Of a stretch of 64,000 bases of DNA, positions 1 through 64,000 are shown piece by piece; the stretch's first letter is position 1, and each line of letters starts with the position of its first letter. The DNA is taken from the NCBI GenBank assembly GCA_964016885.1, contig OZ024743.1, positions 86,676,001 to 86,740,000 of the forward strand, given 5' to 3'. Position numbers and translations under genes: made by a program. Source of the DNA: Eledone cirrhosa. Its lineage: Eukaryota. The notes under the pieces were generated by a model. It saw only the letters and a list, made by a program, of their open reading frames with translations. It searched no databases and had not been told where the DNA came from.

Positions 1-186
1 GCCATGTGCCTCCATATCCCTTTTAAATGATTTTTTAAATGATATTTTGAAATATACCTTTTTGTGATGGTTTTAGTGATGTTTCTGAATATACTTTTAA
101 TGTCTGTAATATTTCTTCCTAATAGACTATATAGACATCCATACATATATATGTTTAATATCATTAACATATGCATAAACATAAGG

Positions 187-1228
187 AACTTGCATTAAGC
201 CCGATGTTGCTCGGGGTCAGTAAGTTACCAAAGCTAGGTTGCACCACCTATTTTATAGCAGCACTTTTTTGCCTGCCAGGCACTGGGTGAATGAATTGCA
301 GACCTGGACTGCTGATGCAGGAGCTGCGCCAGCAGTGACAATTGTAGTTTCGCCTATGGATATTATCTCTGTGCAAAGAAGTGTTGAAATTTATTGTTTC
401 ACAGTACTTGCGTAACACACGTGTAGACGATGCCAGCCGAACAACAGAGCTGCGATGGAGTTGTTCTGCATGGTTGTCTAATGTGTGTTTTCTAAATTTA
501 AGACAGTAGGGAGGGGTGTGATATGGGGGAGAGTTAGCTGCTGTTTCTAGCAGGTTTAGTGACCTCATAGAGGATATGTGTTTTCTAAATTTAAGACAGT
601 AGGGAGGGGTGTGATATGGAGGAGAGTTAGCTGCTGTTTAGTGATCTCATAGAGGATATTATTGTGTATAGTAAATAAACTGATACTTCTTTCTTCCACG
701 TTCGTTGAGAGATGTTTTAAAAAAGATTTATCGCTATTTTTTTTGTTGTTGAATAAATTTATCTGTTGCTTTTGAATAATTGTTGTTTCGTATGAAATGT
801 AATAAGTTCTCTTTGTCATTGAAGTAAATAAATGTTTGACTGTTCCACACTCAAAAACAAACGTTCTCTCTCTCTCTCTCACTCTCTCTCTCTCTCTCTC
901 CTTTCTTCGGCGTTCATAAAGTAAGTTTGTAAGTTTAAGCGTATATAAGAGAAAGTTGCAGCCTGTATGTAGTTTTATCGAATTTTAAGGAGAGTAGAGA
1001 GTAAATCAGATTGTATTAGAGGAGTAAAGCGTCATGTATTTAGTTTTATCGATTATTTCCATAATTGCGGGTGAGTTTGAAATAAATAAATAGTTGTTGA
1101 CCTAAGTTAGACCATTTACAACATTCTTACAGACTTTGAATCGAATCGGTTTGAAATTGTGCAAATGTATAAACATGGAACATGCACACACACACAACAA
1201 CAACAATCTGTTTTTTTATAGATAATGA
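187..1228 (+). mobile_element. Putative non-autonomous Helentron/DINE-like element
   Basis: 5' ACTTGCA-TTAAGCCCGATGTTGCTCGGG hairpin-type end; a related end lies on - at about 17918-17950; internal (CT)n; 3' end TTTTATAGAT after (CA)n. Family assignment is inferred from architecture only. Confidence 0.4.
484..659. repeat. Tandem duplication, about 93-bp period
   Basis: TGTGTTTTCTAAATTTAAGACAGTAGGGAGGGGTGTGATATGG...CTCATAGAGGATA starts at 484 and again at 577; the second copy has a short internal deletion. Confidence 0.9.
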
Positions 1229-2007
1229 TGCTATCTAAATACATGTATAAAAGAAATTTTATCTTAGAAAATATGTAATATATGATACTATAAAATCATA
1301 TATAAAGTAATATATATTTTTTTACATATATCTTAATTAGAATTTTTTTTTTAAAGTAAATTCTAGAATAATCGGTAATTATAAATATTTTAACTAAGAA
1401 ATATTGGAGTTACCTTTTCCTTTATAATATAACACGCTTACACATTTCTTCTAAGTAACAACTAAACTTTACATAAATACTGAACATTTTTTTGTATAAT
1501 CTTCAACTTCGTAAATTGTAAATGTATTCCTATATAGATGCAACTATTGAATGTACAAAATAATCTTCTATAATAAAATAGAACTACTTCCTTTTTCTTA
1601 AATACATATTGAAAATGTAAACGGGAAATTCATCGTAACTATTCACATATAAAAATATTTAAATTATCTATCTATTAATAAAAACAACATATATACTCAC
1701 CGAAATTATTTATATGAATATTTATATAAATAACCTATTGTAATATAATAAAATATACTTACAACCCTAATTCTTCATAAAATATACTTATAAATATCTC
1801 TATAATATTAAAACTCACTATTAGAATAGACCTAATAATTAGTAGTATCCCTCATTTTTAAAAAATTTAATATTCTACCACTTCAACACATTTATAATTG
1901 TCATATTATATTATAAATACTACCAACATATATAATTATATAATTAAATAAATATAATTATTTCACTCTCTTTACATCATAACTAATACGATCCATACAA
2001 TTATATA

Positions 2008-2123
2008 TTAATAATTGTTTCTACTTTGGGCACAAGGCCAGCAATAACCCAGTGTATTACTGGTACTTTATTTTATCGACCCCGTAAGGATGAAAGGCAA
2101 AGTTAACCTCGGCGGGATTTGAA
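2008..2123 (-). mobile_element. Nin/Deu-domain SINE, 5'-truncated
   Basis: Reverse complement of TTCAAATCCCGCCGAGGTTAACTTTGCCTTTCATCCTTACGGGGTCGATAAAATAAAGTACCAG...TAGAAACAATTATT, shared with many copies in this window. Confidence 0.8.
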
Positions 2124-2406
2124 ATAATAATAGTCTATTTCTAACTATAATATATTTTTTTCTTATATTCTTCCCTTAAATTTTCTTACACCCTAATATT
2201 AACCCCTCTCTCTTCTTCCCTTAAAAAATAACACTAATAATTATTTTAATTTACCTAGCATCTAAATATAACGATCTTTTTCAACTTTACGTTATCCTTA
2301 TTAACATATTCATCCTAAGATTTTAATTTCTTTCACTATTCAAACAGAACTTAAAACGATAAGTTCTTGTTTTTGGATATGTCACTATCTATAAAACAAC
2401 TTTCGT

Positions 2407-2467
2407 ATTTTATCTGATGAGAGCGTACCAAAAAAATTTTTGTACCCTTGAAATATATATAATAAAA
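2407..2467 (+). ncRNA. Minimal type I hammerhead ribozyme (Penelope-like)
   Basis: Stem I ATTTTAT/ATAAAAT; core CTGATGA; stem II GAGCGTAC/GTACCCTT (one mismatch); GAAA; palindromic stem III TATATA; NUH = ATA. Confidence 0.75.
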
Positions 2468-2756
2468 TAAATATGGTTTTATAAAGATAGTTTCCATTTA
2501 TTAATATTATTGATATACTCCAGAAGAAATTTGTAGAATGCTTCGAATCTGTTATAAATAAATTTGTTGAATAACCAACAAATTAAATAACTCTTTGCTT
2601 ATATATATATGTATTAGGATTGGTGCTCTGAAATAGCGATGTATATATGAATGTATGTATAATACAATATACCGTATGTTTAATTAAAAACATTCAGAAG
2701 ACCATACACTATCGGTTTTAAAGTAGTGACTTCTTTTTCGCGAAAGAAGGGAGAGA

Positions 2757-2798
2757 AGCTAGCAGTCTGTTTCACGCTGGTTGGCGATCATCAGAGCC
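2757..2798 (-). ncRNA. Minimal hammerhead ribozyme, decayed copy
   Basis: Minus strand reads GGCT-CTGATGA-TCGC-CAACCA-GCGT-GAAA-CAGACTG-CT-AGCT; the U of NUH is mutated to C. Confidence 0.6.
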
Positions 2799-3068
2799 AT
2801 GCACCCCTGCTTCCACCGAAAATTATAGAAGCTGCATTCTTATAGAATTCCAGTAATAACCAGGAGCTGATTATACAGAGCGATTGCCGGTCCAGCGAAA
2901 ATTAGGTATTAGGATTGGTGCTCTGAAATAGCGATGTATACATGAATGTATGTATAGTATATTTGGCAATATACCGTATGTTTAATTAGAAACATTTAGA
3001 AGACATTCGGTATATTGCCAAATACACTATACATACATTCATGTATACATCGGAAGCAGGGGGCGCGT

Positions 3069-3109
3069 GGCTCTGATGATTGCCAACCAGTGTGAAACGA
3101 CTGTTAGCT
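3069..3109 (+). ncRNA. Minimal hammerhead ribozyme, decayed copy (inverted partner of 2757-2798)
   Basis: GGCT-CTGATGA-TTGC-CAACCA-GTGT-GAAA-CGACTG-TT-AGCT; CpG decay in stem II and one base missing in stem III. Confidence 0.6.
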
Positions 3110-3662
3110 TCTCTGCCTTCTTTCGCCGAAGAGAAGTAAGTGACATAGTCACTACTTTAAAACCGATAGCATATGGTCTTTGAAATGTTTATAATTAAAC
3201 ATACGGTATATTGCCAAATATACTATACATACATTCATATCATCATCATCATCATCATCATCATTTTACGACCGCTTTTCCCTGCTTGCAAGGGTGGGAC
3301 GGGTCCTATTCAGCACAGCATCTCTCCACTTCAGCGATCTGAGGTCTGCTCTCACCACCTCCGCCCATGTTTTTCATGGTCTTCCTCTACTAAGTCTTCC
3401 TTCATATATCATCATCATCATCATCATTTAACATCCATCTTCCACACTGGCATGGGTTAGATGAGTTTGTCCCATTTAGAGGCAAGATGGGTCGGGAAAC
3501 CATATCTCACTCATATAGGACTATTCCTGGCTGGTTTTCTATGGCTGGATGCCCTTCCTAACACCAACCATATTTACAGTGTGTGCTGGGTGTTTTGTGG
3601 TACCAACATAACATATATATATATATACATATATACATATATACACACACACACACACATAT

Positions 3663-4002
3663 ATGGAGGCACATGTCTTAGTGGTTAGAGCATTGGCCTT
3701 GCAATCAAAAGGTTGTGAGTTCAATTCTCAGACCGGGTGATGTGTTGTTTCCTTGAGCAAGACACTTTATTTCACATTGCTCCAGTTTACTCAGCTGTAG
3801 AAATGAGATGATAGAGACTGGGGTCCATATCATTCCACTGCAAAGTGGTCGTGGAGGTTCCACGGCAAAAAAGCACCCAGCTCACACTGTAAATGAGGTT
3901 GGTGTTAAGAAGGGCATCCAGTTGTAGAAATCAAGCCAGAATCAGTTCCCGTCCCACCCTTGCAAGCAGGGAAAAGCGGACGTAAAATGATGATGATGAT
4001 GA
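3663..4002 (+). mobile_element. tRNA-headed CORE-like SINE with RTE-type (ATG)n tail
   Basis: A-box-like TAGTGGTTAGAG and B-box GAGTTCAATTC; CCTTGAGCAAGACACTTT...CTCAGCTGTAGAAATGAG resembles the CORE domain; then GAAGGGCATCCAG motif and (ATG)n. Near-identical copies at 25268-25607 and 43014-43395. Confidence 0.8.
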
Positions 4003-4004
4003 TA

Positions 4005-4054
<50 letters not shown>

Positions 4055-4207
4055 ATTAAAATTAAAATACTTGAGTGCGTTAGAGTTAAACACACTCGTC
4101 GTATTAGAGAAATGACAGTATAAGATATAGCTCAATGTATTCCAACAGAGCCGAAAAATTATAAAAAATAAACAAAGAAGCCTTCAATACATCAAAAGTC
4201 TTTATTA

Positions 4208-4248
4208 GCTGACAATGTTTCGTCCCATTAATAAGGACTCATCAGAGC
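4208..4248 (-). ncRNA. Minimal type I hammerhead ribozyme
   Basis: Minus strand reads GCT-CTGATGA-GTCCT-TATTAAT-GGGAC-GAAA-CATTG-TC-AGC: canonical core, NUH = GTC. Confidence 0.8.
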
Positions 4249-5220
4249 AAGTAAAGAGACAAGAAGCATTAACGGCCAGAACAAACCAAAACTCAGAAGA
4301 ACAGGGAATTTATATCTATGAAAACTTAGGAAAGACATCAAGGAAAGACATGCTAAAGCTAAAAGTGTGCATTTGCAAATATAGACTATAGGGCAGGAGA
4401 GCGAGTAATATGTCAAACCCACGTTGAAAGAACAATATAAGACAAATACATGAAACACAACATGGTAACACAATATGAGAATTATAATATGATATAGAAT
4501 ACAATATAATGGATAATAAGAAATATAAAGCTTAATATATATGTATATATATATATCCATATATATACACATTTACACAAACACATACTAACACTTATTT
4601 AAATATTTAAATATAAGTATACTCGTTATAATATAATAATCATTATAATAGCATAATCACCCTGACGGTGTGCATAAACAATATCAAAAACGATGGAATA
4701 ATATACTGACATTAAAAAATATATAAAACTACATCATACGTATCATTTAAGGTCAACAAATTGTATATAAAGTTTTTCACAGGGTAAGAAAAAATATCAT
4801 ATAAAAATAAAGTATGGTGAAAAAATATATATAACTATATATAATATTGACAATAAATATCCAGAGGTATATGCAGTTCAAATTCATAAAATATTACAAA
4901 ACAGTACCTCAATATCGGACATGTATATATAATTCAATTACATAAAAATAATATGATATATTAATGTTAATATTACAATAGCGGACACACAGAATCATGT
5001 GTATATATATGGATATATATATATACATATATATTAAGCTAAGCATATATATTAAGCTTAAGTGGTAGTGCATTATAAGCCTTCGCCCCCTCACCAGATA
5101 TTCATTAGTAGCTTCAGTTGCCAACACTTTGAGGGCGACTGGCCGAGAAGCTAGTTGGTCAGTCGTCCTCTCTGTCTCTGTCTCTGAATTCTCGGACCCA
5201 TGGTTTTTTACATATTCCTT

Positions 5221-5294
5221 TGTTATATTCCAATACCTGATGATATCACCGGATTCATATGGAACCCGGTCATTGAAATGATCATAATATAATA
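5221..5294 (+). ncRNA. Hammerhead ribozyme candidate with imperfect stem I
   Basis: CTGATGA, long stem II (ACCGG/CCGGT, TTC/GAA), GAAA, palindromic stem III TGATCA, then TA. Stem I pairs (TGTTATAT/ATATAATA) only with an 8-nt bulge. Confidence 0.55.
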
Positions 5295-5703
5295 AACCTT
5301 TCAAGGATTTACACCAGTCCAGCCTCCTGTTATTTTATTTCATTTATATATATATATATGTATGTATGTATGTATATATATATATATATAACCCATGCTA
5401 GCGTGGAAGATAGATGTTAAACGATGATGATGATGATGATATATATATATATATATATATCACACAAAGATAAAATACATATGTATTCTTTCACATTTTC
5501 TCATTTCAGTTATTGGTTAACTGCCATACTGGGGCACTGTCAACAAAAGTTTAATTGATTGCACTGACCAACATACATTCTCTGGTACTTACTGCATCTC
5601 ACAAAGAAGGAGCAAAATAAAATTCTATTCGGGAGGTATGTATTATATGTATTTGAACAAAGAATATAAAAGAACCTAACTATACCTTTAACACTTTGCT
5701 GAC

Positions 5704-6303
5704 ATGTATGCCGAACTACAGTGCCAAACTCAGGAAGGAAGATTGCTACGTGAGTTAGACATCACTTGTTCTAACCTGGACAAACAACGACAAGTTATGC
5801 TTCAGGGAATGACAAATGACCAACAGAAATGGAGGAAGAGATTATTAAAATACCAACTACAAATGGAAATTAACAAATTGAAACACCATGGTGGTGGCGA
5901 ATGGACTGAAACGGTTCAGCGGATGGTATCGTTGAATCAATGTCTCAACGAAATGTCTGAGCAGGATATTCTACTAAATCTGAAGAAAATAGGAGGTGAC
6001 AACTGCGATGCTAATCAGCGTAAAAGGTTGCGTAGAGTTTTATATGTCAAATATATGAATCAGACATTTGTTCGGTGCACAACAACACGGTCTAGTAAGC
6101 AGACATTGCATCAATGCTCCAGCGACAGCGTTAAACCATCGTTCCAACAAGTAAATAATGCAACACTCTTACGGGACAACACCAGATTATCTTCGCCTGG
6201 ATACAAACCTGCAGCTTTCTACCAAGAAAATAGCTTTAGTGGTCAGAGTTTACAATTACCAAAACTTGCCAACAGTGTTGGAAGGGAGAATAGATCTGAC
6301 TGA
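5704..6303 (+). CDS. Candidate intronless 199-aa protein with N-terminal coiled coil
   Basis: ATG-to-TGA ORF in non-repetitive sequence with ordinary composition; helical-looking segment RLLRELDITCSNLDKQRQVMLQGMTNDQQKWRKRLLKYQLQ. No domain recognised with certainty. Confidence 0.45.
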   Translation: MYAELQCQTQEGRLLRELDITCSNLDKQRQVMLQGMTNDQQKWRKRLLKYQLQMEINKLKHHGGGEWTETVQRMVSLNQCLNEMSEQDILLNLKKIGGDNCDANQRKRLRRVLYVKYMNQTFVRCTTTRSSKQTLHQCSSDSVKPSFQQVNNATLLRDNTRLSSPGYKPAAFYQENSFSGQSLQLPKLANSVGRENRSD

Positions 6304-6317
6304 GAAGAATTTCACAA

Positions 6318-9300
6318 ATAACAGCATCAACAACAATAAAAACAGTAATAACAACAACAGCAACAACAATAGCAAAAGTGACAATAACAGTGACAACAAC
6401 AACATCAGCAACAACAATAACAACAGCAACAACAATAACAATAACAACAGCATCAACAATAACAACAACAATAACAATAACAACAGCATCAACAATAACA
6501 ACAACAATAACAGCAGCAGCATCAACAATAACAGCAGCAACAACAATAACAATAACAACAGCAACAACAATAACAGCAGTAACAACAGTAACAACAACAG
6601 CAGCATCAACAATAACAACAGCAACAGTAGCAACAACAACAGTAACAACAATAACAACAACAACAGTAACAACAGCAACAGTAACAACAACAACAGCATC
6701 AACAATAACAACAACAATAACAACAGCAACAACAATAACAACAGCAGTGACAACAACAGTAACAACAATAACAACAGCAACAGAAATGCCAACACTAGCA
6801 ACAGCAACAACAACAACAACACCAGCAGTAACAACAACAACAGCAACAGAAATGTCAACACTAGCAGCAGCAACAACAACAACAACACCAGCAGTAACAA
6901 CAACAACAGCAACAGAAATGCCAACACTAGCAGCAGCAACAACAACAACACCAGCAGTAACAACAACAACAGCAACAGAAATGCCAACACTAGCAGCAGC
7001 AACAACAACACCAGCAGTAACAACAACAACAACAACAGAAATGCCAACACTAGCAGCAGCAACAACAACAACAACACCAGCAGTAACAACAACAACAACA
7101 ACAGAAATGCCAACACTAACAGCAGCAACAACAACAACAACACCAGCAGTAACAACAACAACAACAGAAATGCCAACACTAGCAGCAGCAACAACAACAA
7201 CAACACCAGCAGTAACAACAACAACAGCAACAGAAATGCCAACACTAGCAGCAGCAACAACAACAACAACACCAGCAGTAACAACAACAACAACAACAGA
7301 AATGTCAACACTAACAGCAGCAACAACAACAACAACACCAGCAGTAACAACAACAACAGCAACAGAAATGCCAACACTAGCAGCAGCAATAACAACAACA
7401 ACACCAGCAGTAACAACAACAACAACAACAGAAATGCCAACACTAACAGCAGCAACAACAACAACAACACCAGCAGTAACAACAACAACAACAGAAATGC
7501 CAACACTAGCAGCAGCAACAACAACAACAACACCAGCAGTAACAACAACAACAACAACAGAAATGTCAACACTAGCAGCAGCAACAACAACAACAACACC
7601 AGCAGTAACAACAACAACAACAACAGAAATGCCAACACTAGCAGCAGCAACAACAACAACAACACCAGCAGTAACAACAACAACAACAACAGAAATGCCA
7701 ACACTAGCAGCAGCAATAACAACAACAACACCAGCAGTAACAACAACAACAACAACAGAAATGCCAACACTAACAGCAGCAACAACAACAACAACACCAG
7801 CAGTAACAACAACAACAACAGAAATGCCAACACTAGCAGCAGCAACAACAACAACAACACCAGCAGTAACAACAACAACAACAACAGAAATGCCAACACT
7901 AGCAGCAGCAACAACAACAACAACACCAGCAGTAACAACAACAACAACAACAGAAATGCCAACACTAACAGCAGCAACAACAACAACAACACCAGCAGTA
8001 ACAACAACAACAACAGAAATGCCAACACTAGCAGCAGCAACAACAACAACAACACCAGCAGTAACAACAACAACAACAACAGAAATGTCAACACTAACAG
8101 CAGCAACAACAACAACAACACCAGCAGTAACAACAACAACAACAACAGAAATGCCAACACTAGCAGCAGCAACAACAACAACAACACCAGCAGTAACAAC
8201 AACAACAGCAACAGAAATGCCAACACTAGCAGCAGCAACAACAACAACAACAACACCAGCAGTAACAACAACAACAGCAACAGAAATGCCAACACTAGCA
8301 GCAGCAATAACAACAACAACACCAGCAGTAACAACAACAACAACAACAGAAATGCCAACACTAACAGCAGCAACAACAACAACAACACCAGCAGTAACAA
8401 CAACAACAACAGAAATGCCAACACTAGCAGCAGCAACAACAACAACAACACCAGCAGTAACAACAACAACAACAACAACAGAAATGTCAACACTAACAGC
8501 AGCAACAACAACAACAACACCAGCAGTAACAACAACAACAACAGAAATGCCAACACTAGCAGCAGCAACAACAACAACAACACCAGCAGTAACAACAACA
8601 ACAACAACAACAGAAATGTCAACACTAACAGCAGCAACAACAACAACAACACCAGCAGTAACAACAACAACAACAACAGAAATGCCAACACTAGCAGCAG
8701 CAACAACAACAACAACACCAGCAGTAACAACAACAACAACAACAGAAATGCCAACACTAACAGCAGCAACAACAACAACAACACCAGCAGTAACAACAAC
8801 AACAACAGAAATGCCAACACTAGCAGCAGCAACAACAACAACAACACCAGCAGTAACAACAACAACAACAACAGAAATGTCAACACTAACAGCAGCAACA
8901 ACAACAACAACACCAGCAGTAACAACAACAACAACAACAGAAATGCCAACACTAGCAGCAGCAACAACAACAACAACACCAGCAGTAACAACAACAACAA
9001 CAACAGAAATGCCAACACTAACAGCAGCAACAACAACAACAACACCAGCAGTAACAACAACAACAACAACAGAATTGCCAACACTAGCAGCAGCAACAAC
9101 AACAACAACACCAGCAGTAACAACAACAACAACAACAGAAATGTCAACACTAACAGCAGCAACAACAACAACAACACCAGCAGTAACAACAACAACAGCA
9201 ACAGAAATGCCAACACTAGCAGCAGCAACAACAACAACAACACCAGCAGTAACAACAACAACAACAACAGAAATGCCAACACTAGCAGCAGCAACAACAA

Positions 9301-12300
9301 CAACAACACCAGCAGTAACAACAACAACAACAGAAATGCCAACACTAGCAGCAGCAACAACAACAACAACACCAGCAGTAACAACAACAACAACAACAGA
9401 AATGCCAACACTAGCAGCAGCAACAACAACAACAACACCAGCAGTAACAACAACAACAACAACAGAAATGCCAACACTAGCAGCAGCAACAACAACAACA
9501 ACACCAGCAGTAACAACAACAACAACAGAAATGCCAACACTAGCAGCAGCAACAACAACAACAACACCAGCAGTAACAACAACAACAACAACAGAAATGC
9601 CAACACTAGCAGCAGCAACAACAACAACAACACCAGCAGTAACAACAACAACAACAGAAATGCCAACACTAGCAGCAGCAACAACAACAACAACACCAGC
9701 AGTAACAACAACAACAACAGAAATGCCAACACTAGCAGCAGCAACAACAACAACAACACCAGCAGTAACAACAACAACAACAACAGAAATGCCAACACTA
9801 GCAGCAGCAACAACAACAACAACACCAGCAGTAACAACAACAACAACAGAAATGCCAACACTAGCAGCAGCAACAACAACAACAACACCAGCAGTAACAA
9901 CAACAACAACAACAGAAATGCCAACACTAGCAGCAGCAACAACAACAACAACACCAGCAGTAACAACAACAACAACAGAAATGCCAACACTAGCAGCAGC
10001 AACAACAACAACAACACCAGCAGTAACAACAACAACAACAACAGAAATGCCAACACTAGCAGCAGCAACAACAACAACAACACCAGCAGTAACAACAACA
10101 ACAACAGAAATGCCAACACTAGCAGCAGCAACAACAACAACAACACCAGCAGTAACAACAACAACAACAACAGAAATGCCAACACTAGCAGCAGCAACAA
10201 CAACAACAACACCAGCAGTAACAACAACAACAACAACAGAAATGCCAACACTAGCAGCAGCAACAACAACAACAACACCAGCAGTAACAACAACAACAAC
10301 AGAAATGCCAACACTAGCAGCAGCAACAACAACAACAACACCAGCAGTAACAACAACAACAACAACAGAAATGCCAACACTAGCAGCAGCAACAACAACA
10401 ACAACACCAGCAGTAACAACAACAACAACAGAAATGCCAACACTAGCAGCAGCAACAACAACAACAACACCAGCAGTAACAACAACAACAACAGAAATGC
10501 CAACACTAGCAGCAGCAACAACAACAACAACACCAGCAGTAACAACAACAACAACAACAGAAATGCCAACACTAGCAGCAGCAACAACAACAACAACACC
10601 AGCAGTAACAACAACAACAACAGAAATGCCAACACTAGCAGCAGCAACAACAACAACAACACCAGCAGTAACAACAACAACAACAACAGAAATGCCAACA
10701 CTAGCAGCAGCAACAACAACAACAACACCAGCAGTAACAACAACAACAACAGAAATGCCAACACTAGCAGCAGCAACAACAACAACAACACCAGCAGTAA
10801 CAACAACAACAACAACAGAAATGCCAACACTAGCAGCAGCAACAACAACAACAACACCAGCAGTAACAACAACAACAACAACAGAAATGCCAACACTAGC
10901 AGCAGCAACAACAACAACAACACCAGCAGTAACAACAACAACAACAACAGAAATGCCAACACTAGCAGCAGCAACAACAACAACAACACCAGCAGTAACA
11001 ACAACAACAACAACAGAAATGCCAACACTAGCAGCAGCAACAACAACAACAACACCAGCAGTAACAACAACAACAGCAACAGAAATGCCAACACTAACAG
11101 CAGCAACAACAACAACAACACCAGCAGTAACAACAACAACAACAACAGAAATGCCAACACTAGCAGCAGCAACAACAACAACAACACCAGCAGTAACAAC
11201 AACAACAGCAACAGAAATGCCAACACTAGCAGCAGCAACAACAACAACAACACCAGCAGTAACAACAACAACAACAACAGAAATGCCAACACTAGCAGCA
11301 GCAACAACAACAACAACACCAGCAGTAACAACAACAACAACAGAAATGCCAACACTAACAGCAGCAACAACAACAACAACACCAGCAGTAACAACAACAA
11401 CAACAGAAATGCCAACACTAACAGCAGCAACAACAACAACAACACCAGCAGTAACAACAACAACAACAGAAATGCCAACACTAGCAGCAGCAACAACAAC
11501 AACAACACCAGCAGCAACAACAACAACAACACCAGCAGTAACAACAACAACAACAACAGAAATGCCAACACTAACAGCAGCAACAACAACAACAACACCA
11601 GCAGTAACAACAACAACAACAGAAATGCCAACACTAGCAGCAGCAACAACAACAACAACACCAGCAGCAACAACAACAACAACAGAAATGCCAACACTAG
11701 CAGCAGCAACAACAACAACAACACCAGCAGTAACAACAACAACAGCAACAACAACAACAACACCAGCAGCAACAACAACAACAACAACACCAGCAGTAAC
11801 AACAACAACAACAGAAATGCCAACACTAGCAGCAGCAACAACAACAACAACACCAGCAGCAACAACAACAACAACAGAAATGTCAACACTAACAGCAGCA
11901 ACAACAACAACAACACCAGCAGTAACAACAACAACAGCAACAGAAATGCCAACACTAGCAGCAGCAACAACAACAACAACACCAGCAGTAACAACAACAA
12001 CAACAACAGAAATGCCAACACTAACAGCAGCAACAACAACAACAACACCAGCAGTAACAACAACAACAACAGAAATGCCAACACTAACAGCAGCAACAAC
12101 AACAACAACACCAGCAGTAACAACAACAACAACAGAAATGCCAACACTAGCAGCAGCAACAACAACAACAACACCAGCAGTAACAACAACAACAGCAACA
12201 ACAACAACAACACCAGCAGCAACAACAACAACAACAACACCAGCAGTAACAACAACAACAACAACAGAAATGCCAACACTAGCAGCAGCAACAACAACAA

Positions 12301-14711
12301 CAACACCAGCAGTAACAACAACAACAACAACAGAAATGCCAACACTAGCAGCAGCAACAACAACAACAACACCAGCAGTAACAACAACAACAGCAACAAC
12401 AACAACAACACCAGCAGCAACAACAACAACAACAACACCAGCAGTAACAACAACAACAACAACAGAAATGCCAACACTAGCAGCAGCAACAACAACAACA
12501 ACACCAGCAGTAACAACAACAACAACAACAGAAATGCCAACACTAACAGCAGCAACAACAACAACAACACCAGCAGTAACAACAACAACAACAACAGAAA
12601 TGCCAACACTAGCAGCAGCAACAACAACAACAACACCAGCAGTAACAACAACAACAACAGAAATGCCAACACTAGCAGCAGCAACAACAACAACAACACC
12701 AGCAGTAACAACAACAACAACAACAGAAATGCCAACACTAGCAGCAGCAACAACAACAACAACACCAGCAGTAACAACAACAACAACAACAGAAATGCCA
12801 ACACTAGCAGCAGCAACAACAACAACAACACCAGCAGTAACAACAACAACAACACCAGCAGTAACAACAACAACAACAGAAATGCCAACACTAGCAGCAG
12901 CAACAACAACAACAACACCAGCAGTAACAACAACAACAACAGAAATGCCAACACTAGCAGCAGCAACAACAACAACAACACCAGCAGTAACAACAACAAC
13001 AACAGAAATGCCAACACTAGCAGCAGCAACAACAACAACAACACCAGCAGTAACAACAACAACAACAACAGAAATGCCAACACTAGCAGCAGCAACAACA
13101 ACAACAACACCAGCAGTAACAACAACAACAACAACAGAAATGCCAACACTAACAGCAGCAACAACAACAACAACACCAGCAGTAACAACAACAACAACAA
13201 CAGAAATGCCAACACTAGCAGCAGCAACAACAACAACAACACCAGCAGTAACAACAACAACAACAACAGAAATGCCAACACTAGCAGCAGCAACAACAAC
13301 AACAACACCAGCAGTAACAACAACAACAACAACAGAAATGCCAACACTAGCAGCAGCAACAACAACAACAACACCAGCAGTAACAACAACAACAACAACA
13401 GAAATGCCAACACTAGCAGCAGCAACAACAACAACAACACCAGCAGTAACAACAACAACAACAACAGAAATGCCAACACTAACAGCAGCAACAACAACAA
13501 CAACACCAGCAGTAACAACAACAACAACAACAGAAATGCCAACACTAACAGCAGCAACAACAACAACAACACCAGTAGTAACAACAACAACAACAACAGA
13601 AATGCCAACACTAACAGCAGCAGCAACAACAACAACAACAACAACAGTAACAACAACAACAACAGCAACAGAAATGCCAACACTAACAGCAGCAACAACA
13701 ACAACAACACCAGCAGTAACAACAACAACAACAGAAATGCCAACACTAGCAGCAGCAACAACAACAACAACACCAGCAGTAACAACAACAACAACAGAAA
13801 TGCCAACACTAGCAGCAGCAACAACAACAACAACACCAGCAGTAACAACAACAACAACAGAAATGCCAACACTAGCAGCAGCAACAACAACAACAACACC
13901 AGCAGTAACAACAACAACAACAACAGAAATGCCAACACTAGCAGCAGCAACAACAACAACAACACCAGCAGTAACAACAACAACAACAACAGAAATGCCA
14001 ACACTAACAGCAGCAACAACAACAACAACACCAGCAGTAACAACAACAACAACAACAGAAATGCCAACACTAGCAGCAGCAACAACAACAACAACACCAG
14101 CAGTAACAACAACAACAACAACAGAAATGCCAACACTAGCAGCAGCAACAACAACAACAACACCAGCAGTAACAACAACAACAACAACAGAAATGCCAAC
14201 ACTAGCAGCAGCAACAACAACAACAACACCAGCAGTAACAACAACAACAACAACAGAAATGCCAACACTAGCAGCAGCAACAACAACAACAACACCAGCA
14301 GTAACAACAACAACAACAACAGAAATGCCAACACTAACAGCAGCAACAACAACAACAACACCAGCAGTAACAACAACAACAACAACAGAAATGCCAACAC
14401 TAACAGCAGCAACAACAACAACAACACCAGTAGTAACAACAACAACAACAACAGAAATGCCAACACTAACAGCAGCAGCAACAACAACAACAACAACAAC
14501 AGTAACAACAACAACAACAGCAACAGAAATGCCAACACTAACAGCAGCAACAACAACAACAACACCAGCAGTAACAACAACAACAACAACAACAGAAATG
14601 CCAACACTAGCAGCAGCAACAACAACAACAACACCAGCAGTAACAACAACAACAGCAACAGAAATGTCAACACTAGCAGCAGCAACAACAACAACAACAG
14701 CAACAACACAA
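6318..14711. repeat. 8.4-kb AAC-derived minisatellite (63/66-bp unit)
   Basis: Degenerate (AAC/AAT/AGC)n to about 6775, then roughly 120 units of AGAAATGCCAACACTAGCAGCAGC(AAC)nACCAGCAGT(AAC)n. Confidence 0.97.
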
Positions 14712-14819
14712 TGCATTACTACCTCTATAAAGCTGGTGACACTATAAAATGCACCCAGTACACTTTGTTTCTATGGTTGGCATTATCATCCAACCATAGG
14801 AATGTGTCTAAAGGGTAGC

Positions 14820-14876
14820 CAGGACTATTCAGTGTGTGTATGACTGACTATTCAATGTAAGTGTGACTATTCAGTT

Positions 14877-14931
<55 letters not shown>

Positions 14932-15250
14932 CTTCAGTGTGTGTATGACGGACTATTCAGTGTGTGTGTGAAACTATACAGTGTGTATATGACTATTCAG
15001 TGTATGTGTATGTGTGTGTGTGACTATTCAGTGTGTGTGTGTGACTATTCAGTGTATGTGTATGTGACTATTCAAAGTGTGAGTGACAATTCAGTGTGTG
15101 TATGTGTGAAACTATGCAATGTGTGTATGCGTGTGTGTGTGACTATTCACTGAGTGTGTCTATTTAGTATATGTATGTGTTATTGATGATAGTGTGGTGT
15201 GTTAATATTGTGTGTGTGTGTGTTATTGTTGACTGTGGTGTGTTAATATT
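14820..15250. repeat. (GT)n array with interspersed GACTATTCA motif
   Basis: Pure (GT)n at about 14880-14925 and many GACTATTCAGTGTG units. Confidence 0.85.
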
Positions 15251-15414
15251 CTGTAATGTCAAAGACATGACAAACCTACTGGTGTCATAATAAAATGCCC
15301 TCACTGCACCCTAGAATGTATCTGGGTAAGAACTGGTCCCCTAACCTGTAATGGAAGATAGATAGCTTGCATTAAGTACTGACAATCATCATAATTATCA
15401 TCATCATCATCTAT

Positions 15415-17561
15415 GTGCTTTTTGTCAAGTGACCTACATGACCACTTTAAAGTGTGTGCCAGGTGCTTTTTGTTGTGACATCAACATGACCACTTTACAG
15501 TGTGTGCCGGGTGCTTTTTGTTGTGACACCTATATGACCACTTTACAGTGTGTGCCGAGTGCTTTTTGTTGTGACACCTATATGACCACTTTACAGTGTG
15601 TGCCGAGTGCTTTTTGTTGTGACACCTATATGACCACTTTACAGTGTGTGCCGAGTGCTTTTTGTTGTGACACCTATATGACCACTTTACAGTGTGTGCC
15701 GAGTGCTTTTTGTTGTGACACCTACATGACCACTAAACAGTGTGTGCCGGGTGCTTTTTGTTGTGACACCTACATGACCACTAAACAGTGTGGGCTGGAT
15801 GCTTTTTGTTGTGACACCTACATGACCACTAAACAGTGTGTGCCGGGTGCTTTTTGTTGTGACACCTACATGACCACTAAACAGTGTGGGCTGGATGCTT
15901 TTTGTTGTGACACCTACATGACCACTAAACAGTGTGGGCTGGGTGCTTTTTGTTGTGACACCTATATGACCACTAAACAGTGTGGGCTGGGTGCTTTTTG
16001 TTGTGACACCTACATGACCACTAAACAGTGTGGGCTGGGTGCTTTTTGTTGTGACACCTACATGACCACTAAACAGTGTGGGCTGGGTGCTTTTTGTTGT
16101 GACACCTACATCACCACTAAACAGTGTGGGCTGGGTGCTTTTTGTTGTGACACCTATATGACCACTAAACAGTGTGGGCTGGGTGATTTTTGTTGTGACA
16201 CCTACATGACCACTAAACAGTGTGGGCTGGGTGCTTTTTGTTGTGACACCTATATGACCACTAAACAGTGTGGGCTGGGTGCTTTTTGTTGTGACACCTA
16301 TATGACCACTAAACAGTGTGGGTTGGGTGCTTTTTGTTATGACACCTATATGACCACTAAACAGTGTGGGCTGGGTGCCTTTTGTTGTGACACCTATATG
16401 ACCACTAAACAGTGTGGGCTGGGTGCTTTTTGTTGTGACACCTATATGACAACTAAACAGTGTGAGCTGGGTGCCTTTTGTTGTGACACCTATATGACCA
16501 CTAAACAGTGTGGGCTGGGTGCTTTTTGTTGTGACACCAATATAACCACTAAACAGTGTGGGCTGGGTGCTTTTTGTTGTGACACCTATATGACAACTAA
16601 ACAGTGTGAGCTGGGTGCCTTTTGTTGTGACACCTACATCACCACTAAACAGTGTGGGCTGGGTGCTTTTTGTTGTGACACCTACATGACCACTAAACAG
16701 TGTGGGCTGGGTGCTTTTTGTTGTGACACCTATATGACAACTAAACAGTGTGGGCTGGGTGCCTTTTGTTGTGACACCTATATGACAACTAAACAGTGTG
16801 AGCTGGGTGCCTTTTGTTGTGACACCTATATGACCACTAAACAGTGTGGGCTGGGTGCTTTTTGTTGTGACACCAATATAACCACTAAACAGTGTGGGCT
16901 GGGTGCTTTTTGTTGTGACACCTACATGACCACTAAACAGTGTGGGCTGGGTGCTTTTTGTTGTGACACCTACATGACCACTAAACAGTGTGGGCTGGGT
17001 GCTTTTTGTTGTGACACCTACATCACCACTAAACAGTGTGGGCTGGGTGCTTTTTGTTGTGACACCTACATCACCACTAAACAGTGTGGGCTGGGTGCTT
17101 TTTGTTGTGACACCTACATCACCACTAAACAGTGTGGGCTGGGTGCTTTTTGTTGTGACACCTACATGACCACTAAACAGTGTGGGCTGGGTGCTTTTTG
17201 TTGTGACACCTACATCACCACTAAACAGTGTGGGCTGGGTGCTTTTTGTTGTGACACCTATATGACAACTAAACAGTGTGGGCTGGGTGCTTTTTGTTGT
17301 GACACCTATATGACAACTAAACAGTGTGAGCTGGGTGCCTTTTGTTGTGACACCTATATGACCACTAAACAGTGTAGGCTGGGTGCTTTTTGTTGTGACA
17401 CCAATATAACCACTAAACAGTGTGGGCTGGGTGCTTTTTGTTGTGACACCTACATCACCACTAAACAGTGTGGGCTGGGTGCTTTTTGTTGTGACACCTA
17501 TATGACTCTACAGTGTGGGCTGGGTGCTTTTTGTTATGACACCAATATAACTCTACAGTGT
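15415..17561. repeat. 48-bp minisatellite, about 45 copies
   Basis: Unit GTGCTTTTTGTTGTGACACCTACATGACCACTAAACAGTGTGGGCTGG; it explains the 739-aa Cys-rich ORF (16-aa period). Confidence 0.97.
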
Positions 17562-18009
17562 AAGGGTGGTGTGGACAGAAGTGGGTGGGTGGGTTTTGGG
17601 AAACATTTATCAATCTTTTACTACATATCTCACAATGCTTCATATTAACTACATGAATATATATGTAAATCATCATCATCGTTTAATGTCCATCTTCCAC
17701 ACTGGCATGGGTTAGTCGGTTTTACTTAACCCTATCGTCTTGGCTTTCGAGGGTTGAACATTTTACTCTCAGGCACCCAATTAAGTTAAACCCCTGGTAA
17801 TCTACGACAAATTTTTTTTATAAGCACAAAATGTAGCAACCATCCCCAGGCTGAGGTATTCCATACTTCTCTGTACTGTTTCAGAAAAGAAGGATAAACA
17901 TGCCAATCTATGTTTAGAAGCCCGAGCAACGCCAGGCCATTCTGCTAGTTTATTATAAAAGCAATACAATGGGTTATGTATCATACTCCTTTGAAAGAAA
18001 TATATATAT

Positions 18010-18165
18010 ATAATTGTTTCTACTTTTGGCACAAGGCCAGCAATTACCCAGTGCATTACTGGTACTTTATTTTATCGACCCCATAAGGATGAAAGGCAAA
18101 GTTAACCTCGGCGGGATTTGAACTCAGAATGGCAAGGGCCGTAACTCTATGCGTCAAAGCATAAG
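18010..18165 (-). mobile_element. Nin/Deu-domain SINE
   Basis: Same family sequence as 20214-20404, reverse orientation. Confidence 0.8.
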
Positions 18166-18277
18166 AGTTGTTTACTGACTGTATATATATATATTTTTTG
18201 TTTTCATAACAACACGAAATGAAACAAAAATATTTTTATTTTCCTCTATGAATATATAGAGTTACCAGTATATTCTG

Positions 18278-18328
18278 AGTGTCAAACAGAGTTGTTTCAA
18301 GATTTGTTAATCTTTCATCAGTGACACT
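18278..18328 (-). ncRNA. Minimal type I hammerhead ribozyme
   Basis: Minus strand reads AGTGTCA-CTGATGA-AAGATT-AACA-AATCTT-GAAA-CAACTCTG-TT-TGACACT: 7-bp stem I, 6-bp stem II, NUH = GTT. Confidence 0.8.
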
Positions 18329-18519
18329 TGCTACAGAATTTTGCATGATCATCATTTGCTGCAGATGCTCATTTGCATATAGGAAATAGGAAACATCAGC
18401 TGGAAGTGGTCATTTGCATATAGTGCAAGCTTGGCTGGTTATATTTAATTGGTGGTAGCACTAAGACAGAGTTTAAACATAATAAAGGCGTATATAAAAA
18501 CATATATAAACATGTTATG

Positions 18520-19030
18520 GAATCTTTTTCAGGGCCAGTTGAAGTAAAATAGTTGTGTTGTAATACTATATGACATGAGCTTGAGTTTTGTAGAAGGCTT
18601 AGGGAGCTAGCCTTTGTATTTTAAAATAATACCATTGTCATTTGAAAAATGTTGATAGAATATTTTTTTATATCAAATGATGTAGTGTTCAAGGTGGCAT
18701 TGGAATGAATAGAACTTGAGCTTTTCGAGCTGGTCCCTGTAATCAAGGCCTGTAATGTCATCTATATATTTTTGTTGTAATTGACCTCTGGGGTGCTTCA
18801 ATGTTGATAGTACTTTATTTCATGTGAAGAGACCACAGTGGGCAACAGTATTTAAGGTGAGGCAAGGCAAAGGTTTAGAAGAAAAGGATATTGGTATGAA
18901 TATCCCTGGACTGGAATGTTCTAAAGACCCAGGCAAACATCCTGTGGACGTTGTTGTTTATGTGGTCATTCCAGCTGAGGTTGTTATCAACAGTTAGCTT
19001 TAGTTCTATTTGATGAAACTAGAATTTCTT
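18520..19030 (-). mobile_element. CR1-group LINE remnant (RT C-terminal region)
   Basis: Minus-strand translation DNNLSWNDHIN...WVFRTFQSRD...PHLKYCCPLWS...IEAPQRS...GLDYRDQLEKLKFYS with stops and frameshifts. Confidence 0.7.
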
Positions 19031-19065
19031 TCAACACACTGATGCGTGTATGAGTATATTATTAT

Positions 19066-19252
19066 AGGGGCAGTTGATTGGCAGAATTGGTAGAGGGTCG
19101 GACACCATGCTTTGCAGCATAGAGTTATGGTCTGAGTTCAAATCCAGCTGAGTTTAACTTTGCCTTTCATCCTTATGGGGTCGATAAAATAAAGCACCAG
19201 TAATGTACTGGGCTAATTGCTGGCCTTGTGCTAAAAGTAGAAACAATTATTA
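19066..19252 (+). mobile_element. Nin/Deu-domain SINE
   Basis: TGGCAGAATTGG A-box, GAGTTCAAATCC B-box, GCCTTTCATCCTTATGGGGTCGATAAAAT domain, (ATT) tail. Confidence 0.8.
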
Positions 19253-19669
19253 TAAGCGCATAAACACAGACACACTTATTAAAATATGTCGCTCAATATT
19301 TTACATTCCATTCTTTCTTCTGAATCTAAATTTTTTTCTTTCTTTTTCTATTAAATTTACTAAGATGTAAATAAAACTTTACCTATAATCAATTTTAATA
19401 TATCGATTGTTCATCACACAAGTGTAGCGAATGTTAGACACTGTTTTCTGTAGTTTGTCATCACCCCTTCCTTCCTCAGTCATCTCTATTGTGTGACGGA
19501 AGGACAGGCAGATGAAAATCGTTCAAATTTATATATAGATGTATAGATGATCCGTTCTCCAAAGAGAAGTGAATATGATTATTTTATCTTAAGTGCATCC
19601 TTTCTCCTAAACTGGATTAGCTCACATTTTTGTTTTCCTAGTTATTAAAGTATGTATATATGTATGTCC

Positions 19670-20185
19670 AAGATACACTACTTTGCTAATCTATATTACC
19701 GTCACTCTGGAGCTTAATGGCAACATATCCATGCATGATTTTTTGCTGATGCAGTTTTTCATCCATGGATTCGCTGCGGTGTTGCTGAGCAGTTTTTGAT
19801 TATCATGCAGGGAGTATCTTTCTAGGAGCTCCTTCCCAACTCTCATGACATTATCTGTCTCATGCAACCAGACTTGTTCAATACATGGGCTCCTATGCTA
19901 GGAGGTTGGTAAATGTTGTCGGAGGGATATGATGCGACATTCAAATGCTGTCTGGTCTGATGTTAGCCCTTTGCCTCCCTGCTTACATTTCAAAAGTAGA
20001 GGCGGTCTATGCCACTGTTCATGTGGAAGGGTCCGGTGTTGTTTAGAATTTTTTGAGTTTTAACATAAATTGCTCGGATTATGTCTATCGTTCAATCGAG
20101 TATTCCAAACGTTGGTGTTAGGACACAGCAAACACATTGTGAGCCCTTGTTTTATTGTGTGCAGAGAGTTCCGATGACCATATTA
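19670..20185 (-). mobile_element. R4/Dong-clade non-LTR retrotransposon remnant
   Basis: Minus strand gives WSSELSAHNKTRAHNVFAV..LTPTFGILD...H.NSGIDRLY...GKGL, the R4-type thumb region; disrupted. Confidence 0.65.
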
Positions 20186-20213
20186 TGCATGTATGTATGT
20201 TCTTCTGGTTTCA

Positions 20214-20404
20214 TGGTGGATTGGCAGTATCGGTAGAGGGTCGGACCCCATGCTTTGACGCATAGAGTTACGGCCCTTGCCATTCTGAGTTTAAATCCCG
20301 CCGAGGTTAACTTTGCCTTTCATCCTTATGGGGTCAATATAATAAAGTACCAGTAATACACTGGGTAATTGCTGGCCTTGTGCCAAAAGTAGAAACAATT
20401 ATTT
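20214..20404 (+). mobile_element. Nin/Deu-domain SINE, full length
   Basis: GGTGGATTGGCAGTATCGGTAGAGGGTCGGAC head through TAGAAACAATTATT tail. Confidence 0.85.
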
Positions 20405-21154
20405 TATAAATTTTTATAAAATAGAGAGAGAATCGGTTTCTTTATTGAAATTTAGACGACATCAACAAGGTAGATATGTCTACATGACCTCATACATGCG
20501 CATATGTGTGTAGTTATGGATGTTATTGTATGTGTGGATGTGTATGTTTTGAATTATATGTATGCATGTGCATGTTTTGAAGCTGTACATGTGTACATGC
20601 AATTATTAGATGCAGAACATTTTTGGAATATTTTATATATTTTTACTGTTCCATTAATGGATTGTACTTGTAATTTCCTAACTAGTTGTGTTGTTTCTGG
20701 TTCTATAAAGCCCAGCTTCTCAAGATTTGTATTGAGGCAGTTACTAACATAACCCAGTGCCCCAATAATCATATGTATATCACATGAGTATATTGTGTAT
20801 GTATGAGGGAATTGGTGTGTAAGTGTGTGTGTGTGTGTGTGTGTGTACACGGGTGTCATCATCATCATCATCACCGTTTTACATTCATTCTTCCATGTTA
20901 TTTGTATGAGAGTGTACATGTCTAAAAATTTGTGCATCAGGTGTTTTTATTATCTCTGTTCACTTTACCGGTAGTCTAAGAATAGATACCACTCATACCT
21001 TACATACACATATAGACACACATACACATACACATATATATTTTCTGATTTAATAATGTTATTATTAATAATAATGTTAATTATCATAACTGTAAAAAAA
21101 AGATAACTAACATGTAACAATGAACAGTATCGCGAGGACCATTGGGAAACCTCT

Positions 21155-21345
21155 CTAATGATTTTTGAGGCAAGCCAGCACGCTCGCAGCGTTACCTCGG
21201 GAGATGGCCAGGCTGATGCGTTGGAACAACCAAGCGCCCTTACAAGATTCACCAGTTACCTCTGTTAGGCTAGCCACCAGTGAAGATAGGAATCTTGCTG
21301 TCAGCAGCCTGACTCCCCCGAACGTCTCGAACGCCACAGGCTTTC
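21155..21345 (-). mobile_element. CRE-like retrotransposon, restriction-like endonuclease C-terminus
   Basis: AFETFGG...WLFQRISLAISRGNAASVLA motif. Confidence 0.7.
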
Positions 21346-21416
21346 AACAGATCACAGTATTTCAACATTTTGCTCTGTTCGGCTGCGGAAGCTGTGACTC
21401 TATATATTTGCACTAA

Positions 21417-22200
21417 CACTTTAAAGTGTGGGATGGTTGCATTTTATCGTAGCACTAGTACTACATTACAGAGTGTACTCGATGCATTTCATCATAGAAC
21501 CAGCACTATCACTTTACAGAGTATATTTGGGCAGGGTTTCTATGGCTAGATACCCTTCTGAACACAACCCCTTTACAGAGTGTACTGGGTGTATTTTATT
21601 GTGGCACCAGCACTACCAATTTGCAGTGTATTAGGTGCATGTTATTGTGGAATCATCACTACTACTTTATAGAGTGTACTGGGTGTATTTTATCATGGCA
21701 TCCACAGTTTACAGAGAACCCTGGGTGCATTTTATTGACACCATCACTTTAAATTGTGGGATGGTTGCATTTTATTGTAGCACTAGCGCTACCACATTAC
21801 AGTGTACTCGATACATTTTTTATGGTACCAGCACTATCACTTTACAGAGTGTACAGGATGTATTTTATTTTGGCACCAACACTACCATTTTACAGAGTGT
21901 ACTGGGTGCATTTTATTGTGATACCAGCATAACCATTTTCTAGTGTACTGGGTGCATTTTATTGTGGCACTGACACTACCACTTTACAGTGTACTGGTGC
22001 ACTTTATTGTGGTACCAGAACATACTAGGTACATTTTATCATAGCACCAACACTACCACTTTACAGTGTGTTCTGGGTGCATTTTATCATGGCACCAACA
22101 CTACCACTTTACAGAGTGTTTTGGATGTATTTTATTGTGATATAAGCACTACCACTTTAGAGAGTGTACTGGGTGCATTTTACCATGGTATCAGCACTAG
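21417..22200. repeat. Degenerate 48-bp tandem repeat
   Basis: Unit about CACTTTACAGAGTGTACTGGGTGCATTTTATTGTGGCACCAGCACTAC; related to the arrays at 15415-17561 and 46680-47010. Confidence 0.85.
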
Positions 22201-22253
22201 TGAGGTTGTCATTCCTCTCTATACAATATCTTTTTATAAATAACTGTGCATTA

Positions 22254-22600
22254 TCATCATCATCATCGTTTAACATCTATCTTCCACGCTAGCATAGGTT
22301 TAGACGGGAATTGTCCCACGTGAGGTAAGATTGGTTGTCTTGCTCGTATGGGACTGTCTGGCAGGTTTTCTACGGCTGGATGCCCTTCCTAACACCAATC
22401 ACGTTTACAGTGTGGACTGGGAGGTTTTTACTGTGTTACCTACACGGCTACATTACAGCATGGACTGTGTGTTTTTTTGTCGTGACACCTACACGACCTT
22501 ATTTATTTAGGACTGGATGCTGTGGCACCAACATAACTTTACAGAGAAAGGGGTGGTGTAAATGGGGGCGGGAGTAGGGGTAGTGGGATGGGGGGTTATT
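22254..22600 (-). mobile_element. RTE 3'UTR fragment
   Basis: Reverse complement of about 41915-42239, including the (GAT)n tail. Confidence 0.85.
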
Positions 22601-22764
22601 TTTAATTCAATGTTTCCAAGTTCCATTTATATAATATTGTAATTAATAATTTTTATATTCTTTCACTGGTTTCAATCATTCACCTGTGGAAGAGTGGTAC
22701 ATCTTAATTAATGCCATTGTGGTATTTGTTCTGACTCTTTATATTCAGAGTTCAAATCCCACCA

Positions 22765-23205
22765 AACATCTTGCTTGGGTCTACCCTTGGGTCTCCTGCC
22801 GGTTCGTTTTGCCTGTAAAATCTGTCCAGTGATTCTTTCCTGAGACATTCTAACCACATGGCCATAGTATTGGAGCTGTGGTCTCTCAATTCGGAGAAGT
22901 AGTGGTTCTATCTGATCTTCAAGCTTCAAATCTATCCAGTAATTTTTTCCTGAGATATTCTAACCACATGCCTGTAATATTGGAGCTGTGATCTCTCAAT
23001 TTGGATAAGCAGCGGCTCTACCTTCAGCAATTCTCTGATCTCCGAGCTACGCACTCAGTCAAGTAACGTTACTCCAAACACTCTTCAGAGGAACCCCATT
23101 TCGGTTGCTTGTATTTGCGATCATATTCTTTTGGTAATTGACCACAGGTAAGGGTTGGCAGGAACACCAAATTGAAGATAGCAAGTTTGGCTAAATGTGA
23201 AATTT
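22765..23205 (-). mobile_element. Expander/Rex3-like RTE remnant
   Basis: IEPLLLRIERPQLQYYGHVVRMSQERITGQILQAKRTGRRPKGRP; local duplication of the EPLL...GHVVRMSQE segment. Confidence 0.75.
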
Positions 23206-24059
23206 GCTAGCCTTGTGCTTAAATTTGAAATCAATTATTTAACTGTAGCCATGTTGGAGAATTGCGTCAAAGGGATTTTGTCGATCATATCAACTCAAGT
23301 GGGGTAACAGTATCAAACCATTTGTCCAGCTTACAGGAAAATAGCTATTTTTGAAATTGGTTAATTTTTAACTTGGTCCCAGCATGAATAGCTGTCTTCT
23401 GCCTGCCAATAAATGTTTACAATTTTTTTCCTATTTATTTTGTTGTTTTTAGAAGTTTTTGGTATGGTTTTGTTCAGAAATGGCTGCTCTACAAAATACA
23501 AGCTAAAAAATAGATCATTACACTGGATGTGAGAGAGTGGATAAAAAACATATCGTGTATTGATTTGTACCAGTATTTGTTAAATAAAATTGTTCTTTAC
23601 CTTTCTTTGTTTATTTTTCCATTAGCTGGGAAAACTACATTAAATGATGATGACGATTTAGCCTGCACCCAGAAATTCAAACCATTTCCAGTCCCAAACT
23701 TGCCAGATAAATGGTTCTCTTGCTGTCCTTACTTTTGTCAAACCACTAAGTTACATGACATAAACAGTAAATGTAAACAGACATGGACATACACACATGA
23801 CAAGCTTCTACACAGTTTCCATTTACCAATATTCCCTCAATAGATATTGTTTTTAATCTAAGGTTATAGTAAAAGACATTTACCCAAAGGGCCATGCAGT
23901 GGAATTGAACCCCAAACCACATTAGTTGCAACATAAAACCTCATAACCACATAGCCATGCCTACACCTATGTAATGTATTTATATTTCATTTTATTAAGC
24001 CTTGTAGTTAGCTGTTACTGACCTCCAAGATGGGTTGGGTCTATGTCTCACGTTTTCCT

Positions 24060-24350
24060 ATTTTAGCATGTCTTCCTCAGCAGTCAATCATGTCCCAGTA
24101 TTTGAATATTTCTACTCATAAACTGTTATGGGTAGCAGTGCTTAGGTTATTGGGTCAAATGACAAGGTTAGAGGTGCAGTTAAAGAATGTGTTGCAGCAT
24201 GTAGTGACTCAGATTAGAGATTTACCCCACTCCTCAAACAGGAAAAAGGGTTATCTTTGGTGAGCATTTACCATCACCAAATCTGTCAACCCTCCCAGTC
24301 CAACAGGAAGATTTCCCACCCACTTCTCTTGTGAAAATGGGTATAGCTTT
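24060..24350 (-). mobile_element. CRE-like remnant
   Basis: Nucleotide similarity to 27020-27150 (GACAAGGTT.GAGGTG...CAGCATGT...AGAT.AG.GATTTACCC). Confidence 0.6.
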
Positions 24351-24368
24351 CATTATGTAAAATCTCCT

Positions 24369-24562
24369 GAAAAGGCGGTGGATTGGCAGTATCGGTAGAG
24401 GGTCAGATGCCATGCTTTCCAGCATAGTTACGTCCCTTAACGATCTGAGTTCAAATCCCGTTGAGGTTGACTTTGCCTTTCATCCTTACGGGGTCGATAA
24501 AATAAAGTACCAGTAATGCACTGGGGATTTTGCTGGCCTTGTGCCAAAAGTAGAAAGAATTA
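24369..24562 (+). mobile_element. Nin/Deu-domain SINE with 17-bp target-site duplication
   Basis: ATTATGTAAAATCTCCT at 24352-24368 and 24559-24575. Confidence 0.9.
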
Positions 24563-24889
24563 TGTAAAATCTCCTCATTTTGAGGCGTTTTTTTTTCATG
24601 GTACTCCTCGTTTGAGTTTTTAGAGGTTGGCGGGTCTGCATCACCACATTCGAAGTTGGCAGGTTCCAGTTGTAATGGGAAACTAGTTGTGTCAAGGCTC
24701 CTTCTGGCGACCTTGTTCAAGGTGGTGTGCTACACAATGTTGACTAGAGAGTCAATGTAGACTGAGCTCGTTGACCATGGTTCCAAAATAGCTTTTGTGT
24801 GGCTCCCCTATGCGAAGTTCAAGGCACAAGGCCACTTCAATATGAACACACTCATTTTCTAAACTATATACTTGGAAAATGTTACCTTC

Positions 24890-25824
24890 TTAACCTTTTC
24901 ATTGCCATATTGCTAATGAAAGACTGTCTAGTGTTGAAAATAATCAAGAATTTTGAGCCATTTAGTAATATAACTAACTGGATTGGCAGAATCAGTAGAG
25001 CGTCAGACACCATGCTTCACAGCAGAGAGTTACGGCTCTTTATGTTCTGAGTTCAAATCCTGCCGAGGTTAGTTTGCCTTTCATCCTTATGGGGTCAATA
25101 AAATAAAGCACCAGTAAAAACTGGGGTCGATTTAATTGACTTTCCCCTCCCCTTCAAATTTCTGGTTTTGTGCCTAAAGTAGAAACAATTATTAAACTGA
25201 TGTTTGAAACAAAAATTATCATAATGCTACATAAAATTATGATGGAAAGTTTTTAGATAAATATATGATGGAGGCACATGGCTGTGTGGTTAGAGCATTG
25301 GCCTTACAATTGAAAGGTTGTGAGTTCAAATCTCAGACCAGGTGATGTGTTGTTTCCTTGAGCAAGACACTTTATTTCACATTGCTCCAGTTTACTCAGC
25401 TGTAGAAATGAGATGATAGGGACTGGGGTCCATATCATTCCACTGCAAAGTAGTCGTGGAGGTGCCATGGCAAAAAAGCACCCAGCACTCACTGTAAATA
25501 AGGTTGGTGTTAGGAAGGGCATCCAGCTGTAGAAATCAAGCCAGAATCAGTTCCCGTCCCACCCTTGCAAGCAGGGAAAAGCGGACGTAAAATGATGATG
25601 ATGATGATATGCACTTTAACCCTTTCATTACCATATTTCTAATGATTTTGAAAATAATCAAGAATTTAGAGAGATTTAGAAATATAACTAATTTTCTCAT
25701 TATTAAAGCTTCTTAAATAAAATTATGATGGAAAGTTTGAATCAAATATCAACATTTAAAAATAAATAGCTTTATATCATTGAACGAGAAGAGTTTTCAG
25801 TTGATTTGGTATCAAAAGGAGTAA
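24890..25824. mobile_element. Nested cluster: TTAA-type MITE copies, Nin SINE (24979-25193) and CORE-like SINE (25268-25607)
   Basis: TTAACC(C/T)TTTCATT(A/G)CC starts at about 24890 and 25616 with shared internal sequence; the first copy is interrupted by the SINEs. Confidence 0.65.
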
Positions 25825-26789
25825 GGATAAAGATAAAATAATGGACACAAAAAAAAAGGTCATGTTGCACTTTCATATAACCCCTAAATTTAATATTTCT
25901 ATATAAAAGGTTAATTATATAACCAATACTATGCTAGTTGATACATTGATCTTTCATGATCAATCAACCCTTTGAAACAATTGTAAAACAATGAACTAAT
26001 TAACTACCTACGTCTGACTTCTCTTTTGTTTTCATTGTCCCAAAAATGTATACACACTTTGATTACCTGTACAGGCAATATTTATTAGAATGCTGTTGAA
26101 GTGTATATACATTTTTGGGGGACACCCCGAATACATGATTTTGTAACCTTAGCAGATTCGTCTTCGTGGAATCCTTAAGCTGTGGTCACCTACTACAAAA
26201 ACTACTGGTCACACAGCCTAACCATTTTTCCAAGGACAAATTAAGTTCTAACAACGTTATCAGCCCCACCACAAGCAGGTGGAATACGATATAAAAAGTT
26301 AATTATTAAATTCAGCAAGAAGTCTACAATAAGATCAAACCTTTGACAGTTATTTTAATACTAAATATTGCACTTTAGAAGAAGGATGTATCTAAATTGC
26401 ACATTACATATGGGTTAAAAATGCTTTTGAAGTTGGCCTAGTTAAAGATTTTTTCTCATTCTCTCACTTCATCACATGAGAGGACAATATCATTTTAATG
26501 TCTCTCTTTCATCTCCTGGAAATGTTGCAGCAGATGTCCTTGTATATGACAAACATGTTGGCTGTAGCACAGCATAAATAAAAAACAAAACATTCTTCTG
26601 CAGCTGCTAAAGGGATATCTACCAACTGCATTTTAACAAAGGAGTTAAAATGAGAGAAGAAAAAACACATGATGCTGAGTGCTTAAATGAGGATAGGAAG
26701 GAAAGGGTGAGGATTGTTAAGCAATGACGGAAAGGAGGAAGGGGAGAGGGTAACAGACTCTACACATAAGTCAGAGTGGTGCTTTGACT

Positions 26790-28020
26790 GTGTCCTGTGG
26801 ATGAAATGGCAAAGGCATTACCACAGACAATGGCCAGCGACACTTGCAGGGCTCCTTCCTCAGATGGGCTGCTGTCATTTCGATTTTATGGAGGAGGTCA
26901 GTTGTACAGGGCCCCAAGAACCCCTGAGGTTTTGACGGTGACCAGTGCAAAGAGGAAGCAGTTGGATAAGCGCCGCTATTTGCTTATCTTCCTGTCCTCT
27001 GTATTGCGGGCCGCAGTACTGGGGTTTGTGGCTAAAGTGACAAGGTTGGAGGTGGAGAATGTGTCACAGCATGTTGCATCCCAGATAAGGGATTTACCCT
27101 CCTTGAGTGGGAAGAGGGTAATTCCACTGGGGCGCTTGCCGTCTGGTAGTGTGGGGAAGCCTGCTGTGTGTAGGCTCTTTTTATTATACCGTTCAGAGCA
27201 GCATGTTGGGGGAACTGGCCTGTGCTCTGGTAGCATGATAGTGAGTGCAGGCCGAACTCATTGACAACAGAATCACAACATTTGTGTGGCCCGCACATGC
27301 AGAGGCCTAGGCGTTGAGCCACTCCGATGTAAGTGTACACATTATCAAGGGTACCAGTTGATAAAGAGGGCACCGAATTGAGTCACATGCTGCTGTTTGG
27401 CTATGAAGTGGAATGGAGGCAGGTGAGGTGGTGTTAGTCCAAACATCACAATGTTCCTGAAGGAAGACCAGCACTTGATGCCGTCCCAATTATGTTGGAC
27501 ATTTGCATACTGGGGGACAGAGAGGCCTTCATTGGTTCAATTGACCTGAGCTAACTTCAGTTCTAGTTCCGTGTCAGACTCTGCCACCTTGCTGAGGACT
27601 TCGTGGATGAGGGTGCGACTGGAGGAGAGGTAGGCCAGCAGTGCCAGATGAGAGGCTGATGCCACTGAAGCTCACAGGGAGTTTCGCCTGTTGCCAGCTG
27701 TTGAAACTAACATTGTAGATGAGTTCCGAACAGAGTCGGATGGTGGTATCGAATTCACCGAGGTGATCTGTGAAAGGGTGACATGGCGTACCACGCAGCA
27801 TGAACAAGAATTTAGGAAAAAGCACTGGGTGCGTATCATGGAGACGCAACCTTTCTGTCATCCTTATTAGGTATGCATGTTTGGTCTCCAGGCACTCTCA
27901 TATGGCTTTCAAGAGAATTGGAGAGCTGAGAATGCAGATAGCGTTAGCTGAGCCCTGGGTAAAATGGGATAGATGCTGAGGCAGATTGGCGCAGAGAAGA
28001 CTGTTGGTGAGAGCTCTGAT
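26790..28020 (-). mobile_element. CRE-clade non-LTR retrotransposon remnant
   Basis: Fragments PKFLFMLRGTPC, WQQAKLPVSFSG, QRLGL..CGPHKCC...GLHSLSC...HAALNGII, DGKRPSGITLFPLKEGKSLIWDATCCDTF (zinc knuckle plus RLE signature); multiple frameshifts. Confidence 0.8.
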
Positions 28021-28350
28021 ATGTGGACCGTTATATATAATCAAAGAGCAAGGATGCTATCGCCCACTGCAATGCTCTGATTGTTGGCTTACTTCCAAGT
28101 GGGAAACTCAAGTGCCCCTTGTGGTGTGTGATTGAGTGTGTGGGTCTTCACACCCAACTTTTTTTTTTAATTTCATTTTGACAATTCGGATAGCGTTTTT
28201 TCTTCTACCATTTACTAGTTTGGAATATTATATTAACCGTCTATAGTCAATAATACGGGTGTCATTTGAAGAAATAAAAAAGTTATCCTCTTCGTTTAAC
28301 AAAGCGAAAGTAGAACGTTATAATCAAAGAACGTTTATATCTAAATTAAC

Positions 28351-28661
28351 ACTCTCGGATCCCATATAATGGGGGGGGGGCTTGTTAAATCGGTAATTAT
28401 TCTAGGTTGCATTCGTTGATTTTTCTAAAAACCAGAATTAGTCGTTTAGTTTACATATTGAGACCCCCCCAACCCATCCTATTTATTTTATAACCTATGG
28501 GATTTTTAGTAATATTCTTTTTTTTGTCATTTATAATGTTTTTAATGTCTAAAGAAAATGAATTGTCGCAGAAATGCTACTACTTAAAATAAAATTTCGC
28601 CGGAGATAGATTAGCAAAATTTAATAAGCGGGGGTTGGGGCATTATTCGAGACCCGAGAGT
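28351..28661. mobile_element. MITE (Tc1/pogo-like termini)
   Basis: ACTCTCGGATC...GACCCGAGAGT termini; a second, inverted copy lies at 54608-54940. Confidence 0.7.
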
Positions 28662-29313
28662 ACACATAATCAATCAATCACATATATACAGTTTTTAAAT
28701 ATGTAGTACGGTCGAACTTAGGTAATTAACATATTTATCTCCTTCCTAACACACATCCACTTAAATTTAAAATCTGCACAAACCAAATCACAGGAATGTT
28801 TGTTGTCCTTTTAATCATGTGAGCCCATCAGGCGGCACATTTTATATGTATGTGTATAGTGATATCGTAATACTACACACGCACATATATATATGTGTGT
28901 TTATACCTCCCTACTTATGTAAATCTATACCAATACAATAGAGGCACACGTAGTCACGTACAAAGACACACACACATATATATATATACACACATGTGTG
29001 AGTGTGTATGTGTTCATGTACATACCCTCCCTCATATACACACTCACATGAGTCAATATTAATACGATAGAGGTACGCAAACACACATACATATACATAA
29101 AAAAGAGGGAGAATCGTCATAACGAACGCGATAACAAAGTTTGTTATAAATAGGAGCCTCTTACTCAAGATAAAACACAATACTTAGGACAACATATCAT
29201 ATACACATATTCGGCTTTGTCGAAAGAAAATCAACTACTATTATCAACTAGAATCAACATCATCGATCACCACAGCATTATCCATTGATCTCAACAGCAA
29301 TAGAACAATTATA

Positions 29314-29448
29314 ATGAAATTATTTCTATTTTTGTGTTTAGCTAGCTTCTGTTTAGCAGTTAGCAGTGTTCTACCGCCAGATAACGTATTAAGGTTCAAG
29401 CCCCAACGAGATAATACAGAACAGGCTCTGATGATTTTTAGAAAATGG
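29314..29448 (+). CDS. GM2A: GM2 ganglioside activator-like, coding exon 1 (signal peptide plus pro-segment)
   Basis: MKLFLFLCLASFCLAVSS hydrophobic leader; 135 nt ending TGG|GTAAGT; phase 0 matches exon 2. Confidence 0.75.
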
Positions 29449-29830
29449 GTAAGTTATTTCACTCTTCCTATCTCCCCTTGTTTGTCTCTTAATCAGCAAA
29501 TCTATTTATCCACATAATCTATAATATCGATACGAAACATTACCTAAATATTTGTTCACATTAGAGAGGTTGCCCAGTACTCGCGACGATGCTGTCTTTT
29601 GCTCTGGTGTTGGCTCCGTTGTTCACCCCTTCTTTTACATTTTCTTTAATATTGTAGCATTGAAGGAATATATCTTTCATTATATCATCCTTTGTAGTGT
29701 TACCGAGGCATTTGTAATGTTATTTATGTATATATTTGTTCCCATATCTGGGAGTATCATGCATAATGGATCTCGTTTAAAAAAAAAAAGAATTCTTTTA
29801 TCGATCCGTTTCACTGATTCATTTACATAT

Positions 29831-29872
<42 letters not shown>

Positions 29873-30529
29873 CGAAGGAAGTGTGGTAAGGAACCAGGTG
29901 GACTATAACGCACCAGAGTACTCGAAGCATGCATGACTGAATTTGTGAATCTGATGAGATATTTTCTTCGTTCAGTTATTTCTGTACTCTATACAGATAC
30001 AATTTAATAGCACACACATCTATATATCCATATCTCTCTCTATATATAATCGAAGTTGTAAAATCTCGAAATAAATAAATAAATATGACCAATGGTATGC
30101 ATGTTATTTTTGGGCGCAGTTGTAAAGCACCTCAGCTATGCAGTCACGACAAACATGGATGTCATATGAAAAAAAAACAATTAGTCTTTTCTACGAAGCC
30201 CAAACTGTTGATGAGTTGTAGTGCACCCGAGCACTGTACACAATAATTTTCCTTATTATTTCATAAAAATGGTGATAACAGGGTTAACAAAGTTCCCCCA
30301 ACGTTCAAACTACTGTGCTTCCCTCAACATGCATTCTTTCAATGAAATGAAAAAAATATACTATTTACACAAGAAATAAACCTCAGCCATTATTCACAAT
30401 ATATATATATATATGTAGAAGACTGGAAGGTAATATCCGCAGTGGTAGAGCACTCAGTCCATAATACGAGTTAGGTAGAAGTGGTAACACAACAGTTAGT
30501 TCACCATACCGAGAACAATTGTTTCCACT

Positions 30530-30561
<32 letters not shown>

Positions 30562-32169
30562 AAAAGAGTCAGGTTCCCGACGGCTGAGCTCCGGCCGTTT
30601 CGACAGCTAGTCGGTATGGAAAGAAATGTTAGTGTTAACTGACATTGAAAAATACATATTTTACTGAAGTTAAAATAAAAAGTGTGAAACAAGATATAAA
30701 TTAAGTAACTAAGGAGGGGGCGACATGTTATAACCGAAAACATTTGTGGAGGTGGTTGCTCGAGAGAAATCCTGTTTTTAATCTTACAAGTCATGTAGGT
30801 GGCAAATATTGGTTCCGGCTCTCACTGCTCTGAATTCAAATATAGTCGAAGTCAACTTTATCTTTCATCCTTTCGAAGTCATTAAATAAAATACTATCCT
30901 AGAACTGAGGTCGATTCTTCCTCTATATATCTTTCGAACTTTCTCTCCCCAGAAGAAATCGGGTGTGTTCACACCGAGAGAGTTAGGGCTCGTATATTCA
31001 TGATATAGCACTACAAAACCCAAAGGCTGAGCCAGTTTTTCCCCAATGCTGCAGTGTTAGTAATGAATAGATGAGCCAGAAGTTTGTCCAACACATGGAG
31101 GTGGAAACATCTAGTGTACTGGGTCCCAGTACTGCCTCCCTGCTTATTGCGATCGTGCTATCCGAAAAAAAAAAGGTGGTAGTGGATAACATTAACCCTT
31201 AGTCTAAATTTTAGGTTATTTCGGGCCCACTCTGGCAATCTTTCATTTCACTGCAATAACAAAAGAGGGCCCCTAGTCCCCACGTGGCCTCTAATCAGCC
31301 TTATAAATAAAACGGCCCTCCGAAGGGTTAGTCATAAAAGAGCAGATTCCTTTCCTCACGGCATACATATTCAGTTTCATGAACTTGACCGTATATTTAC
31401 TGATGCAAATAGCCAGTTTTCCTATGACGACATTCCCAATACCATACGCTCTACACTATAACTAAAAAAAAATGTGTTAGTCAAAACGCCAACATCTTTA
31501 GTGTACTTGCTCAGAATTGACTTACGGTTAACAAACAATGATAACAATAAGTTAAATCCGACAGAGAAGGTTAAAAATAAAGATACAATGTCCTAGTTAT
31601 TGAAAAGGTTAAAAGACATCGGTGTCACTGGTAATTTGGACACAATGATCATAAAAGTTAACGGGTAACGGTGTCACTGGTAATTTATACCCGGTGCTCA
31701 GAATTCCATATACCACTTCCTAATTATCGAAAAGGTTAAACGATATTATACATACACACACACATATATATGTGTATCCCGGGTTCAATCGTGGGTAACC
31801 ACAGTAAGTAGGGTACTCAATACATAGCAGAGTATAAATGTTTAATATATAGAAATGGCTTCTACAAGACTAGAGCTGTTTCGTTCGAAGGAAATCACCA
31901 CGAAAGCCGACCGTCAATGTGATATGGTGGTATTAATACATTTTCTGGTGGTAGGGGAAGGTGATGATTGGGATGGGTGGAGGTCATTGATAGATGGATT
32001 TAAAGAATGGGGATTCTTGGAAAAAACCATATTTAGAGAAAAATACATAGTGATGCAGAATGATACAAAATTTCAAGGTTCATTTATTCTAAGCAAACGA
32101 AGGCTGTATTAACACTCTTTGTTAAAGGATGGTGAAGTCTGCAAATTGGTCGGGTGTTTACAATCACAC

Positions 32170-32299
32170 ACATATATGTGCGTGTATAATGTATGTTTGT
32201 GTGAATGTATGTATATATGTATATATGTATGTGTATATGTATATATGTGTGTATATATGTGTATATGTATATATGTGTGTATATATGTATGTATATATC

Positions 32300-32344
<45 letters not shown>

Positions 32345-33536
32345 ATATATGTGTATATGTATGTATGTATGTATGTATATATATATGTATGTATGTATGT
32401 ATATATATATGTATGTATATATATATATATGTATGTATATATATATATATGTATGTATATATATATATATGTATGTATATATATATATATGTATGTATAT
32501 ATATATATATGTATGTATATATATATATATATGTATGTATATATATATATATGTGTATGTATATATATATATATATATGTGTATGTATATATATATGTAT
32601 GTATATATATATATATATATGTATGTATATGTATATATATATATATATATGTGTATGTATATATATATATATATGTATGTATATATATATATATATATGT
32701 ATGTATATGTATATATATATATATATATGTGTATGTATATATATATATATGTGTATGTATATATATATATATATGTATGTATATATATATATATATATGT
32801 ATGTATATGTATATATATATATATATATGTATGTATATGTATATATATATATATATATGTATGTATATGTATATATATATATATGTATGTATATGTATAT
32901 ATATATATATATATGTATGTATATATGTATGTATATATATATGTATGTATATATATATGTATGTATGTATATATATATATATGTATGTATATATATATAT
33001 ATGTATGTATGTATATATATATATATGTATGTATGTATATATATATGTATGTATATATATATGTATGTATGTATGTATATATATATATATGTATGTATGT
33101 ATATATATATATATGTATGTATGTATATATATATATATGCATGTATGTATATATATATATATATACATGCATGTATGTATATATATATATATGCATGTAT
33201 GTATATATATATATATGCATGTATGTATATATATATATATGCATGTATGTATATATATATATATGTATGTATATATATATATATGCATGCATGTATGTAT
33301 ATATATGCATGCATGTATGTATATATATATATATGCATGCATGTATGTATATATATATATGCATGCATGTATGTATATATATATATGCATGCATGTATGT
33401 ATATATATATATGCATGCATGTATGTATATATATATATGCATGCATGTATGTATATATATATATGCATGCATGTATGTATATATGCATGTATGTATATAT
33501 ATATATATGCATATATATATATATATGCATATATAT
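32170..33536. repeat. (TA)n/(TATG)n/(TGCA) compound microsatellite
   Basis: Directly visible; generates the spurious YI/MY ORFs. Confidence 0.97.
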
Positions 33537-34154
33537 GTCAGGTCACCAGTTGGTGCTACTGGTAACATGTATCCCAGTACAACCTGTCCCATGGTCGGGT
33601 CGTTGGCGACTAAACTGGCAACCCCACCAAGGTTTCTTGGTGAGGAGGGTGACTTTGGACATCCTGCAGGACTAAAAACAAAACCTGTCAAAAAAAAAAA
33701 AAGGCAAAGGAGCTCTTAAGAGTCAATGGCCATCCAAAATCACCGGGAGAGATGACCCCTTAGCCTTTGTCAAGGCAGAATTCTAGGAGAAGGAAAACTC
33801 TGATATAACACCTGCAACCCTGATGGTATCCAATGATGTTGACTTGTTCTTCTTTTTGGTAAATATCATCTTGGTTAAGAGAGTGGGACTGGCTTTGTGC
33901 AGTGCCTTTGCTCACTATAAAAGCTTCACGGCACAGGCATTGCTTTATATCTGGAGATCTCTCTGCACTTGTCGTCACATGGTACCATGGGCCCAGCACT
34001 ATGTGTCAGTAATTGTCACAAGTGTAGTGTTTGTACCAGAGTTTTCAAGTCGCTGGCTGGACTAAAAAGTCACACTCGTTCAGCGCATCGGTAGGGGTTC
34101 TCCTACATGGATATAAAGTAGTGGCCGTACTCGAAAACGAGTTGGCAGGCACCA
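33537..34154 (+). mobile_element. Non-autonomous bipartite RTE derivative (5'UTR joined to 3' end)
   Basis: RTE-like 5' motif CTAGGAGAAGGAAAACTCTGA; terminal C2H2 finger [25 protein letters not shown] at 34017-34094; end GTACTCGAAAACGAGTTGGCAG.CACCA. Further copies at 62917-64000. Confidence 0.65.
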
Positions 34155-37437
<3,283 letters not shown>

Positions 37438-37439
<2 letters not shown>

Positions 37440-38235
37440 CCCCATATCGACCCAATAGAGGGACCAGCAGTGTTAGTCGAGGGGAGTATAATAAGTAAGG
37501 CAATCAAGGATATGAAGACGGGTAAGGCGGTTGGGCCTTCGGAAATAGTTGCTGAGATGCTGAAGGCATCTGATACGGTGGGACACACCATGGTCACCCG
37601 CATAGTTAACCAAGTCGTACAGAATGGGGTTGTTCCGAAGGACTGGCATAGCAGCATCATCGTTAACTGTTATAAGGGTAAAGGAGACGCCCTAGATAGG
37701 AGTAACTATAGAGGCATTAAATTAATCGACCAGGTCATGAAGGTCACGGAAAAAGTAATAGCGCAACTAATCAGAGAGAGAATTGACCTAGATGAAATGC
37801 AGTTCGGGTTTGTGTCAGGCAAAAGTACCACAGACGCTCTTTTCATAGTACGACAACTACAGGAGAAGTACCTAGCTAAAAGTAAACCCCTCTACTTAGC
37901 TTTTGTTGATTTGGATAAAGCCTTTGACAGAGTCCCCTGCTCCATTATCTAGTGGGCTCTTAGAAAACTAGGCGTTGACGAATGGCTTGTGAGGGCTATA
38001 CAAGCCATGTATAAAGAAACAGTCAGCAAGGTTAGAATTAACAACGAATATAGTGAAGAGTTTAGCGTAAAAGTTGGCGTCCATCAGGGCTCTGTTCTCA
38101 GCCCCCTACTATTTATTATTGTCCTTCAGGCTATAACAGAGGAGTTCAAGACAGGCTGCCCATGGGAACTCCTATACGCAGACGACCTGACACTCATAGC
38201 GGAATCAATGGCCGAGCTAGAGAAGAAATTCCAAT
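37438..38235 (+). mobile_element. RTE LINE reverse-transcriptase fragment
   Basis: KGKGDALDRSNYRGIKL, QFGFVSGKSTTDALF, AFVDLDKAFDRV, GVHQGSVLSPLLF, LLYADD; in-frame stop at about 37950. Confidence 0.92.
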
Positions 38236-39040
38236 AGGTTTTACTATGTATTTAGGTAAGGCGGGTCTTCTCTATTACTGAGTACCGCCAAAGGTCTCGG
38301 TCCAGTGACATTGTCTTGGAGAGGTGTAAGTGTGTGAGGTCGGAGTTTATCAGCTCGTCCCAGGTTTTTCTAGGTCTGCCTATTCCGTGGCTACCGTCTA
38401 TCTTTATTGCCCTGCACTTTGTTATACAGCTATCGACTTTCATGCGCATCACGTGTCCATACCTAACGGAAGCTGTCCACTATTTCTATAGAACCCTCTG
38501 CGCAATTGAAAGAGCTAGTATTTTGTGGGCACTTGCTGCTACTTATTGCACCAGAACACCGGCCACATGTGAAATCTATGTTCTTAGTTAGCTTACCTGT
38601 GATCCCACTACATCTTTTATGCACCCATACTTTGCATTTAGGACATAAAATGGAGTTTCTACCTACGCCTTTCCTAGACACCGAGCACGACCATTTCCCA
38701 GAAGGGACCGCCGCCTTGTTTTCTTTCCTACAAACTAGTACTTTGGTCTTAGCCAGGTTAATTTTAAGTCCTTTTGACTCTAGGCCGTGCTTCCATGTTT
38801 GGAATTTCTTCTCTAGCTCGGCCATTGATTCCGCTATGAGTGTCAGGTCGTCTGCGTATAGGAGTTCCCATGGGCAGCCTGTCTTGAACTCCTCTGTTAT
38901 AGCCTGAAGGACAATAATAAATAGTAGGGGACTGAGAACAGAGCTCTGGACGCCAACTTTTACGCTAAACTCTTCACTATATTCGTTGTTAATTCTAACC
39001 TTGCTGACTGTTTCTTTATACATGGCTTGTATAGCTCTAT
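38236..39040 (-). mobile_element. RTE LINE fragment, inverted, with internal deletion
   Basis: LLYADD...PHD-like Cys cluster, then a jump at about 38462 to GHVMRM...GRPRKTW...IEKTRLT*. Confidence 0.9.
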
Positions 39041-39687
39041 ATATATGTATATATATGTATGTATATATGTGTGTGTGTTTATGTATGTATATATATGTGT
39101 ATATATGTATGTGTGTATATGTATGTGTGTGTGTGTGTATATGTATGTATGTATGTATATATGTGTGTGTGTGATTTTAAACACCTGACCATTTTGCAGA
39201 CTTCACCATCCTTTAACAGAACATGTTAATACAGCCACTTAATGAAAACCCTTTGTTTCTGGGTAGGTTTCTACAGCTAGATGCCCTTCTTAACACCAAT
39301 GACATTTACATCATTGACTGGGTGCTTATTATCGTGGCACCAAAATGACCAACTGATAGTTTGGACTGGGTACTTTTTCATTGCACAAGCACCTTACAGG
39401 GTAGACCAGGCGCGTTTTGTTGTGTCACCAACATGACCACTTTACAGGGATGCTGAAGAGTCCTTCAGACCTTTTCTTTGGTTTCTAACATTAGCACAGG
39501 GCCAGCAATTTTGGGGAGGAGGCAAGTTGATTAAATTGACAACAGTACTCAACTGGTATTTTGTTTTATCGAACTCAAAAGGATGAAAGACAAGTTTGAA
39601 CTCAGAACAAATTCTGCTAACTTTTGTCTGACACTTTAATGACTACCAATTCACTGCTCTATTTTATTTTGTAATAATGGTTTCTAA

Positions 39688-42337
39688 TTAACCCTTCATG
39701 ACCACATTTCTAATGAAATACACTCTAGTTCAATTAATTAATGAAGAAATTACTAAAATTATTAATTATTTTATTACTAAGATAGTAATTTAATGTATAT
39801 AAAACTATATAAAACTATGTTGATCACCTATAGATCAGGGGAACACGCCAGTCAGATAGATTATATCCTTACCAGAAGACGTGACAGTGTCTGTTGTAAA
39901 CAATAAATCCCTCTCCATGAAGAATGCACCTCCCAACGTAGCCTCATTGTTAGTGACCTCATAGTCAGGACGAGACGTACTCGACAACAGAGGAGGACTA
40001 CTCTAAGGAGAAGAATATTGAAGTTAAAGGACCCCACAGCCAGTAACAAATTTAAAAGCATATTACTTGATGCTTTTGACAGTAAGGAAGAGCAATTAGA
40101 GTCGTACAATATAGAGGAACAGTGGGAATTCTTGAAAGCTAACCTGCTGAAGGCGACAGATGAAATCTGTGGCTGGAGCAGACCTATAGGCAGGAGGAGA
40201 GTAACTTGGTGGTGGAACAGTAAGGTGGAGGAGTCAATCAAGGCCAAAAAGCAGGCTTGGAAAGTATGGCGGGATGGGGGAAGTAGAGAAGACTATCAAG
40301 TGGCCAGGAGGGAAGCTAGGAGACAAGTGTACTTCGCAAGAAGGGAAGCAGAGGAAAGAAAGTTCAAGCATGTTCTACAACGCGAGGACCAAAAACGTGA
40401 GGTGTTCAGGATTGCTAGGCAATGTGTCAAGGAAAACCGTGATATTGTCGGGGAGAAGTGTGTCCGTAATGATGATGGTGTACTTGCCATCACTGACGCT
40501 GATAAGAAGGTAGCTTGGAAGTGTCACTACGAGAGGCTACTAAATGAGGAGAATAAATGGGACAAAGATAGTCTGCTTCACATCGATCCAATAGAGGGAC
40601 CAGCAGTGCAAGTTGAAGGTAGTATAATAAGTAAGGCAATCAAAGATATGAAGACGGGCAAGGCAGCTGGGCCTTCAGAGTATGGTAGATGCCTGATGGA
40701 GGGTATTCGCTTGGTTACATGTCTCTGAACAGTTTCCAGGCGGTCATTGTTGTGAGAGCTATACAAGCCATGTATAAAGAAACAGTCAGTAAGGTTAGAA
40801 TTAACAACGAATATAGTGAAGAATTTAGCGTAAAAGTTGGTGTTCATCAGGGCTCTGTCTTTAGCCCCCTCCTATAACAGGCTATAACAGAGGAGTTCAA
40901 GACCGGCTGCCCATGGGAACTTTAATACGCAGATGATCTAACGCTTATAGCCGAATCAATGACTGAACTAGAGAAAAAATTCCAAACATGGAAGCATGGC
41001 CTAGAATCAAAAGGCCTTAAATTTAACTTGTCTAAGACTAAAGTGCTAGTATATAGGAAGGAATATAGGGCACTGGTCCCCTCTGGGAAATGGCCATGCT
41101 CAGTATGTAGGAAAGGAGTAGGCAGAAACTCCATTTTATGTCACAAATGCAAAGTATGGGTGCATAAAAGATGTAGTGGGATCACAGGTAAACTAACTAA
41201 GAACATAGATTTTATATGTGGCCGGTGCTCAGGTGCAATAAGTAGTAGCAAGTGCTCACAGGATACTAGCTCATTCCATTGCCCAGATGGTTCTATAGAA
41301 ATAGTGGACACCTTCCGTTACCTGGGTGACAAAATCAGCAGTGGTGGAGGGTGCTCTGAAAGTACAGTAGCTAGAGTCAGAACTGGATGGAAAAAGTTCA
41401 GAGAGCTTATACCACTATTTGCCGCTAAAGTTTTCTCTCTAAAAATGAAAGGCAGACTGTATGATGCCTGCATACGAACAGCAATGTTACATGGCAGTGA
41501 GACATGGGTATTGTGTGCAGGGGATCTGTGCAGGCTGGAGAGGAATGAAGCATGCATGCTCCGCTGGATGTGTAATAGTAATATACGTGAACAGCAAAGC
41601 ATAAATGAACTAAGTGAGAAATTAGGAATAAGAGGGATCAGATGCTGTTTACTCGAGAGAAGACTACGTTGGTATGGTCACGTGATGCGCATGAAAGACG
41701 ACAGTTGTTTAAAAAAGTGCGGGGAGATCAAAATAGTTGGAAGCTACGGAGTAGGCAGACTCAGAAAACCATGGGACGATTTGATAAATTCCGACCTTAC
41801 ACACTTACACCTCTCCAAGAAAATGTCACTGGACCGAGATGTTTGGCGCTACACAGTAATACAGAAGACCCGCCTTGCCTAAGTACAAAGCGAAATCTAC
41901 AATCAGTAGGCACCTCTTACCCCCACCCCCATCTACACCACCCCTTTCTCTGTAAAGTTATGTTGGTACCACAACATCCAGTCCGAAACAAATGAGGTTG
42001 TGTAGGTGTCACGACAAAAAAACACACAGTCCACGCTGTAATGTAGCCGTGTAGGTAACACGGTAAAAACCTTCCAGTCCACACTGTAAACATGGTTGGT
42101 GTTAGGAAGGGCATCCAGCCGTAGAAAACCCGCCAGACAGTCCTATACGAGCAAGACAACCAATCTTGCCTCACATGGGACAATTCCCGTCTAAACCCAT
42201 GCTAGCGTGGAAGATAGACGTTAAACGATGATGATGATGTTGGAAGAATTTAATTTAAATTGGAAACCTCTAAAATGGATGGCTTTATTTCATAGAACCA
42301 GAGCCAGTTTTGGCCGGGTTGGTAACTAAAGGGTTAA
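39688..42337. mobile_element. TTAA-flanked piggyBac-like MITE split by an RTE insertion
   Basis: TTAA-CCCTTCATGACC at 39688 and GGTAACTAAAGGG-TTAA ending at 42337; removing it restores the SINE tail GGTTTCTAATTAAGGCACAAGG. Confidence 0.65.
39820..42239 (+). mobile_element. RTE LINE, 5'-truncated and decayed, with 3'UTR and (GAT)n tail
   Basis: ITYRSGEHASQIDYIL (APE endonuclease end), TWWWN linker, YADD, PHD-like cluster, FRYLG, LRWYGHVMRM, stop at 41882, 3'UTR to GATGATGATGAT. Confidence 0.92.
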
Positions 42338-42516
42338 GGCACAAGGTCAGAAATTTGTGGGGATGGGAGAGTCGACAATATCAACCACAGTAATTCCTTT
42401 TAACAACTCTGGAAGGATGACAGACAAATTTGATCTCTGCCAGATTTTAACTCAGAACATAGACAACTAAACACTTTACCAATATTGCCAATTCACCACC
42501 CTGTTTTTTTATTTTG

Positions 42517-42720
42517 TAATAATGGTTTCTGATTTAGGCACAAAGCCAACAATTTTTGAGGGAAGGGAAAGTCGATTAAATCGACCCCAGTGCGTTACTG
42601 GTACTTTATTTTATTGACCCTGTAAGGATGAAAGGCAAAGTTAACCTCAGCAGGATTTGAACTCAGAACACAAAGGGAGGTAACTTTATGCCATGAAGCA
42701 TGGTGTCTACTAATCCACCT
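42517..42720 (-). mobile_element. Nin/Deu-domain SINE (older copies adjoin at 39480-39660 and 42338-42500)
   Basis: Family motif TAAGGATGAAAGGCAAAGTTAACCTC...GGATTTGAACTCAGA. Confidence 0.75.
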
Positions 42721-42887
42721 TTAATCTTTGTTTTACATCAGGTACATCCAGCAACTACCAGAATCACCCAACAGGCTGCCGTCTTACTTCTCCTTTCTTT
42801 TATATCTCGTCCTACTACTCCTCCTTTCCTCTCCCCTTCTCTATCTATCTGTCTATAGACAGATATCTATCTGTCTGTCTGTCTGTC

Positions 42888-43013
42888 TATAATAATGTAA
42901 ATTATTGTGTACAGTGCTCAGGTGCACTACAACTCATCAAAAGTGCTTGTATATAGAATAATATACAAAAGTCAGGAAAGTGCGTGTGTGTGGAGGGGGA
43001 ATATCAGGGGTAG
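42888..43013 (-). mobile_element. CR1 3' tail fragment
   Basis: Reverse complement of CACTTTCCTGAC...GATGAGTTGTAGTGCACCTGAGCACTGTACACAATAATT...(ATT)n; also at 30205-30260, 55630-55684 and 60350-60670. Confidence 0.7.
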
Positions 43014-43395
43014 TCATCATCATCATCATCATCATTTTACGTCCTCTTTTCCCTGCTTGCAAGGGTGGGATGGGAACTGATTCTGGCTTGATTTCTACAG
43101 CTGGATGCCCTTCCTAACACCAACCTCATTTACAGTGAGTGCTGGGTGCTTTTTTTTTCCATGGCGGCTACATGTCCACTTTATAGTGAGTGCTGGGTAC
43201 TTTTCTTTTTGCTGTGGCACCTCCACGACCAATTTGCAGTGGTGGGACTGGGGTCCCTATCATCTCATTTCTACAGCTGAGTAAACTGGAACAATGTGAA
43301 ATAAAGTGTCTTGCTCAAGGAAACAACACATCACCTGGTCTGAGAATTGAACTCACAACCTTTCGATTGCAAGACCAATGCTCTAACCACTAAGT
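43014..43395 (-). mobile_element. CORE-like SINE with one extra internal 48-bp-type unit
   Basis: Reverse complement of 25268-25607 with a duplicated AGTGAGTGCTGGGT segment. Confidence 0.8.
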
Positions 43396-43444
43396 CATTA
43401 GTGTTCTATCTATCTCTCTGCCTGTCTATTTCTACCAACCAGCA

Positions 43445-43477
<33 letters not shown>

Positions 43478-43632
43478 ATATATATATATATATGTATGTT
43501 TATGATTGTATATATATATATCCAGGGAGTGTAACGTGAATTTACTGTAGGTTCACCCGGGTGAGCAGTCAATGTTTAGGTTCACGTCAGTAGCGAGGCG
43601 TAGAGCTAGACAGAGTTTAATATAATAATACA

Positions 43633-43715
43633 TATTGATTGGTGACACGCGTTTCGCTATTGATCAGATCAAACCTTGAGCTGATCAATAGCGAAACGCG
43701 CGTCACCAATCAATA
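43633..43715. repeat. Near-perfect 83-bp palindrome built from a hammerhead 3' half
   Basis: Arms 43633-43667 and 43681-43715 (one mismatch); the right arm reads TGA-GCT-GATCAAT-AGC-GAAA-CGCGCG-TC-ACC. Confidence 0.85.
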
Positions 43716-43744
43716 AACGTAATGAAGGCTTAACCAATCGTCCT

Positions 43745-43779
<35 letters not shown>

Positions 43780-43786
<7 letters not shown>

Positions 43787-44492
43787 AAATCTGTCCATGC
43801 CTTGAACCTTGGGTGACACCTAAAGGTCAAATTCTAGGTCACCACCCTTTTGGTGTGAACAGGTTGATGCGTTGGCTATCCTCTCAAGGTGGGAGACAGG
43901 ACGCAACAGGTATATAAAGCCTTTATCATCTCACGTTTACACAGAGACATCGGAGCACTCCACTACAGAACAAGCTATGTGAAAGATTCACCACTATCAA
44001 CAGACCCCAGTGGTCTACAGAAAGACATATAGATCGGAGCTCTACGCTACACAGCAAACTATGTAAAGATTCACCGCTATCAACAGACCCTAGAGGTCTA
44101 CAGAGATACAGAGAGATCAGAGCCCTACTACTACAGACCCGCTATGTGAAAGATATTCTGCTATCTACAAGCCACAGTGGTCTACAATCAATTACAGACC
44201 CTTACTATCTCTCACTCGCTATGGTCTCAGACTCACGACGAAAACTACTATGACGACTGCAACAAACTTTAACCACCAACAAACTTTATCTTGTCGCTCG
44301 CTGTTTTCATATCAACAACAAAATAACATTGTCAACCTTCGCAACTCTTGATAACTTGTTTTATTATACTTTTTAATTTGAAGTGAAGTAAACCATATAT
44401 AAACAAAATCATTTATCTTATTATAAATGTTATTTCATCTAATAACCGTGTTAATCCATTTAACGATTTCTTAACTTATACCCTTAGTTAAA
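43780..44492 (+). mobile_element. Possible solo LTR with three internal 83-84-bp repeats, inserted in (TA)n
   Basis: Starts TGTAGTG out of (TA)n; TATATAAAG at about 43911; GGTCTACA recurs at about 44012, 44095 and 44179. The 3' end is not a clean CA. Confidence 0.4.
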
Positions 44493-45003
44493 TATATATA
44501 TATATATATGTGTGTGAGAGAGATGTAATATATACATTTATTGTTGGTGTGTGAACGATATCTTCAAATGTCCTTCTCACGTGCCCAGCACGCGAGAAGA
44601 TAGACATTTCTATTTGCCTGCAGCATATCATATAAATGAATATTTCATCTGATGATATTGTTCCCATACCAACAGCAAATGCATACATTAGATCTTGGAT
44701 TGCATAAGGGAACCATTGAAACAATTATAATGAATAAACGATTTATGTAATATCAGCATCTTTTTTTTATGTTATTCTTATATTGAATCTCCACTGTAAC
44801 TACACACTACAAGTGTAGAGAGATTTCTCCTGCTTACTCCTGTTTTTCACCAAAACAACTTTTACTGAACACACACACATACACACATACATACATACAT
44901 GCATACATATATGATGGCTGCCCCTGCGTTATCGAGTATGGCCATACATACATACATACATACATACATACATACATACATAAATATCTTTTTGTTTTCT
45001 CAG

Positions 45004-45177
45004 ATTTTGGACCACAACAGACGTGTCTCAAGCTTTGAATGGTCAGATTGTGGAAACAGCTCATCAACTTTGAAAGTTAATGGATTGACTGTAAGCCCTG
45101 ATCCAGTCAAATTGCCTGGTATCATCACTGTTGGATTTGATATTGATATTGCAGAAGATTTTAATGATGGTCTCTCG
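45004..45177 (+). CDS. GM2A: GM2 ganglioside activator-like, coding exon 2
   Basis: TTTTGTTTTCTCAG| acceptor; SSFEWSDCG...LTVSPDPVKLPG matches the GM2A SSFSWDNC...LTLEPDPI.VPG motif; TCG|GTAAGA donor; 174 nt. Confidence 0.93.
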
Positions 45178-45211
45178 GTAAGAGAAATGATGTTTTTTTT
45201 TTGTGTTATAT

Positions 45212-45436
45212 TTAACCTTTTAGCATTTACATTACTATATATTGGCTATTGTCTTCACGTGGTAAAGGCTTTACTTTACATAATTATCTCTCATAATATC
45301 AAATCTATGAGATTTTGATATTATTTTGAGAACAATATCTTAACATTAGTATGTGTGGCCAGTTATGGCCAGTTTGAACAGAAAGAGGTGAGAGAATTCT
45401 GGCCAGATACAACTGGTTTAAATGCTAAAGGGTTAA
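45212..45436. mobile_element. TTAA-flanked piggyBac-like MITE
   Basis: TTAA-CCTTTTAGCATTTA...TAAATGCTAAAGGG-TTAA. Confidence 0.75.
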
Positions 45437-46509
45437 CCCTATGTCAGCCCTACTTGAAAATACCTAGCATCAAAAATGTTCCAGCTATGTCCATCCCATT
45501 ATTTGGTATATTAGTGATTACATTGTCTAATATGTCCATTTATATATATGGTGGTAGGGTGTGATTTAAGGGAGCTCTTTTTAGCAACCTGGGAAACCAC
45601 ATAGTGGTGCAATTGTTGGCCCACATAAGAAGTACTAACCAGATAAGACCCAGATAAGAAGTAATATACTGTGGTTGAAGTAACTGACTGTATCTTTATC
45701 CTAACATTTTTGGCCTTGTTAGACATCAACAATACTCATAACATTTTCAATTGCATTATTCTGCCCATGTAAAAGGAAAATATAAAATGGATTTAATTTG
45801 TGATGGAGTTGTAGGGCCACTGTCCTGACACATGGCATATCTTGGGTATTTTAAACCTGGTGGAGCCTACACACTCGCCACTCCAGGTCAGAACGCAGTT
45901 GATTTTTTTTGTTTTCAAGAGAAGCAGTTCAGGGACCCAGGACACTAGAGGTTTCCACTGTTATGTATTGGATGAGGAATGAAATTGTCTGTGCACGACA
46001 AACTTCTGGCTCATCTATCCATTACTAACACTGCCACATTGTGGAAAAACTGACTCAGCCTTTGGGTTTTATAATACTATATCATGTGTACATGAGCTCT
46101 TAATTCCTGATTGAGTTATTGGTGCACTGTAGTAATATACAGCATGCTTGGGCATTTAAACCTAGCAGAGCCCATCCCGCTCCAGTTGTGAAAACACTTG
46201 ATTTCTTCCAGTGAAACAAAGAGGAGTGTGAGAGCAACAAATAGAAAGTCATAAATAGATATATGAGTGAGAATCGACCCAAGTACTGGACTTGGTGGGA
46301 TTTGAACTTAGAAAGCAGTGAGTTGGACCCATTATTGCAGTCTTGCCATGCTGAGGCTCTAACAACTCTGCTATTTCATCACCTTTTTGCCCAGGTACTG
46401 AACTGAAATACTCTTTTGTCTTGCATCAATATTATTGTGGCTTTCATTTAATAATGGTTCTTTGTAATAATACCACTTCAGACTGCTACTGGTTCTATAA
46501 TATAAAACA

Positions 46510-47010
46510 CCATCATCATTACCATCATCCTTTTATGTTTGTTTTCCCTCTGACATGGGTTGGATGGGTTATCATGATCCAAAACTAGATGGGTTGGAGA
46601 ACCACAGAACAATGTTTTGCTCATACCTTCCATTTTTGGCATGGTTTCAACAACTGGATGCCCTTCCTAGTGCCAACCAATTTACAGAATGTACTGGTAG
46701 CATTTTATTGAAGCACTGCAGAGTGCAATGGGGGCATTTTATTGTGGTACCAGCACTATCACTTTACAGAGTGTACTGGGTGCATTTTATCATGGTATCA
46801 GCACTATCACATTTCAGAGTGTACTGGGTGTATTTTATTGTGGCCCTAACTACCACTTTACAGAGTGTACTGGGTGTATTTTATTGTGGCACTAGAACTA
46901 TCACTTTATTAGAGTGTACTGGGTGTATTTTATTGTGGCACTAACACTATCACTTTACAGAGTGTCCTGTGGGACATTTTATCATGTCACCAGCACTACT
47001 ACCTTATAAA
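46510..47010 (-). mobile_element. RTE-tail-related element with degenerate 48-bp array (46680-47010)
   Basis: (CAT)n, CTGGATGCCCTTCCTAGTGCCAACC, then about 7 units of TTTACAGAGTGTACTGGGTG.ATTTTAT..TGG.AC.AGCACTATCAC. Confidence 0.75.
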
Positions 47011-47039
47011 GTATACAATACAAATTAGCAAACAATTAT

Positions 47040-47395
47040 AATAATTGTTTCTACTTTTGGCACAAAGCCAGCAATTATCCCAGTACGTTAGTGGTATTTT
47101 ATTTTATCAACCCCGTAAGGATGAAAGGCAAAGTGGACCTCGGCGGGATTTGAACTCAGACTTTACTGCAAAGCATGGCGTCAGACCCTCTACCGATACT
47201 GCCAATTATTATAATAATTGTTTCTATTTTAGGCACAAGGCCAGCAATTAACCAGTGCATTACTGGTACTTTATTTTATCGACCCCGTAAGGATGAAAGG
47301 CAAAGTTAACCTCGGCAAGATTTGAACTCAGATCATAAACTCTATGCTTCAAAGCATGGTGTCCGACTCTCTACCGATACTGCCAATCCACCGCC
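47040..47395 (-). mobile_element. Two tandem Nin/Deu-domain SINEs
   Basis: Copies at about 47040-47205 and 47208-47395, each bounded by CAATTATTATAATAAT-like sequence. Confidence 0.8.
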
Positions 47396-47607
47396 AATTA
47401 TTATAATAATGTAATACTGTCTCACTTAAAGTATAGTCTAAAAAATGCCAACAAAAAATGAGAGAGCTCTAGCGAAACAGCACTAGGTGTGGTCGCATCA
47501 TATTTGTCTGGTTTTATTTATTTTGTGCTTCAAATAAACCACTTTCTTGTTTGCTATCTTTGTTTAAATTTAATCTTGTCTTATTTCTATTTTGTATTGT
47601 TGTTTAG

Positions 47608-47778
47608 GGTAAGGTGGAATTGTTTAAAAAGGTTGAATCAACTTGGATTAAAATTCCTTGTATTGGAGTTCTTGGCTCCTGTACCTATGATGATGTGTGT
47701 GGTTTAATGTCACAAATAGCTCAATGTCCACAACCATTTATTGACAACAAAATACCCTGCAAATGTCCATTTAAAAAG
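47608..47778 (+). CDS. GM2A: GM2 ganglioside activator-like, coding exon 3
   Basis: TTGTTTAG| acceptor; WIKIPCIGVLGSCTYDDVC...CPQP...IPCKCPFKK (GM2A WIKIPC...GSCT...C...CP...PCHCPFK); AAG|GTTGGT donor; 171 nt. Confidence 0.95.
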
Positions 47779-47801
47779 GTTGGTTCATTACCATTATCAT
47801 A

Positions 47802-47802
<1 letters not shown>

Positions 47803-47858
<56 letters not shown>
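47803..47858. repeat. (ATCT)14 microsatellite
   Basis: Directly visible. Confidence 0.95.
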
Positions 47859-47859
<1 letters not shown>

Positions 47860-50800
47860 CCTAAAAGCCTCTTGTCCACAAACACACAACAACAACAACA
47901 TCATAAAAAAAACGCTATTACCAACACCAACACAAGTACAACCACCGCCACCACAAGTACAACGACAGACGAAACGAGCAACCACACCAAAACAAACAGA
48001 CACTCAACCAACAACAACAGAAAAAACAGAGACAACACCCCTGAAGAACACATCCCCACTTCATCAAACACTACCACAAATACGCATACCGAAACACCAC
48101 CACCACACAACATACTCTTACCCCACACACCTGACGATGATTATTCATCGACGGACGAAGCTGCTTCTCCTTCTTTAAGTGAAGAAGAGGGAGAACCGCG
48201 GAAATCCAAAAAACAAAAAAAGAGACACCACAAACCCCTCAAAACTCCAATCACCAACACCAACACACAGCCACAGACACAAACAACAACTCAAACAACA
48301 CCACAGTCAAACATCCCCCTATCAGCAAAACCAGCACCAACACCACCCCAAACACAAGCACCCACCATAAAAAGAAAACTCCCGGATGAACAACAAACTA
48401 AAACAACACAACAAAAAAAACACAAACAACAAGAGTTTGATGGAGGTCATCTCCCAAAACCCCAAGGTGGAGACAAAACTTCGTCTCCACACCTTAAACT
48501 TATAAGGGTTTCTATGGAAACCTATAAAGACCTAAAAATTAAATTTTCACAGGACGTGGGCAACCCCTGCCACAAACCCATCAACCGCGTCCTGTTAAAA
48601 TGTTTCCCCACCCCACCCAACACCCCACCCAGCACCCAAATGGAGATTGAACAACCCGATCTCCAGGAAACGAAAAGGTAAGTGCACCTTTCGTCCTTTT
48701 TCTCCAACTTTTCTTCACCAACATGGCTAGTTTACGAGTTGGAACCGTGAATGTGCGGGGCCTAGGAATGCCCTGGAAACAGGGCCAACTTTTAAACGAC
48801 CTTAGGTCACACAGTATGGATGTGATAGCCATCACCGAGTCCAGGATCCACAACTAGCAGCAACTAACCCCCATCTTCGACGACTTTGAGATCTACGCAT
48901 CTCTCTGTCAGCCTGGAGGTGGAGGTGGCGTGGCTGTTATGTTTCGGAAGAACCTGGACGTCGGAGTACAGCAAGTATACTTGGACCCGGAGGGTAGACT
49001 GGTAGTCCTAGACGTGAACAGTATCGGAGGTGGAGCCTTCAGACTGGTGGCCGTTTATGCCCCGACCGGGCAATTGCAATCACGGCCAGACTTCTTTAAG
49101 CGTCTAGAGTCTTTTCTGGGAACATCTCGCTCCTTACTTTTAGTGGGGGACTGGAATGGTATCCTAGATGCACGATGGGACTATGTGGGAGCATGTCCCA
49201 GTAGAGCGGGGTGCAACAGCCTCAAAACTTTAATCGGCCAATTCCAACTGGCCGATAGGTATCGACTGGATTTCCCGACTGCATCACAGTGGACGTGGGT
49301 AAACCGCAGTGGGACATCTAGATCGTATTTAGATAGGTTCTTCATGAGAGAAAGGGACAAGGAGATGTTAAGCTGTCCATGAATGCACATGGTTGCCTAT
49401 TCAGATCACAAGTTAGTCGTCTGCTTAGTCAACCGTGATAGAATACATAGACAGGGTCCCAGATACTGGAAGCTGAACGTGTCATTGCCGGCACGTAAAG
49501 CTTACAGTGAATGGATAAGTAGACTAGTCAAGCAACAGTTAACGGGAGCCATCGTCAACAATAGATGGTGGTACTCTCTCAAGAGAGCAATTAGAATAGA
49601 ATCGATAGGGTATAGCAGAGAGTTAGCCTTAGAGAAAAACAGAATAGAAAGAGAACTAGTAGCCAAGGTAGAGGAGGCACTTAGAAGTGGCAACGCGGCT
49701 AGTGTGTTAGCGTCGAGAACGGTACTGGACCAGTTCTTCGATGCGAAACATGAAGGCTGCGTGGTCAGAAGCAAAACATGTGCTCTAGGAAACGAAGGAG
49801 CGAAAGCTGTCAGCTGGGCCCGAGTGGCAGAGGCAAAAAGTGGCAACAAGTCCACGATTCGGTCTTTGAAAGACCAAAACGGACGCGTGCTACTTGACTC
49901 CAAGCAAATGTGCGCGGCCTTTCAGCGGCACTTTGCGCGACTGTTTGAGCAGAACGACGGTGAGCCGAACGGGGCAATGGACTTTAGTTCATACCTCGAC
50001 GGCCTGCCGCGTCTCTAGAACACGGACACCGAGTTCTGCGAAAGACCGATCACGGACACTGAGATACGGGACGCTCTAGCCCACTGCGGGAAACGCAAGT
50101 CACCCGGTCTAGATGGTCTACCCTACGAATTTTACATAGGCATGCCGGACTTGTTCTCTGGCGTCCTCGAAGCCGTCTACTGCAATTGGCAGCAGAACGG
50201 GAGAATTCCCAGTTCTGCAGGCAAGGGCGTAGTAATGCTGATCAGGAAAGATGAGAACAAGGGGGACGAAATTAACAACTTCAGGCCCATAACTCTGCTC
50301 AACACAGAGTTAAAGATTTTGGCCAAGGTGCTAGCGACGAGGTTGGCGCTTGTCGTTGAGAACCTGGTAGGGAAAGCGCAAACGTGTCCAATCCCGACCA
50401 GGTCCATACAACCTCCATCTCATGCGATACATCATAGAGAGGGTGGGTAGTAAACCCGGCTTCGGTAGGGCTCTGATCAACTTGGATCAACTTGGTCTAA
50501 GGCATTCGATAGGTTCGACCATCGATACTTGGAAGCGGTTCTCAAGGTGGCCGGTTTCGGTCCCGTGTTCAGAGGATGGTTTGAGGCGATGCACACCAGC
50601 ATCTGCTCGAGGGTCAAGGTGAACAGCTACCTATCGGAGCCGTTCGCAATCACGTGTTCCATTCGACAGGAGTGCCCTCTCTCCTCCATTCTGTATGTAT
50701 TGACTCTAGAGCTACTACTGCGGAAATTGGAGCTGTTGCAGGGCATCCCTTTAGAACCGGGACTGCGCAAAGCGCCGTCAGCTTATGCCGACGACGTGAT

Positions 50801-51908
50801 GGTAATGGTGTCGAGCACCTCGGAAATCGGGGTGATCGGCAACTTACTGAAAGAATACGAAACGCTGACGGGAGCAAAACTAAATCCAGAAAAGTCTGTC
50901 GGTTTGCAATTTGGTACGTGGAGAGGCAAACCGATGACATCTGACAGCGTCGTTGGACGCTGGACGGACGGACCAGTGAAATTGCTCGGGGTCTGGTTCG
51001 GTCCAGACCTCCAGGTGGAGAAAAATTGGAACGAGGTCACGGCCAAGGTGTTTGCACTCACTCAGAAGTGGGCAGAGTGCAAACTGTCCTTGAAAGGTTG
51101 AGCGGAGGTGGCAAACACTTTCATAGCGTCCGTCATCTACTACCGCTTGACTGTCGTGCCTTGTCCCCGTGAACACCTCGCCAAGATGGAACGCATGCTC
51201 TTCCAGTTTCTGTGGAAGAAGCAGGCTCCACTGGTGAGGAGATCCGTCTGCTGTCAGCACCCTTCCAATGGAGGGCTGGGAATGCCGTGGCTGATGATGC
51301 GCAAACATGCGCTGAGGCTGCGGCATCTCCAGGTATTCCTCACCGACCCCCAACCGGTGTGGGCACCGTTTGTGAGACGGGCTTTCCCACAGCTCGTCTC
51401 ACTAACGGAGCTGCAGTCCTGGGTGAAGAAAAGACCGAAAACGATGGGCGCCTGGCACATTGAATGCGCTCAGGCGCTCACAGTCCTCTGGCAAGCGGGC
51501 GCAGCAATCAGTGGAGACTCCACTTCGACATTCTATAGAGGGATTGTACGTTACAAGGGCGACGACGTGCTCGGAGAGACTCTGGGCGTCGAAGACGATG
51601 AGCTCACCAGTCTGTTTGGTAGGACTTTCCGCCCGGGACCTATGGACAACTTCCAGAGGTCCCTGGCCTGGCAGTGCTACCGAGGAGCTCTACCGGTTCG
51701 TGACAAGATCTACAGGCACGGACGCCCCGGCAGGGATCCTTCCAAGAGGACGTGTTCAAGATGTGCGCAGGACATTGAAACAGTTCTGCACGCAATTGTA
51801 CACTGCCCGGGCGTAAGCGACCTGTGGAACTATGCAGAACAACTGCTGTCGCGTATGGGACAAATCCAGTTGACTGCCGAGTCCATAGTAAGGATCATCA
51901 ATGCATGA
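47859..51908 (+). mobile_element. Tx1/L1-clade non-LTR retrotransposon, decayed, in GM2A intron 3
   Basis: T/P/Q-rich ORF1 tail to 48681; ORF2 from ATG 48723 with GTVNVRGL, GDWN, SYLDRF, SDH, WKLN, FRPITLLN, YADD (50784), GGLG, CSRC..ETVLHAIVHC. In-frame stops at 48855, 49380, 50016 and 51099, and frameshifts near 50400-50500. Confidence 0.92.
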
Positions 51909-52122
51909 TGGGATTGCACTAGGACCTGTCTCATGATTGTGAAGCTAACTTCTTATCCATTTGGCCATGCCCCACCCTCTTTCTCACCATTCGCCCATCA
52001 CCCACCCCACCCTTCCCCACTACTCTCCCCACCCACATCCCTACCCCACCCCGCCCACATACACTCTCACATGCAGCAACTACATTCTAGGATCTTCATT
52101 TCTCTCTCTCTTTTTCCTACAG

Positions 52123-52260
52123 GGCTCCTACAAGATGCCAGCTTCCAAGATTGATATTGGTGCTGCAATTGTCCCCCCTGGAGATTACAAGGCCACAGTG
52201 GTATTGGATCACACCAAAGCATTTGCCGGCTGTTTAAATATTTCTCTCAGCATTCAATAG
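52123..52260 (+). CDS. GM2A: GM2 ganglioside activator-like, coding exon 4
   Basis: CTCTCTTTTTCCTACAG| acceptor; GSYKMP...PPGDYKA...AGCLNISLSIQ* (GM2A GTYSLP...GNYR...GCIKI). The spliced product is 205 aa with 8 Cys in the mature domain. Confidence 0.93.
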   Translation, partial: GSYKMPASKIDIGAAIVPPGDYKATVVLDHTKAFAGCLNISLSIQ

Positions 52261-52368
52261 GTAATTCCAAACATATCTGTTCTTTGTTCTGTTTGATATT
52301 TTTTATCTAATTAATTAAATTGAATTATTTATAATAAAATGTAGTTTGCTTGAAGCATTGTATATAAT

Positions 52369-52829
52369 ATATAATGTAGAAAATGATATAAGGCTTCTTC
52401 TTATCGTGTCCACACTTATAACTGTTGTTTGTAGTGGTGATAGGATTAGCAGTATCTTATCAATACTGCCAAGGCTGCGGTGTGGATGCTCCTATCTTGA
52501 CCCTGATATAAAGCTAAACAATGCAAAATGGACTGTAAGATTAGGTAACGAAAAAGTAAGTTACCTGGTAATCTTTGTATTTTTTTCTGTTGCTGTTGTT
52601 TCTTTCATAAATTTAATCCCAAAGAGAAGGAGCTGGAATATTTTTCTGAGAGTTCCTTATAATCTAAAGAAGGGAATTTTAAGTCCCAAAATATTAGGAC
52701 GAAAGAAACAACAGCAACAAAAAAAACAACAAAACAAAATAAAGATTACCAGGTAACTTACTTTTTCCTTACATCCATCTTACAGTCCATTTCTCATTGT
52801 TTAGCCTTATATCACTTTCCACATTATAT
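52369..52829. repeat. Inverted repeat / MITE-like element
   Basis: 52504-52577 pairs with 52741-52813; the outer ATATAATGTAGAAAATGATATAAGGCT pairs with 52803-52829. Confidence 0.8.
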
Positions 52830-52849
52830 ATTTATGCTTTTACAAGAAA

Positions 52850-53800
52850 CCATTCAATGTAGGATTTGGACTCCACCAAGGGTGTGTACTGTCACCTCTC
52901 CTGTTAATTATTTTCATGAACAGGATTGACATGCACAGCCAGGTTGGAAGTGGTATATAAAATAAAGGGTCCTTAACTGGCAGGTGTAAAATCAGTTGGC
53001 TGGGATTTGCCGATCATATGGTATTACTTAACTCAACAGAAGGCAATCTCTGACTTGCACTTGATAGGTTTGATGCCGAGTGCTGCATGGCTGGAATGAA
53101 AATCAGTGCTGCGAAAACTGAGACACTCATCCTCTCAAGGAAGCCTGCTCAGTGCACTCTACATGTGAATGGAGTTCCAGTGAAGCAAGTGGAGAAGTTC
53201 AAGTATCTCGGGGCCTTGTTCACAAGTGATGGAAGGCAGGAGGCTGAATTAAGTGCAAGAATTGCAAAAGCTGGAGCAGTAATGTGCCAGCTCCAGCATT
53301 CAGTAATCAGAAGAAGGGAGTAGGTGTAAAAGCCAAACTCACTTGGTAGTCATGCCAACACATACCTATGGTCATGAATCTTGGGTAATGATTGAAAGAA
53401 TATGATTACGAATACAAGTGGCTGAAATAGGGTTCCTCTGAAGGGTCTTTGGAGTAATGTTACTTGAGAGTGTGGAGCTCGGAGATCAGAGAGTCACTCT
53501 AGGTAAAGCCCCTACTTTTCTGAATTAAGAGATCTCAGCTCTGGTACTATGGGCATGTGGTTAGAATGTCTCAGGACAGATTTTATGGACAAAACCAATT
53601 GTCTGGAGACCCAGGTGTAGGTCCTGAGCAAGATGGTTGGATAACATCCATGAGTTCAGCTGATTTTGCTTGGGGATCCCTCCAGGTCAGTTGAAAATGG
53701 TTGCTTCTGACAGGACCCGCTTGAAGGAGTGTTTGAGGATTCTGTCCCAATGACTCTCTCAGGAATAAGTGGGTGAAGAAAAAGATGTGTTTACAAGTGT
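52850..53800 (+). mobile_element. Expander/Rex3-like RTE remnant
   Basis: GLHQGCVLSPLL, FADH, AGMKISAAKTETLILSRK...QVEKFKYLGALFTSDG, TYGHESWVM, YYGHVVRM; several stops. Confidence 0.85.
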
Positions 53801-54004
53801 GCAGGGTGGTCATTATGGCCAAATATGTAGCTGCTTAGGGCATAGACCTCAAAGGGGCGCATTACTGGTGCTGGTAGGCGTGATATTGGTGGTGGGGATG
53901 GTGGTGATGATGATGATGATTGTTGTGGAGATGATGGTGGTGGTGGTGATGATGATAATAATTGTGTATGATGTTTATATATATCTGTTCTTCTATTTCT
54001 ACAG

Positions 54005-54135
54005 GAGATATGTTGCTTGTCGCACTACATTCCAAACTAGCAGTGTATTTTATATACAGACATTTTATTTGAAAGAAAGCTTTCATGATTTATACTTTTA
54101 TAATAAATAAAATAACAATTTCTTACATTAAAAGA
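54005..54135 (+). other. GM2A: Putative non-coding terminal (3'UTR) exon of GM2A
   Basis: Donor TAG|GTAATT right after the stop (52261); acceptor TTCTTCTATTTCTACAG| at 54004; AATAAA at 54102 and 54106, then a T/GT-rich tract. Confidence 0.5.
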
Positions 54136-54607
54136 CATTGTTTTACCAGATTCATTTTTGTCTCTCTTTCACTCTCTTCCTCTGTCCTCTCACTCTCTCC
54201 CACTATCTTTTCTCTCTCTGTCTGTCTGTCTGTCTCTGTTTCTCTCCCACTGTCTTTTGACTGACTCTGTCTGTCTCTCTCTGTCTGTCTGCCTGCCTGC
54301 CTGCCTCTCTCTCTCTCTCTCCACACACATTGACGTATTCCTCTCCTTTTTACCACAACATTACTGGTCCTAGTCTGATATAATAACTGGGAGGTTAAGT
54401 TGTTGGACCAGTGAGTACATCATTATGAGTTCAGATCCCTCCCCATTTCATTATAGTTCATTCCCCATCAGCCTAATGTTCTCTTGAAGCCCTAATTTCT
54501 CATCTAAATTTCGAGTTCACCTTTCTCTGTAAGCTGTTAAATCTCAAGCAATTACTAAAAAAAACATAATTGAACCTCACCAAGGTTTTATTTTATTCTT
54601 AGGAATT

Positions 54608-54940
54608 ACTCTCATGTCTTGAATAGTCGTCCTCCACCCCGCTTATTAATTTTTCAGATTCTCCACCCACTTTTATTCCCTCCCCCACTCATTAAATTTT
54701 GCTAATCTATCTCTGGCAAAATTTTATTGTAAGTGATTCATATTGACACAGCAGCTGGAGAATCTAATGATAATTTTATTTTACATTAAAAAACATTATA
54801 TATGACAAAAAAAGAACATTACAAGAAATCCCATATTTATGAATGTACACTACACACTCCCTTCTCCACCGCTTATAAGAATTTAAGCAAATATCTCCGC
54901 TCCCGTTTATCCCTCCCCCCCATTATTGGGACCCAAGAGT
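54608..54940. mobile_element. MITE, same family as 28351-28661
   Basis: TA-CTCTC...GGGACCCAAGAG-TA; shares ATTAAATTTTGCTAATCTATCTC.GGC.AAATTTTATT in opposite orientation. Confidence 0.7.
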
Positions 54941-55684
54941 ATCTGTTGATCCCTAAGCTATAGTGTACCCTCACAGCTAGTTCCTAATTTATATTCTTGT
55001 TATCCTTGCAACATTTTCACAACTTAATGTGAAACTCAAAAGTTTGGTTAACACCAGACTAACTCTGGAAACATGTGACCAGGCTGTGTTACCCAAATGA
55101 TTCATGGTCTTCGGCCTTCCTAAATACTTATCTCTAGCCATAAACCCTGCTTTCATCCCTGCTTATTCCCCTGCAGTGGGTAATATTCTCTCTTTTTCAA
55201 CATGAACTAGCTCCAACAGGAAGATGGATGAAGCTCTACTACAGTGGAGGATAGATTGAAGTAGAGAATCTGGGACAATTTTCAATCGAAATACATTTTC
55301 AATCACCTCTTTGATCTACCCAGTGAATATTCAAAGTGTCCCCTATTTTCTGCGAGTGCCAATTTTTCTGGGGATTGGGTTGATGTCTGTGGCCAACATC
55401 GGTGGCCAATTTAGTGTGGATGAGGTCTGCATTTCCATCACCCTCAGATTCAGGACTGATCTCTGTTGGGGATTGAAATGTCAATGTGACAAGCCCCCTT
55501 GATTCCATGAGTCTTCATTGTAGGTTTCACCTGAGATTTTTAGAGTTAGGTGTTGCTGGAGGCTAAAGTATTTTCTGACTCTGAGAAAAAAGCAAAAAAA
55601 AAACAAACTTCAATACACATGCACACACATGTGTCATGACTCATACATTGTTCACTTTCCTGATTTTTGTACATTATTTTATAT

Positions 55685-55997
55685 GGCAGTATCGGTAGAG
55701 GGTCGGACGCCATGCTTTCCAGCATAGTTACGTCCCTTTACGATCTGAGTTCAAATCCCGCCGAGGTTGACTTTGCCTTTCATCCTTACGGGGTCGATAA
55801 AATAAAGTACCAGTAATGCACTGGGTAATTGCTGGCCTTGTGCCTAAAATAGAAACAATTATTTTATATGGTAGTATTTGTAGAGGGTCGGACGCCATGC
55901 TTTGCAGCATAGTTATGGCCCTTTATGGCCCGAGTTCAAATCTCGTCGAGGTTAACTTTGCCTTTCATCCTTACGGGGTCGATAAAATAAAATACCA
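55685..55997 (+). mobile_element. Two tandem Nin/Deu-domain SINEs; the second is interrupted by an RTE
   Basis: Copies at 55685-55862 and 55870-55997; the tail of the second resumes at about 57284. Confidence 0.8.
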
Positions 55998-57283
55998 GAA
56001 GAAGAAATTCCAAACTTGGAAGCATGGCCTAGATTCAAAAGGCCTTAAAATTAACTTGTCTAAGACTAAAGTTCTAGTATGTAGGAAGGAAAATAGGGCA
56101 CTGGACCCTTCTGGGAAATAGCCTTGCTCAGTGTGTAGGAAAGGAGTAGGCAGAAACTCCATTTTATGTCCCAAATGCAAAGTATGGGTGCATACAAATT
56201 GTAGTGGGATCACAGGTAAGCTAACTAAGAATATAGATTTTATATGTGGCCGGTGCTCAAGTGCACTAAGTAGCAGCAAGTGCCCACAGAATACTAGCTC
56301 ATTCCATTGCACAGATGGTTCTATAGAAATAGTGGACACCTTCCGTTACCTGGGTGACAAAATCAGCAGTGGTGGAGGGTGCTCTGAAAGTACAGTAGTC
56401 AGAACGGGATGGAAAAAGTTCAGAGAGCTTATACCACTATTGGCCGCTAAAGGTTTCTCCCTAAAAATGAAAGGCAGGCTGTATGATGCCTGCATACGAA
56501 TAGCAATGTTACATGGCAGTGAGACTTGGGCATTGTGTGCAGAGGATATGCGCAGACTGGAGAGGAACGAAGCTTGCATGCTCCGCTGGATGTGTAATAG
56601 TAATATACGTGAACGGCAAAGCATAAATGAACTAAGTGAGAAATTAGGAATAAGAGGGATCAGATGCTGTTTACTCGAGAGAAGACTATGTTGGTATGGT
56701 CACGTGATGCGCATGAAAGATGACAGCTGTATAAAAAAGTGCAAGGCGATTAAAATAGACGGAAGCTATGGAGTAGGTATACCCAGAAAAACCTGGGACG
56801 ATTCGATAAATTCTGACCTTACACACCTACACCTCTCCAAGACAATGTAACTGGACCGAGATCTTTGGCGCTACGCAGTAATACAGAAGACCCTCCTTTC
56901 CTAAGTACAAAGCGAAACCTACAGTCAGTAGGCTCCTCCTAACCAAAAATACACCCCCACCCCACTACCCTTACCCCCACCCCCACCTACACCTAAAGTT
57001 ATGTTGGTGCCACAACATCCAGTCCTAAATAAATGAGGTCGTATCGGTGTCACGACAAAAAAAAAACACAGCCCACGCTGTAATGTGGCCGTGTAGGTCA
57101 CACGTAAAAACCTCCCAGTCCACACTGTAAACGTGGTTGGTGTTAGGAAGGGCATCTAGCCGTAGAAAACCCGCCAGACAGTCCTATATGAGCAAGACAA
57201 CCAATCTTGCGTCACGTGGGACAACTCCCGTCTAAACCTATGCTAGCGCGGAAGATAGACGTTAAACGACGATGATAATGATG
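55998..57283 (+). mobile_element. RTE LINE 3' fragment with PHD-like cluster and 3'UTR
   Basis: Colinear with 40970-42239; stops at about 56118 and 56848. Confidence 0.92.
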
Positions 57284-57327
57284 GGTAATGTGCTAAAAGT
57301 AGAAACAATTATTATTATTTCATGTGA

Positions 57328-57983
57328 ATTGGCAGTATCGGTAGAGGGTCAGACGCCATGCGTTCTAGCATAGTTATGTCCCTTTATGATTTGAGTTCAA
57401 ATCCCGCCGAGGTTAACTTTGCCTTTCATCCTTACGGGGTCGATAAAATAGAGTACCAGTAATGTACTGAGAAATTTGCTGGCCTTGTGCCAAAAAGTAG
57501 AAACAATTATTTCATGGATTGTCATGTTGACTAATTGTGAGTTATTTTCCTTATCACGTCAATTTGAATTGAATAATGATTTATAATTTATGCACAATTC
57601 CAGCAAGTTAGGGGAGGGGGGGGGGGGGAGTTTATTTTATTTACCACCGAAAGGATGAAATGCAGAATTGACCTCGACAGGATTTGAACAAAGACTGCTA
57701 AGCATTTCATCGAATGTGCTAACATTTCTTTTAATCTGCCGCCCTTATTATTAGCTTAATCTAATAATGGTTTCTACTTTAGGCACAAGGCCAACAATTT
57801 TAAGGGAGGGGGGAAGTCGATTAAATCAAACCCTATACGTTACTGGTACTTTATTTCATCGACCCCATAAAGATGAAAGGTAAAGCTAATCTCGGTGGGA
57901 TTTGAACTCAGATCGTAAAGGGGCGTAACTCTATGCCGCAAAGCATGGTGTCCGACGCTCTACCGATACTGCTAATCTACCGT
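57328..57983. mobile_element. Cluster of Nin/Deu-domain SINEs
   Basis: + copy at 57328-57511; - copies at about 57580-57745 and 57762-57983; another - copy at about 58580-58737. Confidence 0.75.
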
Positions 57984-58969
57984 CCTAGTCGAACCTAATA
58001 ATAAAACGGGTCCAAGTCAGAGTCAGTATATCCTAAATACTGGAGGCAGCCGGATTGTCTAGGGTCGATGGGAAGAGATTTTTTGATGTCATATGTATGA
58101 CGTTGCTGTCAGCGTTTCTTTCGCTCCTTCTTACCTCCCCTCCTATTTTATCTCCCCTGAATAGGCATTATTTGAGAGTTACTTCCCTTGGAGTTTCTTG
58201 CTTTGATGTTTTCGTTTAATTCAAATTATCGAATTTATCGATAGAGCGGCCGGTCCACAGCTCAGGACTCATTGGACTTATATTCGATCAGCACAGGGTC
58301 GAACCCTTATCAAGAGCCCTCATTTCTCAACCGTTCATTTTCATCGGCTATAGAGCTGTACCATCGGTATCGGGTTGTCGAACGAAAACTGGCGGCTGTT
58401 TCATTAGTTCAATAAACATATTTCCGCGGACTCTGTATATATGGACCCGTAACACCAGATGGAGTCGCAGGGCACCTTAGGATATACGGCGTGTGTTGGG
58501 AATCTCTCTCTCCAGGTCTAAACACAGCTGATTTATTTCAGGAGGGAGAGAGAGAGCGAGGAAGTAAGAAAGAGATATAGAGGCAGATTCGACCCCATTA
58601 CTGAACTGGTACTTTTTTTTATTGACCTCGAAAGGATGAAAGTCAAAGTTGATGCGGCTGGGATCTAAACTCAGAGCACAGAGAGCCAGAATGAATACAG
58701 CAAAGCATTCTATCAGACGTCCAAAGGATTCTGCCAATTGTAGTGATATCAATTAAAGGTATTAATGTCTTAGATATGTTTTTTTTACTTGATCTTATTT
58801 GATCCTATTTACTATTTTGTCAGAAAGCAATGGACGGGGGAGGAATGTGAGATCAAATACTAATTACATTAAATAGTATCTTATCAAGTACGTGTGTGTT
58901 TTGATGTTCTCTCTCTCTCTTTCATTCACTGTCTCTGTCTCTCTCAATCTCCCCCATCTCTCACTATTA

Positions 58970-59200
58970 TATGTAAATGGGAGCCCACGTTTCTCCGGAG
59001 GATGGTGAAGGAGACGCGTTGGAAGAGCCATTCCAATTCGCGAGGCTCACACCTGCGGGTAGCCAAATCCTTGCCGATGGTGTGGTTCTAGGGCCAAGGA
59101 CACCAGAAGCCTCCATGGTCGCTGACAAACTCGAGTATTACTTTGTTCAAAATATAAGCACACGCCTAAGTCAATTGACTGCGGCCTTGCTGTAACACTG
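58970..59200 (-). mobile_element. CRE-like endonuclease C-terminal remnant
   Basis: MEASGVLGPRT / EPRELEWLFQRVSFTILRRNVGS on the minus strand with a frameshift. Confidence 0.65.
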
Positions 59201-59547
59201 CATTTTCAAGACTTATTCTAGTCGAACAGCTAAGTCATGGGTCACAAACAGTGAAGACACAGGTTTCGTATACTAAATTTCACCCACAAGGCATTGGTCA
59301 ACCCAAGGTACCACGCAATGGTTACGAAACGAACTTCTTAACCACACAACCATGCCAGCGCCTATTTTACTCCGGTTTTAAGACTACATCACAAAGTGTA
59401 TTCTTGTTCTCTCAGCCGTTAGGGTGTGATTTGAGTATGATATTGCTACTATTTTTAGCAGCTTGAACGTAGAGGTTCCGAATTTACGTCTTTCCAGAAT
59501 TGTCTCCCTTGCAGTATTCATTTCATGCTGCTAGTCTTTTTTTTAAG

Positions 59548-59937
59548 GAATAGGCTGCGTAGCCGATCATGGCAAAATAGATAAATATGTTTTTAAAGCA
59601 TATTTTACCGGTGGCATGTAACTCTAGCCAGGCTCCCGGAAGCTTATTTTACCACTAAATAATAGTGTTTTAGAACCCAGGTGGTGACTACTATCTTTAA
59701 CCCAGGTCGTGACTTTCTGCTAAAATTCTTAATTTTGAAAATATTTGAAAATATTCTTAAGCCATGGATTTCAGTAGATGTGTGTGCAACGTTCGTTTAT
59801 AATAAAATGATGACTAAATGATTTCAAATTGTCTTAATAATTATCTTAACTTGGGCCGCAACTCATGGTGCCTGACACTCTTACCGGCTAAATAGCATGG
59901 GAGTCTATTTTACCGGGATTGGCTACATAGCCTCTTC
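59548..59937. mobile_element. MITE with imperfect TIRs of about 30 bp
   Basis: AGGCTGCGTAGCCGATCATGGCAAAATAGA versus the reverse complement of TCTATTTTACCGGGATTGGCTACATAGCCT. Confidence 0.7.
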
Positions 59938-60064
59938 TTTTTTTAATTTTATTAAGACTAGTACGCAGGCGGTGGATTGGCAGAATCGTTAGAACGTCAG
60001 ACAAAACACTTTGTGCCATATAGTTACAGTTCATTACGTGCTGAGTTTAAATCCCGCTAAGTTA

Positions 60065-60670
60065 TACTGTATCTTTTTGAATTTCATGTCTAACACCCGT
60101 GGAGACTCGTGTACAGAAAACACTACAGCTCTCATGACCTTCGGAAACCTCTTTTTACGCTCAGAGATGCTGCAGCATGGAACAAACTACCTGCATCAGT
60201 TGTTAGTTATTGGGAGATTGCATCCTTTAAAACTTCCATGCTTCCCAAAATTCGCCAACACTTCACCTGATATTCCACCACCAGACACATGCACACATAA
60301 GTGTGGTGTTGAATGTGTGTGTGTGTGTATGTGTGTGTGTATGTCATGTCTTATACATTGTTCACTTTCCTAACATTTCTACATTATTCTATATACTATA
60401 AGGTCGATTAGCAGTATCGGTAGAGAGTCAGACGCCATGCTTTCCAGCATGGTTACGTCCCTTTACGGTCTGAGTTCAAATCCCGCCGAGGTTGACTTTG
60501 CCTTTCATCCTTACGGGGTCGATAAAATAAAGTACCAGTAATGTACTGGGGTAATTGCTGGCCTTGTGCCTAAAAATAAAAACAATTATTCTATATACTA
60601 TACATGTACCTTTGATGAGTTGTAGTGTACCTGAGCACTGTACACAATCATTTTCATTATTATTATTATA
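60065..60670 (+). mobile_element. CR1 LINE 3' end, interrupted by a Nin SINE (60401-60590) with 18-bp TSD
   Basis: SNTRG...FTLRDAAAWNKLPASVVS...SFKTS; ATTATTCTATATACTATA at 60383-60400 and 60585-60602. Confidence 0.8.
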
Positions 60671-60677
60671 TAGTATC

Positions 60678-60872
60678 GGGCGGTGGTATGGCAGTATCGG
60701 TAAGGGTCGGACGCCATGCTTTGCAACATAGAGTTACCTCCCTTTATGATCTGAGTTCAAATCCCACCGAGGTTAACTTTGCCTTTAATCCTTACGGGGT
60801 CGATAAAAGAAAGTACCTGTAATACATTGGGGTAATTGCTGACCTTGTGCCTAAATCAGAAACCATTATTAT
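60678..60872 (+). mobile_element. Nin/Deu-domain SINE
   Basis: Full head, domain and (ATT)n tail. Confidence 0.8.
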
Positions 60873-60946
60873 TATATATTATCTTTCATCCATTCGAAGT
60901 CGATAAATAAAGTACCAGTCAAGTATTGTGATCGATATAATCGATA

Positions 60947-61565
60947 TGGTGGTGGTGGTGGTGGCGGTGTTGATTGTGGTGTTGGTTGTGGTGTTGTTGG
61001 TGGTGTTGTTGGTGGCGGTGGTGGTGGTAGTGGTAGTGGTGGGGGTGTTGGTGGCGGTGGTGGTGTGATGGTGGCGGTGGTGGTGTTGGTGTGGTGAAGG
61101 TGTTGTTGGTGGTGTTGGTGGCGATGGGGGTGGTGGTGCTGGTGGCAGTAGTAGTGGTAGTGGTTGTGTTGGTGGTGGTTGTGATGGTATTGGTGGTGTT
61201 GGTAGCGGTGGTGGTGGCAGTAGCAGTGATAGTGGTGGTGGTGTTGGTGGTGGTTGTGGTGTTGTTGATGGTGTTGGTGGGCGTGGTGGCGGTAGTAGTG
61301 GTGGTGTTGGTGTTGGTGGTGGCGTTGGTGGAGGTTATGGGTGGTAGTGGTGGCGGTGGTTGTAGTAATGGGGGTAGTTGTTGTTGTGGTGGTGGTGGTG
61401 GTAGTAGTAGTGGTGATCGTAGTGGTAGTATCGGTGGTGGTGGTGGTTTATGGTGGAGGTTATGGTGGTGGTAGTGGCGTGGTGGCAGTGGTGGTGTCGG
61501 TGTCGGTGGCGGTGGTGGTGTTCATGTGTGTGGTGGTGGTGGGGGTGACGGTGGCGGTGTTCATG
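60947..61565. repeat. Degenerate (GGT)n array
   Basis: Directly visible; a smaller one lies at 53865-53960. Confidence 0.95.
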
Positions 61566-61854
61566 TGTAATGGCTGTTGTTGTATATCTGCAGTGTATGA
61601 ATCAAGATATATTAAACATGGAAGCTATATATAACGTCAACAACATCATGCTGGTCATCTCCATTACGACCTTCAGAAAAAACTACATTCTGGTCGGTGA
61701 TCTTTGATTGGTTCATTCATAAAAATATGTCTGAGGAAGGAGAATGATATCTCTGTAATAGTAGGCGGCACAGTGAAAATAAGATACACACACACACATA
61801 TATATATATATACATACACGCATATATATCTATATATATATCTATATATATATC

Positions 61855-61888
<34 letters not shown>

Positions 61889-62074
61889 TATACACACACA
61901 CACACACATATATATATATACACACACACATATATATATATAGACACACATATACACACACACATATATATATATACACATATATATATATAAACACACA
62001 CACATACATATATATACATACACACTCACACACACACAGATACATACATACACATACATACATATATATACACA

Positions 62075-62156
<82 letters not shown>

Positions 62157-62163
<7 letters not shown>

Positions 62164-62280
62164 TAAAATAACAGATTAAAGTTTAAGCAAAGAATCGTTG
62201 CTTTCACCCTTAACGGGATCTTCTGAAACTCAGAAGATCCCGTTAAGGGTGAAAGCAGCGATCTGTTATTTTAATAAATA
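62157..62280. repeat. Near-perfect palindrome with hammerhead-like arm
   Basis: Inner arms 62194-62226 and 62230-62262 (one mismatch, 3-nt loop); outer arms 62157-62176 and 62261-62280. Confidence 0.85.
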
Positions 62281-62916
62281 TTTGCTCTACGGTTCTTATA
62301 TATTTGTTATATATTTATCCTTATCGAGCCCTCTTTGGATTTTAGTCTTCAAATTTATTATTATTACTATATATATATATATGATAAAATGGGGAGAAAA
62401 ATACTGCTGGTAGCACATGGATAACATGTAATAAAATACGGCCTGCCCGCCCAGCCAGTGGGATGGCGTTATCTTATGGCTAAAACAGCACGATGTGCTG
62501 TGACCAGCGGCACCGATTGGCGCCCGACTGACTGGTCGGTCAAGGTGATCAAGGTGATATATATATACACACATACATATATATATATATATACATACAC
62601 ACACATACATATATACACTCACACACACAGATACATACATACACACATACACACATACACACACATACACACATACATATGTAGATATATGCACACACAG
62701 ATACATACACACACATACATATGTATTTATATTTATATATATATACACACACATACACACACACATACATACATACCTATATACACACACACATACATAC
62801 CCACATACATATATATGCACACACACATACATGTACACTCATACATATATATACACACACAAACACACACACATACACCCACACACATACATAATACATA
62901 TATATATATACTTGCA

Positions 62917-64000
62917 TGGTGGCTGCCAACTCGTTTTCGAGTACGGCCACTACTTTATATCCATCTATGAGAACCCCTACCGATGCGCTGAACGAGTGTG
63001 ACTTTTTAGTCCAGCCAGTGACTTGAAAACTCTGGTAGAAACACTACACTTGTGACAATTATTGACACATAGTGCTTTACCTTTGGTACCATGTGACGAC
63101 AAGTGCAGAGAGATCTCCAGATACAAAGCAATGCCTGTGCCGTGAAGCTTTTATAGTGAGAAAAAGCACTGCACAAAGCCAGTCCCACTCTCTTAACCAT
63201 ACATATATACATATATACATACATATATACATACTTGCATACATACATACATACCTGCATACACACGTATATTTATACGTATATTCACACATATATACAT
63301 ACACATACATACATGCATACACACATGATGGCTGCTCCCTCGTTATCGAGTATGACCATTGCACGTTATACCATTATTAATAATTATTAACTAATTCTAT
63401 CGTGCAATGCCTGTGCGTGAAGATATTTTTTAAAGTTAGGAAAGACTGTGCACTGAGCCAACCCCACTCTCTGGGCGACAGTAGCTACAACGCGAACAGA
63501 AGAAAAGATCAACATCATCGGTAACTACTGAGCCGCAAGTTTTATATCGGAGTTATCCCAGTTTCCTGAGTTGCCTTCTCCCAGAAGAATGCCCTGACAA
63601 AGGCTAGGGGTCCTTTACTCCCAGTGGTTTAACCGCGCGACTTTTTCTATGTCACCGCGCATATACATACACATGCACCCATGCATATATACATATACAT
63701 TCATATGTACATGTGTATATACATATTTACACACTTTTGGATGGCCGTTGACTCTTATGAGTTCTTCCGCCCTTTGTCAGGTTTTATTTTTTGTCCTGCA
63801 GGGTGTCCAAAATCACCCTCCTCACCAAGTAAACTTGGTGGGGTTGCCGGTTTAGTCGCCGAAGACCCGACCATACGACAGGTTGTACTGGGTTACATGT
63901 TACCAGTAGCACTCAAGAGTGACCCGACATATACATACTTATACACACACATACATACATGGTGGCTGCCGACTCGTTTTCGAGTACGGCCACTACTTTA
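62917..64000 (-). mobile_element. Three head-to-tail copies of the bipartite RTE derivative in (TATG)n
   Basis: 62917-63199 (3' half), about 63325-63928 (diverged, with 5' end) and 63960-64000 (3' end) match 33537-34154 in reverse. Confidence 0.75.

Follow-up and report, generated by a model that had tools for sequence, protein, structure and literature searches.

Five hammerhead ribozyme motifs lie within 3 kb in a stretch of 64,000 nucleotides of the Eledone cirrhosa genome (contig OZ024743.1, positions 86,676,001 to 86,740,000; hereafter the window, to which all positions refer unless a locus is named). This raises the question of which elements carry them and whether their bunching is anything more than chance. 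In the reading that we favour, with a probability of nearly nine in ten, the region contains the 3' ends of four high-copy hammerhead families, two of them Hydra-clade Penelope-like elements (PLEs) and two of them likely non-autonomous passengers, and the bunching is likely fortuitous.

Identity and condition of the motifs

The CTGATGA...GAAA...NH motifs were confirmed at all five places given by the initial annotation (Table 1). A strict descriptor recovered three of them (H1, H3 and H4) and a relaxed one four, adding H2; the broken first stem I pair of H5 hides it from both. The hammerhead search proposed as a check came out well with the descriptors and failed with Rfam, which gave no matches in the window at the gathering threshold.

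Chance matches are one explanation to be considered in AT-rich, palindrome-rich DNA, and the composition of H1, mostly A/T runs, together with the silence of Rfam would fit it. However, the strict descriptor found nothing in 300 of 300 dinucleotide shuffles of 2301-5400 and the relaxed one a single match in each of two of the 300, the real frequency being above the shuffled one. Moreover the core is conserved across copies, being intact in 22 of 26 alignment rows of family 1, 27 of 36 of family 2, 25 of 29 of family 4 and 16 of 19 of family 5 (identical rows collapsed). The covariation that had been anticipated among paralogous copies is seen in family 4, where 17 of 29 rows have C-G as the first stem I pair, 12 have U-A and none has a mismatch; judged from the alignment, this swap is one inherited compensatory change and not 29 events. 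Stem sequences differ from family to family, and stem III is palindromic throughout with letters specific to each family. The chance-match explanation is already refuted by the shuffles and the family alignments.

Table 1. Elements, hammerheads and host reading frame in the window
Feature	Position	Strand	Description
Family 1 3' UTR, first piece	16..188	+	collinear with 1228-2015 and 2123-2614 in L036, L040, L114 and L115
Family 1 3' UTR, second piece	1228..2015	+	AT-rich; collinear in other copies
Short abundant repeat	2016..2122		interrupts family 1, as seen against other copies
Family 1 3' pseudo-LTR	2123..2600	+	3' end fixed at about 2600, then (TA)n
H1	2406..2469	+	intact minimal type I hammerhead of family 1; core starts 2414; 8-bp stem I, stem III palindromic throughout, AUA triplet; predicted cut after 2461
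Family 2	2612..3013	-	about 1.3 units of a non-coding head-to-tail monomer of 315 nt (unit 315-316 nt), retrozyme-like
H2	2757..2798	-	hammerhead of family 2, damaged by a C at 16.1 (position 2762); core starts 2794; predicted cut after 2761
Inverted family 2 copy	3052..3240	+	5'-truncated, by match to family 2; a 5' inversion typical of PLEs
H3	3069..3109	+	family 2 hammerhead, weakened: 1-nt stem III deletion and two stem II changes; core starts 3073; predicted cut after 3105
(TA)n tract	4002..4052		at family 4 3' end, from the sequence
Family 4 3' UTR and pseudo-LTR	4053..4997	-	5'-truncated, by genome copies
H4	4208..4248	-	intact family 4 hammerhead; core starts 4245; G10.1-C11.1 pair, GUC triplet; predicted cut after 4211
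Short inverted family 4 piece	4998..5059	+	at the truncated 5' end; 4529-4572 and 4997-5040 100% complementary
Family 5	5062..5345	+	3'-terminal 285 nt of a non-coding, tandemly arranged unit of 1.92 kb, as delimited in L117, L108 and L193/L194
H5	5233..5290	+	hammerhead of family 5 with an A at 5287 that damages the first stem I pair; core starts 5237; predicted cut after 5286
(TA)n tract	5345..5390		after family 5, from the sequence
199-aa host ORF	5704..6303	+	single-copy, octopod-conserved; separate from the elements

Three of the five window copies (H2, H3 and H5) carry damage relative to their own family, and H1 and H4 are intact. The CUGANGA and GAAA core with its UH is complete in H1, H3, H4 and H5; H2 alone lacks U16.1, a U in 34 of 36 family 2 rows. 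In H5 an A replaces the G that stands at the first stem I pair in all 18 other family 5 rows, as read off the alignment. The tiny palindromic stem III that had been described for these minimal type I motifs would form in a swapped dimer with a predicted length of 8 bp for H1, H5 and undamaged family 2 and of 6 bp for H4. For each of the eight motifs assessed, the modelled dimer energy per strand, which is not a measure of activity, was below that of the monomer fold (-8.5 against -2.2 kcal/mol for H1, -8.4 against -3.5 kcal/mol for H4), and the predicted minimum-energy fold of H1, H2, H3 and H4 differs from the active monomer fold. Minimal hammerheads of PLE pseudo-LTRs have the same short palindromic stem III, show low in vitro activity and need dimers (Cervera and de la Pena 2014, PMC4209133). 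There, most are likewise single dispersed motifs from truncated PLEs, and there are opposite-strand pairs 100-700 bp apart, as in H2/H3. The window copies are lone truncated relics, and probably none of them acts here.

A sixth intact hammerhead is present at 18280-18328 (-), matched by the strict descriptor at 18321(-), and belongs to a family other than the four. It has a 7-bp stem I, a 6-bp stem II and a predicted stable monomer (-9.2 kcal/mol). It has one diverged relative, in L036, and no PLE ORF was found near it.

The elements carrying the hammerheads

In the host genome of 3.0 Gb the flank of each motif is a high-copy interspersed repeat, and these repeats form four families. The first look gave 3118 candidates for family 1, 3038 for family 2, 1987 for family 4 and 2214 for family 5; 40 candidates per family out of these roughly 2,000-3,100 were scored, and the matches numbered 45, 102, 41 and 41, respectively. 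The best 24, 24, 29 and 24 loci, window copy excluded, were examined, and these sets are biased to close copies because the best-scoring loci were chosen. H2 and H3 belong to one family and are inverted relative to each other, which agrees with the four unrelated stem sets noticed at the outset. The copy search of the flanks that had been suggested returned a repeat, an ORF with RT and GIY-YIG-like regions, and a second repeat for families 1 and 4, and tandem units for families 2 and 5. The accumulation of several ribozyme-carrying retroelement families is thereby borne out: two of the families are Hydra-clade PLEs, and the other two are tandem elements that are non-coding. In agreement with the remark that no RT was recognised nearby, tblastn finds no PLE RT in the window.

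Full copies of families 1 and 4 have a single ORF, with RT and, at its C terminus, a GIY-YIG-like region, flanked by the hammerhead-bearing repeats. In family 1 the ORF region of L115 has the same repeat on either side, and in L114 the 3' copy is truncated; in family 4 the repeat runs into the ORF in three copies and the complete order is found in L112 and L111/L011. The ORFs of L112, L111, L115 and L114 are all broken by frameshifts, stops or insertions. Both families have the motifs RWR, DKT and CxCX5C. Read by eye, family 4 has the CxCX5C linker, CxxC and CxH around a conserved E and N, and no CCHH; family 1 copies have the same linker and endonuclease layout, partly decayed, and the two proteins are 46% identical. 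Pfam gave no RT or GIY-YIG match on these ORFs (with seven ORF pieces from the elements plus the 199-aa ORF as queries, its only results were GIY-YIG on a Neptune-like fragment and one PDZ below the cutoff), and the assignment rests on motifs and homologues. The C-terminal ORF of family 4 matches 1049 proteins at E <= 1e-20, including Apostichopus P0069 (E 3e-66), the aligned residues of which agree by eye with Hydra-1_Ajap in the supplement of PMC8557442.

By their motifs and this homology to a Hydra-1_Ajap-like protein, families 1 and 4 are classified as Hydra-clade PLEs. Naiad PLEs are characterised by an N-terminal endonuclease and the absence of a canonical hammerhead; this assignment was considered and rejected, since families 1 and 4 have a hammerhead and carry the endonuclease region at the C terminus. 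The features in common with the Hydra clade as described by Craig et al. (2021, PMC8557442) are the C-terminal GIY-YIG region, DKT, an RWK-like motif, the CxCX5C linker, insertion at (TA)n, a hammerhead near the 3' end and partial tandems with 5' inversions. On the other hand the units of families 1 and 4 measure about 4.0-4.3 kb, with long 3' UTRs, against generally <3 kb there, and have RWR in place of RWK. Their hammerhead stems are unlike those of Hydra-1_Obim of Octopus bimaculoides, a Hydra PLE with a hammerhead already published in the same work.

The window copy of family 1 is split by an unclassified 1-kb insertion at 189-1227 that is unrelated to it. The short repeats at 2016-2122 and 3240-4000 are presumably SINEs. 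Elsewhere a 7.5-kb tandem duplication (G000:C1706:14000-34000) contains several family 1 pieces and a LINE-like ORF.

Two Hydra-type protein queries of the genome gave 156,219 and 91,623 candidates. The top matches fall into two Hydra families, in which the open frame has 821 codons and up to about 714, respectively; some copies are in tandem, and the median identity over 1.2 kb is 99.9% in the one and 99.7% in the other. In the first (L200-L229, e.g. G000:C3:3234363-3236726) copies with the open 821-codon frame are 99.9% identical, tandems are 3.9 kb apart and a hammerhead is present in both repeats, sharing its stem I with H1; this family is probably active. The repeats of the second near-identical family (L230-L259, frame of up to 714 codons) contain hammerhead-like cores in which GAAA is followed by one additional base, and their 5' and 3' versions differ.

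Families 2 and 5 are non-coding. In family 2 there is read-through into a further unit in 12 of 24 copies, with a type I hammerhead in each unit, and the 24 loci have no longer body in common. In three of six copies, those where a whole unit could be excised, the predicted circular fold was more stable than shuffles (z -2.8, -5.3 and -4.2). Family 2 has the sequence characters of a non-LTR retrozyme, the tandem units of which are non-coding, measure 150-450 nt and each contain a type I hammerhead. In the descriptions of these elements (Cervera and de la Pena 2020, PMC7229834; Li et al. 2026, preprint) it finds its like in the 315-nt size, the GC content of 37-39% and the non-coding head-to-tail unit with one type I hammerhead. 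It differs in that it comprises mostly 1-2.3 units, with a PLE-type fixed 3' end and 5' inversions.

The 1.92-kb unit of family 5 occurs in copies with terminal redundancy or in full tandems, and exceeds the retrozyme range of 51-972 bp given by Li et al. (2026, bioRxiv 10.64898/2026.07.22.740005). Its longest open frame has 104 codons, and tblastn of Hydra- and Neptune-like proteins against the unit and 24 further loci gave no match. There are two fixed 3' ends about 145 nt apart, used by 13 and 11 of 24 copies, respectively, both in (TA)n. A Neptune-like ORF upstream of one family 5 copy (L100/L120) was considered as a parent and rejected; since other family 5 copies are without the ORF it is an independent insertion. 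This PLE ORF (L120:1889-4434) has a CX4CXXC linker, by eye, and is accompanied by an inverted 5'-truncated copy. No autonomous partner of family 2 or 5 was seen among the families found (the two intact Hydra families and the matches listed), and family 5 shares with the Hydra families only a short CTCC-containing motif beyond the 3' ends. Families 2 and 5 are likely non-autonomous, non-coding passengers.

Families 4 and 5 meet head to head at 4998-5062 with no separate target tract between them. The join could be one template-switch event or two insertions, and is absent from 24 other family 5 loci.

Clustering, shared targets and the neighbouring gene

The rarity that the initial annotation implied for such a cluster does not survive comparison with the genome background. 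In 53 grid-sampled 10-kb regions (530 kb, 42 of the regions from the four largest contigs) the strict descriptor finds 29 motifs and the relaxed one 32, with six shuffles each giving 0-2. This density of about 55 per Mb extrapolates to about 164,000 intact motifs genome-wide (bootstrap 90,000-243,000). One sampled region has four motifs in 3.1 kb and another three, each with at most two families, and no sampled 3.1-kb window has more than two. With same-family neighbours collapsed by eye to 23 events, a Poisson model predicts that, among non-overlapping windows of 3.1 kb in the whole genome, about 355 have at least three families and about 12 have four. The four-family figure is an undercount, because the descriptor misses damaged motifs and because two-family windows are observed at about twice the Poisson rate (1.8% against 0.8%). 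By this expectation the present stretch is an upper-tail case, yet one to be found many times over; the bunching of five motifs here is likely due to chance and the cluster is ordinary.

Shared targeting would make such places hotspots: insertions keep the flanking (TA)n, so that PLE families would pile into the same tracts. Indeed families 1 and 2 share one short (TA)n at 2600-2611, tail to tail, an arrangement that recurs in L058, and the pair of families 4 and 5 has a tract on each side. Nevertheless a second PLE-type sequence within 500 nt past the 3' tract was found in only 7 of 82 family copies (8.5%), the rate being 13% for random tiles (134 of 1007) and 6.7% for tract sides (86 of 1280). 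The density of foreign hammerheads in the family flanks is 60-90 per Mb, the random sample giving about 57, and the window has 7 (TA)n tracts where 5.1 are expected. The tests for shared-target clustering in family flanks and 3' tracts were therefore negative, and a hotspot is improbable.

The motifs had also been linked to the 199-aa gene directly downstream. This gene is real, with four homologues of 57-67% identity, including those of Octopus bimaculoides, O. vulgaris and Argonauta. There is a pyrimidine-rich, splice-acceptor-like site at 5490-5509, about 195 nt before the ATG at 5704, so the cluster could be placed in an intron of the 5' UTR. Co-option of the cluster, for instance by cleavage of the pre-mRNA from such an upstream intron, would be favoured by that site and by the position of H1, H3 and H5 on the same strand as the gene. 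Against it, H3 and H5 are damaged, H1 requires a second copy for a complete stem III, and the insertions are multi-copy and young (closest copies 90-99% identical) beside a single-copy, octopod-conserved gene. Such a regulatory role is very unlikely, and the link does not hold; chance accumulation of the 3' ends of abundant elements is still the preferred reading.

The surroundings include an 8.4-kb tandem array at 6300-14747, with a 66/132-nt period and open in several frames, one of which can be read as a Thr-rich mucin-like repeat that begins at the end of the 199-aa ORF. In addition, a 1024-codon open frame on the minus strand of L113 (10 kb before the window) is, by its motifs, what we take to be a LINE endonuclease-RT look-alike.

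Proposed mechanism and significance

Past the 3' end there is a (TA)n tract in 21 of 24 copies of family 1, 11 of 24 of family 2, 26 of 29 of family 4 and 13 of 24 of family 5, against 7% of random positions; nearly all copies without it read into the ORF or the next unit. At five junctions read by eye, CTCC stands about 8-15 nt beyond the fixed 3' end in read-through copies of families 1 and 4, at both family 5 ends and in an intact Hydra family; it is absent beyond the 3' end in family 2. Internal RT initiation has been demonstrated for a Poseidon PLE (Frangieh et al. 2024, PMC11167929). We infer that the fixed 3' ends are sites where reverse transcription starts, and that family 5 borrows a Hydra protein. 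A tandem element would be transcribed, and two of its hammerheads would pair through the palindromic stem III and excise one unit, possibly circularised. The PLE protein would nick a (TA)n tract and start reverse transcription at a fixed internal position immediately 3' to the hammerhead region. As reverse transcription would usually halt early, most insertions would retain the hammerhead-bearing end alone; 5' truncation with inversions is seen in the window elements.

Hydra-like coding sequence makes up about 4% of the sampled DNA (21,710 of 530,000 bases), compared with few Hydra families outside cnidarians in PMC8557442. The motif estimate stands against 2,000-9,000 per genome in PMC4209133, obtained with a different descriptor, and up to 120,000 retrozyme copies are given for axolotl in PMC7229834. 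Since the window hammerheads are invisible at the Rfam gathering threshold, Rfam counts for cephalopods, such as the 235 hammerheads of the giant squid (PMC6962438), may be large underestimates. No published genome-wide count of minimal hammerheads for an octopus was found in the limited literature covered. For O. vulgaris, 31 recently active Penelope-like families appear in PMC13282606, whose repeat library may already include the four families described here.

We tentatively propose, at somewhat less than even odds, that intact minimal hammerheads number about 160,000 in this genome (bootstrap 90,000-240,000), which would be on a par with the highest count in the literature covered. They would derive from a probably still active radiation of Hydra-clade PLEs (dozens of 99.9%-identical copies with an open 821-aa frame) that also mobilises non-coding passengers. 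Among these would be the 1.92-kb unit, whose two alternative 3' ends are each followed by the same short signal as at the autonomous Hydra RT start.

The cluster itself carries little weight, and the elements are of a known kind, being new families of a known clade. The scale, the near-identical intact Hydra families and the non-coding passengers are modestly interesting. The genome has near-identical intact Hydra elements together with a retrozyme-like unit of 315 nt and a passenger of 1.92 kb, all with exact ends, and offers a clean system for studying the function of hammerheads in PLEs and whether retrozymes are PLE passengers.
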